Of a stretch of 64,000 nucleotides of DNA, positions 1 to 64,000 are shown one piece after another (the first letter of the stretch is position 1; every line of letters starts with the position of its first letter). The position numbers and the translations under genes are program-made. Location of the stretch: NCBI GenBank assembly GCA_965214095.1, contig OZ243938.1:4064001-4128000 (forward strand). The letters run 5' to 3'. The notes beneath the pieces were generated by a model. The model made no database searches, was not told the origin of the DNA, and saw only the letters and a list, made by a program, of their open reading frames with translations. This DNA comes from Candidatus Poribacteria bacterium. GTDB taxonomy: Bacteria > Poribacteria > WGA-4E > WGA-3G.

Positions 1-64
1 TTTTGTCCAATCTGTATTATGTTGGATACCTTGCTATCAGTGCTTATCACATGCGGTTATTGGA

Positions 65-1393
65 TTACTCAACCCAGTTTTCAGGAGAAAGACCACGATA
101 GGCATAATCTAATAGCGTCACAGGATGCATTGCTTTCATATCCAATCCGCGTTTATGAATACCTTGTTGAATCTGCAGTAGACATCCAGGATTTCCAGTT
201 GCGACTATATCCGCTTCAGTATCAGCAATGTGTTGCATCTTCCGCTCAAGTATCTCTTGTGATAGTTCTGGTTGGGTTATGTTGTAAATACCAGCACTGC
301 CACAACACCAGTCAGATTCAGTTAACTCAATTAACTCAATCTCTGGTATTGTTTGTAGAACCTTTATAGGTTGTGATTTTACCCGTTGTCCATGCAAGAG
401 ATGACACGGTTCATCATAAGTAACTCGGAGTGGTATTTTACCTTTGGGTGTGACCATTTCAATTTCTGCTAAGAATTCACTGATGTCCTGCATTTTGTGG
501 CTGAAGTTTTCCGCTTTCTCTGTGTAATTTGGATCGTTTTCCAACAGCACTTCATATTCCTTCAGTGCTGCACCGCAACCAGCAGAATTGATGATAATGG
601 CATCTAATTGTTCGTTTTCAAACGCATCAATGTTCTGTTTTGCAAGTTCTGAAGCAAAATAGCGTTCTCCGTTATGTAGGTGCAATGCCCCACAACATGT
701 CTGTTTGCGTGGTGTAACAACTTCACATCCATTCTCTGACAACACACGTATTGTCGCCAAATTAGTATCGGTAAAAACTTGATTCATGATGCATCCGGGG
801 ATAAAACCAACACGGTATCGGGTTTCACCTATTGCGGGGGTAATGTCGCGTATTGTATATTTGAGACGTGGTGGTGGGATTTTAGGTAATAACGACTCCA
901 TCTGTCCAAGTTGTCCCATCAACTTGAGTATACCACTTTTCTGAACTAACCATCGGATGCCGAGTTTTTGGTAGAGCCACATCAGCTCAAAGATAAGGTC
1001 TAATCGTTCTTTGTTCGGTAGGATTTGCTTGAAAACAAGGTTGCTCCAGAATTTGTGACTTGTTGATCGGTGCGCGTTCTGTTCATAGATCGCGCGAGCT
1101 TGTTCCAAGAGTTCACCGAAGTGGACACCGGATGGACATGCTGTTTCACAAGCGCGGCAATCTAAGCATCGATAGATATATTCTGCCCATTCTTCGTTGA
1201 GGGGTGTGGCATCTTGTGATTTGAACGCGCTTCCCATGAGGTATAATCTACCCCGTGGGGAATCGGTTTCTAATCCTAATTCGCGATAGGTTGGACAAGT
1301 AGGTAAGCAGAGACCACAATGGGTACAAGCATCCCATTTTTTCCAACTGAAGGTCTCTAATCCGATTAACGGTTGGGTTTGATGGGTGGACAT
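65..1393 (-). CDS. GlcF-like (Fe-S)-binding oxidoreductase subunit (two 4Fe-4S motifs plus two CCG domains)
   Basis: CTHCGLCLPTC and CLDCRACETAC ferredoxin motifs; CCG motifs (TCCGALH, WCCGSAG). Confidence 0.85.
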   Translation of the reverse strand: MSTHQTQPLIGLETFSWKKWDACTHCGLCLPTCPTYRELGLETDSPRGRLYLMGSAFKSQDATPLNEEWAEYIYRCLDCRACETACPSGVHFGELLEQARAIYEQNAHRSTSHKFWSNLVFKQILPNKERLDLIFELMWLYQKLGIRWLVQKSGILKLMGQLGQMESLLPKIPPPRLKYTIRDITPAIGETRYRVGFIPGCIMNQVFTDTNLATIRVLSENGCEVVTPRKQTCCGALHLHNGERYFASELAKQNIDAFENEQLDAIIINSAGCGAALKEYEVLLENDPNYTEKAENFSHKMQDISEFLAEIEMVTPKGKIPLRVTYDEPCHLLHGQRVKSQPIKVLQTIPEIELIELTESDWCCGSAGIYNITQPELSQEILERKMQHIADTEADIVATGNPGCLLQIQQGIHKRGLDMKAMHPVTLLDYAYRGLSPENWVE

Positions 1394-1438
1394 ATAAAGT
1401 GTATTGCTTTGGTGATAGTTAATTTCAATAGTGTCAGT

Positions 1439-1783
1439 TTAATTATGTTGGAATTTCAACAGTATCATGCCAAGCACAAATAATACTGTAAGTACAATTA
1501 ATCCGAGAGTGGAAAAGAGCATACCTATTTTACTCATTGAACCTGCAAAACTCTTATTTAGATTATTACTTCTGTTTTCATTTATCTTCTCCGCAAGTAG
1601 ATGTTTTTCGTTCTCTGTGTACTCAGCACTTTTTGCAACGGAATCAGGAGAAATTGACAATTGTTTATGTTGTCTTTTCCGTTTAGGAATTACAAGAATA
1701 AGAAGTAGAATACAACCAAAAAAAGTCAATATATGAACTGGATATGCGGCAATGACTGTAAAAACTCCATTTAGATCATTCAT
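1439..1783 (-). CDS. Small hypothetical membrane protein (two hydrophobic segments)
   Basis: Sits in line between larE and the glcF-like gene; N- and C-terminal hydrophobic stretches; start placed at MNDLNG. Confidence 0.55.
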   Translation of the reverse strand: MNDLNGVFTVIAAYPVHILTFFGCILLLILVIPKRKRQHKQLSISPDSVAKSAEYTENEKHLLAEKINENRSNNLNKSFAGSMSKIGMLFSTLGLIVLTVLFVLGMILLKFQHN

Positions 1784-1830
1784 AATGTCATCCTTGCCTT
1801 TGCATTGTATGTTGAAATTAATCAATCAAA

Positions 1831-2664
1831 CTATTTTCCAGTAATGATTTTGGTAATTCCTTCATTTAGACTACCAGATCGATATCCTTGTAAGTCAAGT
1901 GTGACGTGTTCGTACCCAAGTGTTTTATAGTGATCATTGATCTGATTTCGTATTGTTTCTTGACGTAAGAGGACAATTTCATCTGCATCAAGTTCAATTC
2001 GTGCAAGTTCACCGTGGTGTCGGACACGAAACTGACGGATACCTAAATCGTAGAGAAATTGTTCTGCAGCATCAACCTGCCGTAGCAACTCACGAGTGAT
2101 ACGCATACCGTAAGGAAATCTTGAAGAAAGACATGCGAAAGCAGGTTTATCCCACGTCGGTAGGTCCCATGCTTTAGAAATTTCACGGATTTCTGCTTTT
2201 GTTAGGTGGACATCAATCAATGGTGCTTTGATACCCATCTGTTTTGCAGCGTCCATTCCTGGGCGATGATCGCCGACATCATCAGGGATTGCGCCGTAAA
2301 CGATAGTTCCAACATCATATTTATCTGCGATCGGACGCAGTTTGTCAAATAGTTCTGTCTTACAAAAGAAACATCTGTTTGTAGGATTGCTTGCATATCC
2401 TTCCAAGTCTAATTCTTCGGTGTGTACCGTTTCAAATCGGATGCCAATCTGTTTGGCAATATCCTGTGCGGCTTTCATTTCACGGATAGGATAGGAATCA
2501 GAAATTGCAGTAACTGCAAGGGAGTTTTCACCTAATGCATGATGGGCAGCCTCAGCAAGAAATGTGCTATCAACACCACCAGAGAAGGCAACAATTACCT
2601 TTTGATAATCACTTAAACATTCGTAGAGGTGTTCTACTTTTGTTTGTAATGGATTTGGTATCAT
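1831..2664 (-). CDS. larE: ATP-dependent sacrificial sulfur transferase LarE family
   Basis: PP-loop AFSGGVDS, NRCFFCK, DHRPG, WDKPAFACLSSRFPYG, GYRSGSLN. Confidence 0.9.
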   Translation of the reverse strand: MIPNPLQTKVEHLYECLSDYQKVIVAFSGGVDSTFLAEAAHHALGENSLAVTAISDSYPIREMKAAQDIAKQIGIRFETVHTEELDLEGYASNPTNRCFFCKTELFDKLRPIADKYDVGTIVYGAIPDDVGDHRPGMDAAKQMGIKAPLIDVHLTKAEIREISKAWDLPTWDKPAFACLSSRFPYGMRITRELLRQVDAAEQFLYDLGIRQFRVRHHGELARIELDADEIVLLRQETIRNQINDHYKTLGYEHVTLDLQGYRSGSLNEGITKIITGK

Positions 2665-2682
2665 AAATTCACACCTTAAGTA

Positions 2683-3273
2683 TTACTGTGGTCTTTCGGC
2701 TTGTTGGATTATTTTCAGTTCATCTCTGAGCAATTGTCTTTTCAAGCCACTTATTCTGTCAATAAAGAGTGTGCCATTGAGATGGTCAATTTCGTGTTGC
2801 AGCACACGTGAGAGAAGTCCCGCTGCTTCAAATTGGATTTCTTTATTATTTATGCTCAATGCTTTAACGGCAATCTTCTCTGGACGTTTCACATCAGCAC
2901 GGACATCTGGTATGCTAAGACATCCTTCCTCCACCACTGTTTCGCCTTCTGCACTTAATATCTCTGGATTGAACAAAAGTAGTGGGTCAAATTTGTCTTC
3001 CTCATCATCCCCACCGATGTCAACTACGAGAAACCGCTTTAGTACGCCAACTTGGGTGGCTGCGAGACCGATACCGACACCAGTTGCGTATAGTGTCATC
3101 AACATATCCTCAGCGAGTTTGATTTCTGCTTCGGTTATTTCCTGAACAGGTGTTGCTCTTTTGCGGAGGACAGGATCACCATAATATCGAAGTTGTAACG
3201 GTTTCGTTTTAGGTAACTGTAGTGCTTCGTCTGCTGTATGTCTGTTTTTGCGTTTTCTTTTCGGCTTTGACAT
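2683..3273 (-). CDS. def: Peptide deformylase
   Basis: GIGLAATQVG, EGCLS and QHEIDHLNG motifs. Start moved to ATG 3273 because the ORF-track TTG at 3348 lies in a -35 box. Confidence 0.93.
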   Translation of the reverse strand: MSKPKRKRKNRHTADEALQLPKTKPLQLRYYGDPVLRKRATPVQEITEAEIKLAEDMLMTLYATGVGIGLAATQVGVLKRFLVVDIGGDDEEDKFDPLLLFNPEILSAEGETVVEEGCLSIPDVRADVKRPEKIAVKALSINNKEIQFEAAGLLSRVLQHEIDHLNGTLFIDRISGLKRQLLRDELKIIQQAERPQ

Positions 3274-3319
3274 ACGATGCGTATTACTCCATTCTTCTTT
3301 ATCTCTGACAAGTTTATAT

Positions 3320-3348
3320 ATCTTAACACTTGCGAGGGATATTGTCAA
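3320..3348 (-). promoter_or_regulatory. Sigma70-type promoter for def
   Basis: TTGACA-17 nt-TAAGAT with an extended TGn -10 on the minus strand. Confidence 0.6.
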
Positions 3349-3354
3349 GTGAAA

Positions 3355-3488
3355 ATGAAAGGAATTGACTGGTAATTCTCATTTTCTCAAACCCGGTAGG
3401 TGCGGTTTTCTAACCAAGTCAGCATACCTAACGCCTATGCTGACAGACTTCTCAAGGAAATTACCCAATTTATTTCTTAATCTTCATT
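3355..3488. repeat. Degenerate GTAG-type REP-like element with internal hairpin
   Basis: GGTAGGTGCGGTTTTCTAACC (3395-3415) resembles the 11170 and 18579 units; hairpin GTCAGCATA/TATGCTGAC (3418-3444); flanking GGTAATT/AATTACC and ATGAA/TTCAT. Confidence 0.5.
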
Positions 3489-3648
3489 ATGCTTGGGTCA
3501 AAAAACATTTGATTTATGAATTGTTTTGTGATGTACTATATTCAGCATTGTGGATAGGGTTGTCAAGGAAGCACAAGTCCTAACCTTTAGGTTGTGGGGT
3601 ACTATGACAAGATTCCCTTAATGTTCTTTAGTGTAAGGAATTCAGAAC

Positions 3649-4443
3649 ATGCGAAAATCAACATCATTATCAAAAATAATCGTAAAAGGCACTATCAACA
3701 GTTTCCTGTTGATAGTTTCTATGGCTTTTTTGATAGTTCCTACAGGCCAAGCATTAGATGGAGAAGTTGAAGAGATTCTAAAGCATATAGATCAACTCTA
3801 CCGAAGTGATACAAGCAATACAGAAATGGAGATGCAAATTGTCACACCAAATTGGGAACGGACACTGGCAATGACTGTGTGGACAAAAGGAACAGATAAG
3901 ACATTTATACGGATTACCGCACCGAAAAAGGAAAAGGATGTCACGACACTCAGAATCGGTAAAGAGATGTGGAATTATCTGCCGAAAGTCAACAAAATAT
4001 TCAAGATTTCACCATCAATGATGATGGGGTCGTGGATGGGATCCGATTTCACCAATGACGACCTTGTGAGAGAGTCGTCACTGATCAACGACTATACATA
4101 TCAACTGATTACGCCTGAAAATGCGTCCCCTGACCAAATTTACGTTGAGTTAACTCCCAAAGAAGACTCTCCTATTGTATGGGGAAAGGTAGTTACTGCA
4201 GTTAGGAAAGATGATCATATCCCTGTGTGGCAACATTTCTTTGATGAAAAAGACAGATTGATGAGAGTGCTAAATTTTAAAGATATAAAATCATTCGGTG
4301 AAAAGACTATACCTTCTGTGATGGAAATGATCCCGCAGAACAAAGAAGGACACAAAACGGTGATAAGATTTTTGAAGGCTGAATATGACTCTGAAATTGA
4401 TGATAAGATCTTCTCACGCAGAAATCTCCAGAAAAGGAAATAA
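3649..4443 (+). CDS. Outer membrane lipoprotein-sorting protein (LolA-like)
   Basis: Signal peptide; MWNYLP and SWMGSDFTNDDL motifs; FSRRNL C-terminus typical of this family. Confidence 0.85.
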   Translation: MRKSTSLSKIIVKGTINSFLLIVSMAFLIVPTGQALDGEVEEILKHIDQLYRSDTSNTEMEMQIVTPNWERTLAMTVWTKGTDKTFIRITAPKKEKDVTTLRIGKEMWNYLPKVNKIFKISPSMMMGSWMGSDFTNDDLVRESSLINDYTYQLITPENASPDQIYVELTPKEDSPIVWGKVVTAVRKDDHIPVWQHFFDEKDRLMRVLNFKDIKSFGEKTIPSVMEMIPQNKEGHKTVIRFLKAEYDSEIDDKIFSRRNLQKRK

Positions 4444-4449
4444 ACAAGG

Positions 4450-5031
4450 TTGAAAATAATCTGTAAAACACGAAAATATAGTTGTGATTTATCGCAAAAC
4501 TTTAGAAATTGTTTATATCTATGCCTAATCTGTCTGTTGTTGAGTATGATTTACAATGTTTCAGTCCAGGCTCAATCAACAGAACTTACAAAAAGTTTTG
4601 GTATAGGTTCACAAGGTGCTACACCTGCCTTTGGTGGAATCAGTTTCAAATATAATGGACTTGCACCCGTTTACCTGCAAGCTGTTGGTCGTTTCATCCA
4701 AATTGATGATTATACTGATCACATGTTGGGGTGTGGTGTGTCATACGCAATCTATGAACATATTGGTCAGTGGAATCAAGCACGACTCTATTTTTCTTTA
4801 GAAGGTGGATGGCGTTTCCATAAAGAAACTGATGACGACAATAATAGTTTTGAAAATACTACCCTCGCGGCTGGAATCTCATTCGGTGGAGAACTCGTTT
4901 TTTCACTCGGAGGTATTCCACTCGGACTGAATCTTGGAATCGGACAAGGGTTTGGAAGAGAATATAACGGTTCTGATTCTAAAGGTGTTGCAGGAGTTTA
5001 TGTGGGTGCTGGAATACATGCATATTTTTAG
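4450..5031 (+). CDS. Putative small outer-membrane beta-barrel protein
   Basis: Signal-like N-terminus, Gly-rich alternating beta strands, terminal aromatic (GIHAYF); start uncertain. Confidence 0.55.
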   Translation: MKIICKTRKYSCDLSQNFRNCLYLCLICLLLSMIYNVSVQAQSTELTKSFGIGSQGATPAFGGISFKYNGLAPVYLQAVGRFIQIDDYTDHMLGCGVSYAIYEHIGQWNQARLYFSLEGGWRFHKETDDDNNSFENTTLAAGISFGGELVFSLGGIPLGLNLGIGQGFGREYNGSDSKGVAGVYVGAGIHAYF

Positions 5032-6637
5032 ATCTTTTTTATTTGGTCTGCTTTCCATTTATGTTTTCTGTATTTCACTATTAGGATGTTCAAAAACACT
5101 TAAAAAGAATGTTCAACCCCTACCACCGAATCCATATTCCTTTGAGCAATACGAGATTTTAACTGGTTCTGCAAAACATCAGTCCATTCTAACGGGTTTC
5201 CTATTGAACGGAGAAACAGCGGATATTGCTGTCCTGAATATTGACGAGGACAATGCACGACACTTATCCATTTATTCTTTCAATAAAGAAAATTGGGAAC
5301 TCAGCATAAAGACAACACTACATCAAGAAGTATTATTTGTTGACATTGCGAACATTGATGGACGTGACAGACTTATCACATATCAACATGGTCACTTGAA
5401 TTGGTTTGATCCTGAAACAGAAGTACTACATAAACTCATTGATATTACAATCCATTTCAATCCTCTCAATCTGAAGGAAATACCCTATGTTAATATCAGT
5501 CAAGACCCAAATGGTGATGGTCGTGATGATTTTGTTTTACCAGATATTGATGGGTTTTGGGTCTCCACACAATTAGACAATGGAATGTTTACGTATCCAA
5601 TAAAACTTGGTCCATCCGACCCTTTTCTTGATGAAACAGCATTGGATGAAAAACAAATCTATCGGGATGTTGGGATCAATTCCTTCACTGTTCTATGGTA
5701 TATGAGTCGTTTTCATCTGGTAGATTACGATGGTGACAAACGAAATGATATTGTCTTCTGGAACGAGGATCATTTCGATGTATATCATCAAAATCCTCAA
5801 GGCACGTTTTCTGCTGTTCCTACCACATTTACTGTTGATGTAGAATTTGACAATGATGGTGTATATTCATTAGCATTCGGATATGAAGGAGAAAACACAT
5901 TTGCCCTGATTTCAGGATTCAGAAAGAAAACAAAACGTAGCGTGTTACACATGTTTCGTGATTTAAACGGTGATGGTGTCACGGATATGGTTATACATAC
6001 CTTAGAAGGAAGAAGCCTGGGTAATCTCAAGAGTATGTATGAGATCTATTTTGGCAAAATGGGAAACGAAGGTATAAAGTTCAGTTCTGAGGGTAGGCTA
6101 TCAATCAGACCAAAAGGGAAAGCAGGTGGATTGCTACCATGGGGTTATGCATATCAATGGTGGGAAGACATAGATGGAGATGGTGATGTAGATATTCTGT
6201 ATAAGGACGTTAAAACTACCCTCGGTGGTATGATACGTGCAATGGCGGGGAAATCTATTGCAATAGATCTTGAGTGTTACCGAATGCACGAAGGAATTTA
6301 CCAACGAAAACCAACATACAGACGAAAAATTAGACCCGCATTAGAGATCTTTGAAACAGAACGTGTCTTCTTTCCTGCTGTCCTATATGGAGATGTAAAT
6401 GGTGATAACAGATATGATATCATAATTGGCAAAAACTGGAATGAGATGCATATCTATCTTGGTATACCAGGACCAAAGTTATATGCAAAGCAACCCCAAA
6501 AAGTTGCGGTCAGTATGCCTAACGATGAGCGAAACATGCGTTCAGTAGACATGAATAGAGATAATAAGAAGGATATTCTCATATATCATCCAGATACGGA
6601 AAAGTCACACCGTGTGACATTGTTAATCTCAAAATAG
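5018..6637 (+). CDS. FG-GAP/VCBS repeat lipoprotein
   Basis: Lipobox LLGC after ATG 5018; repeated DxxGDGxxD loops (DPNGDGRDD, DLNGDGVTD, DIDGDGDVD, DVNGDNRYD). Confidence 0.8.
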   Translation: MHIFRSFLFGLLSIYVFCISLLGCSKTLKKNVQPLPPNPYSFEQYEILTGSAKHQSILTGFLLNGETADIAVLNIDEDNARHLSIYSFNKENWELSIKTTLHQEVLFVDIANIDGRDRLITYQHGHLNWFDPETEVLHKLIDITIHFNPLNLKEIPYVNISQDPNGDGRDDFVLPDIDGFWVSTQLDNGMFTYPIKLGPSDPFLDETALDEKQIYRDVGINSFTVLWYMSRFHLVDYDGDKRNDIVFWNEDHFDVYHQNPQGTFSAVPTTFTVDVEFDNDGVYSLAFGYEGENTFALISGFRKKTKRSVLHMFRDLNGDGVTDMVIHTLEGRSLGNLKSMYEIYFGKMGNEGIKFSSEGRLSIRPKGKAGGLLPWGYAYQWWEDIDGDGDVDILYKDVKTTLGGMIRAMAGKSIAIDLECYRMHEGIYQRKPTYRRKIRPALEIFETERVFFPAVLYGDVNGDNRYDIIIGKNWNEMHIYLGIPGPKLYAKQPQKVAVSMPNDERNMRSVDMNRDNKKDILIYHPDTEKSHRVTLLISK

Positions 6638-6692
6638 ATAGTTTGTTTCATCTCTAATTTATGGACAACTTCACAAGCACTAAATTACTTCT

Positions 6693-7907
6693 ATGATACT
6701 CAAAATTGCATTTCGAAACATCTTCCGTCAAAAGCGACGCACAATCCTTACTGCGCTGGCAATGATCGTCGGATTTATGCTCTCATGTGTATTTATCGGA
6801 TGGTCAGATGGCATCTATTCCAACATCATTGATATGTTCACACGCAACCGCATCGGACATATACAGGTGCATCAGGAAGGATATCTGGATAGACCTTCAC
6901 TTTATAAAAACATTACCGACTATGAGTCAATTGGGAACACGATTCAAAACAACGAAGGCGTGGAAGCATGGTCTCCACGATTATATGCCGCTGGACTCGG
7001 TTCTGTCGGAGAAAAGAGCACTGCTGTCCGGGTGGTTGGCATAGATATAAAAAGAGAGCAAAATGCAACTAAATTCTCTCAGAAAGTAATTGAAGGTAGA
7101 CCATTTCAGGAAATTGCACTAAATGAAGCAGTCATTGGGAAGGGACTTAAAAAGATACTTAAGGCAGAAATTGGCACTGATCTCGTGATTTTTTCACAGG
7201 CTGCAGACGGTTCAATTGCCAATGACCTATACAAAATTGTTGGAATAACTGACAGTGGTGACGACATAACAGATCGAACGACATGTTATTTAAATCTTGC
7301 AGCTGCACAGGAGTTATTTGTGCTTGAAGGTCGTATCCACGAGTTTGTTGTAATTGTCTCAGATATAAACCATGTCGGAAGAGTTACGAGTACCATTAAA
7401 GACACACTCAGAGGTTTAACGCTGGAAGTGTTACCTTGGCAGGAGGTTGCAAAGTCATTTTATAACGCTATGCAAGCCGACAAACAGGGGGATGCAATCG
7501 GACGTTTTGTTATTATTCTGATCGTTGCTATGGGTGTTCTCAACACTGTATTGATGTCGGTCCTGGAACGAACGCGCGAATATGGATTGTTGAGGGCAGT
7601 AGGGACAAAACCGATACAAATATTTTGGTTGGTATTATGTGAAGTGGTCATTATCGCATTAGCAAGTATTATCATTGGTGCGGTAATTGGAACCACCATA
7701 AACTATCTATTATCCGTTTACGGCATTGAATTTATTGATGGATTCACCTATGGCGGCATGAAATTTGACAAATTACATGCTGAGGTAAATATCCGAACAC
7801 TCATAATACCTACTTTCACTGTGATGTTGTCCGCGTTGTTAGTAAGTTTATATCCTGCGATAAAAGCAGCACGCATTCTACCTGCAAAGGCTATGCGAAC
7901 ACGATAA
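6693..7907 (+). CDS. ABC transporter permease, LolE/FtsX/MacB type
   Basis: AFRNIFRQKRRT start, ERTREYGLLRAVG motif, large periplasmic domain and 4 TMs. Confidence 0.9.
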   Translation: MILKIAFRNIFRQKRRTILTALAMIVGFMLSCVFIGWSDGIYSNIIDMFTRNRIGHIQVHQEGYLDRPSLYKNITDYESIGNTIQNNEGVEAWSPRLYAAGLGSVGEKSTAVRVVGIDIKREQNATKFSQKVIEGRPFQEIALNEAVIGKGLKKILKAEIGTDLVIFSQAADGSIANDLYKIVGITDSGDDITDRTTCYLNLAAAQELFVLEGRIHEFVVIVSDINHVGRVTSTIKDTLRGLTLEVLPWQEVAKSFYNAMQADKQGDAIGRFVIILIVAMGVLNTVLMSVLERTREYGLLRAVGTKPIQIFWLVLCEVVIIALASIIIGAVIGTTINYLLSVYGIEFIDGFTYGGMKFDKLHAEVNIRTLIIPTFTVMLSALLVSLYPAIKAARILPAKAMRTR

Positions 7908-7919
7908 AGTTGATATATT

Positions 7920-9152
7920 ATGATCCTAATCTTAATCAAACTTGCATGGAAAAATATACTTCGCAATAAAAGACGTACTATTATTGCTGCAACTGCGATC
8001 AGTATCGGTCTTGCTGCACTCATTTTCGTTGATGCCTATATGATAGGCATGAAAGAGAACATGATTAAAACTGCCACTGCTTCCTTTCTTGGAGATGCAC
8101 AGATCCATCGCGAAGGTTTTCGTGATGAACAAGAGGTAACACTCACTATTCAGGAAATTGAGACTATTACCCGTAAACTCGCGAAGGAATCAATCGTACA
8201 GTATTTCACACGTAGGACATTCGCTTCTGGTATGATCCGATCCGCTGCAAATATGAATAGCGGTGTCATGCTTGTAGGGATTTTTCCGGGAACTGAAAGA
8301 TTCCTATCTCAGATTGACGATGCGATTATTGAAGGTAACTATTTTGAAGGAAATAATGAAAATGACATAGTTATTGGGTCAAAACTCGCAGAAATCCTTG
8401 AAGTTGAACTCGGTGACAAAGTTCCCGTTACGGTTTCACAAGCCTATGGAGGTGAGTTTTCACAGGTTGGTTTCCGGATTTCAGGTATCTTTAAGTTTGC
8501 AGACGAAGGAATGAACAGTGGTATGGTGTTTGTTCGGATAAATAAAGCACAAGAGATGCTTGGGATTGGTAATGACGTGCATGAAATTGCAATTAAATTC
8601 ACCTCAACTGAGATCTCTTTGGACAAAGAATTAGCATTTTGGGATACTTACGACATACATGACAATGAAATTGTGAGTTGGATAGATATTCTACCTCAAA
8701 TCAATACACTTTTTCAAATGTCAAAATACAGTAAGTATATTATGGGGTCTATACTTTTCATCGTTGTCGCATTCGGCATAGTCAACACACTTTTTATGTC
8801 ATTGTATGAACGTATGTTTGAGTTTGGTGTGTTGCGGGCAGTTGGCACAAGACCTTTTGGGATGGCACGTTTAATCATATTTGAAGCAGGAGCATTGGCA
8901 ATAGTCAGCATCGTAATCGGTGTGATACTCGGTGGCATATTAACTGGAATCTTAGCACATTACGGTCTTAATTTTACTGGAATTGAAATGATGGGTGTGA
9001 CGATTCAAGAATATATCTATCCTGTATTAGCAGTTGAACAGTTCATCCAGTATCCGATTGCTGTCTTTATTTTTACAATAATCGCAGGATTGTATCCCGC
9101 ATGGCATGTTGCCAAAATGTCTCCTGTTGACGCAATGCGACAGAGTTTTTAG
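7920..9152 (+). CDS. ABC transporter permease, LolE/FtsX/MacB type
   Basis: AWKNILRNKRRT and ERMFEFGVLRAVG; paralog of the preceding gene. Confidence 0.9.
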   Translation: MILILIKLAWKNILRNKRRTIIAATAISIGLAALIFVDAYMIGMKENMIKTATASFLGDAQIHREGFRDEQEVTLTIQEIETITRKLAKESIVQYFTRRTFASGMIRSAANMNSGVMLVGIFPGTERFLSQIDDAIIEGNYFEGNNENDIVIGSKLAEILEVELGDKVPVTVSQAYGGEFSQVGFRISGIFKFADEGMNSGMVFVRINKAQEMLGIGNDVHEIAIKFTSTEISLDKELAFWDTYDIHDNEIVSWIDILPQINTLFQMSKYSKYIMGSILFIVVAFGIVNTLFMSLYERMFEFGVLRAVGTRPFGMARLIIFEAGALAIVSIVIGVILGGILTGILAHYGLNFTGIEMMGVTIQEYIYPVLAVEQFIQYPIAVFIFTIIAGLYPAWHVAKMSPVDAMRQSF

Positions 9153-9161
9153 GAAACTATT

Positions 9162-9863
9162 ATGGAAAATATACAGCAGACAGATGTCATTGTTACAGAA
9201 GAAATCACCAAGGTTTATGATCCAGATGGAATACCGATACATGCCCTAAACGGAATTAACCTTACGATTCAATCTGGTGAACTAACGGCAATTGTCGGTC
9301 CTTCCGGTTCTGGTAAAACAACATTTCTCAATATCATTTCTGGATTAGACACACCAACAGAAGGTAAGGTATGGCTTGCAGGAAATGTCTTGTCGGAGAT
9401 GAGTGGAAATGAACTATCTGATTATAGACGAGATAACATCGGATTCATATTTCAAGCATATAACCTTATACCCGTGCTCACAGTGAGAGAAAATGTTGAA
9501 TATATTATGCTCTTGGCAGGTGTTCCAAAAACTGAACGACATGAACGCGTGACTGCCATGCTTGAATCTGTCGGATTAGCAGGCGTGGAGGACAGACTTC
9601 CTACGAAACTTTCCGGTGGACAACAGCAACGGGTTGCAATTGCACGGGCAATGGTATCAGAACCATCTATAGTCCTCGCAGATGAACCCACCGCTAATCT
9701 TGACTCAAAAACAGGGGCAGACCTACTTGAGATGATGCGTAAACTTAACTCGGATACAGGAATGACATTTATATTCTCAACACATGATCCAATGGTAATG
9801 GAAAGTGCAAAAAGATTAATTACCCTACGCGATGGTAAAATTGACAGCGATGAGACAAAATAG
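9162..9863 (+). CDS. ABC transporter ATP-binding protein, LolD type
   Basis: Walker A GPSGSGKT, signature LSGGQQQR, Walker B VLADEPT, H-loop STHD. Confidence 0.93.
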   Translation: MENIQQTDVIVTEEITKVYDPDGIPIHALNGINLTIQSGELTAIVGPSGSGKTTFLNIISGLDTPTEGKVWLAGNVLSEMSGNELSDYRRDNIGFIFQAYNLIPVLTVRENVEYIMLLAGVPKTERHERVTAMLESVGLAGVEDRLPTKLSGGQQQRVAIARAMVSEPSIVLADEPTANLDSKTGADLLEMMRKLNSDTGMTFIFSTHDPMVMESAKRLITLRDGKIDSDETK

Positions 9864-11097
9864 TAATAAAAAACAGTTAAGAAATACCATCACGGTATTT
9901 ATCTGTCTCATGTCTGTTGCTTATGTCCAATTTGCTGTTGCTGAGTTCAGTTACGGTGGCTATTACAAAAACTTCTTTACCGCATTCAAGACACCACTTC
10001 CTGACCGTCCGCTGATGGGTGCTGCGGTTAATAGATTACGTCTAAACTTATCTTACAATCCTACTGACATAGTTTCCTTTGTTTTTGCTTATGATACTGC
10101 GCCGCGTGTTCAAGATCCTTCGCTTTTTTCTGAGTCCCCATTTGCAGTCGGTATCGCTTCTTCAAACTACCGCGCAATAGATTTTGAATCCTTGCTATAT
10201 CCAGATGCTGATAGTTCAATCGGTAGTGTAGGTATCTATCACAATCTTGATCGTGCATCAGTACAGATTAGTACCGATTTTGCCGACATATCCATCGGTA
10301 GAGATGCTGTTGCATGGGGGAGTGCGCGAGTAGTTAACCCAACTGATGTTGTTGCACCTTATACTCACGATCAATTGGACACAGAAGACCGAGTAGGTGT
10401 TGACGCACTACGTATTCGTATTCCAATCGGTATGTTGGGAGAAATAGATACAGGATACATCTTTGGAACAGATTTTGACTTTGACAAAAGTGTAATCTTT
10501 CTTAGAACACAGATGAACGCTGCCGAAACCGATTTCTCAATGCTATTAATGGAGCTTCAGAGAGATTTGCTGATTGGACTTGATGTCACCCGCGGTATAT
10601 TAGGTGCTGGATTCTGGTTGGAAACTGCTTATGTGATAACAAAAGCTTTTGTTGAGAAAGCAGATTCAGCGAATAACTATCTGCGAACTTCAGTGGGTTT
10701 AGATTATAGTTTCAATGGTGAAACATACACATTCATTGAGTATCACTACAACGGAGCAGGGATAGATAATCCTGATAACTATCTCACTAACATTGAGCAA
10801 TCTGCTTATACACGTGGGGGTGTTTATCTTTTAGGTGTTCACTATCTTGCTCCTGGGATTAACCATCAACTAACCCCACTGATTAGTCTCGGAGGACAAT
10901 TATTGATAAACCTAACAGACCCCTCCATCTGGCTTGCACCAAATGTAGCGTATAACATCGCAGAAGACATCCATCTCTCTGTAGGTGGATTGATAAGTTT
11001 TGGAAGAACACCGACAAACGAAGATTCAACCCAGTTCAAATCCGAATTTGGTAGCTACCCAAATCTTTTTTTTACATCAATTAGCGTCTATTATTGA
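9850..11097 (+). CDS. Putative outer-membrane beta-barrel protein
   Basis: Signal peptide (AVA-EF), aromatic-rich beta strands, terminal SVYY; last gene of the operon. Confidence 0.65.
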   Translation: MRQNSNKKQLRNTITVFICLMSVAYVQFAVAEFSYGGYYKNFFTAFKTPLPDRPLMGAAVNRLRLNLSYNPTDIVSFVFAYDTAPRVQDPSLFSESPFAVGIASSNYRAIDFESLLYPDADSSIGSVGIYHNLDRASVQISTDFADISIGRDAVAWGSARVVNPTDVVAPYTHDQLDTEDRVGVDALRIRIPIGMLGEIDTGYIFGTDFDFDKSVIFLRTQMNAAETDFSMLLMELQRDLLIGLDVTRGILGAGFWLETAYVITKAFVEKADSANNYLRTSVGLDYSFNGETYTFIEYHYNGAGIDNPDNYLTNIEQSAYTRGGVYLLGVHYLAPGINHQLTPLISLGGQLLINLTDPSIWLAPNVAYNIAEDIHLSVGGLISFGRTPTNEDSTQFKSEFGSYPNLFFTSISVYY

Positions 11098-11169
11098 TCC
11101 ACGTCTTTCACATAAACCATTGTAGGGTGGTGTCTCTGTGCCCGCACTATTAGGCATTTTCCCCAGGCC

Positions 11170-11266
11170 GGTAGGTTCGGTTTCCTAACCGAACCGGATC
11201 TTCCGCTAGAACCCTCTGACATAGCGTTTGGCGCAAAGCCGGTTCGGTTAGGAAACCGAACCTACC
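11170..11266. repeat. GTAG-family REP-like doublet (perfect 28-bp inverted repeat)
   Basis: GGTAGGTTCGGTTTCCTAACCGAACCGG (11170-11197) and its exact reverse complement (11239-11266); each arm is itself a hairpin. Confidence 0.85.
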
Positions 11267-11441
11267 ACCTCTGGAAGGACACTAAATTGATGCCTATGGG
11301 CAAACAATTACACACTCCACACAAGGCAATTCATTAGCAATCATTCACTGTATATGGTAATATACTGAGCGAAGTACATCTAAGAAATTAACAACACTAT
11401 ATACTTGAATGTAGAGGATTTAGAAATCAGCGAGAGAACTT

Positions 11442-12155
11442 ATGGACAATTGTTGCCACGAAAAAGCAGACGAACTTGAAGAACTCCGAGAGAAACAATC
11501 CAAAACCTTGTGGATTGTCCTTGCCATCAACGGTGTCATGTTCTGTGTAGAAATGGTTGTAGGTATACTGGCAGGTTCAGTTGCTCTGCAGGCTGATTCT
11601 CTTGATATGATGAGCGATACTTTGGTCTACGGATTCAGTCTATACGCAATTGGAAAAAGTTACCGTTGGCGTGCTGGGTCTGCCTTGCTCAAGGGTAGTA
11701 TTATGGCAATCTTTGGTGTAGGCGTGTTGATCCAAAGCTGCTATAAATTTCTCGCGGGTGGAATTCCTGAGTCTAACTTCATGTTTGCCATGAGTTTAAT
11801 CGCTCTGGCTGCAAATTTGAGTTGTCTGATATTATTGTCAAGGCACAAGTCAGATGATATAAATATGCGTTCAACTTGGATATGCTCGCGAAACGACATC
11901 ATTGCTAACTCAAGTGTATTTGTCGCTGCTGCTCTCGTTGCAATCACAAACTCAATGTTGCCAGATGTGATTGTAGGTCTATTAATTACAGGTATCTTTA
12001 TTAAGTCTGCTGTCTCAGTTTTAAGAGATTCGGTGAGAGAATTGCGTGAACCGGATACCCTCCCGACACAAGTATCTGTTGTTAAGTTTGAACCTGTAGA
12101 AGAACTGTGTAGTGCGGGAATATGTCCAGTAAACGCATGCCAGTGTCAGGCTTGA
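11442..12155 (+). CDS. Cation diffusion facilitator (CzcD-like) metal transporter with Cys-rich termini
   Basis: SVALQADSLDMMSD and NMRSTWICSRND metal-site motifs, about 6 TMs; MDNCCHE N-terminus; CSAGICPVNACQC C-terminus. Confidence 0.85.
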   Translation: MDNCCHEKADELEELREKQSKTLWIVLAINGVMFCVEMVVGILAGSVALQADSLDMMSDTLVYGFSLYAIGKSYRWRAGSALLKGSIMAIFGVGVLIQSCYKFLAGGIPESNFMFAMSLIALAANLSCLILLSRHKSDDINMRSTWICSRNDIIANSSVFVAAALVAITNSMLPDVIVGLLITGIFIKSAVSVLRDSVRELREPDTLPTQVSVVKFEPVEELCSAGICPVNACQCQA

Positions 12156-12158
12156 AAA

Positions 12159-13370
12159 CTATTCTGATACCAGACCTAAATCAGATGAAATTGCCTTATC
12201 CCAATCTGCTGTAAATTCCCACCAATTTGACATAACCCTATTCTCATACTTGATACCGTTGTTATGTCCAGGCATATTCTGCATCCAGTATATATACCAC
12301 TTAGACTCTATCAGTTGTTGTATCTTATCACGGTCTTTATCGGGAAATGCATACTTCAGTTTGCCATAAGTATCTACATTGACAAGTGTTTTCTTTCCGC
12401 TATTGTCTGGTGTCCAATCTTCAATATCACTTTCAACTAAGGTCATCGTTTCAGTATAGTCATAATGTTTGGTCGTATTCGGTGGCATGTGCGTCCATCC
12501 AGCACGACCAGTAATGAAGTTACCTTCTTTGTCTTGGCCAACAAATCTCTTCCAAAACAGGTCTGTATTACCAAATTGCAGTTGATTGACATGGCTCAAT
12601 ATCGCTTCCAATTGATGTCCATGATTGTGTACCGCTTCTGCATGACTTCTTCTGAAGTTTTGTCCATAAACTGTATATGTTGACTTATAGATGGGTAGAT
12701 CTGTGTTATCTCGATTACTATTGGAAATATCTCCTGTCAATGGACTTGACATGTTGGATTCCCACCAGTTTCTAAAATCCTCTGGTTTATGGATATTCGG
12801 GTCATAGCACGGAAAATCAGAGGTCACACCACCCATCCACATCCATATTTCCTTGACACCTAAATCGTTCACATAATGCTCAATGTTGAAACGTTCAAAT
12901 ATCTTATGGTAATCCGGGGAATACAGCGGCGTGCCATCGGCTAAATGCTGACTGACAGGACCCTTTGGAGTCTGCTCATAAACGGTTATATATTCCACAA
13001 CACGATAACCAATAGAAGGTACTGCTGTTGAGTTTTTATATCCTCTAAATCTGGTGCCTTCTTCAAGCATAAACTTAACCCGTTTATCAAATTGATCTAT
13101 CCTTGTTTTGAGTTCATCAAGGCTTATTTCACCTAAATCCCAAAAGTCCGGTGCTTTTGAAATATCCAGATTGATACCATCAGTAGTAGGCAGAAACCTC
13201 ATAATTACAACAGGTATTTCATTGAGATGTCCTGCTGCAGGAGTCGCTAAATATGGATCAATTTTCTCATAAACTGGCGATATTTCTTCTGCAAATACTT
13301 GTCTGGATTGCGTTAACATAACGATGAACACAACTCCTAATATAAGTGTTTTGATTTTATATATTGTCAT
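12159..13370 (-). CDS. Secreted hypothetical protein with His-rich (HNHGH) motif
   Basis: Long ORF with signal peptide (VFA-EE); start moved to 13370 because the upstream part overlaps a terminator. Confidence 0.7.
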   Translation of the reverse strand: MTIYKIKTLILGVVFIVMLTQSRQVFAEEISPVYEKIDPYLATPAAGHLNEIPVVIMRFLPTTDGINLDISKAPDFWDLGEISLDELKTRIDQFDKRVKFMLEEGTRFRGYKNSTAVPSIGYRVVEYITVYEQTPKGPVSQHLADGTPLYSPDYHKIFERFNIEHYVNDLGVKEIWMWMGGVTSDFPCYDPNIHKPEDFRNWWESNMSSPLTGDISNSNRDNTDLPIYKSTYTVYGQNFRRSHAEAVHNHGHQLEAILSHVNQLQFGNTDLFWKRFVGQDKEGNFITGRAGWTHMPPNTTKHYDYTETMTLVESDIEDWTPDNSGKKTLVNVDTYGKLKYAFPDKDRDKIQQLIESKWYIYWMQNMPGHNNGIKYENRVMSNWWEFTADWDKAISSDLGLVSE

Positions 13371-13377
13371 AAAACAT

Positions 13378-13413
13378 AAAAAGAAACCCCATGGCTGTGA
13401 GGCACATGAGGGT
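13378..13413 (-). terminator. Intrinsic terminator after the HMA genes
   Basis: Minus strand ACCCTCATG...CATGGGGT stem (one bulge) followed by TTCTTTTT. Confidence 0.55.
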
Positions 13414-13493
13414 ATTAAATTGTGTGTTTTACCACTTGGCATTGAGATAAATGGAGTTACATAATGACTCCGCTCAACACATTCAAATCTGAT

Positions 13494-13850
13494 TTATTCC
13501 TCAGCTGAAGCAATAACAGAAGCAGTAAAACGCGGCTTTCCATCCATTTCTTCTATTGCAGCAACAGCATCTGTTAATGCAGTAGTATCCACTTTACCTT
13601 TCTCAACCTTCACAACGGCTTTTTCATCAGCTTGTGAAACAGTCACGACTTCTGTGACACCTGCAACATCCTTAAGTGCAGACTGCACTTTGGAAACACA
13701 AGAGCCTCAAGCCAGACCTGTTACGGCTAAGCTGATTTCTTCAACAACAATGTCTGCAGTTTGATTTTCTGCTGTGTCTTCTTTCTGCTGATTTGCACAA
13801 CCAAAGGCAACAAGCATCAAAACCACGATAAAAAACGATTTCTTCAACAT
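13494..13850 (-). CDS. HMA-domain lipoprotein, predicted selenoprotein (GLA-U-GSC), 118 aa
   Basis: ATG 13850 with upstream GAGGA RBS; lipobox AFGC; in-frame TGA (13709-13707) at the first Cys of the GMxCxxC motif; frame continues into the HMA fold (VQSALKDVAGV); SECIS-like hairpin. Confidence 0.85.
13674..13690 (-). promoter_or_regulatory. Candidate bacterial SECIS hairpin
   Basis: AAGTGCA-GTC-TGCACTT, 16 nt after the UGA. Confidence 0.7.
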
Positions 13851-14013
13851 TTCTTATATGTCCTCATAATAAGATAGATTATAAACACAATTAAGGATAC
13901 TTATTAGGTTTATAATCTATCTCAATCAATTTGCCTCAATCATCTTATGACAATCAAGCAATATATGTAAAAAGTATCAGATGAAGGACGGTTTAACTCG
14001 TCCTACAAGACTA

Positions 14014-14400
14014 TTAATTGGCAATAGATGCGGTAAAGCGAGCATCGGCATCATCAATTGCTTTGATGATGGTATCGTTTGTAACTTTGCCCTTTTCCAC
14101 CTTAACGACGACCAATTTTGTTTCTCTGGAAACACTGATGATCTCTTCTACACCCGTGACCTTCTTTAGTGCAGACTGCACTATGGCGGGACACGAACCT
14201 CATGTCATGCCCTCCACCTGAAAAGTCACTTCCTGATACATAGGTTTTTCTGCTGTTTTTTCCGTGGTTTTTTCCATCGGTGTTTCACCAGCGGCCATTT
14301 CGGTCTCTTCAGCCATTTCTGCTTCTTGACCCATCATAGCACAACCTGTCAGGAGTGCAAAGGTAACGAGAGTAATCAGCGCAAATTTCGCGATATACAT
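14014..14400 (-). CDS. HMA-domain lipoprotein, predicted selenoprotein (GMT-U-GSC), 128 aa
   Basis: GGAGG RBS; lipobox LTGC; TGA (14202-14200) in VEGMT-U-GSCPAIVQSALKKVTGV; frame open to TAA at 14014; paralog of the 13494-13850 gene. Confidence 0.87.
14167..14183 (-). promoter_or_regulatory. Candidate bacterial SECIS hairpin
   Basis: TAGTGCA-GTC-TGCACTA, 16 nt after the UGA; closing pair covaries with the paralog's hairpin. Confidence 0.7.
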
Positions 14401-14521
14401 CGTTATACCTCCTTTGTTATTTACATAACTATGTTATCATATTGAAATATATATTGTCAAGTTAATTATTTGGAATATAGGGTGTTTCTGGTGAAGTATA
14501 AGAATAATTGGACACACCACC

Positions 14522-14638
14522 GTAGGAGCGATCTCAGAATCGCGACATAACACAGTGATAATCGGGAATCGGAGTTCCCTCCTACACATCCAAAATCTAA
14601 AAGAAAATAAACCGTTCGTAGTCGCGCAATTCATTGCG
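14522..14638. repeat. Cluster of GTAG-type REP-like palindromes
   Basis: GTAGGAGCGATCTCAGAATCGCGA (14522-14545) inverted to TCGGGAATCGGAGTTCCCTCCTAC (14562-14585); GTAGTCGCGCAATTCATTGCG (14618-14638). Confidence 0.7.
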
Positions 14639-14642
14639 ACTT

Positions 14643-15437
14643 TTACATTATCTGACTTAATGAGAGCAGTGAATTTTCAACTCTTTTTCTGTTGGAATGT
14701 TCTCTATGAGCATCAAGGAAGGGAAAGATTTTCTGAAGACGTAAAAGCTGCTTTTGAACAGCTGCAGCTCTTTCAAATTGCAGTAATGCCGAAGCCGAAT
14801 TTCGTTTAGCAACCAAATTCTCTTGAACTCTTAGATAGTTGCCATCAAGCAAATGGATGATATTCATTATCGTTTCACTATAGAGTTCTTGAGTGATGCG
14901 TGCAGCACAAGGCGCATAACATCGCTTCATATCATATTGTAGACAGGCACGGTATCCTTCTTGCGGTGTGATGCTACCTTGACAAGTGCGCACCATAAAG
15001 ATACGTTGCAACACATCAATTGCCTCATCCGTCCATCTTCGACTGGAAAGTGGCCCGAAGTATCTCGCTTCATCATTATAAATCTCAGGGACTCTCTCAA
15101 GAAGTGGAAAATCATCTGCAACATTGATGCGAATATACCAAGTCTGCGTGCCATACTTCAACGCAGAATTATAGGTGGGTTGGTGTTCTTTAATAAGACG
15201 CGATTCAAGAAACAGTGCTTCCTGTTCCGATTGACACACATGATAATCTACAGACGCTGTCCATCTGATTAATCGTTTGATCTTGGAACGACGTTTCTTA
15301 ACTTTATGCACATAAGAACGGACACGTTTACGTAGACATTTTGCTTTACCTATGTACAAGATCTTACCTGATGCACCATAGAAAAAGTAGACACCTGGAT
15401 CCATTGGGATGTCTTGGACCATATCTTTCGTTAGCAT
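14643..15437 (-). CDS. GIY-YIG nuclease with UVR domain (UvrC N-terminal half, Cho-like)
   Basis: PGVYFF...LYIGKAKCLRKRVRSY, ESRLIKEHQPTYN, Cys cluster CLQY...CYAPC, LQFERAA UVR motif; no C-terminal RNase H or HhH domains. Confidence 0.85.
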   Translation of the reverse strand: MLTKDMVQDIPMDPGVYFFYGASGKILYIGKAKCLRKRVRSYVHKVKKRRSKIKRLIRWTASVDYHVCQSEQEALFLESRLIKEHQPTYNSALKYGTQTWYIRINVADDFPLLERVPEIYNDEARYFGPLSSRRWTDEAIDVLQRIFMVRTCQGSITPQEGYRACLQYDMKRCYAPCAARITQELYSETIMNIIHLLDGNYLRVQENLVAKRNSASALLQFERAAAVQKQLLRLQKIFPFLDAHREHSNRKRVENSLLSLSQIM

Positions 15438-15765
15438 ATTTGTGTTTTCTGTGTAATCAGTGGGGTTTCCTGAAAATGACGATATTATTCTGTTTGACTC
15501 GGACTAAAAAAACTGCTAATTTGTTGTAACGAAATATTGCAAAATTGAGAAGATGAAATGTCAATAAACAAGCATTATTACTTTTTCGCGCTTAATGCAC
15601 TACAACCCCTTTTACAGTATAGTTTCTCCGCTATCAACAACGCTTTTAAAATGACTACGTATATTTTATAGGTTTGGTTACAAAATAGTTGAGTTTTTTA
15701 CTGCTTTTTTCGAATCTTAATGAAAATTGAACTAAATGACTTCATTTTGCTGAAGGAATGTTTTT

Positions 15766-16623
15766 ATGAAACAATGGGAACCGACCACAAAGGAAAAAGA
15801 AAAATACGAAAATGATGGATATTTCATCCTTCGTAATGTCATTTCGCAAGACATTACTGCCGAACTACGCGGTGTAATCCGAAATGTCATCATGCTTCCT
15901 GAACCCGGACAGTTTGTTGACATTGACCCTATGGATCCGATGGTTGATTCTCCGCAAGGAAGAATTGCGCGATACCGAAAACTTGCTAATTTCTGTGTTC
16001 AATCCCCACTGATTTGGCTCAATATCTATGCAGGAGAAAAACTGCTCAACATAGCACGGCATTTTCTTGGGGACGACATCATAATGAAATATAACAGTTG
16101 TTTCCTAAAACCTGCACGGACTGGCAGTGTAACACCTTGGCATCAAGACAATGGACTATGGCGTGATGGGGAAACAGAACCCTTTAATTTTTGGATACCA
16201 CTTGAACCTGCAACTAGGGAAAATGGATGCATGCAATTTATACCCGGTAGCCACAAAACTGAGATAATTGAACACGTCCGATATCCTGATAGTATACACG
16301 GTGAACTCCCCCGTGAAGATGTGAAGAAGATGCTGGAAAAACATAGTGTGCATCATATTGAATTGGATGCTGGGGATGTCGTCTTTTGGCACAGTAGTAT
16401 GTGGCACTATAGTCCACCAAATAAGAGTAACAAAAGCCGCATTGCAGTTGCAGGTGTATGGACAAATCCTCAAATTATTGAAAACAGTAGACATTACTGG
16501 CAGAACTTACGTTGGGTGATGAAAAAAGGTAAAGTTTGCACACAATTTCCACCTGAAACTGTTAAGCTTGAGAACGGAAATACGGATCCTACAGAACCAT
16601 TTCGAATTGCTAAGGAATATTAG
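15766..16623 (+). CDS. Phytanoyl-CoA dioxygenase (PhyH) family 2OG-Fe(II) oxygenase
   Basis: TPWHQD (HxD), ENGCMQFIPGSH, distal His in WHYSPPNKS...R. Confidence 0.9.
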   Translation: MKQWEPTTKEKEKYENDGYFILRNVISQDITAELRGVIRNVIMLPEPGQFVDIDPMDPMVDSPQGRIARYRKLANFCVQSPLIWLNIYAGEKLLNIARHFLGDDIIMKYNSCFLKPARTGSVTPWHQDNGLWRDGETEPFNFWIPLEPATRENGCMQFIPGSHKTEIIEHVRYPDSIHGELPREDVKKMLEKHSVHHIELDAGDVVFWHSSMWHYSPPNKSNKSRIAVAGVWTNPQIIENSRHYWQNLRWVMKKGKVCTQFPPETVKLENGNTDPTEPFRIAKEY

Positions 16624-17943
16624 ATGCAAAAACCCAACATCGTTATATACCTATCCGATGATCATGGGTGGGAATACCTCGGTTGCTACGGAAACACGGA
16701 TATCCAAACACCAAATTTAGACCGCATTGCTGATGAAGGGTTGCGTTTTACACATGCTTTTACACCTACACCGACCTGTGCTCCTTCTCGTTCAACGTTA
16801 TACACAGGTCTTTATCCTGCACGACACGGGGCAATGGGAAATCACACAGAATGTCATTCACATCTTGCTACCTTACCGAAACTGCTTAGGGAACTTGATT
16901 ACCGTGTAGCCATCGCTGGAAAAACGCATGTAAAACCAACAGAACTTTTTGACTTTGAATATATCGGCGGATTTCTCCCCAAGCGTGCAGAACATCGTAG
17001 AAAATATCGCGCTGAAGGACTTGATACCGCTCCAGTTGAAGACTTCCTATCATCACATCGTAAGGAATATCCAAATCAACCGATCTGCCTTATTCTGGGT
17101 GATAGCAATCCACATGTAACTTGGGAACCGAACAAAACATACAATCCAGACGCATTGAGTCTATCCCCTTACATCGCTGATACGCCAATCACCCGAAAGG
17201 CACTTGCAAATTACTATCAAGACATAACCACTATGGACACACGTATCGGTGATGTTGACAAAATGTTGGAAAAACATGGATATACAGACAACACACTGTT
17301 CATTTATACAACCGATCACGGTTCTGAGTTTCCGCATTGTAAGTGGACGTTGTATGATACCGGTATCCGTCTACCGTTCATTGCGAGATGGCACAGTGAA
17401 ATACCTACAGCAACCGTTACAGATGCGATGATTTCACATATTGACTTCTTACCAACACTGATAGACATCGCTGGTGGCGAACCATCAAAGAAAATGGATG
17501 GTAGAAGCTACAGAAATGTTTTATGTGGACAGCAAAAGATATTCCGTGATAAAATATACGGAACGCACACACGCGATGGAAACATGAATGTCTTTCCGCA
17601 AAGGTGTGTCCGTGATAGTCAATACAAATATATACTGAATCTAAATCCTGAAAACAGATGGACAACGCATTTTACTGAAGTGGAAAGGATTCCTGAAAGT
17701 CATGCTGAAGTTTGGAACAGTTGGGTAGAAAAGGCAAAGAGTGATGCAAAAACTGCTGAACTTGTTTTTCTAACACAACATCACCCAGTTGAGGAACTGT
17801 ATGATGTCAATGCAGATCCTTACGAATTCAATAATATAGCATTTGAGGAAACATCACATCCGATTCTTGAAGAAATGCGTACTGATGTTCAAGAATGGAT
17901 GCAATCACAAGGAGATGAAGGAAAACCTGAAAATGAACAATAA
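16624..17943 (+). CDS. Sulfatase (Cys-type, formylglycine-dependent)
   Basis: KPNIVIYLSDD, CAPSRSTLYTG (CxPxR), GKTH, TDHG, ELYD. Confidence 0.92.
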   Translation: MQKPNIVIYLSDDHGWEYLGCYGNTDIQTPNLDRIADEGLRFTHAFTPTPTCAPSRSTLYTGLYPARHGAMGNHTECHSHLATLPKLLRELDYRVAIAGKTHVKPTELFDFEYIGGFLPKRAEHRRKYRAEGLDTAPVEDFLSSHRKEYPNQPICLILGDSNPHVTWEPNKTYNPDALSLSPYIADTPITRKALANYYQDITTMDTRIGDVDKMLEKHGYTDNTLFIYTTDHGSEFPHCKWTLYDTGIRLPFIARWHSEIPTATVTDAMISHIDFLPTLIDIAGGEPSKKMDGRSYRNVLCGQQKIFRDKIYGTHTRDGNMNVFPQRCVRDSQYKYILNLNPENRWTTHFTEVERIPESHAEVWNSWVEKAKSDAKTAELVFLTQHHPVEELYDVNADPYEFNNIAFEETSHPILEEMRTDVQEWMQSQGDEGKPENEQ

Positions 17944-18526
17944 ATATATCAATAAAGTCATCTATAGTGTCATTTTAGTCATAACATTTGCATTTATGGC
18001 TTGTCTGGATTCAGATGACCTCAATGATATTCTAACACTTGAACCAGAAACACTACCTCCTAGTGAAGGGTTAGCAATAGGCTCAACTGCCCCTGATTTT
18101 TCACTACCAGATGCAGATGGGAATGTCCATGAACTATCTGATTATGCAGGACAGAAAGTTACTCTTGTCTTTTTTGCTACTGAAAGTTGACCGGAATGTA
18201 GAAAACAACTCGTTGAGTTGCAAAGTGGATATCAAAATATAAAAGCGGCTGGTGCAGCAGAACTAATTGTCATGAGTAGTGATAACACAAATGGAATTCG
18301 TGAATTACGTCAAGATGAAGGAATTGATTATCTGCTTCTTTCTGATGGTGATGTTGACACCATTGCTGCCTACAACGTACGAGCACAAAGCGGTAATCCT
18401 TTCTTGGCACGTCCAGCAACCTTCATTGTCAATGAAAACGGTAGAATTGCATGGGTAGACCTTGGCGATAGATATGGTCATCGCACAAATTCAGAACAGA
18501 TTATTGATGCCTTGAACGATTTGTAG
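17933..18526 (+). CDS. AhpC/TSA (peroxiredoxin-like) lipoprotein, predicted selenoprotein (U-P-E-C), 197 aa
   Basis: ORFs 17843-18190 and 18218-18526 share a frame, joined by TGA 18188-18190: APDFSLPD...LVFFATES-U-PECRKQL...RPATFIV; lipobox-like FMAC. Confidence 0.85.
18206..18220 (+). promoter_or_regulatory. Candidate bacterial SECIS hairpin
   Basis: CAACTC-GTT-GAGTTG, 15 nt after the UGA; loop starts GU. Confidence 0.6.
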
Positions 18527-18547
18527 AAATGCGTCATCGTATCCGAT

Positions 18548-18684
18548 TATAGTAAAACCATAATTATTTACACACTACGGTAGGTTCGGTTTCCTAACCG
18601 AACCGATGTTTGTTCGGTCTCATAGATGCGGTTAGGAAACCGCATCTACCAGAGAGTGTGCACACATTTTTACATTTCACTATA
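18548..18684. repeat. REP-like doublet inside a TATAGTAAAA/TTTCACTATA wrapper
   Basis: 18579-18605 is identical to the 11170 unit; 18624-18650 is an inverted variant with compensatory stem changes; outer imperfect inverted repeat at 18548-18557 and 18675-18684. Confidence 0.8.
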
Positions 18685-18689
18685 AAATA

Positions 18690-18717
18690 AAAAGGGCAAA
18701 AAAATCTCTGCCCTTTT
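18690..18717. terminator. Probable bidirectional terminator between convergent genes
   Basis: AAAAGGGCA...TGCCCTTTT. Confidence 0.65.
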
Positions 18718-18733
18718 ACCTAACCATACCTAC

Positions 18734-19512
18734 CTATCGTTCACGGTCAGTTTTTATGGCTCCCCAAGTCGTAGTCAATTTTTCTGCAGGTTCTACAGGC
18801 AAGAAAGCACCATCTTTTATAGTGTTTAACTCTGCTTCAGTAATGACACGATTGAACAAGAACACTTCATCAATAATGCCCGTGAAAAATTCTAATCCGG
18901 GATGTCTTGCCCCGACCATTACTGAACCGTCAATCTGTATTACTTCAGGTGGTTTTGCACCACCGCCTACTCTTCGTCCATCATAGTAAATGCTAACATC
19001 CTTGTCTATATCATGCGTTACAGCAATATGAACCCAGTCTTGTGGTTGATTCTCATCAGTGATACCTTTCTGTGCCCAACCAGGAGCTTTAGACCAGAGA
19101 TAAGTCTTTTGATTATCATTATTAAATATCGTTGCCCAGACAAGAGACCCAGCAGCTACCATATAATTCCAAGTCGCAACTTGATTGGCTCCGCGTTTAA
19201 CCCAAAATGCAATAGAAAACTGCTTCCTTAACTGTAAACTATCGTTGATAGGAACTATTACGTACTGCTTATTTGCACCATCAAACTCAAGTGCTTTTCC
19301 ATCATATTGTCCATCAACCCATGAGGGATTTGCCATCAGTTCACCATCATTTCCGTGTGAGAACCGTCTTTGGCAGTTTTACCGTTGCCTTCATCAAATG
19401 ATAGGTATAGAACGAGTGATTCATCATCTAAACCGGCATGTGAAGCAAGAGGAACAATGAACATTGTCAGTACTGTCAAGAATGCTGCGATGATATTGAT
19501 TCGTTTCAACAC
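18734..19512 (-). pseudogene. Secreted LamG-like jellyroll protein with a 1-nt frameshift near 19358
   Basis: GTG 19512 with AGGAGG RBS gives MLKRINII...HAGLDDESLVLYLSFDEGNGKTAKDGS; the expected HGNDGELMANPSW follows in another frame; span is 779 nt, one short of in-frame. Confidence 0.75.
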
Positions 19513-19599
19513 TGTTGTCTCCTCCTTACATTGTGACTTTTATTCTAAATTAGTATACAATATTTCTTATACACCAGACACTTCGTAACCACAAATAAT

Positions 19600-21342
19600 T
19601 TAGCATGCACCACACTTTTTGCAAACTGTGGTATCACATGCACTTGTCATAAAACCTTTTTCATGTTTGTTATGTTCAAGCTGTAAGAATTGAGGTTTAA
19701 CATTTAGATCAAGATGGTCCCAAGGATTAATTTCACTAAAACTTCGTTGTCGTAAAGCATAAAAATCAGGTGCTAATCCGTGTTGACGAAAGGCATTGTT
19801 CCAAGAATTACCGTTTGCAAGTTCTAATATGACTTTTCCAAGTCGGCGGTCTCCTCTGGCCAGTACTGCTTCTTGATGTGCCATCCGAGCACTTGCTGAT
19901 GATACTTTTATACTTCCAAGTCTGTTTATTTCACGTTTTAAATAATCAAGTTTTTTCGCAATTGTCTTTGGTGGTTCCATTGGAACCCATTGGAACGGTG
20001 TATGCGGTTTTGGTACCATCGGTGATATGGTAAAACTGATACGACCAATCTTTCCAGATCGCTTCGCATGTGGCAATAGGAGAGTTCGCATCTCTTTAGC
20101 CATATCAACAATCGCGGTCACATCGGCTGGGGTTTCATAAGGGACACCAATAAGGAAATACAAACGCAGATTGAGTATGTCTCGTTTCAATGCTTCTTCA
20201 AATACATGGTAGAGTCTTTCTCTTGGAATTGCTTTGTTAACGACTTTCTGTAAATCTTCGGTTGCAACTTCGGGTGCGATAGTGATAGTACCTTGATCAC
20301 TATCAGCGAGTGCATCAAGGAGTGGTGTTTCAACGGTTTCTGCGCGTAGCGAGGCACATGAAATACGGAATCCTTTATCTACTAAACCTGAAGCGATCTC
20401 GTTGATCTGCGGATGATCGGATATAGAGGCACCGACTAAACCGATTCTATCGGTAATTCCTCTTGCTTTTTCGGCCAATGCAAGTGTGTTCTCTACGGAA
20501 CGATGTCTCGGCCATCTTCGTGCATAATCTGCAACACAGAAACGACACTGTCTTCCACATCCACGGACAATTTCAATCAGATGGGCGTTAGAAAACTCAG
20601 TATTTGGTGTATGTATGTGTGTGCAGGTTTGAACATTATCCAGGACCGGGACTGCTGCTGAAGTTACTTTTGCAGGAAAGCCGTTCTGTGCTTGAACATT
20701 CGCAACCGTTCCATCATCTTGGTACGCAACATCATAAAAACTGGGAACATAGAAACCCGGTTCTTTGCCGAGAGATTCTAAAAGGTCTGCCTTGGGTGAG
20801 TTTGACATTTTCCAATCATGGAATCTATCCATGAATGTGTGTATCGTCAATTCTGCTTCACCGACGACGAAGACATCAATGAAATCTGCCAGAGGCTCAG
20901 GATTGTATGATATGTTGATTCCACCTGCGATGACAAGTGGGTCCCATTCGGTACGCTCTTCCGTAAGCTGCGGGATGTTGCCTAATTTCAATGCACGAAC
21001 AATATTCACATAGTCGGATTCAAAGGATACTGAGAAACCAACAATATCAAATATATTCAGAGACGTTTGCGTTTCTAAAGAGAAAAGAGGTTTCTTCTTC
21101 CTTATGAGTTCATTGACATATTGTGGTTCAGGAATAAAAACACGTTCACAAGATGTATCTTCGCGTCCATTCAACGTTGCATAGATTACTTGCATACCCA
21201 AACTCGACATACCGAGTTGATATGTACTTGGATAAACAAGTGCGAACCTATTTGATTTTCTAATATTTGTTGCTGTACGCTGACCTTCAATAGCATATTG
21301 TTCAGTTTCTAATAGCTGCTGAGTATGCTGGTATAAATCCAA
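19600..21342 (-). CDS. Radical SAM protein (B12-binding-like N-terminus, TIGR03960-like)
   Basis: YQLGMSSLG, RGCGRQCRFC (CxxxCxxC), VPKPHTPFQW, C-terminal CxxCGAC. Confidence 0.85.
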   Translation of the reverse strand: MDLYQHTQQLLETEQYAIEGQRTATNIRKSNRFALVYPSTYQLGMSSLGMQVIYATLNGREDTSCERVFIPEPQYVNELIRKKKPLFSLETQTSLNIFDIVGFSVSFESDYVNIVRALKLGNIPQLTEERTEWDPLVIAGGINISYNPEPLADFIDVFVVGEAELTIHTFMDRFHDWKMSNSPKADLLESLGKEPGFYVPSFYDVAYQDDGTVANVQAQNGFPAKVTSAAVPVLDNVQTCTHIHTPNTEFSNAHLIEIVRGCGRQCRFCVADYARRWPRHRSVENTLALAEKARGITDRIGLVGASISDHPQINEIASGLVDKGFRISCASLRAETVETPLLDALADSDQGTITIAPEVATEDLQKVVNKAIPRERLYHVFEEALKRDILNLRLYFLIGVPYETPADVTAIVDMAKEMRTLLLPHAKRSGKIGRISFTISPMVPKPHTPFQWVPMEPPKTIAKKLDYLKREINRLGSIKVSSASARMAHQEAVLARGDRRLGKVILELANGNSWNNAFRQHGLAPDFYALRQRSFSEINPWDHLDLNVKPQFLQLEHNKHEKGFMTSACDTTVCKKCGAC

Positions 21343-21381
21343 TTTGAATCCTCTTAAAATGTTTAGTAGATAAAATCGTAG

Positions 21382-22701
21382 TTAGTTTCTACGTTTATCT
21401 CTTTTCTGTTGAACACGCAGGAACGATGGTATATCCCACTGTTTTTCTTTGTCCTGATCTTTTTCATCATCGACCGGTTGCTCAGTGTTTTCTTGCTGTT
21501 CCTGTCCACCACGTGGCGGTCTTTGTTGGGGCGTTGGTCGAGGCGGTGAACTCGTTTCTCTTTCTTGCGGTTGACGTTCCCAAGCATTCCGTTGTGTTCC
21601 AGGTTGATTCCTTCCAGCACCACCAGCCTCATTAGTTCTAATCCTACTTCCCTGCAGCATCGGATTTGGTTGTACTTGACGATTGAAGCCGCCACTCTGA
21701 CCGCCTCCCTGCCTAGCATTGAAGTTTGCATCTGTTGGTGGGTCAAAACCTGTTGCAATAACTGTCACCAGAACTTCATCTTTGAGTTCCAGTTCATCTC
21801 TGTAAACCAATCCAAAGATTGGTTCTGCATCTTCAGATGCTTCAACGATGACGCGCATTGTTTCATCTAATTCAGCCATTGTGAAATCAGGCGGAGAAGT
21901 GATATTAACGATCATCCCAATAGCTCCAGAAATACTGGTTTCTTCAAGTAATGGTGAGGAAATAGCTTGCTCAGCAGCTGCAATTGCACGATTGTCACCA
22001 GTTGCTCTTCCCATACCCATCAATGCCGTTCCGGCATCGCGCATGACAGTCTCTACGTCCGCGAAATCAACATTAATCTCACCTGCTTCCGTGATAATAT
22101 CAGAAATGCTTTGAACACCGTGTAATAGGATTTCGTCTCCAATCTTAAACGCGTCTTGAATCGGGAGTTTTCTATCAAAGTTATCAATCAGACGTTGATT
22201 AGGTACAACGATTACTGAGTCTGCGTTGTTGCGAAGTTCCTTTAAACCTGCTTCGGCGTTTTCTGCCCGTCGTCTTCCTTCAAAGTTAAAAGGTCGCGTT
22301 ACGACTCCGATAGTTAAGGCACCCTTTTCTTTTGCCAGAGATGCGACAATTGGAGCTGCACCCGTACCAGTTCCACCACCCATACCAGCTGCGACAAAGA
22401 CCATATGTGCTGACTCAACAATTTCTTGAAGGTATTCACGATCTTCATTAGCAGCCTTTGCTCCGATTTCTGGGTTGGAACCTGCCCCTAAGCCCTTGGT
22501 TGTGCTCTCACCGATCTTAATTTGTGTTGCACCATGACATGTGCTGAGTGCTTGTTGATCTGTGTTCACTGCATAGAATTCAATACCTGTGAGTGCAGCT
22601 TCAATCATACGTCTCACTGCATTCCCACCAGCTCCACCTACACCAATAACCTTAATTTTTGCACTCGCATTCTCAAATTCTTCTTGTTCAAAAGCTATCA
22701 T
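21382..22701 (-). CDS. ftsZ: Cell division protein FtsZ
   Basis: GVGGAGGNA, GMGGGTGTG, INVDFAD, C-terminal DIPSFLR. Confidence 0.98.
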   Translation of the reverse strand: MIAFEQEEFENASAKIKVIGVGGAGGNAVRRMIEAALTGIEFYAVNTDQQALSTCHGATQIKIGESTTKGLGAGSNPEIGAKAANEDREYLQEIVESAHMVFVAAGMGGGTGTGAAPIVASLAKEKGALTIGVVTRPFNFEGRRRAENAEAGLKELRNNADSVIVVPNQRLIDNFDRKLPIQDAFKIGDEILLHGVQSISDIITEAGEINVDFADVETVMRDAGTALMGMGRATGDNRAIAAAEQAISSPLLEETSISGAIGMIVNITSPPDFTMAELDETMRVIVEASEDAEPIFGLVYRDELELKDEVLVTVIATGFDPPTDANFNARQGGGQSGGFNRQVQPNPMLQGSRIRTNEAGGAGRNQPGTQRNAWERQPQERETSSPPRPTPQQRPPRGGQEQQENTEQPVDDEKDQDKEKQWDIPSFLRVQQKRDKRRN

Positions 22702-23041
22702 TTTTTGTTTTTAGTCGCCCTTGGATAACTCATCCTTTAGCACTTCTACTGCATCGGTTTAGTTTCGTCAATTACAGTAACGTGTATTACCATTGGCAAC
22801 CTAATTCCTCCATATCAAAATGTTGTCTGTGATTACAATAAACATAATGCAGTAATACCAGATCTAAAGATTTAAATTTACTCGTTGTGCAAATCTTAGT
22901 ATGTAGGTAGAATTTCTGATAAGTAATGTATAGTGGTAATATCTTCATTACATAACCTAAGATCCGAACAAACACTAAATATATATGTGTTATTTCAACC
23001 TAATCTCTTCCGTTTAATTTTACTGAACTTATCTTTTTAAC

Positions 23042-23178
23042 TATAGTAAAATTTGAAATTAACTATACACTTTGCATTTAGAAAAACGCGTTTGTAGTCG
23101 CGCAATTCATTGCGCTTCTTACATTGTATAAATAAGCAATTGGGACAATATGTTTCATTAATTGTAAGTTTTACCATA
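23042..23178. repeat. REP-like unit inside a TATAGTAAAA/TTTTACCATA wrapper
   Basis: GTAGTCGCGCAATTCATTGCG at 23094 is identical to the 14618 copy; outer ends resemble those at 18548 and 18675. Confidence 0.6.
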
Positions 23179-23312
23179 AAATACGACTTTTTCTGTCTTT
23201 ATATGTATTGAAATCATAGTTTCACTATTATACATATAATATGCTTTTTAATCAATAAATTGAATCATGTCATCAAGGTTGTTTAGTTTTAACGTGAATT
23301 CGGTGTATCTGT

Positions 23313-23347
23313 TGTATGAAGGGTTTCGCTCCTCAACCCAACATACA
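23313..23347 (-). repeat. REP-like hairpin
   Basis: Minus strand TGTATGTTGGGTTGAGGAGCGAAACCCTTCATACA. Confidence 0.45.
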
Positions 23348-23463
23348 ATCATGATAAAGTGAAAATCTGAATACTAAATAGACCTGTCTATATATGGTTT
23401 AGGAAGTAGCACATCAAGTTTAGTATCTATTAGATTGTAATTTAACCTTCTGGTTTATTCTAT

Positions 23464-24699
23464 TTAGTATCCGAACCATTCTTTTATGTTTCTGAAAAAC
23501 CCACCCATCGGACTTAAACTGCGTCTTAATGTTTGTGCTTGTTTTTCTTCACGTCGTAATGATTCACCATACATAGATAAACCTAAACTTGTGGAAAACA
23601 TAGGATAATTAATCCTGTCTGTCAATCCTTTTAATTCCATTGGATAACCAACTTGAACACGTAGTTGTAAAATCTCTTCAGCAAGTTCAGTTAATCCATC
23701 CATGAGTGAAGTGCCCCCCGTAAGAACCAATCCACCTGGAAGTTGCATGCCAGAGATCTCACTTGCTATTGCTTCAAGTATATCTACCATTCTATATTCA
23801 ATGATTTGCGCTAATTCAAGTCGACTTATAAACCTCGGTGGAGATGACTCGGTTGTAATAGGCACAGGGTTAGCGTCTTCTTCTGTTATCCACTGAGTCC
23901 AAGCACAACCACGATGTAGTTTTAGTTCCTCAGCCGTTGGAAGTGTTACTTTTAAATATTGTGCAATATCGTTTGTTACGTGTTGTCCGCCAACGGGAAA
24001 AACAGCGATGTGTTCAATAGCATCTTCTTTATACACAATTATGTCTGTTGTTTGGTCTCCAATGTCCGCAAGTGCAATTCCTGCTTCACGTTCATCTCTC
24101 TGCAAAACAGCTTTTGCTGAGGCAAGTGGAGCAACTGCCAAGGTTTCAACACTTGGAATATCCGCACTTTCTACACTGTTCAACAGACTCTGAATTCCAC
24201 TTGTATTTCCAGTGATGATATATGCATTTGCTTCTAAACGTGCACCTGACATGCCAATTGGTTCTTTTATTTTAATATCCATGTCAACAACAAAGTTCTG
24301 TTCAAGCACATGTAGAATATCCTGTCCATCTGGGATAGGTGCTATAGACCTTGCCGATTGAATAGCACGGTCTACATCATCCTTTGTTATCTGTGAAGTA
24401 TTCTTGACTGTTATTACGCCGCGTGATGTTTGTCCGTTGATATGCTCACCAGAAATTCCCAAACATACAGACTCAATGTTTATTCCAGCCATAAGTTCTG
24501 CTTCTGAAATTGCCTCACGAATCGCTGCTGCTGTAGCATTGATGTCTACGACAATACCTCTTCTCAATCCTTTTGAGTTTGCAACACCAACACCGATAAT
24601 TTCCATCTGGCCATCCAAACTCGGTAGTGCATGGCATACTACGGCAGAAATCTTACTTGATCCTATATCTAATCCAGTGATAATGGTTCCTTTTGCCAT
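23464..24699 (-). CDS. ftsA: Cell division protein FtsA
   Basis: GLDIGSSKI, GLRRGIVVDI, DIG...TDI, LTGG. Confidence 0.95.
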   Translation of the reverse strand: MAKGTIITGLDIGSSKISAVVCHALPSLDGQMEIIGVGVANSKGLRRGIVVDINATAAAIREAISEAELMAGINIESVCLGISGEHINGQTSRGVITVKNTSQITKDDVDRAIQSARSIAPIPDGQDILHVLEQNFVVDMDIKIKEPIGMSGARLEANAYIITGNTSGIQSLLNSVESADIPSVETLAVAPLASAKAVLQRDEREAGIALADIGDQTTDIIVYKEDAIEHIAVFPVGGQHVTNDIAQYLKVTLPTAEELKLHRGCAWTQWITEEDANPVPITTESSPPRFISRLELAQIIEYRMVDILEAIASEISGMQLPGGLVLTGGTSLMDGLTELAEEILQLRVQVGYPMELKGLTDRINYPMFSTSLGLSMYGESLRREEKQAQTLRRSLSPMGGFFRNIKEWFGY

Positions 24700-25656
24700 C
24701 TATCTGCTGTCACCTCCTATAAATAGTGTGTCTGCATATCTGCTATCCAAATATGTATATTTATCTGGTAAAGAATTTACCTTCTTACCCATACGATTTT
24801 TATTTGTTAGATTATATTTTTTTTGTTGAAGTATGAGGAGTCCTTGTTGCTGAATAAACAGAGCTACATTATCAAGTCCAGTTTCAAGCATATCGGAAGC
24901 GATCCATACTGGCATAGGTAAATCAGCCAATTCAATAATGATTTTGTCAGAAATTCTGGCATCAATGCTCCTTAAGTTTTTTCTCAGTTCAGGTTTTCTG
25001 TTAATTACGAGTTTCAAAATCTGAATACCTCGTTGGGTTGTTCCAGACTTGAGCTGCTTCCCAACTTCAGGAAAATGTATTCCTTCATCTAAGATAAGTG
25101 TCTTGTGTGTAAAATCTTCTCGTTGTATTAATTCTAACACATAACCAGCTCCATCTATCAAGTAAAATGTATCAGTCTTTGGCATCCCTTTTGCGTTTTT
25201 CAGTAAATCTTTTGATTTTTCACCTGACGATTGTATATGCCGCACTCGTGCAAACGGTTTTCGTTCTGTAATTTCAACAGATAACTGTCGCTTTACATAA
25301 TTCTTTGTGACATAAGCATCCTTAACATAACTTAAATTGTTCTTCAAATATGTAGCCGTTTTAGATTCAGAGTCAGTAATGATATTTTGGAGGTTATCTC
25401 CTAACACATCATAAATATCTCCTTCGGTATAGTGTGACTTACCAGTGATATTTATGATTACATGGACTTGATCAATATCAAATAATCCAACAAATAACTT
25501 CGTCAAAAACAAAAAAGTGATAACGACGGTACCATAAATAACTATTCTTCTTGTACGATATCTTGGTGTTCGTATCCTTTTTGGTTTGAAAATACGATGT
25601 TCAGGTCCATCCTTTCTCCGTTTTTTAGCATTAAAGAATTTCATTTTCAAACTCAA
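24700..25656 (-). CDS. ftsQ: Cell division protein FtsQ/DivIB
   Basis: Basic N-terminus, one TM, POTRA-like region, EITERKPFA motif; position between murC and ftsA. Confidence 0.75.
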   Translation of the reverse strand: MSLKMKFFNAKKRRKDGPEHRIFKPKRIRTPRYRTRRIVIYGTVVITFLFLTKLFVGLFDIDQVHVIINITGKSHYTEGDIYDVLGDNLQNIITDSESKTATYLKNNLSYVKDAYVTKNYVKRQLSVEITERKPFARVRHIQSSGEKSKDLLKNAKGMPKTDTFYLIDGAGYVLELIQREDFTHKTLILDEGIHFPEVGKQLKSGTTQRGIQILKLVINRKPELRKNLRSIDARISDKIIIELADLPMPVWIASDMLETGLDNVALFIQQQGLLILQQKKYNLTNKNRMGKKVNSLPDKYTYLDSRYADTLFIGGDSR

Positions 25657-27018
25657 TTAGGAAGCACATTTGTTAAGAAATTTTTGTCCGACTTCCATTA
25701 TATCTCCAGCTCCCAAAGTGATTATCAAATCATGTGGTTGTGTAATCTCATTGAGATGTTCAACCACATCATCCATTTCAGTAATATAACTAACATTGGG
25801 ATGTCCAAGTGCTTTTATAGCATTTGCCAAGTTTTTGCCTGATACATTTTCTATCGGTTCCTCGCCTGCTCCATAGATAGATGTAACGATCAGAACATCA
25901 GCCTGATCAAATGATCGTGAAAATTCGTCTGCGAGATCCCTCACTCGTGCGTATCTATGTGGTTGAAAAACAGCAACAATACGACGATCATATCCATCTC
26001 TTGCCCCTTGCAATGCCGCTTGCAATTTTGCTGGATTATGTGCATAATCATCAACAACAACTATATCATCAACAATACCCAAAACTTCAAAACGTCGATG
26101 AACGCCTTGGAAAGATTCAAGTGCGTTTTTTATATCTAAGAATGGAATCTCTAATTCAAGTCCGACTGCAATTGCCGCCAAGGAGTTAGAGATATTGTGT
26201 CTTCCGGGCATCTTAAGATGAACATTACCACACATTTCGCCGTGCGATCGAACTCTATAGTGAGACGTAGGACCATCAATCTGGATATCTTCTGCAATCA
26301 GATCAGCATGTGAGTTAAGTCCGTAGGTTACAAATCTCCTATTAATTTTTGTCAATAGATTCTTTATATTTTCATGATCAAGACATAATATAGCTGAACC
26401 GTAAAAGGGAACTTTGTTGACAAATGTGAGGAAAGTTTCACCGATCTCTTTTATGCTGTTGTAATAGTCAAGATGATCTGCATCTACAGAAGTGACAACG
26501 GCAATGGTTGGATAAAACATCTCTATTGATCCATAAGCCTCATCTGCTTCAATGACCATCACATCACCGCGTCCACTCCGGGCATTGCTACCATTTATTA
26601 ACTTCCCACCGACAACAACTGTTGGGTCAAGAGTCGCCAAGACTGCTGCTGTCATTGCGGTTGTCGTCGTTTTTCCGTGTGTGCCGCTTACCGCAATACT
26701 ATATCGCATACGTGTAATTTCATTCAACATCTCGGCTCCCCGAATAATGGGGATTTTGTTCTTTACTGCTGCTTGCAATTCAGAGTTGTTTTCAGGAATT
26801 GCTGGAGATATTACCACTACGTCTGCTCCATCAATATTTGATGAAGAATGACTATACCATATATTGGCTCCACATTTTTGTAAATGTTCAGTTGTTGCCG
26901 ATTTCTTTATGTCAGATCCAGTGACATAAAAATCGTGGTCAAGTAGTACCTCAGCGATACCACTCAATCCTGCACCTCCTATACCAATAATATGAATGTG
27001 TTGAGTCTTACCTAACAA
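25657..27018 (-). CDS. murC: UDP-N-acetylmuramate--L-alanine ligase
   Basis: GIGGAGLSGIA, SGTHGKTTTT, EADE, DDYAHNP, FQPHRY; TTG start with GGAGG RBS. Confidence 0.96.
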   Translation of the reverse strand: MLGKTQHIHIIGIGGAGLSGIAEVLLDHDFYVTGSDIKKSATTEHLQKCGANIWYSHSSSNIDGADVVVISPAIPENNSELQAAVKNKIPIIRGAEMLNEITRMRYSIAVSGTHGKTTTTAMTAAVLATLDPTVVVGGKLINGSNARSGRGDVMVIEADEAYGSIEMFYPTIAVVTSVDADHLDYYNSIKEIGETFLTFVNKVPFYGSAILCLDHENIKNLLTKINRRFVTYGLNSHADLIAEDIQIDGPTSHYRVRSHGEMCGNVHLKMPGRHNISNSLAAIAVGLELEIPFLDIKNALESFQGVHRRFEVLGIVDDIVVVDDYAHNPAKLQAALQGARDGYDRRIVAVFQPHRYARVRDLADEFSRSFDQADVLIVTSIYGAGEEPIENVSGKNLANAIKALGHPNVSYITEMDDVVEHLNEITQPHDLIITLGAGDIMEVGQKFLNKCAS

Positions 27019-27086
27019 CCGGGACCTCCAGCGTAAATGCTTAACATACTCAAAAACGATGGGTAGGTATCTATTGTTTACACCGA

Positions 27087-28316
27087 TTATGCAAGTCTAT
27101 ATACTGATTCGGCAATTGCTTGACTCGCACTGGGATGCCCTAACTTCTGACTTGCTGATTTCATTTTTGAATATGCGTCTTGGTCTGTTAAAATATTATG
27201 TAGGGTATCAGCAAGAATTTCTGGTTTCAACATTTCCTGTTGAAGAACGATGGCTGCACCTGTCTTTGCAACCGATTCCGCATTATCTACTTGGTTATTA
27301 CCAACAGCAGCGGGTAACGGAATAAAGATCGCGGGAATTCCGCAAGCCGTGACTTCAGAGACAGTCATTCCACCCGCTCTACATATCATTAAATCTGCTA
27401 TACTATAGATTTCTTCTACCTTATCAAAGAACGGTTGAGCATGATGGGGTATTCCATTTTCAACATAAGCTGCATGCACATCATCAGCATTTATTTTACC
27501 GGTTTGATGAATAATTTGGATTGGAATCGTTCTGGAACTCTTCTCAGATTCTACTCCATCTACATTTGATTCAGAATTATGTGCACAGGAATAATTTGCT
27601 ATTAATGGCGCAGCATTTATCAAAGCTTCATTTACGGTTTGAGAACCTTGGCTGCCCCCCATTACGAATACTGTTTTGCTATTTGGACATAAATTATACT
27701 TTCTGTATGTATTTTCATCCCGTGCAAATTCCGTTATCCCAGGACGAATAGGGTTACCAGTAACCTTTACGATGTGTTCAGGGAATCGTGGGGTTTCCTG
27801 CGGTAATGCAAGGTAGGCTGCCTGTGCCCATCGTGCCAGAATGCTATTTGTCAAACCAGGGGACACATTCTGTTCCTGAATTGCTATAGGAATGTCAAGC
27901 AACCATGCAGCAAAGAGAACAGGTCCAGAAACATAACCGCCTGTACCGATCACAACATCTGGTTTTATACGCTTTAAATACTTCAATGACTGTAATAGAC
28001 CGATACATACATTAATGATAACAGGAAACCACTTCCATGTCAAGCTGCGAGGGAACCCTTCAACAGTGATAGGCAGAAATTGGAAATCGTGTTGAGGAAT
28101 AAGCGTAGCTTCTAACCGATTGCTCCCACCGATAAAAACAAGGTCTACCTCCGTGTTCAAACGTTGAAGTGCTTGTGCAATTCCGATGGCAGGATATATG
28201 TGTCCACCTGTACCACCTCCAGCAAGAACGAATCTCTTCGCTCCATTTTCTATATCCATATTATCAGTTTGAACGTCCTGTCTATTAGGTCGTGTGTTTT
28301 CTTTTTTTACATCCAT
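27087..28316 (-). CDS. murG: Undecaprenyl-PP-MurNAc-pentapeptide GlcNAc transferase
   Basis: GGGTGGHIYP, GTGGYVSGP, EQN, GNPIR, GGSQG, CRAGG; start at 28316 or 28259. Confidence 0.95.
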   Translation of the reverse strand: MDVKKENTRPNRQDVQTDNMDIENGAKRFVLAGGGTGGHIYPAIGIAQALQRLNTEVDLVFIGGSNRLEATLIPQHDFQFLPITVEGFPRSLTWKWFPVIINVCIGLLQSLKYLKRIKPDVVIGTGGYVSGPVLFAAWLLDIPIAIQEQNVSPGLTNSILARWAQAAYLALPQETPRFPEHIVKVTGNPIRPGITEFARDENTYRKYNLCPNSKTVFVMGGSQGSQTVNEALINAAPLIANYSCAHNSESNVDGVESEKSSRTIPIQIIHQTGKINADDVHAAYVENGIPHHAQPFFDKVEEIYSIADLMICRAGGMTVSEVTACGIPAIFIPLPAAVGNNQVDNAESVAKTGAAIVLQQEMLKPEILADTLHNILTDQDAYSKMKSASQKLGHPSASQAIAESVYRLA

Positions 28317-28393
28317 CAGCGAATTTTGGTAGAAATAAATTATATATGTTATGAAGACATTAGTATAAGCAGAATCAACAATCTCATTTCTGT

Positions 28394-29596
28394 TTAAAGC
28401 CTTCTTGATTTTGGCGTTGTTCTTGTAGCACTTCGCGATATATTCAACATTATACCTACACAAACCAAACTAATTACAAGAGAGGAACCACCGTAGCTAA
28501 GAAATGGAAGTGTTATACCTTTTGTAGGAAGTAATCCAGTTACAACACCAATATTGATAAATGTCTGTAGACCAATGACAAGCGTAAGTCCAGTTGCGAA
28601 CAACGCACCGAATCGATTTTCTGTTCGTCTTGCTATTGATATACCTCGCCAAATGAATATCATAAAGATTATGGTAACACCTGCTGCACCGATAAATCCA
28701 AATTCTTCTCCTAAAACTGAAAAGATGAAATCAGTATGAGGATAGGGCAAATAATTAATCTTTGCAGCACTATCATCAATTCCGACTCCGTATAATCCGC
28801 CCCACTGTAATGCCTCTAATGAACGTTCAAGTTGAAAACCTGCGGCATCAGGAGATTGAAGCGTTGCCCAATAGTCAGTTACTCGTTTCAAACGATACGG
28901 ACTACTGAATATAAACCCAGACAATAAACCAACACCTGCTGTGATTAACATCAATGTGTGTGAAAGACGGATTCCTCCAATAAAGAGTAAACATCCGGCA
29001 GTCGCGGCTAATAGGACTGCTGAGCCGAAATCTGGTTGTCTTGCGACTAAACCAAACATCAATCCGATAATTAGGATATTTGGTAGAACGCCATGTAAAA
29101 AACTCTTTATCCGTTCCGGCTTTCGTGCCAAAAAATGTGCAACATGAATCAGTAATGCGATCTTTGCAAATTCAACAGGTTGAAAATTGACACCTTTTAC
29201 AGAAATCCATCTTCTAAATACCCCGCCATCTGCCCCTTGTACACCAAACCCTATCGGTGTGAAAACAAGAACAAGTAAGACAAAAGCAAGAAAGAGCAAG
29301 AGATTGCTGTACTTTTCATAGAACCTATACGGGATGTATGAAGCAACCCCCATACCTACCAGACCTATGAAGCAAGCAATGGATTGGATTTTTAAGTATT
29401 GATAATTATTACCGTACTGTTTCATTGACAAAACATGTCCAGCACTGTAAACCATCAAGATACCTATTCCAACCAACAGAAGCGTTACAGCAAGCAAGCC
29501 TGCGTCAACTCTTCCGCTTCCTGTATTCTGTACCTGTTCTCCTTTAACTGGTATGGTAGTAGAATTTGTAAAATGAATAGTATTTTGATTTTGCAT
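28394..29596 (-). CDS. ftsW: SEDS glycosyltransferase FtsW
   Basis: RRWI, FQPVEFAK, QPDFGS, PHTDFIFS, PTKGITLPFLSYGGSS. Confidence 0.96.
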   Translation of the reverse strand: MQNQNTIHFTNSTTIPVKGEQVQNTGSGRVDAGLLAVTLLLVGIGILMVYSAGHVLSMKQYGNNYQYLKIQSIACFIGLVGMGVASYIPYRFYEKYSNLLLFLAFVLLVLVFTPIGFGVQGADGGVFRRWISVKGVNFQPVEFAKIALLIHVAHFLARKPERIKSFLHGVLPNILIIGLMFGLVARQPDFGSAVLLAATAGCLLFIGGIRLSHTLMLITAGVGLLSGFIFSSPYRLKRVTDYWATLQSPDAAGFQLERSLEALQWGGLYGVGIDDSAAKINYLPYPHTDFIFSVLGEEFGFIGAAGVTIIFMIFIWRGISIARRTENRFGALFATGLTLVIGLQTFINIGVVTGLLPTKGITLPFLSYGGSSLVISLVCVGIMLNISRSATRTTPKSRRL

Positions 29597-29656
29597 GGAT
29601 CTTTAGTATATTGTTTTATGTGAGTTCTATAAAATAGAATATTTATTCGTTTCATA

Positions 29657-31135
29657 CTAACTTCTTGTATAAAGTGAATTTACGGCATTTTTGAAATCTT
29701 CACCGCGTTCTTTGTAATCTGAATACATGTCAAAACTCGCATTAGCAGGTGATAAAAGAACTATATCGCCTTGTGCGGCATGAGTATATGCATATTCTAC
29801 TGCTTCTTTCATTGAAGTTGCATTCTGCATCTTAGCACAACCACTAAGTGTCTGTTGTATATTATACGTGTGTTCTCCAAGCAATATCAAACATTTTACA
29901 CTGTCTCGAACGAGATCAATCAAGGGTACATAATTGTTTCCTTTATCAAATCCCCCGACAATTAGGAACACCCGTTTATTATCTGCATCTGCAGATGTAT
30001 TTTTTATGATTGATTCAAGAGCTGCACTTGTTGCTATGACGTTGGTTGCTTTAGAATCGTTTATGTAATCTACACCATTTATAGCAGACACTTTTTCATA
30101 AGCGTGTTCAAGAGCAGTATGTTTCTTATCAAAATCAATGAAAGCCTGTCGGATATCCGTTACTGGCACACCATAAATAGTTCCCACGACTGCCGCTGCA
30201 AGCACATTACGTACATTATGTGTTCCCGCTAATGGAATTTCAGCGATATTACAAATCAAGTCTTCATGCTCACTATGATAATTAAATATGTTGATTTCAT
30301 CACCATTCCTTTGCAGACCAGCACCAATCTTACACCCCATTTTTTCACAATAGTCCTTCAGTCCTTTGTCTGTCTCTTTAAGATTGTCTGTGAAAAACGC
30401 CTTCTTTGCTTCGGTGTTATGTGAAAGTCGTTTTATTGTTTCATCAGCTCCGTTTAGCACTATCCAATCTGATTCCTTCTGGTTTGCATATATCTTCCGT
30501 TTAGCACTTAAATAAGCATCCATTGTTTTGTGACGATCAAGATGATCACGCGAGAAATTTAAAAATACACTTACATTCGGATGGAAAGACACAGTGCTTT
30601 CTAACTGGAAACTACTTGCTTCAACAACAACAATGTCCTGTTCGGATAATGTTCCAACTTTATTTGCTAATGGTACACCGATATTTCCGGCAACAACGAC
30701 ATTAGAAAAAAGGTCGCTACTTTCAAGAATTGCTGCGGTTAATAGCGTTGTTGTTGACTTTCCTTTTGTACCTGTAATCGCAACTATAGGTGCTTGACAA
30801 AGCGCAGCGGATATTTCCAATTCACCCAAAATTGGTATGTTTCTTTTTTTCGCATCACATAGAATTGGAATATCTAAAGGAACTCCCGGTGAAACGACAA
30901 CGAATTCTGCTTTAGCGATACAAGATTCTCCATGCCCTCCGAGTTGATATTCTATCGGTATCCCATCTAATTGGGAAAGTTCAGCAGATAACGTATCTCT
31001 GTCACGGGTGTCTGTGAGTGTAATATTTGCACCAAGTTCATGAAGCAAACGTGCAATTGCTATGCCACTTCTATTTGCACCAAAAATAGTGATCTGTTTG
31101 TCAGAATAACTTTTTGGTTCAGAGGAATCAATCAT
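29657..31135 (-). CDS. murD: UDP-MurNAc-L-Ala--D-glutamate ligase
   Basis: VVSPGVP, ITGTKGKSTTT, EASSFQLE, DHLDRH, NDSKATN, LLSPANASFDMY. Confidence 0.95.
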   Translation of the reverse strand: MIDSSEPKSYSDKQITIFGANRSGIAIARLLHELGANITLTDTRDRDTLSAELSQLDGIPIEYQLGGHGESCIAKAEFVVVSPGVPLDIPILCDAKKRNIPILGELEISAALCQAPIVAITGTKGKSTTTLLTAAILESSDLFSNVVVAGNIGVPLANKVGTLSEQDIVVVEASSFQLESTVSFHPNVSVFLNFSRDHLDRHKTMDAYLSAKRKIYANQKESDWIVLNGADETIKRLSHNTEAKKAFFTDNLKETDKGLKDYCEKMGCKIGAGLQRNGDEINIFNYHSEHEDLICNIAEIPLAGTHNVRNVLAAAVVGTIYGVPVTDIRQAFIDFDKKHTALEHAYEKVSAINGVDYINDSKATNVIATSAALESIIKNTSADADNKRVFLIVGGFDKGNNYVPLIDLVRDSVKCLILLGEHTYNIQQTLSGCAKMQNATSMKEAVEYAYTHAAQGDIVLLSPANASFDMYSDYKERGEDFKNAVNSLYTRS

Positions 31136-31183
31136 CTTTTTTACCGTAGAATTTGGAAAGGAGGATATTTTGCGGATATATTC

Positions 31184-32299
31184 TCATCCAATCCTAAGCG
31201 TGCTCAACGCTATCAACATCAAGATAAGTGCGACAATCCAAAAGCGGATTACTACTTTTGATTCCTTCCAACCTGAAAGCAAAAAATGATAATGCAGCGG
31301 TGACATTTTTATAACCCGTTTACCGAATGTTCTATAAGACCAAACCTGTATGATGACTGAAAGTGCCTCTGCTACAAAGATACCACCCACGATAATTAGG
31401 AGAAATTCCTGTTTAATTAAGAGTGCACATGTCCCGAGCGTAGCACCGAGAGGCAATGACCCAGTATCTCCCATAAACAGTTGTGCTGGATGTCCATTGT
31501 ACCATAGAAATCCCAATCCTGCTCCAACTAACGATGCACAAAAGATAGCCGTAACTTCTCCACCGATCGGTAAATGGAATAGGTTGAGATGTTCAGCAAT
31601 AACATTGTGGCTTGCAAGATACCCCAATGCACCAATTGTACCTGCAACGAAGAGCGTACATCCTATTGCCAATCCATCCATACCATCTGTCAGATTCACA
31701 GCATTTGATGTTCCGACAATAACTAAAGTAGCAAAAGGAATAAAAAGAATATTCAGATTAGGTTTGTAGTCTTTAAAAAACGGAAGATGTAATGCCGTAC
31801 GACTTGCTGGATCATTTGCTTCAAATGGACCCCATTGATAAAGATAGTATGCTATGGCTAATGCCCCAACCGTTTGTAGAACAATCTTCTGCCAGCCGCG
31901 TAGTCCAAGCGATTGTTTTCTACTAAGTTTACACATATCATCTAAGAATCCAAGACCTCCAAACCATAGTGTAGTCAAAATCATCAGGTAGATAAAAGGT
32001 TGATCCAACTTTGCCCAAAAAACAATGGAAATTAGCACAGCTACTATGATTAAGATTCCACCCATTGTGGGTGTACCAGCTTTGCTCTGATCATCATTTT
32101 GCTGTGCTTTTTCTACCTCTTCTTGAATATGTTCACCTATACGCAACTGTTTCAACCTTTTAATCATAAAAGGTCCTAATACAAGCGAAATGACGAGAGC
32201 TGTAGCAGTTGCATATACTGCTCGGAAAGGAATCGAACCAAAAACTTCAAATGGTTGATATAGGTTTATAAGGTTTTGAAAGAATAAATGATAAAACAT
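31184..32299 (-). CDS. mraY: Phospho-N-acetylmuramoyl-pentapeptide transferase
   Basis: KAGTPTMGG, LGFLDD, NAVNLTDGMDGL, FMGDTGS, EALSVIIQV. Confidence 0.97.
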   Translation of the reverse strand: MFYHLFFQNLINLYQPFEVFGSIPFRAVYATATALVISLVLGPFMIKRLKQLRIGEHIQEEVEKAQQNDDQSKAGTPTMGGILIIVAVLISIVFWAKLDQPFIYLMILTTLWFGGLGFLDDMCKLSRKQSLGLRGWQKIVLQTVGALAIAYYLYQWGPFEANDPASRTALHLPFFKDYKPNLNILFIPFATLVIVGTSNAVNLTDGMDGLAIGCTLFVAGTIGALGYLASHNVIAEHLNLFHLPIGGEVTAIFCASLVGAGLGFLWYNGHPAQLFMGDTGSLPLGATLGTCALLIKQEFLLIIVGGIFVAEALSVIIQVWSYRTFGKRVIKMSPLHYHFLLSGWKESKVVIRFWIVALILMLIALSTLRIG

Positions 32300-32412
32300 A
32301 TAAATGTGAGTTTTCTAACGTGAGCAAGGTGTAATCAGTAGGTGATGTATCATATTTTGAATACGAAGCAAAGATGTAGTACAATCACGACGGTATTGAC
32401 TATTCCTTTGTA

Positions 32413-33636
32413 TCATTCCTCTTGTTGTGAGTTAGACTTTAACTTGGTGAGATTTGCACCAGTTTGACTTAATAGATTTGTTGAATATGAATAGATTAGT
32501 CGGTTCTTCTCATTATTGGTTTCTATGGCAAGGTTAACCAATTGGGACACCAAATCCGGAAAGGAGACACCGTCTGGTTCCCACAGGTAAAAACTAAATG
32601 AACCCGGAATTGTATTTATTTCATTCACATATACTTGTCCATCAGCACTAACCAAAAAATCAATTCTGGCAATTCCCATGCAGTCAAGAATATTATAGGT
32701 GTCCTTTGCAAGCTTTTGAATATGTAACGTCATTTCATCAGGAATAGGTGCAGGTATTTTTCGTTGTGCACCTGCCATTCCTGTCGTGTTTTCAGATACA
32801 GATGAATCATCAGAAGTCTGCTCAGTTTCTGAATTTTGATGAATGTATTTATCATCGAAACTGAGAAATTCTGTGCTGGTAAGCGGTTGTTCACATACAG
32901 AAGCGATAGGTGTATGTGTTCCCATTACTGAGCAATTAATTTCATACCCATTTTCAATACCCTTTTCAACGAGAATACGACGACAATACCGACATGCAAG
33001 TTCAATTGCATCTCGAAGTTCTTCCGTATTTTTTGCCTGACTAACACCTATACTTGAACCACTAATTGCTGGTTTAACAAACATCGGATAATCAATCTTT
33101 TCTTCTATATTGTTGACAATATCATCACTTGAAGAATTCCAATCATGTATTGTAAACGGAATATACGGAACAATTGGCAATCCGTTCTCATTAAGCACAG
33201 CCTTCATCATGATTTTATCCATACCCACACTTGAACCGACGATGCCAGCCCCTACATACGGCACATCCATCAGTTCAAGCAACCCCTGGAGACTACCATC
33301 TTCACCATTCACACCATGAATTGCAGGAAACACAACATCAACATTCAGTTCTCTTTTCTTACTAAATATGCCACTTCGTTTTGGCAATACACTGAATCTT
33401 GGATTTGCTTGGAATTCAACAGTAACTATGTCATGATCATTGACATTTGGTAATACTCCATCAGTGAATGTGCTTAATTCACCGAGTTCATCACCTGTTA
33501 ACCATACACCCTCCTTCGTAATATATATTGGAATAGTATCATGGTTCTCAGCTAATGCAGCTTTGACTTGATGTGCTGTGACGATAGACACTTCATGTTC
33601 GGGTGATCTCCCTCCAAAAATGACCGCTACGTTCAT
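32413..33636 (-). CDS. ddl: D-alanine--D-alanine ligase family protein
   Basis: GGRSPEHEVS, HGVNGEDGSLQG, MDK, FVKP...GSSIG, ARIDF, NEINTIPG. Confidence 0.92.
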   Translation of the reverse strand: MNVAVIFGGRSPEHEVSIVTAHQVKAALAENHDTIPIYITKEGVWLTGDELGELSTFTDGVLPNVNDHDIVTVEFQANPRFSVLPKRSGIFSKKRELNVDVVFPAIHGVNGEDGSLQGLLELMDVPYVGAGIVGSSVGMDKIMMKAVLNENGLPIVPYIPFTIHDWNSSSDDIVNNIEEKIDYPMFVKPAISGSSIGVSQAKNTEELRDAIELACRYCRRILVEKGIENGYEINCSVMGTHTPIASVCEQPLTSTEFLSFDDKYIHQNSETEQTSDDSSVSENTTGMAGAQRKIPAPIPDEMTLHIQKLAKDTYNILDCMGIARIDFLVSADGQVYVNEINTIPGSFSFYLWEPDGVSFPDLVSQLVNLAIETNNEKNRLIYSYSTNLLSQTGANLTKLKSNSQQEE

Positions 33637-33714
33637 TGTTATTTCCTTTTAGTTCCTTTCTTAGAACATCGGTTAAATCTGATTTAGGACTTAACCTTAA
33701 TCTATTGATGTATA

Positions 33715-35334
33715 TTATGATGCTTCGTTATAATTATCTGGTAAATCATTTTCAAATAAGACTACATCTCCCGGTTTCAATCTTGTCTGCAGTTGTTGCT
33801 GTGCTTCATCAAGATTGTTCACGATAGATATTTTTTGATCAGGATAGTTTTCGTTTTTGAGTCCATCCAATATCGGTGCTGTTCTTATCCTGCCAACAAG
33901 AATGATATGGTCGCAAACTTTCGCTGCTTCTGAACCAAAATGTCTATTTTCATCGTATTCTCGTTCACCCAGTTCTACCATACCCGGTGTAACCAATACC
34001 TTTTGTCCCTGTTTTTCACTTAAAAAGTCTGTGAGTACCTCAAGCGCTGCCTTCGCACCTTCAGGATTTGAATTGAAACTGTCATCAATAATTGTTACAC
34101 CCGCAGCACCCTCCATCAACTGTAATCGGTGAGGAACAGGTTCCAATGTAGATACAGCACTTTGAATTTCAGTCAAGGTCATACCGCAATGCAGTGCAAC
34201 ACCAACAGCAGCAAGTATATTTGACACGTTATGTTTACCCAAAAGCCTTGTTGTGATTTCAACAGGTCCCGCTTCTTCGTCAATCACAGTAAAAGTCAAC
34301 CCTTTTTCGTTCTGTATGATATTCTTTGCACTCAACCTAACGGAATTACTTGCTTCTATACTATATTGGACGACTGGAACAGTATCGGTAGTTTCAGCCA
34401 AATTTGCACAGATTTCATTATCTGCATTAATCACTGCAAGTCCGTTTTGTGGTAAAGCCTCAATTAATTCATACTTGGCACGCGTTGTATTTTCAATTGT
34501 TTTGAACCGTTCTAAATGAACTGGACCAACTGCAGTAAGTATTCCGATTTCCGGTGGTGCCAACCGGCACAAATCACGGATGTCCCCACGTTTGTATGCT
34601 CCCATTTCAACAATGAAAATGTCATGTTCAGGCAATAAATCTCCTCTGATTACCTTACATATACCCATCGGTGTATTATAACTATCTGGGGTCATCAATG
34701 TGTTGTACTTTTGCGATAGAATTTGGTGTAGAATGTACTTTGTGCTTGTTTTCCCATAACTCCCTGTGATGCCTACAATCCTTGGTTGTAGAGTTTTAAT
34801 TCGTTTTCTTGCATCACGTAAATATGCGTTATTGATTATTTGTTCCAACGGCCAAATTAGGAAACTGCTGACAGCAAGTATAGGCACTGAAAGTTCACTG
34901 AATAGAAAGAGTCCAATACGCCAATTCTCTTCATTCACTAAACTAACAGACAATATAGCAATACCAACAAGCAAAGCAAGCGAAAATCCGAAGAGGCGTT
35001 TAGCACGGGCTGTGAAAACGAGTGGTTTTTTCGCGGTGATTCTCTGACGTTTAACAATTCTAAAGACCTGGAATGCTGTCCATATAAGACATATCGATGA
35101 ATAAGACCAAGTCGACAAAACACTCGGAATAATTGATATAACTATCAACACACCTACTATTAGCAGTATCTCTATGACTTCAAAACAATTTCGGATGTGT
35201 TCTGAAATCCATTTCAGATACCGTCGGGGTTTATACCCGTCCAGTTGAAGTATGTGTAATCCACTTGTTGTTCTGATGACTGATCTAATATAACAAGTGA
35301 TAATCAGAAGATAGAATAAAATCTCATTAAGCAT
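33715..35334 (-). CDS. murF: MurF ligase with N-terminal membrane domain
   Basis: ITGSYGKTSTK, SYNTPMG, VEMGA, IDDSFNSNP, LVTPGMVELG, FENDLPDNY; about 160-aa hydrophobic N-terminus. Confidence 0.88.
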   Translation of the reverse strand: MLNEILFYLLIITCYIRSVIRTTSGLHILQLDGYKPRRYLKWISEHIRNCFEVIEILLIVGVLIVISIIPSVLSTWSYSSICLIWTAFQVFRIVKRQRITAKKPLVFTARAKRLFGFSLALLVGIAILSVSLVNEENWRIGLFLFSELSVPILAVSSFLIWPLEQIINNAYLRDARKRIKTLQPRIVGITGSYGKTSTKYILHQILSQKYNTLMTPDSYNTPMGICKVIRGDLLPEHDIFIVEMGAYKRGDIRDLCRLAPPEIGILTAVGPVHLERFKTIENTTRAKYELIEALPQNGLAVINADNEICANLAETTDTVPVVQYSIEASNSVRLSAKNIIQNEKGLTFTVIDEEAGPVEITTRLLGKHNVSNILAAVGVALHCGMTLTEIQSAVSTLEPVPHRLQLMEGAAGVTIIDDSFNSNPEGAKAALEVLTDFLSEKQGQKVLVTPGMVELGEREYDENRHFGSEAAKVCDHIILVGRIRTAPILDGLKNENYPDQKISIVNNLDEAQQQLQTRLKPGDVVLFENDLPDNYNEAS

Positions 35335-35389
35335 GGCTTATAATTCTTTTACCTATATGATTGTTGATTCAATGTGTTGACAACAAAAA

Positions 35390-35440
35390 CGCAATGAATA
35401 GCCTGCATACTATGATATTCAGCAGACACAATTCATTGCG
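35390..35440. repeat. Degenerate REP-like inverted pair
   Basis: CGCAATGAAT...ATTCATTGCG, same core as the 14618 and 23094 units. Confidence 0.45.
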
Positions 35441-35536
35441 ATCACATTGACATCTCTTTTCGATAGAACAGATAAATAACGTTCCAAGTTTCTTCAAATT
35501 ACCTGAGTGACAATCCATGTCATTCAAAACAGTAGT

Positions 35537-36298
35537 TCAAGCCAAAAAGGTTTCAACAGATTGGCAAAACTCTTTAGGTTTATCAAGAAACGAAAAATGT
35601 CCTGCACCTTTGAGGATAACTAACTCAGCGTTAGGAATCTCATCCTGCATTATCTTACCAAACGAAATCGGTGTGTCTGTATCATTCTCTCCCCAAATTA
35701 ACAAAGTTGTTGCTTGTATGTTCGGTAATAGTGGTTGTAAGTTTTGATTCACAGATTTCACCATTGTTGCTCTCATCGGTCCTGCTTGTTTATAGTCACT
35801 TGAGCCTACACGATTCGCAATATTATCTGCCAAACGCTTGCCTAAAGTCCCACACTTCCGTATCAATCGACCTATTTTAGCAAGACTGATTCGGTAATAA
35901 TATTTCATAGTGCGTGGTGGAATTATCCCAGCACTGTCCACCAAGATCAGTTTATCAACTTTTTCAGGTTGTTCTGCTGCCAAGACGATAGATATCCTTC
36001 CTCCATACGAGTGTCCGATAAGATGTGCCTTATTAATGTTGAGGTTACTATAAAAGGTAGCAATCAGTTTGGCATAGTCAGAAGCATCCCAGGCATTTGG
36101 CGGAATCTCACTCAGTCCAAATCCTGGTAGATCAAGTGCATATATCTGATATGTATTTGATAATCTATCAAATACATAACTGAAAGTATTTGCTTCAGCA
36201 CCCCAACCGTGTAATAGAATTACAGGTGTACCTGAACCTTCAACTTGATAAGCGATTTTCAGATTGTCAATCTCAATGAACTTCACTCGACCCATCAA
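35537..36298 (-). CDS. Alpha/beta fold hydrolase
   Basis: LLHGWG, DLPGFG, nucleophile elbow GHSYGG, WGEND, AGHF. Confidence 0.92.
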   Translation of the reverse strand: MMGRVKFIEIDNLKIAYQVEGSGTPVILLHGWGAEANTFSYVFDRLSNTYQIYALDLPGFGLSEIPPNAWDASDYAKLIATFYSNLNINKAHLIGHSYGGRISIVLAAEQPEKVDKLILVDSAGIIPPRTMKYYYRISLAKIGRLIRKCGTLGKRLADNIANRVGSSDYKQAGPMRATMVKSVNQNLQPLLPNIQATTLLIWGENDTDTPISFGKIMQDEIPNAELVILKGAGHFSFLDKPKEFCQSVETFLA

Positions 36299-36352
36299 AT
36301 TACCATCTCACTCGCTTTTTCTCATTCAATTCATGTCTACTGAATGACTAAA

Positions 36353-37942
36353 TTATCTTTCTGTTGCCTGTTTAGCCTCTATAGACAATTCTTGAAGTAT
36401 TTTTGATGCAATTTCTCGGTCATCAAATGGATATCGTTTTCCGTGAATTTCTTGATAATTTTCATGACCTTTACCAGCAATTACGACAACATCACCTGGA
36501 TTTGCCTCGAAAATAGCCTTTCGAATCGCTACATGTCTCTCAGGAATACACTTAAATGCTGCATCATGTGGTAATTTTGACACAATATCTGAGATGATTT
36601 CAGCGGGATTTTCTGTGCGTGGATTATCGGAAGTAATTACACTCATATCTGCAATTTGTGTTGAAATTGATCCCATTTTCGGACGTTTTCCTCTGTCACG
36701 GTCCCCACCACAACCAAATACTGAAATTAGTTTCCCTTCTGAGATTCCGCGTGCAGCTGTAAGGACATTTTCCAGTCCATCAGGAGTATGTGCATAATCT
36801 ACAATCACGGCAAAATCTAAATCACTCTTCCTATTTGATATTACACGTTCAAAACGTCCAGGCACCACTGTAGTTGAAAGACCTTCTTGAATTGCAGAGG
36901 CACTACAGTTATAACGTAAACCTACACCTATCGCAGCAAGTGCATTGTAGATATTATACGCCCCGAGTAAACTTATAGACACATTTAACGCTTTGATTTG
37001 TTGGTCAGTATTACTGAAATTAGTTTTGCCTGAGTTATTCAGTGTGTTTATCGCTGTGAAGGACAGTTCTTTTAGAGAACCTTCTATCTCTTGTGCCGTT
37101 ATATCAGCTTGTTTCTCAAGACCATATCTTATGATTGTATTCTCAGGAATATGTTCAACGATACGGTTCATCGCAGGGGAATCAGCATTTATTATTGCCA
37201 CTCCATCATCACTCAACTGCTCAAATAACTTCAATTTTGCAGTCAAATAATTTTCCATTGTGCCGTGGTAATCCAAATGATCCTGTGTTAGATTGGTAAA
37301 GACACCGGTTTCAAAAGTAAGACCACTCAAACGGTGTTGTGCCAGCCCTTGAGACGAGGTCTCCATAACCACATGCTCTATACCAGCATCGGCTATCTGT
37401 TTTAGCATCTCATGGAGTTGGAATGCATCTGGGGTCGTTAGTAATGCAGGAATTTCAACACTTGCTTTCTGTTGTTTACTTGAAACATTGTCGGCAACAT
37501 CATAAGAATGTCCGACTGTGCCTAATACAGCTGCATTCACTCCATTCGCCTTGAGTATTCCATGGATTAAATGTGCAGTAGAAGTTTTTCCATTTGTGCC
37601 AGTAACACCCGTTAATCTTAGTCGTTTGGCAGGATTGCCGAACCAATTCGCAGCACATAATGATTGTGCAATTCGTCCATTGGAAGTGATGACAGAAGTT
37701 ATATCCTTAGGGAAATCGAATACTTCTTTCTCTGAAATGATTACTTTGGCACCGTTCTCAATAGCACCAGCAATAAATGAATGCCCATCTACATTCAACC
37801 CTTCATAACAGATAAATGTATATCCAGGTTTGACCTTACGGTGATCACTGACAACACCAGCAATTGTCGGATTGGAGTCACCTGAGATTTTGGTAACTTC
37901 AATTCCGTCCAGAAGGTTTTGGAGTTTCATAACCCTCTCCAT
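36353..37942 (-). CDS. murE: UDP-MurNAc-dipeptide--meso-diaminopimelate ligase
   Basis: VTGTNGKTS, LTTPD, FTNLTQDHLDYH, VDYAHTPD, SDNPR (meso-DAP type), AGKGHE; start may be 37930. Confidence 0.96.
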   Translation of the reverse strand: MERVMKLQNLLDGIEVTKISGDSNPTIAGVVSDHRKVKPGYTFICYEGLNVDGHSFIAGAIENGAKVIISEKEVFDFPKDITSVITSNGRIAQSLCAANWFGNPAKRLRLTGVTGTNGKTSTAHLIHGILKANGVNAAVLGTVGHSYDVADNVSSKQQKASVEIPALLTTPDAFQLHEMLKQIADAGIEHVVMETSSQGLAQHRLSGLTFETGVFTNLTQDHLDYHGTMENYLTAKLKLFEQLSDDGVAIINADSPAMNRIVEHIPENTIIRYGLEKQADITAQEIEGSLKELSFTAINTLNNSGKTNFSNTDQQIKALNVSISLLGAYNIYNALAAIGVGLRYNCSASAIQEGLSTTVVPGRFERVISNRKSDLDFAVIVDYAHTPDGLENVLTAARGISEGKLISVFGCGGDRDRGKRPKMGSISTQIADMSVITSDNPRTENPAEIISDIVSKLPHDAAFKCIPERHVAIRKAIFEANPGDVVVIAGKGHENYQEIHGKRYPFDDREIASKILQELSIEAKQATER

Positions 37943-39848
37943 TTTTCACAAGTGTATCGTCAGCGAATGGACTGTTTCTGATTGGTGATTGACTCGGTTT
38001 TGCAGAACTTTGCTCAGTCTTAGTCTTGTAGTTAGATACTTGCGTGCCGCCTTGATTCGTTATCCGGCTTGTTCTATTAGCATATAGGGACTTCGTATTA
38101 CGTTTTTTCTTTGGTGATGAGTCAAATAATCCTATTCTCTCAACATAAGGTAGAGTCTGTTCAGCAATCCGTTTGAATATAGGAGCTGCAATCGTTCCAC
38201 TAAATCTTGCTCCACTGGGTTCATCAAGAGTAACAATAATTGCAATCTTTGGGTCATCAGCAGGTAAAAATCCCATAAAAGACATTACCTCTTTTCCTGC
38301 AGCATACCCCTTACCTTTTTCAGCTTTCTGAGCAGTCCCGGTTTTACCAGCAATCCTAACACCTTCTATTTTAGCCCGAGCACCACTACCTTTTTCAACC
38401 ACACCGATAAGAATATTAGTCATTGTTTGTGCTGTATCAGGGTCAATTACCTGCCGAATTTCAGTAGGATACGTCCTTCGGATTAAGTTTCCTCTCTCAT
38501 CTCTGATTTCCTTAGTAATATAAGGTTTGTGTAATGTTCCACCATTAGCAATAGCCGCCAACGCATTTACCATCTGTAGAGGTGTAACTGAGATACCTTG
38601 TCCAAATGGCACGGAACCCAATGAGTTTGTATCCCATCGCTTGAGCGCATATAAGTTACCACTTTGTTCATAAGGAAGGTCAACACCTGTCTGTTTTCCA
38701 AATCCAAAGTTTTCTACATAGATTTGGAACAGGTCTTGTCTAACGCCAAGTAACTCTTGCACTATCTTTATCATACCGATATTGCTAGATTTGTGTATCA
38801 CTTCAGTCAGTGTCAAATGACCTTTTCCAGATACATCCTTAATCACACGGCGTTTCGTGAGACGGTAACGACCATTCTCACAGAATACTGTTGATTCTGG
38901 TGTCATAATCCCTTCATTCAATACTGCAGACGTTGCGATTATTTTAAAGATTGACCCCGGTTCAAAGAGGTACCAAATACCAAGATTACGTTTAGCTTCT
39001 TCATTCGCATTAGTCTGAACATTGATGTCATACGTAGGGAAACTTGCCATTGCCAATATCTCTGATGTATCTACTGCAAGCACAATCGCTGTGCCTTTAG
39101 CAGCATTCCATTCCTTACATCCCTTTTCAAGCTCTTTCTCCGCTATGTCCTGAATGATTTCGTCAATGGTAAGTAGTATGTTACTACCGCTATTACCAAG
39201 AGAACTGGTGGTATATTGCGGATTAAATGAGGCAGATGTAGAATTACTTTTTCTTTGAGATATTGGTGAATGGATCCTATTAAGATAAGTTTTGTATTGA
39301 TATTCTACTCCTTCTCCCATACCTTCATCATTTAGGAAACCGATGACCTGAGAAGCAAGTGTCTTTTTCGGATAAACACGATTCGGTTCTATCTCAATCT
39401 TCAGTCCTCGATGTTCTGTTGTTATGCCTCGAATCGCTTCTAACCTATCATACTCTATTCCTTTCTTGAGCCAAACATATTCAACATAACGTCCATTCCT
39501 CTTTCGTTGGAGTAAAGTGACTAATTGGGAAGGTATGGTATCCAATAGAGGAGCTAATTCGTTGGCAACACTGGCAGCGTTAGATTTCCTATTGAAGGTT
39601 TTTGGATCAGCAGAAACTGATATCAGGTCTTGGCTAATTCCTAAAACAGTACCATGCCTATCCTGTATTTTTCCGCGTTTCACATCGTTATTGCCACCAG
39701 AACGCCAATCCCTTCGGTCTGCAAGTGCTGAATCAGCATCAGGAAATTGAATAATGAATAGTTTACCTATCAATAGGAGAAAACCAATCTGTAGGACGAT
39801 TAACACAAAAACAAGTCGTCGGATTGAGAGAAACGTGTTGCTTTTCAT
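37899..39848 (-). CDS. ftsI: Class B penicillin-binding protein FtsI/PBP3
   Basis: N-terminal TM, RGKIQDRHG, EPGSIFK (SxxK), SSN, KTGT. Confidence 0.93.
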   Translation of the reverse strand: MKSNTFLSIRRLVFVLIVLQIGFLLLIGKLFIIQFPDADSALADRRDWRSGGNNDVKRGKIQDRHGTVLGISQDLISVSADPKTFNRKSNAASVANELAPLLDTIPSQLVTLLQRKRNGRYVEYVWLKKGIEYDRLEAIRGITTEHRGLKIEIEPNRVYPKKTLASQVIGFLNDEGMGEGVEYQYKTYLNRIHSPISQRKSNSTSASFNPQYTTSSLGNSGSNILLTIDEIIQDIAEKELEKGCKEWNAAKGTAIVLAVDTSEILAMASFPTYDINVQTNANEEAKRNLGIWYLFEPGSIFKIIATSAVLNEGIMTPESTVFCENGRYRLTKRRVIKDVSGKGHLTLTEVIHKSSNIGMIKIVQELLGVRQDLFQIYVENFGFGKQTGVDLPYEQSGNLYALKRWDTNSLGSVPFGQGISVTPLQMVNALAAIANGGTLHKPYITKEIRDERGNLIRRTYPTEIRQVIDPDTAQTMTNILIGVVEKGSGARAKIEGVRIAGKTGTAQKAEKGKGYAAGKEVMSFMGFLPADDPKIAIIVTLDEPSGARFSGTIAAPIFKRIAEQTLPYVERIGLFDSSPKKKRNTKSLYANRTSRITNQGGTQVSNYKTKTEQSSAKPSQSPIRNSPFADDTLVKNGEGYETPKPSGRN

Positions 39849-39974
39849 TGTAGATTACTTCTTTCATAGAATCAAAGTGTAAACTAATACGCAATATTTT
39901 GATAATACCTATCTTGAGAAATTGATAGAAGTGTATCAAATTTGGAATACTTAGGCTTGTCAAAAAGTAACACA

Positions 39975-40298
39975 CTATCTATTCTGAAGATCTATAGGTT
40001 CTATCGTATGATCAACTAAACCTAATTCCTTATTGATTGTACGGACTCTTTCAACATCAGTCAATGCAGTCTCTTCCAATATTAGTTTGCGGATTTCATC
40101 CTGCATTTTTTCTTGCTGTCTTTCAAAGTTTGGTTTACTTTTAAAAAACACGCCTTTGGCATACGATGAAAACCATGCACTGGCACCAAAAACACAAAGC
40201 GATATTCCTAATACTATGTAGACAAATACCATGCCAACTTCTTTTTCAGGTTTCGGCTTTTCTTGAAATAGTATTTCGTAATTTTTCTGATTATGCAT
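39975..40298 (-). CDS. ftsL: Probable cell division protein FtsL
   Basis: Small single-TM protein with coiled coil, between rsmH and ftsI. Confidence 0.6.
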   Translation of the reverse strand: MHNQKNYEILFQEKPKPEKEVGMVFVYIVLGISLCVFGASAWFSSYAKGVFFKSKPNFERQQEKMQDEIRKLILEETALTDVERVRTINKELGLVDHTIEPIDLQNR

Positions 40299-40359
40299 CT
40301 TATTAATTTTATACGTTTGTTTTTAAATTTTGATACACATTATAGTGTTTATATTAACG

Positions 40360-41328
40360 CTACACTCTGGTCGCAACTCGTAATTTGGCACTACGTGCTC
40401 TTGGATTTGCATCTATTTCGCTTTGAGATGCTAACATCGGTTTTCTGGTGACAACATCTAATGTTCTCTCATGTTTGCATATACAGACCGGTGTCTTTGG
40501 TGGACAGATGCAAGTTCTTGCATAGTGTCTGATTTTCTGCTTAACAATACGATCTTCAAGTGAATGAAAACTGATAACACAAAGATGTCCTCCAGGTCTT
40601 AAAACTGATACAGCAGCGTCCAAACCACTCACTAAATTGTTTAGTTCTCCATTAACCTCAATACGTAATGCCTGAAAAATTCGGGTAGCAGGATGAATTC
40701 TCTTCACACGATGTCTATTCTTTCGGGATTCTTTTGAATGTCTTGACTTGTTGGAATAAACTTGTTCAACAATTTCAGCAAGTTGTAATGTTGTGGTAAT
40801 TGGTGACTCTGTCCTTACTTTTACAATATTCTGTACGATTCGTTTCGCATACCGTTCTTCACCGTATTCTTTGAAAATATGAATCAGTTGATCCGATGTG
40901 TAATTGTTTACAATCTGTGCTGCTGATTTAGTTAATCGTACATCCATTCGCATATCTAAAGGACCTAAATGTTGAAAACTAAATCCTCTGGCAGGTGTAT
41001 CCAACTGAAATGAAGACACACCAAGATCAAGCAGGACACCATCAACTTTACTGATCCCACAGGTATTCAATAGACATTTCAACTCAGCAAAGTTGCCGTG
41101 TATCAGAACAAACCGATCCTTGAACGGATATAATCTTTTCTCCGCAATAGCAAGCGCACTTTCATCAAGGTCAATCCCAATTAATCTGCAAGATGAATCT
41201 GAAGCCTTTAATATGCAATGACTGTGTCCACCTAACCCCACAGTAGCATCTACGTAAACACTATCTGGTTGCGGATGAAGAAAATCAAGAATTTCATTTC
41301 GTAAGACAGGTATGTGTGTTTCAGACAT
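40360..41328 (-). CDS. rsmH: 16S rRNA m4C1402 methyltransferase
   Basis: HIPVL, DATVGLGGHS, DLGVSSFQLD, LDMRMD, FQALRIEVN, FHSLEDR, NPRARSAKLR. Confidence 0.97.
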   Translation of the reverse strand: MSETHIPVLRNEILDFLHPQPDSVYVDATVGLGGHSHCILKASDSSCRLIGIDLDESALAIAEKRLYPFKDRFVLIHGNFAELKCLLNTCGISKVDGVLLDLGVSSFQLDTPARGFSFQHLGPLDMRMDVRLTKSAAQIVNNYTSDQLIHIFKEYGEERYAKRIVQNIVKVRTESPITTTLQLAEIVEQVYSNKSRHSKESRKNRHRVKRIHPATRIFQALRIEVNGELNNLVSGLDAAVSVLRPGGHLCVISFHSLEDRIVKQKIRHYARTCICPPKTPVCICKHERTLDVVTRKPMLASQSEIDANPRARSAKLRVATRV

Positions 41329-41622
41329 GCATTACCTCAAATATATTAAATGAATATAGCAAGATTTATGCCAAAAAATACGTGATTATCGTCATGTAAA
41401 CGAAATATCTTGAAAAAGAACTAAACTTAAGACATATATGCTTTTTCCTAATGTTGTATTCTGAGAATAATCTTGAATTCAATTTATGAGACTGCTATAC
41501 TTTATAAAGTTGAATAAAGGCATTATTCTGTAGTTGGATTATGTCATTCCACTGTATTACTCTATCAACAACAATATTAGATAAGGTCAATTTTTCTCGG
41601 TAAGTAAACAAGTTAGAATCTG

Positions 41623-42210
41623 ATGAAAATTGCAATCATGGGGGGCACATTCAATCCGATCCATTACGGACATTTATTATGTGCAGAACAGGTGCGCGAT
41701 GGATTAGGATATGATAGAATACTATTTGTCCCATCAGCACGACCACCACACAAATCTCAACCTGACATGGTATCCGCTGAACATCGCTATCAAATGGTCT
41801 TGTTAGCAACTGCAGACAATCCGGATTTTGAAGTGTCTCGTATTGAATTGGATCGTGAGGGGCCTTCATACACGATCCAGACAATTGAAACATTAAGAAA
41901 CAGGTATGACACATCAACAGAACTCGCATGGATTATCGGAGCTGACTCATTAATTGAATATAAGATTTGGAAAGACTTTGATGGTGTGCTGAAGCAGTGC
42001 ACAATGATCGTAACTACACGTCCCAATTATGACTTGCAACTCGTTCCATCAGAAATTCGTAACAAAGTTAAAACTTATAAAATTACAGGAATTGACATTT
42101 CTGCAACTGAAATTCGTAAACGTATAAGAAACAATCTTTCTATACAATATCTTGTTCCAGATTCTGTTGCTGACTATATCAACGAATATAAGTTATACAG
42201 TGATAAATAA
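41623..42210 (+). CDS. nadD: Nicotinate-nucleotide adenylyltransferase
   Basis: GGTFNPIHYGHL, PPHK, SYT, IGADS, ISATEIR. Confidence 0.95.
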   Translation: MKIAIMGGTFNPIHYGHLLCAEQVRDGLGYDRILFVPSARPPHKSQPDMVSAEHRYQMVLLATADNPDFEVSRIELDREGPSYTIQTIETLRNRYDTSTELAWIIGADSLIEYKIWKDFDGVLKQCTMIVTTRPNYDLQLVPSEIRNKVKTYKITGIDISATEIRKRIRNNLSIQYLVPDSVADYINEYKLYSDK

Positions 42211-42304
42211 AGTTAGATTTTTATGATTTTCGGTTTTGTGACGTTTGATGAATTAAGTTTCACGAGATATAGTTCAAATTAGTGTGCTTAGGAGTAGATG
42301 TGAA

Positions 42305-42556
42305 ATGAAGTGTAGTATCTGCGGAATTCACTATAAATTTGACTACAAAAAAGAAGAACCGTTACCGCCACATTTTCCATTTTGTAGTAAAAGGTGTAAA
42401 GCAATAGATTTGGGAAAATGGCTTAACAACGAATACAGCATTAGTACACCTATCACTGAAATTGATGGCATTACAGATTATGAATCTGGATTCAGTGACG
42501 AAAATCAAGAAGATATACTAGAGAAATTGCGTGACAAAGATACGAACAAAGTTTGA
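42305..42556 (+). CDS. yacG: YacG-like zinc-finger protein (DNA gyrase inhibitor family)
   Basis: CSIC...FPFCSKRCKAIDLGKWL...YSI followed by an acidic tail. Confidence 0.8.
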   Translation: MKCSICGIHYKFDYKKEEPLPPHFPFCSKRCKAIDLGKWLNNEYSISTPITEIDGITDYESGFSDENQEDILEKLRDKDTNKV

Positions 42557-42615
42557 GTGATGTCCATTCAGATTCTTTCTAATGTTATATCAAATTATCC
42601 AGATGACTGATCGAT

Positions 42616-43263
42616 ATGTTGACAAGTAAAACGCTTGCAGTAAACGAAATCATAGACACATCGTTTCCTGAATCAGATGACTTAAGGAATCAGCCGAAGT
42701 CAATTGAGATATTACATTATCTCATAAAGAAACTTGATCCAGAACGGCTTGAACACGTTATTTCTGTTCAGGAGACTGCAGTCGCATTGTCACGATACCA
42801 TCAGGATGCTGATGTTTGGAAAGTTAATTTGGCAGCACTTCTACATGATGTCGCGAAATGGATGAGTGACGACCAGTTGTACAAGGCTATAGCACGGTTT
42901 CAAATAGAACTCGACCCCATAGAGAAGATTATGCCTGCATTATTACATGCGATTGTGGGTGTAAAAAATGCAATTGAATTGTTCAACGTAACAGATTTGG
43001 ATATACTTGAAGCAATTCGTTGTCACACAACTGGTAATGCATCAATGGGTTTGACAGCCAAATTGATTTATGTTGCTGATTTTTCAGAACCGAATCGTGA
43101 ATATAAAGAAGCTGAACAGGTCAGACAAATGGCTAAGGCAGATTTAGACCGAGCTGTTCATTCGGTAGCACGGTATAAGATTGAATTTCTCTTGCATAAT
43201 GGTGGCATAATTCATCCAAATACAATACATACCTACAATAGCACTTTTCCTGATATAGAATAG
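42616..43263 (+). CDS. yqeK: HD-domain Ap4A hydrolase YqeK family
   Basis: RLEH, AALLHDVAK, LLHA, AIRCHTTG, IYVADFSEPNR; nadD/rsfS context. Confidence 0.88.
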   Translation: MLTSKTLAVNEIIDTSFPESDDLRNQPKSIEILHYLIKKLDPERLEHVISVQETAVALSRYHQDADVWKVNLAALLHDVAKWMSDDQLYKAIARFQIELDPIEKIMPALLHAIVGVKNAIELFNVTDLDILEAIRCHTTGNASMGLTAKLIYVADFSEPNREYKEAEQVRQMAKADLDRAVHSVARYKIEFLLHNGGIIHPNTIHTYNSTFPDIE

Positions 43264-43406
43264 GTATGAACAGGAATTGTGCGGAACAAAGGAACATATT
43301 CGCCATTAGCAAGCAATTTTCGTTTAAACCTATCAAACCTACTGAGAATTGATTACACTTAGGACCAACACAACAATAATTTCCTCACTTATAGGAGACT
43401 TATCTT

Positions 43407-43856
43407 ATGGCAACAAATAATACAATTGAAATAGTGAAAGCAGCCGCATCCGCTGCAGTAAGTCGCCGTGCACAGAATCCTGTAATTCTTGATCTTCGCG
43501 AATTAGACTGTTTTACAGATTATTTTGCAATTTTCAGTGGTATTTCTGATGTACAAGTCGAAGGAATTACAGAAGCAATATTGGATGAACTACAAGACAA
43601 ATGGGATCAGCAACCTTGGCATCGTGAAGGTGCTAAGAAAGCTGATTGGATATTATTAGATTATGTTGACTTTGTTGTTCACATTTTCTTAGATGAAAGA
43701 CGATCTTACTATAGTTTAGAACGTTTATGGGCAGAAGCACCACACGTTGAACTACCTGAGATGGAAGGGATACAAATTTTAGAAACAGAAGAAGTGTTTG
43801 ATGAGGATGAGATGGTATTGGGACTTGTTACGGCAAATGGTGAAGGACAATCCTGA
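43407..43856 (+). CDS. rsfS: Ribosome silencing factor
   Basis: DYF...SG, WILLDYVDFVVHIF, RSYYSLERLW. Confidence 0.93.
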   Translation: MATNNTIEIVKAAASAAVSRRAQNPVILDLRELDCFTDYFAIFSGISDVQVEGITEAILDELQDKWDQQPWHREGAKKADWILLDYVDFVVHIFLDERRSYYSLERLWAEAPHVELPEMEGIQILETEEVFDEDEMVLGLVTANGEGQS

Positions 43857-43879
43857 ACATTTTTTAGAAATTCATCTTA

Positions 43880-44623
43880 TTAATCAACATTACTAAGGAG
43901 AACTGTAACGTTATCTGTTCCACCATAAGCAAGTGCTCTACTGATTAAGTTTTCACTTGCTGCTTCAAGTGTAGGGGCAGACGAAATTATGTTTCGGGTT
44001 TCAGTATCATCGGTTATTAGGTCATGTAATCCATCAGTACAAGCAAGGATTATATCCCCAGGAGCAAGAGGATAGATATCAGATGCAAGTGATATTTTAG
44101 TTGTTAAGCCGATAGCTTGAGTAATAATATTTCTTTTGGCGTGGACACGACCTTCTTCTGGAGTGATTTCACCTTTCTCTACCATCTTCTGGACTAATGA
44201 ATCATCGGTCGTAATTTGTGTTAGAATGTCGTCGTGTAGAACATATAAACGACTATCACCGACATGAACGTAAGCCAAGAAACTTGGAGTAACAAAACCA
44301 GCAGTAAGCGTTGTTCCCATTCTTTGGTATTGAAGAGACTCTTGTCCCATACTATAAACGCGCTGATTTGCCTCATTTGCAAGTTTCTCTAATATGCTCA
44401 ACCGGTTGATGGGGGCTAAATCGCTCGCAGGATTAGGAGTTTCCGACACCCATTCTTCAAAAACCCTAAGAGCAACTCGGCTTGCAATATCACCACGAGC
44501 ATGACCACTCATGCCGTCTGCTATCGCAAATAGACGATTTTTTTCGTTATAATAGAATGAATCTTCGTTTCTCTCACGAAGAGAACCGATATCTGTTCTT
44601 GCTATGAAGTTCATAATAATCAT
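43880..44623 (-). CDS. PP2C-type Ser/Thr protein phosphatase
   Basis: RERNED, IADGMSGH, MGTT, HVGDSRLY, CTDGL, GGTDNVT. Confidence 0.92.
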   Translation of the reverse strand: MIIMNFIARTDIGSLRERNEDSFYYNEKNRLFAIADGMSGHARGDIASRVALRVFEEWVSETPNPASDLAPINRLSILEKLANEANQRVYSMGQESLQYQRMGTTLTAGFVTPSFLAYVHVGDSRLYVLHDDILTQITTDDSLVQKMVEKGEITPEEGRVHAKRNIITQAIGLTTKISLASDIYPLAPGDIILACTDGLHDLITDDTETRNIISSAPTLEAASENLISRALAYGGTDNVTVLLSNVD

Positions 44624-44709
44624 GTCCTCATCCCCAATATTAACACATATATAACGAAAACTATGACATTTTGTTTCAAAAAGTAATAAGTGAAAATTAG
44701 CGTCCTTAT

Positions 44710-44900
44710 ATGACAATTAACTCTGAATCTAACGATAACATACGCAAATTATCTTCCTCACCATACCATCATTTTTTTGGATACTACGGTATTGATCCTT
44801 GGGACAATTTAAGGCAAAACCACATTGCCGAAAACAGAAAAATCGTTCTTGGCAAATTTTACCATGATGAACAGTTTAAAGGAATATCTGAATGTCTGAA
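44710..44900 (+). pseudogene. Probable internally deleted remnant of a beta-propeller protein
   Basis: HHFFGYYGIDPWD is followed almost directly by RKIVLGKFYHDEQFKG, then the frame runs into the next gene out of frame. Confidence 0.4.
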
Positions 44901-45944
44901 TCTACATCTATTCAAGATTTACATAAACAGTCTATTATCATTGATGCTCATAACGATTCAATCGTCGCTCATATCCGTCGTGGAAACATCACACTTGCAG
45001 ATGAAAACACGAAAAACCAAAATCAATATAGGGGGACAATTGCCTATCTTCGTGGACCTGTACCACCAGAAGAAGATGCTATAGGGATCCAACTCAATAT
45101 TCCGAAAATGCAAAAGGGTGGAATTGATGTCGCGTTTTTTGCTGTTGATGTAACACGTGCATGGAAAAACCATCTCTCTTATGCATTGGATGCTTTTGGA
45201 TGGTTTGATACAGAGGTAAGTACTAATGAATCCGATATCTGTATTGTTCGAAATACTACAGATATTCATACAGCCAAATCAAATGGAAAACTTGGTGCAA
45301 TACTTGCTATTGAAAACAGTGAAGCCGTTGAACGAAGTTTGAATATACTCCGTTGTCTTTACAATCTCGGTGTTCGTTCTATAGGATTGACACATAACCC
45401 CAACACATGGGCTTCTACTGGGAACGATGAAGGAGAAACCGGTGGTGGTTTAACAAAATTTGGGATTCAGTTGGTGAAAGAGATGAACAAACTTGGAATA
45501 CTCGTTGATGTCTCACACATTAGTGAACGCGGTTTCTGGGATGTATTGGATGTCTCAAACACCCCAATAATTGCATCGCATAGCAATTGCAAGACATTAT
45601 GCAACCATTCTCGCAACTTGACCAACGAACAACTGAAGGCTATCGCTGTCAATGGTGGTGTCGTAGGAATTACATTTGTACCAGGATTCATAACGGAAGA
45701 TGGGTGGCAAAATAAACCACCTTTCGTAAAACTAATCAATCATATTGAGTATGCAATTGACGTGGCTGGTATAAACAATGTTGGAATCGGTTCGGATTTT
45801 GACGGGGGAGGCGATCTACTTCAAGACGCATCAGAATATCCAAGAATAACAGAAGAATTGAGTGAACGCGGTTATTCTGATGAAGCTATTCAGAAGGTCT
45901 TAGGTGGCAATCTTCTGCGCGTTTTTGGTAGCGTCTGTGGGTAA
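44892..45944 (+). CDS. Membrane dipeptidase (peptidase M19)
   Basis: IDAHND, AIEN, GLTHN, VDVSH, IASHSN, RNL, GIGSDFDG, GGNLLRV. Confidence 0.93.
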   Translation: MSESTSIQDLHKQSIIIDAHNDSIVAHIRRGNITLADENTKNQNQYRGTIAYLRGPVPPEEDAIGIQLNIPKMQKGGIDVAFFAVDVTRAWKNHLSYALDAFGWFDTEVSTNESDICIVRNTTDIHTAKSNGKLGAILAIENSEAVERSLNILRCLYNLGVRSIGLTHNPNTWASTGNDEGETGGGLTKFGIQLVKEMNKLGILVDVSHISERGFWDVLDVSNTPIIASHSNCKTLCNHSRNLTNEQLKAIAVNGGVVGITFVPGFITEDGWQNKPPFVKLINHIEYAIDVAGINNVGIGSDFDGGGDLLQDASEYPRITEELSERGYSDEAIQKVLGGNLLRVFGSVCG

Positions 45945-45966
45945 TTCGTAACATATCGGTCTAATA

Positions 45967-46962
45967 TTATTTGTCAATTGTCCTGCGTATAGTATGCCAT
46001 ACTTCATCAATAGTTATACCTTTCATACAGATATTATCCTTACATCTATCTGTGAATTGTTTACATGGACTACAAGGCACATCGTGTCTAATAATCGTAT
46101 GCGAATCTCCTATAGGTTGGAATCGATTGTGGTTACCAGGGCCGAACAGTGCTACAGTGGGTGTTTCTACGGCAGCTGCAAGATGCATGGGACCTGTATC
46201 GTTCGTTAAGAACAGATCACATTTTTCTATACAAGCAGCTAACTGACGTATCTGAAGGTTTCCAGCAAAAGGTATTGATGGACACTGCATTAGATCCTTG
46301 ACTTTATGCACAAGTTTCCCTTCCTTTGGTCCACCGAATATTATGACTTGAGCATCATAGTGTTCAACAAGTCTATCACCAATAGCAGCAAAACGTTCCG
46401 GCATCCATTCACGCAACTTCCAACCTGCACCGGGGAATAACCCGACTTTCAATTGTATCTCTGAAATACCTGATTCTTCAAATGTGTAACACGCATCAGC
46501 ACGTTCTGTGTTTGAAAGAAACATCTCCAATTGATGGTCTTCAGCAGGGATACCGGCAGCATGCAACAAATCAAAATAGTGGTCAGTGGCATGTTTGTTA
46601 CCGTGTTCTGGAACACGTAACGTACATAACATACCTTTGCCTACCCGTTCAGATGCACCACTCAAATACATCAATAATTCTGTACGTAACTTCCGTTGAA
46701 AATCAAAGATTAGCGCGAACTTTCGCTGTCGTAAAATACGTAAAATCCGCAACATCTCTCCTGTATCCTTATCCTTCGCAGACCGATTAAATTGAATTAT
46801 CTCGTTAAGGTGGGGATTCTGTCGGAGCACATCCGCTGATTGTTTTGCAACTAACATCGCAATGTAAGCATTAGGATAATGGGCACGGATGGCACGAATC
46901 GCTGGAGTCGTCAATACAATATCACCCAGAGAACTGAGACGTATAAGTAAAATCTTTTCCAT
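45967..46962 (-). CDS. Glycosyltransferase family 9 (LPS heptosyltransferase-like)
   Basis: RLSSLGDIVL, TNDTGPMHLAAA, LFGP, CSPC...C...CM. Confidence 0.9.
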   Translation of the reverse strand: MEKILLIRLSSLGDIVLTTPAIRAIRAHYPNAYIAMLVAKQSADVLRQNPHLNEIIQFNRSAKDKDTGEMLRILRILRQRKFALIFDFQRKLRTELLMYLSGASERVGKGMLCTLRVPEHGNKHATDHYFDLLHAAGIPAEDHQLEMFLSNTERADACYTFEESGISEIQLKVGLFPGAGWKLREWMPERFAAIGDRLVEHYDAQVIIFGGPKEGKLVHKVKDLMQCPSIPFAGNLQIRQLAACIEKCDLFLTNDTGPMHLAAAVETPTVALFGPGNHNRFQPIGDSHTIIRHDVPCSPCKQFTDRCKDNICMKGITIDEVWHTIRRTIDK

Positions 46963-47052
46963 TTACCATTACCTCCTTAGTATCTGTGAATGGGATACAC
47001 AAATAGTGCAACAAGTAATAATGTAGGGTTTTACTATAATTCACTTTCAATG

Positions 47053-48234
47053 TCAATGTTCATAAGAAAAACTAACTATCTTCTTCTCAAGTCCATTCAT
47101 AGCCTCTTCAACAAGTGTGTTTACATCAATTCTTTCCTCTGCCTTATCTAATTCCACCTGTGTTGCGTGTGTTGCTGGATGCTTAGGGACAAATAGTGAA
47201 CAACAATCCTCATGTGGGAGTGTAGATACATCAAATGTCTCTATTTCTTCTGCTTTGGCAATGATCTCAACTTTATCAAACCCAATTAATGGACGGAGTA
47301 TCGGTATTTCCGCAACGACCTCAATTGAACGGAGATTCGGAAGTGTTTGCGATGCGACTTGTGCCAAACTTTCACCAGTAACAAGGGCTTCGGCATCAAC
47401 AAGGGACGCAACACGTTGTGCAATTCGTGTCATCATCCTTCTATACAGCAAGACACGATATGGCGCAGGTGTTTCTGTTACTATAGTTTGTTGAAGTTCA
47501 GCAAATGGAACAAGATAAAGTTCGCTTCTATAGTTCGACTCGGATAAGATGCGAGTCAATTCTACAACCTTTTCTAAAGAGGCTTTATCTGTATACGGAT
47601 AACTATAGAAATGAATAAATACCGCCTTCGTTCCGCGTTTAATCATCTGCCACGCTGCAACCGGAGAATCAATCCCACCAGAAAGCATCACAAGTACTTT
47701 GCCACTCACACCAACAGGTAATCCGCCAACGCCGCGAAGCTTATCAGTATAGATGTATGTATCGCTGTGTGTAACATTTATCCAAAATCGTAAATCCGGA
47801 TTGTGCATGTCAGCATTTGTACCGGTCTTTTGAATAACATACCCTCCGACTTCACGGCTAATCTCAGGTGAAGTTAGTGGAAAGGATTTATCTGTTCGTT
47901 TTGTTTCTACCTTAAGTGTCTCAAATTCTTTCCCATTTGTCAACTGAAATGCAGTTTCTTTTATCGCATCAATATCTTTGCTGGTACGAACAACAATTTC
48001 AAAATGCGCAACACCCATCACTCTTCTTAGTCGTTTCTCAATTTCTGGTATATCAGTATCTTGGTTAAGATATATCGCAATTCTATCGTGAAGTCGTTTT
48101 ACTTCTGCATAACCTGTTCCGCGCAATGACAATCTTATGTTTCGCGCAAGTTTCTTCTCAAAATAGATCCTATTCTTGCCCTTCAAACCGACTTCAGCGT
48201 AATGGACAAAAAAGAACTTGTCTGGATGTTCCAT
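47053..48234 (-). CDS. thiI: tRNA 4-thiouridine synthase (THUMP plus PP-loop)
   Basis: EVGLKGKNR, GGLPVG, LSGGIDSPVA, TGESLAQVASQT, RPLIG, EDCC. Confidence 0.95.
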   Translation of the reverse strand: MEHPDKFFFVHYAEVGLKGKNRIYFEKKLARNIRLSLRGTGYAEVKRLHDRIAIYLNQDTDIPEIEKRLRRVMGVAHFEIVVRTSKDIDAIKETAFQLTNGKEFETLKVETKRTDKSFPLTSPEISREVGGYVIQKTGTNADMHNPDLRFWINVTHSDTYIYTDKLRGVGGLPVGVSGKVLVMLSGGIDSPVAAWQMIKRGTKAVFIHFYSYPYTDKASLEKVVELTRILSESNYRSELYLVPFAELQQTIVTETPAPYRVLLYRRMMTRIAQRVASLVDAEALVTGESLAQVASQTLPNLRSIEVVAEIPILRPLIGFDKVEIIAKAEEIETFDVSTLPHEDCCSLFVPKHPATHATQVELDKAEERIDVNTLVEEAMNGLEKKIVSFSYEH

Positions 48235-48306
48235 AACTCTTATACCTAATACCAGATATCCATTGCTCATTGCTGTAGACAAATCGCTTAAGATAACCCA
48301 CAGATA

Positions 48307-48960
48307 TTAACTCAATACAGACTTGGTTGTACGGAAATGGAGTTTTGCCACATTTCGCAACGAATCTTCACCATTCAATCTAACAAATTCCTTACCAGCA
48401 GCAATGACCTGATTAGCACCTCTTGGCAATTGGAGTCCATATTTGTTAGATAATGTCTCTATCCCTTTTAGGAATTTATCACGGGCAATGATTGAAGCTG
48501 CTGCAACAGCGACATCTCTTTCTGCTTTCGTTTCAAGTTTTATGGTAATGTCTCGCTGTGTGAGTAGTCGTGATAAATTATTATACGGAAACTCATCCAC
48601 AAGTGCATGTTTCACATCCATGCGTTTCGCAAGCGTTTGAATCACCTTAATATGTAAATCGGCAAGGATTCTGGATGAATTCTCACAACGTTTCTCAAGT
48701 TCATCATACTGAGTATTATAATTGTCTGGCATCTTTTGCGCAACTACAATGTGTTGTTCATAATCCTTCCACATTGAATCGGCAAGTTTACTGACCCGTG
48801 TATTTGAGACCATTTTGCCGTCTGTTATTCCCATTTCCAATAACGTATCACGACACTCAGTATCTACATATACACCAGCCACAACCAATGGACCGAAGTA
48901 ATCTCCTTTTCCAGATTCATCTGTACCGATCCATCTATTCCATGTATGTAATTGATTCAT
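48307..48960 (-). CDS. rnhC: Ribonuclease HIII-like (catalytic domain only)
   Basis: IGTDESGKGDYFGPLVV, VDEF, KAE...VAAASIIAR, AKLHFRT. Confidence 0.75.
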   Translation of the reverse strand: MNQLHTWNRWIGTDESGKGDYFGPLVVAGVYVDTECRDTLLEMGITDGKMVSNTRVSKLADSMWKDYEQHIVVAQKMPDNYNTQYDELEKRCENSSRILADLHIKVIQTLAKRMDVKHALVDEFPYNNLSRLLTQRDITIKLETKAERDVAVAAASIIARDKFLKGIETLSNKYGLQLPRGANQVIAAGKEFVRLNGEDSLRNVAKLHFRTTKSVLS

Positions 48961-48965
48961 TTGTA

Positions 48966-49535
48966 TTATTGCTTTCTCTTATTATGTAAGGCTGCGATTT
49001 GAGTAACCTCACGACCGACCTTCTTGACCCGCTCCACCATTTCCAAATCGTATAAGTTACCATCAGCATCAAACGCATCCGATGCATGAGGAATTGAAAC
49101 TGAAGTTGGAATAACAAATGCACGTAGTACCGCACCAACTGTTCTTAACATTGACAACGCATTCACTGCACCCATCCTACCTCCGGACACTCCAACTAAA
49201 CCTACAACCTTATTCTCAAATTCATCGTAGCTCATGAGATCTAATGTATATTTTAAAACACCGCTAAAACTACCATGATACTCAGGAGTACCGAGTAAGA
49301 TACCGTCTGCCCGTTTGACTTTAGCTTTAAGTTTGAGAACTTCAGGTGGAAAATCAGAGTCATCCGCAACTGCACTCTGGAAGATAAGTCGGTATTCACG
49401 TAGATCAATTAATTCTACTTCTGCCCCTTCCTCTTCTGCTCCTGTGAGAGCAAGCGATAGGGCGGCGTGAGTAGTACTACCTTCTCGCAAACTGCCACAT
49501 ATTGCGACGACATTGATCTGATTTTTGATGACCAT
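48966..49535 (-). CDS. NADPH-dependent FMN reductase
   Basis: GSLREGS, TPEYHGSFSGVLK, SGG. Confidence 0.9.
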   Translation of the reverse strand: MVIKNQINVVAICGSLREGSTTHAALSLALTGAEEEGAEVELIDLREYRLIFQSAVADDSDFPPEVLKLKAKVKRADGILLGTPEYHGSFSGVLKYTLDLMSYDEFENKVVGLVGVSGGRMGAVNALSMLRTVGAVLRAFVIPTSVSIPHASDAFDADGNLYDLEMVERVKKVGREVTQIAALHNKRKQ

Positions 49536-49574
49536 ACTGAATTTCCTCAGACAATACTTCTTCACTTAGTGGTT

Positions 49575-50891
49575 TTATTTCTTTTTGATTTCTTCTTCTA
49601 TTTTTGAACGAAGATTAATATATTCAGCCATATTCGGATCAAGTGCAAGTGCACGATTGATGGTTTCTAATGCCTCTGTATACTGTTGACTACGATAATA
49701 TGTATACGCAAGTGTGTCGTAATGTTTAGATGTTGGTGACAAAGAAACTGCTTTCTGTGCAAGTGTGACTGCTTGTCCAGTTTCTCTACCAAGTCCAGCA
49801 TAAAGTCTTGCTAAATTATTATATGCCTCAGCAGATGTTTCATCCACCTCAATTGCACGCCTGAAGGCAACAATCGCTGGTTCAAATTGTTGACGATTGA
49901 TGTAGATAACGCCTAATTTCAACCACGCCTGAACATTTTTAGGGTCAATTTCCGTAATCTTTTGAAATGTTGCTGTCGCTTTTTCTAAATCCCGCTGATC
50001 GATAAACAAATTGCCGAGACGATAGTATATTGGCAAATATGTCGGGTGCAACTTATTAGCAATTTCGTAAACCCGTAGTGCATCAGCAATATTGTCATGT
50101 TGTTCATGAAGTTCACCTAACTTTAAATATAATATTGGCTCGTTCTGATGCTTATAGATCGTTTCACGAAACTGATGAACATTGTCAGAATATCTTTTCA
50201 TCACTTCAAATTGCATCATTACAGTTTTGGAATCTTCATACTTCTTGAGATTTCTGTAAGCAATTGCAAGACGATAATACGATTGCGGGTCATAAGGGTT
50301 TTGAACTATAGCTAAACGATAATTTTCTACAGCAGAAGAATAATCGCTCTGCATTTCTGCAACCCTACCCAAACCGTAATACGATTCAGTAAACTTTGGG
50401 TTCAGTTCAATACTCTTACGATAGGCTGTTCCTGCTTTATCAAATTGACGTGTTAGGAGATATGCTTCGCCGAGATGAATATATGCTTGTGCCGTCTTCG
50501 GATTAAGGGATATAGACTTAGTTAGGTGGGTTTGTGATAGAGTGATTTTACCTTGTTCCTTGTACACAATACCTAAATGAAGGTGTGCACTGCCATGTAT
50601 TGGAGGAGGAGCTTGAAAAATTAATGCCTTCTTATAGGCTTCTACTGCATCACTGAGTCTGTTCTGTTCTTGATACACCATCCCGATATAACAGTAGATT
50701 CCACTACTTGGATCTTGTCTGCGGATTTCTTCAAATACTGTCAGTGCCTTATCATACTGCTCCATCTCCATAAAGTTTAGACCGAGGAGTAAAGGATTGT
50801 TACCAGAATCGGTGTCACTCTTTACCGCAGGCACAATAGAAAAAAGAAAGAGAAAAATACTGATGCATATACGCAGACAAATGCTTAACAT
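49575..50891 (-). CDS. Secreted tetratricopeptide repeat protein
   Basis: Signal peptide and multiple TPR consensus units (AYIHLG...A...Y.KSIELNP). Confidence 0.9.
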   Translation of the reverse strand: MLSICLRICISIFLFLFSIVPAVKSDTDSGNNPLLLGLNFMEMEQYDKALTVFEEIRRQDPSSGIYCYIGMVYQEQNRLSDAVEAYKKALIFQAPPPIHGSAHLHLGIVYKEQGKITLSQTHLTKSISLNPKTAQAYIHLGEAYLLTRQFDKAGTAYRKSIELNPKFTESYYGLGRVAEMQSDYSSAVENYRLAIVQNPYDPQSYYRLAIAYRNLKKYEDSKTVMMQFEVMKRYSDNVHQFRETIYKHQNEPILYLKLGELHEQHDNIADALRVYEIANKLHPTYLPIYYRLGNLFIDQRDLEKATATFQKITEIDPKNVQAWLKLGVIYINRQQFEPAIVAFRRAIEVDETSAEAYNNLARLYAGLGRETGQAVTLAQKAVSLSPTSKHYDTLAYTYYRSQQYTEALETINRALALDPNMAEYINLRSKIEEEIKKK

Positions 50892-50918
50892 TATCTGTTA
50901 CCGATGCGGAGATTTAAA

Positions 50919-50958
50919 AATGTAAAGGGAAAATACTAATAGATTTTCCCTTTACATT
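50919..50958. terminator. Intrinsic terminator after the LamG gene
   Basis: Perfect 16-bp inverted repeat AATGTAAAGGGAAAAT/ATTTTCCCTTTACATT. Confidence 0.7.
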
Positions 50959-50989
50959 AAAAGTACATATTCTGTCAATGATTTAGATG

Positions 50990-51772
50990 TTAATCGCGGT
51001 GTGTTTTCAGTGTTCCCCATGTCGTTGTCAGCTTATCTTGTGGTTCAACCGAGATGAGTAGACCTGCCATAATATCTGAGACTTCATCTGTTGAGAGTCC
51101 ACGATCAAATACAAAGAAATCATCAATATAAAAGGTTGCAGACCTATATCCTGTCTGACCAATATACAATTTCTCTACACCTTGAGCATGATCCGCTGGA
51201 ACGTCATATTCACCGGCAACTTCGCCATCAATATGAAAACGGAACTTATCACCCTCTTTAACACCAGCAATATGATACCATCTTCCAACTTCAAAGAGTT
51301 GGTCTTCACCACCTGGTCCGGCACAACCAGAACCTAGGTTCCCAGGATTAAAACGATAATGAATATTTAAAGAATTTGGACAGACCCATACACCAGGTGA
51401 ACGATCAGAACCGGGAGCTTTCTTGGCAAAAATTTGACTCCATGCCCCATTATGCGCTTGAATAAAATGTAACCAAAACACGTAACTATGATCTTGATAA
51501 CTTTCCAATGATGAAAAAGATTCAACTGCTACACCCGCATCTTCATTTATCAATTCTAATGAACCCAAGCCAACTTTCTTTTCATCTGTATTTATACTAG
51601 CATTTGATATTGTACCGTTATTTCCATTACCTGTACCGTCAATTGCAGTACCATCAATATCTCTATCAAAACTGAAATACAAAATTAAACCATCATCTAA
51701 CGCTGCTTGTGTGGAGAGAACACCACAGAAACCAAGTAACGTTATAATAACTATATAGCTCAAAAAACGCAT
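50990..51772 (-). CDS. Secreted LamG-like jellyroll protein
   Basis: Signal peptide, LILYFSFD, WYHIAGV, IDDFFVFDR, C-terminal VEPQDKLTTTWGTLK; GAGGAGG RBS. Confidence 0.88.
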   Translation of the reverse strand: MRFLSYIVIITLLGFCGVLSTQAALDDGLILYFSFDRDIDGTAIDGTGNGNNGTISNASINTDEKKVGLGSLELINEDAGVAVESFSSLESYQDHSYVFWLHFIQAHNGAWSQIFAKKAPGSDRSPGVWVCPNSLNIHYRFNPGNLGSGCAGPGGEDQLFEVGRWYHIAGVKEGDKFRFHIDGEVAGEYDVPADHAQGVEKLYIGQTGYRSATFYIDDFFVFDRGLSTDEVSDIMAGLLISVEPQDKLTTTWGTLKTHRD

Positions 51773-51923
51773 GAGATAATTCCTCCTCATGTATACATGC
51801 CAATTTTAACTCGTTAATATTTTATTTTATAATGCTATACCACTATCTTTACCATATAGACCAAAGCAGAATAACAACATTCTAAGGGATAAGTACCCAG
51901 CAATATTATGTTAACTTGATATA

Positions 51924-51952
51924 ATTCTACATAAATTGTAAAAATATGTCAA
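51924..51952 (-). promoter_or_regulatory. Sigma70-type promoter
   Basis: TTGACA-17 nt-TAGAAT facing the 51772 gene. Confidence 0.6.
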
Positions 51953-52097
51953 GATAAAATACAATTTATTTTATAAACGTGAATATGTTGTAAAAGATAC
52001 CATTTAACCTAAGTTGCGACCTATGACTTCTTGGAGGGTTTCTAACCCCGATATATATCAACTACTGAATTGATCTAATCACTGGATTTATTGATTC

Positions 52098-52293
52098 TTG
52101 TCTGAACCAGGATTTTCAGGATTATGGGATTTCCAGGATAGGTGTTTTGTGTTTCCAAGTGCTACTCACAAGATAAAGGTCATCTTTTCAATAGGCACTC
52201 CAGCGTTCCAAACTCTTATCCTGGGGAATGCCAAAAGGCATTCATACCGTTGATTTGTCCATCTACTACTCCTGAAAATCTTGGTTCAGACAA
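52098..52293. mobile_element. MITE-like element with 24-bp terminal inverted repeats
   Basis: TTGTCTGAACCAGGATTTTCAGGA / TCCTGAAAATCTTGGTTCAGACAA (23/24 match); no ORF inside. Confidence 0.6.
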
Positions 52294-52387
52294 ATAGAAA
52301 TACAAGCTTCAAATTAATTTAACGTTTGTGAATAATATTCAACACATAATCCTAAAACTAAATAACCCTAAATATAATTTATTGTCC

Positions 52388-52416
52388 TTGACAAAAAAAT
52401 TTGATTCCTATAAAAT
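52388..52416 (+). promoter_or_regulatory. Sigma70-type promoter
   Basis: TTGACA-17 nt-TAAAAT facing the 52521 gene. Confidence 0.65.
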
Positions 52417-52520
52417 ATCACACAACTAAATTTAAATTAAAACAATGGTTTGAAAAGTAATTTGTGGTTTTATTGATACATCCACATCTTACAAACATAT
52501 TCTATATGGAGGTCACCACA

Positions 52521-53306
52521 ATGCGAATTTTACTATATCTGTCAATTCCACTCCTACTTTTTGTAGGAATAACAACAACACATGCTGTGAAAGACGACGG
52601 TTTAATCCTCTACTTCAGTTTTGATAATGCAAATGGGAAGACTATCAGCGATGAAACTGGTGGTGGTAATGATGCTACTATAATTAATAATGCTGAGATA
52701 ACTACCGAAGAGGCTAAACATGGAAGAGGCTCGTTAGAATGTGCAGAAGCCAGTTCCAGTGTAACAGTTGCTTCTTTCAAAGAATTGGAAGAATATCAGG
52801 ATAATTCATACTTATTTTGGTTGCGTTTTGTTGCAGGAAACACTGGTGGTTGGGACCAGATTATAGCAAAACATGCACCAGGGTCTAACCGTTCTCCTGG
52901 AATATGGACATGTACAAACACCTTGAATATCCACTGGCGGTTTGATGCTGGAAACCAAGGAACCCACTGCTCTGGTCCAGATGGAGAAGGAGACCAATTT
53001 GATATTGGTAATTGGTACCATCTTGCTGGTGTCAAGAAAGGTGGCACATTGACCTATTATGTAGATGGCAAATTAGTCGAAAATCAAAACGTTCCCGCAC
53101 AGCACGCGCAAGGTGGAGGTTTAATCTATATCGGCAAATCTCCCGACTATAATTCAGCAAAATTCCAACTGGATGATCTCTATATATACAACAGAGCACT
53201 CACTGCCGATGAAGTTTCCAGTGTAATGGATGGTGACTTACTGTCTGTTGAAGCACAAGATAAACTTACTATTAGATGGGGGCAGTTAAAAACACAACGC
53301 GATTAA
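52521..53306 (+). CDS. Secreted LamG-like jellyroll protein
   Basis: GGAGG RBS, signal peptide, LILYFSFD, WYHLAGV, LDDLYIYNRAL, C-terminal VEAQDKLTIRWGQLK. Confidence 0.88.
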   Translation: MRILLYLSIPLLLFVGITTTHAVKDDGLILYFSFDNANGKTISDETGGGNDATIINNAEITTEEAKHGRGSLECAEASSSVTVASFKELEEYQDNSYLFWLRFVAGNTGGWDQIIAKHAPGSNRSPGIWTCTNTLNIHWRFDAGNQGTHCSGPDGEGDQFDIGNWYHLAGVKKGGTLTYYVDGKLVENQNVPAQHAQGGGLIYIGKSPDYNSAKFQLDDLYIYNRALTADEVSSVMDGDLLSVEAQDKLTIRWGQLKTQRD

Positions 53307-53325
53307 TGTCAATTCCAAACAACAT

Positions 53326-53350
53326 AGGGATGGTTGAATATACCATCCCT
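53326..53350 (+). terminator. Probable terminator
   Basis: AGGGATGGT/ACCATCCCT hairpin followed by a T-rich tract. Confidence 0.5.
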
Positions 53351-53393
53351 TATTCATTTTCTTATCACAGTAAATCCATTTCAGAGGAACACA

Positions 53394-54182
53394 ATGAAAA
53401 AAGGTATATGCATAGGATCACTTCCCGGAGATTCAACCGAAGCACGGTTTAAAATCGCGAAAAAAACAGGTTTTGATGGCGTTGAAATAGGAACTTTGCA
53501 TTCAGATGAAGAACGCGTTAACATCAAACAATTAGCTGACAAGATTGGAATTGAATTGTGTAGTGTGATGAACGGAAAACATTGGTCACATCCACTATCA
53601 CATGAAGATCCATCAGTGAGAGAAGAATGCCATCAAGCAATGCTGAATTCTCTCGCTACTGCTGATGTGATTGAAGCAGATACTGTCCTACTTGTCGCAG
53701 CTGTCGTCAATAATCAGATAACTTATGAAGATGCTTATACACGGTCACAAGCAGAAATACAGAGATTGATACCAACTGCAAAGGAAAAAGGACTTAGTAT
53801 TGCGATAGAAAATGTTTGGAATAAATTCCTGTTGAGTCCCATTGAATTCGCACGTTATATTGATGAATTTGAGAGTGACGCTGTGACAGCATATTTTGAT
53901 GTTGGCAACATTGTAGCTTACGGTTTTCCTCAACATTGGATACGTTCACTCGGTTCACGCATCTCCAAAGTCCATGTCAAAGGCTTCAATGCCAATGAAC
54001 ATAGATTTACATATCTGATTGAAGACTGTACGATTGATTGGAACGCCGTGATGACTTCTCTAAATGATGTCGGTTATGACGATTACATGACTGCTGAACT
54101 GCCGGTTGGTGCGGATGACCCAGAAGGCACCGTACATCAGATTAGCGAAGATATGAGCAAAATAATTGCAGGAGAAGTCTAA
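53394..54182 (+). CDS. Sugar phosphate isomerase/epimerase (xylose isomerase-like TIM barrel)
   Basis: GFDGVE, IENVWNKFLLSP, YFDVGN, HVK, TAE. Confidence 0.88.
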   Translation: MKKGICIGSLPGDSTEARFKIAKKTGFDGVEIGTLHSDEERVNIKQLADKIGIELCSVMNGKHWSHPLSHEDPSVREECHQAMLNSLATADVIEADTVLLVAAVVNNQITYEDAYTRSQAEIQRLIPTAKEKGLSIAIENVWNKFLLSPIEFARYIDEFESDAVTAYFDVGNIVAYGFPQHWIRSLGSRISKVHVKGFNANEHRFTYLIEDCTIDWNAVMTSLNDVGYDDYMTAELPVGADDPEGTVHQISEDMSKIIAGEV

Positions 54183-54196
54183 TATTCTGAATCTAT

Positions 54197-54973
54197 ATGG
54201 AAGTTATTATTCAACCCAACCACCATCAAATTGCATCTATTGCAGCCAACATTATTCGTGATGCTATCCTTAAAAAACCAAACCTTGTCCTAGGTTTAGC
54301 AACAGGAAGTACACCAATAGAGTTGTACAAATCACTCGTCTGCATGCATAGAGAAGATGGTCTCGATTTTTCTGGTGTGACCACCTTCAATTTGGATGAG
54401 TATGTTGGTATTCCACTTGAGCATCCGCAAAGTTACCACACATTCATGGCACATCACTTTTTTGATCATGTCAATATACCAAAGGCAAATCAACATATCC
54501 CGCAGAACACTTCAGATAATCATGAAAAGTTCTGTGCAGCTTATGAGAAAAAAATAGTATGTGCAGGTGGTATTGACATCCAAATGTTAGGCATTGGGAC
54601 AGATGGACATATAGGATTTAATGAGGTAAGTTCATCACTTGCATCACGCACACGTATAGTTACACTATCACAAAGCACACTTGAAGCAAATGCCATACAT
54701 TTCAATTGCGATGTGAATGCTGTTCCACAAATGGCAATAACAATGGGAATAGAAACTATTATGGAAGCAAAGATGTGCCTATTATTAGCTTGCGGAAAAT
54801 CAAAATCACAAGCAATAGCCAAAGCAATAGAAGGTCCTATTACTTCAATGGTACCAGCATCCGTTTTACAGATGCATCCAAACACAGTCGCAATAATTGA
54901 TGAAGCAGCAGCAGCAATGTTAGATGAGGTAGAATACTATAACAGGTCTTATGCAAATATGCTATCACTGTAA
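54197..54973 (+). CDS. nagB: Glucosamine-6-phosphate deaminase
   Basis: LGLATGSTP, FNLDEY, GIGTDGHIGFNE, AITMGI, PASVLQMH. Confidence 0.95.
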   Translation: MEVIIQPNHHQIASIAANIIRDAILKKPNLVLGLATGSTPIELYKSLVCMHREDGLDFSGVTTFNLDEYVGIPLEHPQSYHTFMAHHFFDHVNIPKANQHIPQNTSDNHEKFCAAYEKKIVCAGGIDIQMLGIGTDGHIGFNEVSSSLASRTRIVTLSQSTLEANAIHFNCDVNAVPQMAITMGIETIMEAKMCLLLACGKSKSQAIAKAIEGPITSMVPASVLQMHPNTVAIIDEAAAAMLDEVEYYNRSYANMLSL

Positions 54974-55014
54974 TCACAGTAGAACTTTCTGTTCATAGCA
55001 AAACGTGATTAGGT

Positions 55015-56469
55015 TTAGACATCAGTTTCTTCGTCGCATAAACCGTATTCTTTAGTTTTTCGTTGTATTGTCCGCCGACTAATTTCAAGAATCTTTGCTG
55101 CTTTCGCTTTATTATTGTCAGTATATTCAAGCGTAGCGCGTAGAACTTCACGATTGATATCTTCAAGCGACATACCGACAGACACATTTAGAGAGTGACC
55201 GCCGTTGCCAAAAGAATCAGCATTATGCAAAGTTGGTGCAGAAGGCAGCACAGAATGCATTTCTTCCGCTTCCTTTAGGATACGCTCAGGCAAGTCATTT
55301 AATTCTAATGTCTGTTCGGTTGACATGACAACAAGTCCTTCAATACAGTTCTTTAATTCGCGCACATTCCCAGGCCAACTGTATTTCATGAGTGTACGAA
55401 CTGCCTCCGGTGTGAAATTCTTCAATGTTTTACCATTCTCTCTGCAAAATTCTTCTAAGAAATCGTTCACAAGCAGTGGTATATCTTCCATCCGCTCATT
55501 TAGTTTCGGCAGGTTGATAGATACTACATTAAGGCGATCATACAGATCGGGAAGGAATTTACCGTTGTTACAAGCAGCTTCTAAATCGTGATTAGTAGCA
55601 CAGATAATCCGAACATCAACCTGAATAGTCTTATCTCCACCTACGCGCTCAAATTCACGTTCTTCCAACACCCGAAGGAGACGTGCTTGGTTTGATAGAC
55701 TGAGTTGAGATACTTCATCAAGAAAAAGTGTCCCACCATTAGCAAGTTCAAATCTTCCCTTACGTTGAAGGTACGCGCCACTGAATGCCCCGCGTTCATG
55801 ACCAAATAATTCCGACTCTGCTAAATTCTCATTGAGTGTGGCACAATTAAATGCTATTAAATCTCCTTTTCGTAGACTCCTATGATGAATAGCTCGTGCT
55901 ACCAGTTCTTTTCCAGTACCTCGTGCACCATAGATCATCACTGTCGCCCGCGTCGGAGCAACCTGAGTAATCATCTCACGAATCTGCATAAGTTGTGGTG
56001 ATTTACCGGTGAGTCTACAGAGACCTTCTTTTTCATCAATTTGTGATCTGAGTTTGCGATTTTCAAAGGTCAGACGTTGATTGCGGAGTGTCTTTTTTAA
56101 AAGTGCCTTCAAATGCACAGGATTCAGCGGCTTGTAAAGAAAAAATGTGCCTTCATGTGCCAACATCGCCTTAATACCAATATCAGTTTCTAATACATTT
56201 GGCACAGTGATAAAGATAACTCCAATATCAGGATGATGTTTCGCAGCAGCATCCAAGAGCGTTAGACCATCAATCCGTTCAGCTTTTAAAGGCGCAATTA
56301 AGATGTTTATCGTTTCGTGTTCAAGTATATGAAATGCCTGATACATATTACTTGTTACAGTTAATTCCAGACCTTCACCATCAAGCGTTTGGCAAATTAC
56401 CTCACGTTGACGCTGATCTGAATCTACAATCAGGACGTTATTGTCAATATTCATTGTTCTCTGTTCCAA
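55015..56469 (-). CDS. Sigma54-dependent transcriptional activator (receiver-like, AAA+ and Fis HTH domains)
   Basis: GARGTGKE, ESELFGHERGAFSGA, LFLDEV, WPGNVREL, C-terminal HTH; receiver atypical. Confidence 0.92.
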   Translation of the reverse strand: MEQRTMNIDNNVLIVDSDQRQREVICQTLDGEGLELTVTSNMYQAFHILEHETINILIAPLKAERIDGLTLLDAAAKHHPDIGVIFITVPNVLETDIGIKAMLAHEGTFFLYKPLNPVHLKALLKKTLRNQRLTFENRKLRSQIDEKEGLCRLTGKSPQLMQIREMITQVAPTRATVMIYGARGTGKELVARAIHHRSLRKGDLIAFNCATLNENLAESELFGHERGAFSGAYLQRKGRFELANGGTLFLDEVSQLSLSNQARLLRVLEEREFERVGGDKTIQVDVRIICATNHDLEAACNNGKFLPDLYDRLNVVSINLPKLNERMEDIPLLVNDFLEEFCRENGKTLKNFTPEAVRTLMKYSWPGNVRELKNCIEGLVVMSTEQTLELNDLPERILKEAEEMHSVLPSAPTLHNADSFGNGGHSLNVSVGMSLEDINREVLRATLEYTDNNKAKAAKILEISRRTIQRKTKEYGLCDEETDV

Positions 56470-56599
56470 ATATCCAACATTAAAATATCAAGTGAAGGAT
56501 ACAAATTAAATCATAATATAACGAAGCATTATGGAACTGATATTGGATATTGTCTGCATCAATTTACAGAAATATCTTCCACACCTTGGTGTTATATAG

Positions 56600-56629
56600 A
56601 TTATACCTGATATTTGTATGAAGCGTCAA
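56600..56629 (-). promoter_or_regulatory. Sigma70-type promoter for the activator gene
   Basis: TTGACG-18 nt-TATAAT. Confidence 0.5.
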
Positions 56630-56674
56630 TATAAATGTTCAATTACAAAAAGGTTTAAACAATATAGGTTTTTG

Positions 56675-56703
56675 TTGACATTGAATCTCAATATGTGTAT
56701 ACT
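56675..56703 (+). promoter_or_regulatory. Sigma70-type promoter
   Basis: TTGACA-17 nt-TATACT. Confidence 0.6.
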
Positions 56704-56816
56704 AATTGATACAAAATCTCAATTAATCTAGTACATTTCTAATCAAGGACATATCTTGCATTTAATCATTTAACTAGAGAATATTTATCATTTACACAAG
56801 GGTCAAAAGGGGGAGT

Positions 56817-57443
56817 ATGTATATGATTGATGATTCAAATAGAATCTATTTTATTGGCGGATTAACTTCATTTCTCGGGGGTCTCTTGATGTTATTTACA
56901 AGTATATTGTTTCTTATACAAGGAGACGAACGTCAAGATGTGATACATGGAATAAGTGTTGTAATACCAATTCTAGTTGTTCCAACAGTAATCGCTATAA
57001 CTGTACTTTTAATTAAAGATGTGAAAACGGGTGCCTTATTAGGTGTCGGTTTTGCAGCACTTTGGGTTGTGATAGAACTAATCGCACACGGTTCACAAAC
57101 AGCACCTTTGAATACTATCAAAGAACTCATACAAAATTCAGCAACTGAGGAAGTCAAAGATAACTTCATAGCAGTATGGGACGAATGGGGAAATGCACTC
57201 ATAAAAATTAGTGCCTTCCTATTTTCTTTAGCAGCTCTTTCCTACGGTCTTTCTCTCCGTACTTGGGGTAATCCCACATCAGCATATTTACTGATAATTG
57301 CCGCATTATCTTTTGCTATTACATTTATCCCTGGAGTTCATTTTTACTGGCATGTCTTGGTACGAGGTATCGCATTCCTGTTTCTGGGTGGTGTCTTGAT
57401 GCTGGCAACTCGACAGAGAGTTCATGAAGAATGGGAATCCTAA
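56817..57443 (+). CDS. Hypothetical membrane protein (about 6 TMs)
   Basis: GGGGAG RBS; multiple hydrophobic helices. Confidence 0.7.
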   Translation: MYMIDDSNRIYFIGGLTSFLGGLLMLFTSILFLIQGDERQDVIHGISVVIPILVVPTVIAITVLLIKDVKTGALLGVGFAALWVVIELIAHGSQTAPLNTIKELIQNSATEEVKDNFIAVWDEWGNALIKISAFLFSLAALSYGLSLRTWGNPTSAYLLIIAALSFAITFIPGVHFYWHVLVRGIAFLFLGGVLMLATRQRVHEEWES

Positions 57444-57523
57444 TTGCCTTCTGAAGTTTACAAATAAGTGTATGGTGGACTACATTGTAATTGTATATGT
57501 AATACACTACCGTGGGGGTCCAC

Positions 57524-58333
57524 CTAATCTCTTCCATCTTCAGAGCTATCATCATCATTCAACAGACGTTCCAATTCAGCCAAAAGATCTGTGTCTTCTT
57601 GATCATCGTCTGATGATTCATCTGTGTTGGTATCGTTGTCGTCTTCTCCGCCTGTCTCTAAATCTGAGCGAAATTCTAACAGATTGCTAAGGTAACGTTC
57701 ACGGGTAATATTTTCGGCTTCACCTTGTTCCTCGCGCAGACATTCTCCACAGAATTCACCAATCTTCTGAATACCTACGTCAATATGTTGTAGGGCAGTT
57801 TCTGGATCATCATCTTGCAGACTCAATTCCGCTTTGGCAATGCTGTTCATCATAAGCATATAACCTTTATATTGATAACTCCCCCATGCAATTTCTGATG
57901 GCGCAAATTCACGTGCCATATTTGTTACAGACAAATTCGTATCTGTATCACGACGAACATCCGACCAACGTTTAATCCCTGCAAACAGCAAATACCGGGT
58001 ATATCTCAGAAAAGACTCCTCAAATAAAGTCTCCCATTCATCTTCTGTCAGTTCAAAACCATCTCTACTCCCATTCTCTTCAGCATATTCTGCTAATTTA
58101 CCAGAGAAATAATCGTAGTACGAATCTAGACCGTGCGGCCTCACACCATCTGGACGACCTGTAGCATATAGACGGGACACTGTAAACGCGTTGGGTTGCA
58201 CGACAACCACTTCTCTGCCATCCTCAATTGTCAATATCCGTATTGGATGATCCTCATCTAAGTTAATTACTTGGAGTATCCTATCAAGAGCCTGAACCCA
58301 ACGGGTGTTTCTTTGAATTGTTGTGTTTGACAT
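57524..58333 (-). CDS. Hypothetical protein with GRPDG motif and acidic tail
   Basis: 269-aa ORF directly downstream of carB on the same strand. Confidence 0.7.
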   Translation of the reverse strand: MSNTTIQRNTRWVQALDRILQVINLDEDHPIRILTIEDGREVVVVQPNAFTVSRLYATGRPDGVRPHGLDSYYDYFSGKLAEYAEENGSRDGFELTEDEWETLFEESFLRYTRYLLFAGIKRWSDVRRDTDTNLSVTNMAREFAPSEIAWGSYQYKGYMLMMNSIAKAELSLQDDDPETALQHIDVGIQKIGEFCGECLREEQGEAENITRERYLSNLLEFRSDLETGGEDDNDTNTDESSDDDQEDTDLLAELERLLNDDDSSEDGRD

Positions 58334-58355
58334 GGTATTTACTGTTACTCAACCT

Positions 58356-61300
58356 TTACTTATGATAATCTTGAAGTGGGCTGACAGAAATTTCACCCCG
58401 TTGTAATGCGTCAATAGCGTTAACAGCAGCCGCAGCACCAGGAATCGTCGAGAAAATAGGAATGTCATGTTCAATTGCCATCTGGCGGATAAGTAGTTCG
58501 TTTGTCCGGTGTAAATCCCCAGTAGGGGTATTGATTATCAAGTCAACTGCATGATTCTTGATATAATCATGGATTGTCGGTCTGCCTTTACCAATACTAT
58601 AAACAAGTTGGACATCCATACCATTCCGGAGTAAAACTTTTGCTGTGCCATGTGTTGCGATGAGATCAAACCCCATATCTGTTAGTTTTTTTGCTATGAA
58701 GATAACAGCGCGTTTATCCTTGTTCCGCACACTGATAAAGGCATTGCCTTTCAAAGGTAAGGTATATCCACACGCTTTCTGTGCCTTCGCAAATGCCCGA
58801 GATACATCCGTATCAATACCCATCACCTCACCTGTAGATTTCATTTCAGGACCCAAACGTGAGTTTGCCCCAGGAAATCTGTTAAAGGGAAAAACGGGTG
58901 CCTTCACACTAAAATAATCAGGTACTATCTCACTTGTGAAACCAAGTTCCTTCAATGTTTTGCCTGCCATCACACGTGCTGCCAACTTTGCCAATGGAAC
59001 ACCAATCGCCTTGCTCACAAATGGAACGGTACGCGATGCCCGCGGGTTAACTTCCAAAACATAAATCTCATCATTCTTGATCGCATATTGAACATTCATC
59101 AACCCACAGACATTCAAAGCCTTCGCAAGTGAATAGGTATATTCCTTCAGTTGGTCAATCTGATCATCTACCAGAGTGTAGGGTGGAAGCACACAATCAC
59201 TATCTCCTGAATGAACACCTGCCTCTTCAATATGCTCCATGATACCACCGATAACGGTAAACTGTCCATCTGAAATAGCATCTACATCCACCTCTATCGC
59301 TTCTTCCAGGTATTTATCTATTAAAACCGGATGCTCAGGGGATGCTTGAACTGCAGAGTCCATATATTCTTGTAAGGGCTGTTCATCATATACAATCTGC
59401 ATCGCACGGCCACCAAGCACAAATGACGGACGGACAATCACCGGATATCCGAGTGATGATGCAATGGGGATCGCTTCTTCACTTGAGGTAACGGTCGCAT
59501 TTGGAGGTTGCATCAGACCAATCTCGTCCAACACCTCTTTGAATAATTGACGGTTTTCAGAACGTGCAATGTCTTCAGGACTTGTACCAATTATTGGGAC
59601 ACCTGCTTCTTTCAGTACCATTGCAAGATTAAGCGGCGTTTGTCCACCAAATTGAACTATAACCCCAATCGGCTTCTCCTTATCAAAAATGTTCAGTACA
59701 TCTTCACATGTCAAAGGTTCAAAATAGAGACGGTCAGAAGTATCATAATCTGTACTCACTGTCTCAGGATTGCTGTTCACCATGATTGTTTCGTAACCAT
59801 CGGTCTTGAGTGCCATCGCTGCGTGAACACAACAATAGTCAAATTCAATTCCTTGACCGATACGGTTCGGTCCGCCTCCTAAAATCATGATTTTCTCTTT
59901 ATCAGTAGGACGCACCTCATCTTCAGATGAACATGTGGAATAGTAGTATGGAGTTTCCGCCTCAAACTCTGCAGCACAAGTATCCACAGTCTTATATGTT
60001 GCTTCAATGCCAAGTCTTTTTCTGGTTTCACGTACTTGGTTTTCAGATACATCAAATAATTCAGCAAGTTGTCTGTCTGAAAATCCCAGTTGTTTCGCTT
60101 TGAGTAAAAGCAACTCAGATTCTGTTTCAGCAGTATCTCCATTTTCAATGAACGCTTGTAGGTCTGATACTTCTAAATTATTCTCAAAATCAACTAATTC
60201 TTGAAGATTATACAAGAAGAACGGATCAATATGTGTATAGCCATAAATCTCATCAATACTCATACCACGTTTCAGTGCCGATTTTATGTAAAATAAACGT
60301 TCTACATTTGGGATAGTTAACTTGCTGGAGATTTCTGAGAGTGGAATCTGTTCAAGAGGATGATTGTCAAAACCTGACCATCCAGTTTCTAAAGAACGCA
60401 ATCCTTTCTGAAGTGCCTCTTTAAAAGTACCACCGATGGACATTGCCTCACCAACGGATTTCATCATGGTTGTGAGCGTTTCATCTGTACCCTGAAACTT
60501 TTCAAATGCCCATCTCGGTATCTTGACAACAACATAGTCAATTGTTGGTTCAAAGCATGCAGGGGTCTCTGCGGTAATGTCATTCGGGATCTCATCAAGA
60601 TTATAACCAACTGCCAACTTCGCTGCAATTTTGGCAATAGGAAATCCTGTTGCTTTTGAGGCAAGTGCCGAACTACGGGAAACACGGGGATTCATTTCTA
60701 TAACAACTTGTTTACCTGTCTTCGGATCAACAGCAAACTGGATATTCGATCCACCCGTATCAACTCCGATTTCTCTGATGATTTTAATCGCAGAATCACG
60801 CATTAGTTGATATTCTTTATCAGTTAACGTTTGTATCGGAGCAACCGTGACGCTATCACCAGTATGAACACCCATCGGATCCACATTCTCAATGGAACAG
60901 ATTATAACAACATTGTCACTGCCATCACGCATCACTTCTAATTCAAATTCTTTCCAACCGATAATAGATTCTTCAATAAGTAATTCGTTGATCGGACTCA
61001 AAGCAAGTCCTGCAGATACCATCTTTTGATATTCTTCAATATTATATGCAATGCCGCCGCCTGTACCACCGAGTGTAAATGCAGGACGGATTATAGCAGG
61101 AAAACCAATTTCGTCAATAAGAGCAATTGCCTCCTGCAATGTATGCGCTATACCACTCTTCGGAACATCCAAGCCAATTTTTACCATCGCTTCTTTGAAC
61201 AACGCACGGTCTTCGGCTTTCTGAATCGCTGGCAGTTTCGCACCAATTAACTCAACATCATATTTATCCAACACACCCGATTCTGCTAATTCAACAGATA

Positions 61301-61592
61301 CGTTTAATGCTGTCTGTCCACCTAATGTCGGTAACAATGCGTGCGGTCGCTCTTTTTCTATTACAAGTTCTACTGTATCCGCTGTTATCGGTTCAATGTA
61401 AGTGCGATCTGCGAAATCAGGATCTGTCATGATGGTAGCAGGATTACTATTCACCAGAACAATCTCATAACCCTCCTCTTTTAAGGCTTTGCACGCTTGC
61501 GTGCCAGAATAATCAAATTCGCACGCTTGACCTATGATGATCGCACCAGATCCTATAATTAATATTTTATTTATATCTGTTCGTTTTGGCAT
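58356..61592 (-). CDS. carB: Carbamoyl-phosphate synthase large subunit
   Basis: [18 protein letters not shown], two ATP-grasp domains, GEVM, MGS domain. Confidence 0.99.
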
Positions 61593-61674
61593 TTTTTTAT
61601 AACTATCAGTTGTCAGTTATCAGTGTTTTGTAATCAAAGAAGAGGCAAGAATACCGCATAATGATCACCAAAGT

Positions 61675-62799
61675 TTAATCCATCATCTCTGTAAATCTTG
61701 AAAAGAGATAACTGGCATCATGTGGTCCAGGAGATGCTTCAGGATGATACTGGACAGAAAACACAGGATACTCTCGATGTTGCATCCCCTCAAGTGTGTC
61801 GTCATTCAAATTTATATGTGTAATATCAACTGTGTTCGGCAAGGAATCAATATCAACGCAGAAACCATGATTTTGTGAAGTTATCTCAACCTGATCGGTT
61901 TCAAAGTGTTTTACAGGTTGATTTGCACCACGATGACCGAACTTCAGTTTATATGTTTTCCCACCAAGCGCAAGCCCTAACAGTTGATGTCCCAAGCAGA
62001 TACCAAAAATCGGTTTTTTGCCCATTAATTCTTGGATAGTTTTTATACCATAATCAAGCGGCATAGGGTCACCTGGACCGTTGGATAGAAATACACCATC
62101 AGGTTCCGCAGCAAGTATGTCATCTGCAGGTGTTGTTGCCGGAACAACTTGGACTTCACATCCATGCTCAGTGAGTTGACGCAAAATGTTGTACTTTATA
62201 CCAAAGTCCATAGCAATCACGCGGTATTTACCCTTTTCTGTAGGAGGACCCGCCTCTATCTGAAAGTCGGAATTAATACGATCATTCCAGGCATACGGAT
62301 TCGGACAGGTTACACGCTGCACCAGATCCCAACCGACTAAGCCGTGCCAAGATTTTGCTTTTTCAATAAGTTCTTCTGCTTTCAGAATACCATCTCCATC
62401 TTCGGTAGCAAGACAACCGTTCATCACGCCATGAACGCGAAGGCGACGCGTTAAAGCACGGGTATCAATATTCTGAATACCTATAATTCCATTTTCAGCT
62501 AAATAGTCATCCAAACTCCATTGTGAACGCCAGTTACTATGATAAGCACTATATTCACGCACGACGAAGCCTTCTACCTGCGGACCGATAGATTCAATAT
62601 CAACTTCATTGCAACCGTAATTACCTATTAACGGATACGTCATAGTTACAATCTGTCCCTTATAGGACGGATCTGTCAGGACTTCTTGATAACCTGTCAT
62701 GCTTGTATTAAAGACCACTTCACCGACGGTTTCGCCAGTCGCACCAAACTGCTCACCTTCAAAAACAGTTCCATCTGATAACGCAAGAATTGCTTTCAT
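61675..62799 (-). CDS. carA: Carbamoyl-phosphate synthase small subunit
   Basis: [40 protein letters not shown]. Confidence 0.99.
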
Positions 62800-62824
62800 C
62801 TTTACCTCAGTGTATAAGAGATAT

Positions 62825-64000
62825 TCAATTCCGAATACCCGCTCGAATTGTCATTACTGGCCAACCTTTAAGCTCCCAACCATCAAATGGGGTGTTTCTA
62901 CTCTTTGAACACGATTTGTCTACTTCATACTTTGCTGTTTTTCCTGAATCAATAAGTGTGACATCTGCAATCGCACCGATGGAGAGTGTCCCACGATCAA
63001 TCCCTACTATCTCAGCGGGAATACATGTCAACTTAGCAACGGCTTCTTTCAATGTTAGATGTCCAGCTTCAACCAAATAGGTCAGTGTAAGTGGTACACA
63101 CGTCTCAAGACCAATTATGCCATTAGGCGCATCAACCATCCCAAGTGCTTTTTCTGACGGTGTATGCGGTGCGTGATCTGTTGCAATCGCATCTATAGTA
63201 CCATCACATAATCCTTCAATTACTGCGTCAATATCCCTCTGCGTCCTCAATGGAGGATGCATTTTGGCGTTTGTTCCCTGTTTTTCTACCTCTGTATCCG
63301 TGAGAATCCAATGATGCGGACACACTTCAGATGTCACGTTGACACCTCTTTCTTTTCCCCACCGTACTAAATCAACCGCTCCTGCTGTGCTAACATGTAA
63401 AATATGCACATGCCCCCCTGTCAATTCTGCCAGCATGATGTCACGTGCAACAATAATATCCTCCGCAGCGTTCGGACTTCCAATTAGATCCAACCTCTGC
63501 GATGTTTCACCCAGATTCATCACTGCACCCGCATTAATGTTATGTTCTTCACAGTGTACCATAACAGGAAAATCAAGTTCCGCACTCAAACGTAATGCTT
63601 CACACATTAACGCAGAGTTCATAACTGTAACACCGTCATCACTGACACCCACTGCTCCTGCCGAAAGCATTCCGCGTATATCTGTCAGCTCTTCTCCTGC
63701 AAGGCTTTGTGTAATACTTCCTACAGGAAAAACATTTGCTGATGTCCTACTGTTATCATCAGAATCCCGACCCGCAATCGCATAAATGTGTCTAATCTTT
63801 TCTGGTGAATCGTTCACTGGTGATGTATTTGCCATACATACAACAGAAGTAAATCCTCCTGCTGATGCTGCTGATGTCCCTGACGCTATCGTCTCCTTAT
63901 GTTCATATCCAGGTTCACGAAGATGAACGTGCATATCAATTAACCCAGGCGTAACGATCAAATCAGTCGCATCAATCACATCACCAACATCTTGCTCAAG
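62825..64000 (-). CDS. pyrC: Dihydroorotase (5' end outside the window)
   Basis: [38 protein letters not shown]; frame open to the window edge. Confidence 0.95.

Follow-up and report, generated by a model that had tools for sequence, protein, structure and literature searches.

Organization of the gene pair

The window analysed here, a stretch of 64,000 nucleotides from the genome of a sponge symbiont of the Poribacteria, carries two adjacent genes whose products are 43% identical over 89 amino acids (gene 1 and gene 2, Table 1). Under translation table 11 each of them falls into two fragments, of 66 aa (14200..14400) and 55 aa (14014..14181) for gene 1 and of 47 aa (13707..13850) and 64 aa (13494..13688) for gene 2. 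Reading through the TGA yields one single ORF per gene, with one TGA in each. These results agree with an earlier note, made from the letters of the DNA, which had described two neighbouring paralogs at 14400-14014 and 13850-13494 that standard gene callers break into pieces. It had also given each gene a ribosome-binding site, found here as AGGAGG and GAGGA, a lipoprotein signal (LTGC and AFGC), one HMA fold, and a TGA exactly at the first Cys of the metal-binding motif (GMT-U-GSC and GLA-U-GSC) with the frame continuing behind it; all of this was recovered in the read-through ORFs and in their Pfam and structural matches.

The end of a lipoprotein signal peptide follows the lipobox pattern [LVI][ASTVI][GAS]-C, and both proteins conform to it, gene 2 as a loose fit with Ala at -3 and Phe at -2. 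The lipobox Cys (Cys20 in gene 1) is invariant in 34 of 34 aligned family members, Cys18 of gene 2 aligns with it, and Gly19 is conserved in at least 90% of these 34 sequences. The promoter-like site upstream of gene 1 matches 10 of 12 consensus positions and has a TG before the second hexamer. The spacer between the two genes is structured, with a minimum free energy of -43.6 kcal/mol (z -4.93; none of 200 shuffles was as stable) and a hairpin of 16-17 bp at 13871-13923 that ends 5 nt before the ribosome-binding site of gene 2.

Table 1. Features of the gene pair and its surroundings; positions are those of the window.
Feature	Position	Strand	Basis or remark
Promoter-like TTGACA-18-TAACAT upstream of gene 1	14431..14460	-	consensus scan only
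RBS-like AGGAGG, 7 nt upstream of the gene 1 ATG	14408..14413	-	sequence
Gene 1, predicted 128-aa HMA selenolipoprotein (signal, linker, HMA)	14014..14400, TAA stop included	-	read-through ORF
Putative lipoprotein signal peptide of gene 1, residues 1-20, lipobox LTGC, Cys20	14341..14400	-	sequence pattern only
HMA domain of gene 1, residues 55-126, beta-alpha-beta-beta-alpha-beta	14023..14238	-	AlphaFold model, Foldseek
TGA of gene 1, read as Sec67, predicted first ligand of G-M-T-U-G-S-C	14200..14202	-	sequence
SECIS-like hairpin of gene 1, UAGUGCA-GUC-UGCACUA	14167..14183	-	apical loop starts 24 nt after UGA
Structured intergenic spacer between genes 1 and 2	13851..14013	-	folding vs shuffles
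RBS-like GAGGA of gene 2	13861-13865	-	sequence
Gene 2, predicted 118-aa HMA selenolipoprotein, gene 1 paralog	13494..13850, TAA stop included	-	read-through ORF
Putative lipoprotein signal peptide of gene 2, residues 1-18, lipobox AFGC, Cys18	13797..13850	-	sequence pattern
HMA domain of gene 2, ~residues 36-112, Pfam match 41-101	13515..13745	-	Pfam, family alignment
TGA of gene 2, read as Sec48, motif G-L-A-U-G-S-C	13707..13709	-	sequence
SECIS-like hairpin of gene 2, AAGUGCA-GUC-UGCACUU	13674..13690	-	register as in gene 1
Terminator-like stem + T run, downstream of gene 2	13386..13403	-	consensus scan only
Downstream gene, secreted ~375-aa domain	12159..13442	-	likely true start Met25 (13370)

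HMA fold and family membership

Scored with C in place of U, both proteins match the Pfam HMA family PF00403 (gathering cut-off 24.8 bits), gene 1 with 40.8 bits (E 3e-10) and gene 2 with 29.9 bits (E 7.5e-7), and in both the match spans the TGA position. The AlphaFold model of gene 1 has a block-mean pLDDT of at least 93 from residue 61 on and of 84 for residues 51-60. Its elements (E55-63, H70-79, E84-91, E96-102, H108-118, E123-126) form the ferredoxin-like beta-alpha-beta-beta-alpha-beta fold. The best Foldseek match of this model is the mercury-binding protein MerP (1osd_A, E 4.7e-7, TM 0.93 on the target, 36% identity); 49 PDB matches were obtained at E up to 0.001, and among the matches listed all are HMA domains, the best being MerP (also 1afi), the metal-binding domains of ATP7A/B and CopZ. 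In the metal loop, which lies between strand 1 and helix 1, G64, position 67 (U or C) and C70 are invariant in 34 members, with Sec or Cys as the only first ligands, and relatives show the motif variants UGGC, UASC, USAC and UGNC.

All curated equivalog models for MerP, CopZ and the UxxU protein score both products below their cut-offs. NF041115 (UxxU_metal_bind) is the best NCBIfam match of gene 1 and the second best of gene 2 and reaches 51.3 and 39.2 bits, respectively, at a cut-off of 95, which places both proteins outside the model. The CopZ models NF033795 and NF047957 give 45 and 48 bits for gene 1 and 32.8 and 44.4 bits for gene 2, at cut-offs of 91 and 85, and the lipoprotein signal of both proteins also speaks against CopZ membership. 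The MerT/CopZ fusion-like selenoprotein model NF045683 scores only 38 and 24 bits against a cut-off of 375, and its match is confined to the C-terminal HMA part of the model. The Trx-like family NF041046 shares the letters U-G-S-C with both proteins and was considered as a relative; it is unrelated and gave no match at E up to 0.1 for either of them.

The likeness to MerP raises the question of whether the pair might scavenge Hg(II) in the manner of MerP and pass it to a mercury-resistance system. Besides the closest PDB structure, TIGR02052 (MerP) is the second-best NCBIfam match of gene 1, and the alignment to the Gram-positive MerP model starts as early as the signal region. However, the TIGR02052 scores of 49 bits for gene 1 and 30.8 bits for gene 2 stay far under the cut-off of 92.55. 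MerP is encoded in the mer operon, and neither mer nor cop genes were found in the neighbourhood of the pair; the genome, which is 94.5% complete, has no match to MerT, and its best MerA-like match reaches 383 bits against a cut-off of 454. A role in mercury resistance is hence quite unlikely.

Conservation and meaning of the in-frame TGA

The genes of the selenocysteine machinery are found in the same genome. SelA (616 bits), SelB (355 bits) and SelD (361 bits) score above their curated cut-offs, tRNA-Sec was detected with 78.1 bits (cut-off 47) and is called tRNA-SeC with the anticodon tca by ARAGORN, selB is situated ~150 nt before the tRNA-Sec gene, and selD itself contains one TGA. The family is also conserved. 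A match exists in 41 of 41 relatives, in 113 of the 121 genomes of the phylum sample and, within the own order with its four families, in all 112 other sampled genomes. In the genus (32 genomes, G000 included) the best full-length match of every genome has exactly one TGA, at 61-99% identity.

The codon at the motif column was counted over 167 distinct HMA domains of the loci L021-L140; it is TGA in 149, TGC in 12 and TGT in 6 domains, and nothing else occurs. The position of the TGA at the motif is not due to chance, since 149 distinct related domains have it in this column. A tree of 55 members requires a minimum of 2-3 switches between Sec and Cys. Outside the Poribacteria eight loci were obtained, and all four domains found in them are Cys forms (L133, L135 and L136 among those listed), in a search with code-11 word patterns that are unable to seed on TGA. 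The frame downstream of the TGA is under purifying selection; the median dN/dS is 0.17 over 54 pairs of gene 1 (11 of 20 sequences) and 0.33 over 21 pairs of gene 2 (7 of 17 sequences).

These data bear on two other explanations of the TGA. That the genes are pseudogenes created by nonsense mutation, or that TGA has been reassigned to Trp or Gly, is hardly credible. Three public protein entries do read W at the site, but their contigs are short (1.3-1.7 kb) and Trp is what a code-4 gene call would give, whereas the column is never TGG in DNA. Furthermore, TGA terminates 8 of the 47 long ORFs of the window and serves as stop codon of 6 Sec genes of the family in relatives. A decayed gene is at odds with the recurrence in 113 genomes and with the low dN/dS behind the TGA. 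Alternatively, the UGA might act mainly as a stop, so that lipopeptides of 66 and 47 aa are made and occasional read-through serves selenium-dependent regulation. In every bacterium, as far as is known, termination and the decoding of UGA as Sec are in competition, which counts for such a scheme, as does the end of the public gene calls at ...VEGMT. Against it stand the purifying selection on the part after the UGA and the completion of the HMA fold by this part, which is impossible for a truncated product; moreover, Cys-codon versions of the same genes exist, and these must be read through the site. Short lipopeptides as the main products are thus very improbable.

The earlier note had taken the kept TGA as an argument against nonsense mutation, and the codon counts and dN/dS values support it. 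The alternation of Cys and Sec that it proposed to look for exists exactly at the motif column, where the DNA has neither a Trp nor a Gly codon, and the presence of selA, selB, selD and tRNA-Sec, which it named as a check, was established. Judged from sequence evidence, the TGA in both genes very probably encodes selenocysteine, and it is highly likely that both genes encode Sec-containing HMA lipoproteins; Sec insertion itself and lipidation are steps that we infer.

A conserved SECIS-like hairpin

Both genes have a hairpin ~20 nt after the TGA, with 23 nt between UGA and loop; the usual spacing between UGA and SECIS loop is 16-37 nt. In gene 1 a lower stem could extend it to 14153-14197. The inner stem GUGC/GCAC and G27 of the loop are invariant in 47 distinct Sec forms, and columns 26 and 30 pair as A-U in 40 of them, as G-C in four and as G-U in two, and are unpaired in one. 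Among 18 third-codon positions (54 columns) only the third base of the TGA and the hairpin columns 24, 27 and 33 are invariant. The strict hairpin pattern at +21 occurs in 124 of 138 Sec domains vs none of seven Cys domains, and the 14 Sec forms that depart from it mostly have one mismatch at the loop-closing pair. A related element is seen in selD of the same genome, where a GUGA/UCAC stem carries a loop that likewise starts with G27-U28 after the UGA, and a SECIS-like hairpin is present at the locus L143, too.

The stability of the hairpins alone is unremarkable (z -1.49 and -1.52, with 14 and 18 of 200 shuffles at least as stable), and the conservation of the outer stem is poor (63.8% of cells are paired). 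Part of the hairpin conservation is protein constraint, because the hairpin overlaps conserved residues. In Rfam the region 13300-14700 gave, at E up to 1, only chance-level hits to mir-17 and RybB. A bacterial SECIS is described as a stem-loop just past the UGA with a small apical loop containing G (PMC1088965). Both genes have such a stem-loop close after the UGA with a G in a small apical loop, and the look for a SECIS that the earlier note had proposed as a check comes out in favour of its reading.

RNA libraries and public annotation

Three studies provided RNA libraries whose contigs extend over 13484-14402 and leave the flanks uncovered. No difference is listed in them at the TGA of gene 1 or gene 2; reads with TGC or TGT, named beforehand as a refutation of the Sec reading, are hence not reflected in these contigs, which keep the TGA. 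One contig of 802 nt includes gene 2 and the greater part of gene 1, the contig X1 runs across the intergenic spacer, and the contigs start near 14402, downstream of the promoter-like site. The presence in RNA libraries is also compatible with contaminating DNA, and it does not establish a single transcript.

A collection of 5.8 billion protein clusters yielded only six relatives, of 70-224 aa. Three of them read Trp at the site (GMTWGSC, GMTWGAC), two end at the UGA and one exits the frame before it. The Sec-HMA lipoprotein family thus represents a systematic annotation error, as it is missed by public gene calls, and with so few and misread public relatives the use of metals and selenium by these sponge symbionts is under-counted.

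Genomic context and possible function

The secreted, metzincin-like domain of ~375 aa encoded downstream belongs to no Pfam or NCBIfam family. Of 79 related loci, 25 have its gene behind the pair, and in two relatives the domain is fused in frame to gene 2. No neighbour with a role in metal homeostasis is conserved at the 79 loci; a CDF transporter occurs in only four. A third Sec-HMA domain of the genome forms the C-terminus of a secreted CxxCH (haem-binding motif)/WD40 protein, and relatives have repeat proteins with three or more Sec-HMA units. The Sec-HMA cassette is found with the same hairpin, in an identical register, in four settings, i.e. lipoproteins, the CxxCH/WD40 protein, repeat proteins and the fusion with the downstream domain.

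We propose that the single UGA is recoded as selenocysteine by means of a SelB-dependent hairpin within the coding sequence, located where V-Q-x-A-L of helix 1 is encoded. Each protein would be exported and then cleaved and lipidated at the lipobox Cys, such that a disordered acidic linker of roughly 20-35 residues tethers one C-terminal HMA domain to the membrane. In the metal loop G-M/L-x-Sec-x-x-Cys the Sec would be the exposed first ligand, and outside the cytoplasm the selenolate/thiolate pair would most likely bind a soft metal, either Cu(I) or Hg(II)/Cd(II)/Zn(II). The metal could be buffered there, or transferred through an exchange of ligands in the way in which MerP, CopZ and Atx1 use their two cysteines. 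That both are intact selenoprotein genes for exported, tethered, soft-metal-binding HMA lipoproteins is our main reading, to which we assign a probability of about 0.85. An extracytoplasmic role in soft-metal binding or transfer, deduced from fold and motif, is somewhat favoured.

It might also be considered that the genes are real selenoprotein genes in which U-x-x-C forms a periplasmic redox centre, working by selenylsulfide formation or selenol-thiol exchange, and not a metal ligand. The bacterial UxxC selenoproteins listed in reviews are mostly thiol oxidoreductases, the third Sec-HMA domain of the genome adjoins a redox module with its CxxCH motif, and MerP has an oxidised disulfide form, the top structural match 1osd being "oxidized MerP". 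Nevertheless, the fold is that of HMA domains and not thioredoxin-like, the Trx-like UGSC family gave no match, the loop G-M-T-x-x-x-C is a metal-binding signature, and the top structural neighbours are all metal binders. A redox centre is therefore unlikely, and we prefer a metal site.

The earlier note had gone further and spoken of membrane-anchored, extracytoplasmic seleno-metallochaperones. The lipoprotein signal and the HMA fold of this claim are supported; since no mer or cop partner is located nearby and no MerT was found in the genome, the word metallochaperone and the choice of metal stay at the level of inference. More speculatively, one may imagine an order-wide, selenium-dependent extracytoplasmic metal handling built from a portable HMA module, in which the helix-1 codons double as SECIS, and in which the lipoproteins supply secreted metalloenzymes with their metal, protect that metal or provide these enzymes with a selenolate "switch" ligand, and do not serve detoxification.

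Relation to known proteins

Sec at HMA-type metal sites is already known from the P-type ATPase with UxxC and the NCBIfam UxxU family. A cation-transporting P-type ATPase (E1-E2) selenoprotein with UxxC has been tabulated, e.g. ABB15669.1, in two papers (PMC9312934, PMC13188914). It has the metal-handling family and the U-x-x-C pattern in common with the pair, but its motif is placed in a large cytoplasm-facing transporter, whereas the pair has a standalone extracytoplasmic domain, a lipoprotein signal and tandem genes. If its Sec sits in an HMA domain, this ATPase is the closest precedent in the literature.

A UxxU metal-binding (seleno)protein is listed as putative mercuric reductase in one of these papers (PMC13188914). 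The corresponding NCBIfam model NF041115 stands for a small HMA-like metal-binding selenoprotein; it differs from the pair by its UxxU instead of UxxC motif, and its 74 positions comprise the domain only, without signal and linker. MerP resembles the pair as an exported single HMA domain with the loop G-M-T-C-x-x-C and is the closest solved structure, but it has Cys instead of Sec and is a soluble periplasmic protein. CopZ and Atx1 have the same fold and loop, and the ligand-exchange chemistry is probably common to all, yet they are cytosolic Cys-Cys proteins that deliver copper to a P-type ATPase, whereas the pair is predicted to be exported and lipid-anchored. The thioredoxin-like (seleno)lipoprotein NF041057 (Rcas_1661) is a precedent for a Sec-bearing bacterial lipoprotein; its weak match is restricted to signal and linker (E 0.067), and with its other fold and redox function it is no HMA relative. 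The "MerP" selenoprotein of the GOS study was considered as a precedent and set aside, because it is a read fragment of 33 residues that shows no visible likeness to the pair.

A literature search for HMA or lipoprotein selenoproteins, including the accessible parts of two reviews and one prediction paper, did not reveal a description of the family. The pair represents a new, unannotated lipoprotein family with Sec at an HMA-type site. The architecture, called uncommon in the earlier note, is uncommon in the literature lists searched, but it is not rare in nature, considering its presence throughout the sampled genomes of the order. It would be a conserved, order-wide addition to the short list of selenoproteins that use Sec as metal ligand and not as redox catalyst, and it would place a Sec metal site outside the cytoplasm on a lipid anchor. 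Moreover, the natural series of 149 Sec vs 18 Cys domains, separated by at least 2-3 switches, might be used to learn what selenium buys at an HMA site.

As a side observation, a 743-aa HMA-bearing ORF of the same genome (L141) is a Cys form; like it, P1B-type ATPases carry N-terminal HMA domains, and the designation "CopA-like" is a guess from its size and HMA match.

Architecture of the gene pair

Both paralogous HMA lipoprotein genes carry a single in-frame TGA, at which ordinary gene calling under table 11 breaks them into short fragments, as the earlier note had anticipated (see table). ORF reading and Pfam searches also proved that note accurate in every detail of the architecture, namely two adjacent ORFs with lipobox signals, a linker, an HMA domain and a TGA in place of the first motif Cys (GMT-U-GSC in gene 1, GLA-U-GSC in gene 2). 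The N-terminus of each protein is a basic and hydrophobic signal that runs to the lipobox (LTGC with Cys20 in gene 1, AFGC with Cys18 in gene 2), which is followed by an acidic low-complexity linker and the HMA domain. The latter scores 40.8 bits in gene 1 and 29.9 bits in gene 2, both above the Pfam cut-off of 24.8 bits, and the TGA lies inside the matched span. The two proteins are 43% identical. The lipobox Cys is kept in 34/34 aligned members, and the Gly before it is at least 90% conserved.

Coordinates of the gene pair, its fragments and further features
Feature	Position	Strand	Remark
Gene 1 read-through ORF, 128 aa	14014..14400	-	single TGA, U67 at 14200-14202
Gene 1, table-11 fragments	14200..14400 (66 aa), 14014..14181 (55 aa)	-	as broken by TGA
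Gene 2 read-through ORF, 118 aa	13494..13850	-	single TGA, U48 at 13707-13709
Gene 2, table-11 fragments	13707..13850 (47 aa), 13494..13688 (64 aa)	-	as broken by TGA
Downstream gene, secreted protein of 427 aa, ~375-aa domain	12159-13442	-	window
Third Sec-HMA domain	G000:C1:648574-648747; locus L143 1477..3168	-	own genome, outside the window
Tandem HMA repeats	locus L114 1926-2802	-	relative
Tandem HMA repeats	locus L118 3142-4033	+	relative
Tandem HMA repeats, further	G073:C1:39348-40403; G062:C44:316696-317595; G088:C1:1192431-1193318		other Poribacteria genomes

Selenocysteine reading of the UGA codons

The selenoprotein reading of the gene pair is strongly supported. The complete set of genes that the earlier note wished to see confirmed is present in the genome (5.25 Mb, 94.5% complete): selA (616 bits), selB (355 bits), selD (361 bits) and a tRNA-Sec gene (78.1 bits, cut-off 47; tRNA-SeC with anticodon tca according to ARAGORN), ahead of which selB ends by about 150 nt. 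The selD gene itself contains one TGA, and SelD is a selenoprotein here (...KCAG-U-ASK..., G000:C1:1272212-1273138, locus L019).

Relatives were matched in 41/41 genomes of the first set and in 113/121 genomes of a phylum sample, including 112/112 other genomes of the order's four families, while the same query matched 0/8 sampled genomes outside that Poribacteria order. Within the genus (32 genomes, our own included) the best full-length match always contained exactly one TGA, at 61-99% identity. The alternation of Sec and Cys that the earlier note had proposed to look for was found: a motif scan over all loci of relatives (L021-L140) gave TGA 149 times, TGC 12 times and TGT 6 times among 167 distinct HMA domains, with no other codon at this column. 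A congener has a Cys form (GMTCGVC) as its gene-2 ortholog, and in a tree with 55 members Cys requires three changes, at least two of them forced by well-supported branches. The frame behind the TGA is, judged by substitution rates, under selection, the median dN/dS being 0.17 in gene 1, where 11 of 20 sequences were distinct and of equal length and gave 54 pairs, and 0.33 in gene 2, with 21 pairs from 7 of 17 sequences.

Public protein collections yielded six relatives, all in damaged form: three have W at the site, two end with ...VEGMT and one runs out of frame before the site. The three former entries (P0003, P0004, P0005) are full-length, show the Sec codon read as Trp (GMTWGSC, GMTWGAC) and come from contigs of 1.3-1.7 kb; presumably, they were called under a code with TGA as Trp. 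Such entries could wrongly pass for evidence of recoding. TGA still functions as stop in this lineage, terminating 8/47 window ORFs of at least 200 aa and also six Sec genes of the HMA lipoprotein family in relatives.

Logan contigs from RNA libraries of three studies cover 13484-14402, i.e. just the two genes with flanking bins uncovered, although RNA libraries can contain DNA, which limits these contigs as evidence of expression. Many third positions differ between these contigs and the window, but none of the differences listed, a list that lacks six of them, falls at either TGA. One 802-nt contig extends from gene 2 across the spacer and through most of gene 1, which is no proof of one transcript. 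The spacer (13851-14013, -) folds far better than shuffles (z -4.93) and has no Rfam match; it contains a perfect inverted repeat of 16-17 bp (13871-13923) ending 5 nt ahead of the gene 2 RBS.

A conserved hairpin behind the UGA

A conserved SECIS-like hairpin, AGUGCAG-UC-UGCACU, starts 20 nt past the UGA in both genes. A strict pattern of it at +21 was found in 124/138 Sec domains vs 0/7 Cys domains of a larger set; the 14 deviating Sec domains, among those listed, mostly have one closing-pair mismatch, and the Cys forms use alternative Val or Ala codons or disrupt the stem. Across 47 distinct Sec forms, aligned without gaps, neither the stem GUGC/GCAC nor the first base of the loop, G27, varies. 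The pair that closes the loop is A-U in 40, G-C in four, G-U in two and unpaired in one, and the next outer pair is AU in 17, UA in six, CG in five, GU in three, UG in one and unpaired in 15. Since the hairpin comprises the codons of V-Q-x-A-L in helix 1, protein constraint contributes to its conservation. Among the 18 third-codon positions (54 columns), however, only the one in the TGA itself and those at columns 24, 27 and 33, which all fall within the hairpin, never vary. PMC1088965 describes a small, G-containing apical loop just past the UGA as a bacterial SECIS trait. The SelD of the same genome offers a single, anecdotal parallel, a small hairpin with a GUGA/UCAC stem, the loop of which likewise starts with G27-U28 after its UGA. 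On the other hand, the stability of the hairpin by itself is unremarkable (z about -1.5), conservation of a proposed outer stem is weak (63.8% of cells paired), and Rfam gave no relevant match for the region.

Fold and probable role

AlphaFold2, run on a 34-row alignment, predicts beta-alpha-beta-beta-alpha-beta for residues 55-126 (block means of pLDDT at least 93 from residue 61 onward) and a disordered linker at residues 21-49 (pLDDT <50). The top Foldseek match is MerP (1osd_A, E 4.7e-7, 36% identity, TM 0.93 on the target), followed by ATP7A/B metal-binding domains, CopZ, ZntA and Atx1. From this fold and the metal loop we infer the function: a soft metal is probably bound by a selenolate/thiolate pair, outside the cytoplasm and on a lipid tether. 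Sec has a lower pKa and higher nucleophilicity than Cys, which would make it suitable where the first ligand is exposed and the compartment oxidising. MerT was not found in the genome (94.5% complete), and MerA had no match above cut-off.

Sec in place of Cys at the metal site of a metal-handling protein is already known; the HMA lipoproteins are a new, unannotated family. All NCBIfam matches remained below cut-offs: UxxU_metal_bind (NF041115) with 51.3 and 39.2 vs 95, MerP with 49 vs 92.55, CopZ models with 45-48 vs 85-91, and the MerT/CopZ fusion selenoprotein with 38 vs 375. In the accessible parts of reviews (PMC9312934, PMC13188914) the closest in kind are an E1-E2 cation ATPase (UxxC), the NF041115 metal-binding protein (UxxU) and a putative mercuric transport protein. 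The available wording of the 2026 review contains none of the terms lipoprotein, HMA, PF00403, periplasm and Poribacteria. The one paper found in a literature search to join Poribacteria with both selenocysteine and selenoprotein deals, by its listing, with hydrogenases. A GOS 'MerP' selenoprotein was discarded as precedent, being an unrelated 33-residue fragment in the part of the record available, and a UGSC-containing family is Trx-like and matches neither protein.

The genome encodes a third Sec-HMA domain (GMT-U-SAC) with the same hairpin in the same register. It forms the C-terminus of a ~530-aa secreted protein that also contains WD40 repeats and a CxxCH haem-binding motif. In about a dozen relatives, reading frames of 535-571 aa match HMA and contain one TGA. 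Moreover, some Poribacteria genomes encode tandem HMA-repeat proteins with a 73-aa period and several Sec units, for example L114, a short contig with three consecutive U units plus a Cys unit; these proteins would contain multiple Sec residues each.

Genomic neighbourhood

By record title, 68 of the 79 loci of nearest relatives belong to Candidatus or uncultured Poribacteria. A UvrC-like GIY-YIG gene upstream of the pair and a PhyH gene near it each occur in 64/79 loci and look like plain synteny. The 427-aa secreted protein is encoded downstream in 25/79 loci, and two different assemblies (L084; L085/L036) have an in-frame fusion of gene 2 with its ~375-aa domain, which lies behind the HMA lipoprotein in L084 and L085. 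The link may be functional, and it is possible that the HMA lipoproteins supply or guard the metal of such putative enzymes. Pfam and NCBIfam have no family for the 427-aa protein. For its domain, 1069 representatives were found at E up to 0.001, most of them in large secreted proteins with Laminin_G_3, Big_2, BACON and Por_Secre_tail, and residues H276, Q277, E279 and H318 are invariant. The predicted model is confident (pLDDT 90.7), and its similarity to metzincin metalloproteases is middling (VIA Z 5-6.8; Foldseek E 0.007 and worse). The gene probably starts later than listed (13442); Met25 at 13370 precedes a hydrophobic signal.

A CDF-family cation efflux transporter with Cys-rich ends (MDNCCH... 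and ...CSAGICPVNACQCQA) lies at 11442-12155 (+) and converges with the 427-aa gene. Just 4/79 loci, the closest ones, retain it next to the pair. The 421-aa protein at 9832-11097 (+) has no match in Pfam or NCBIfam; with its signal-like N-terminus and aromatic C-terminal end (...SISVYY) it may be an outer-membrane barrel.
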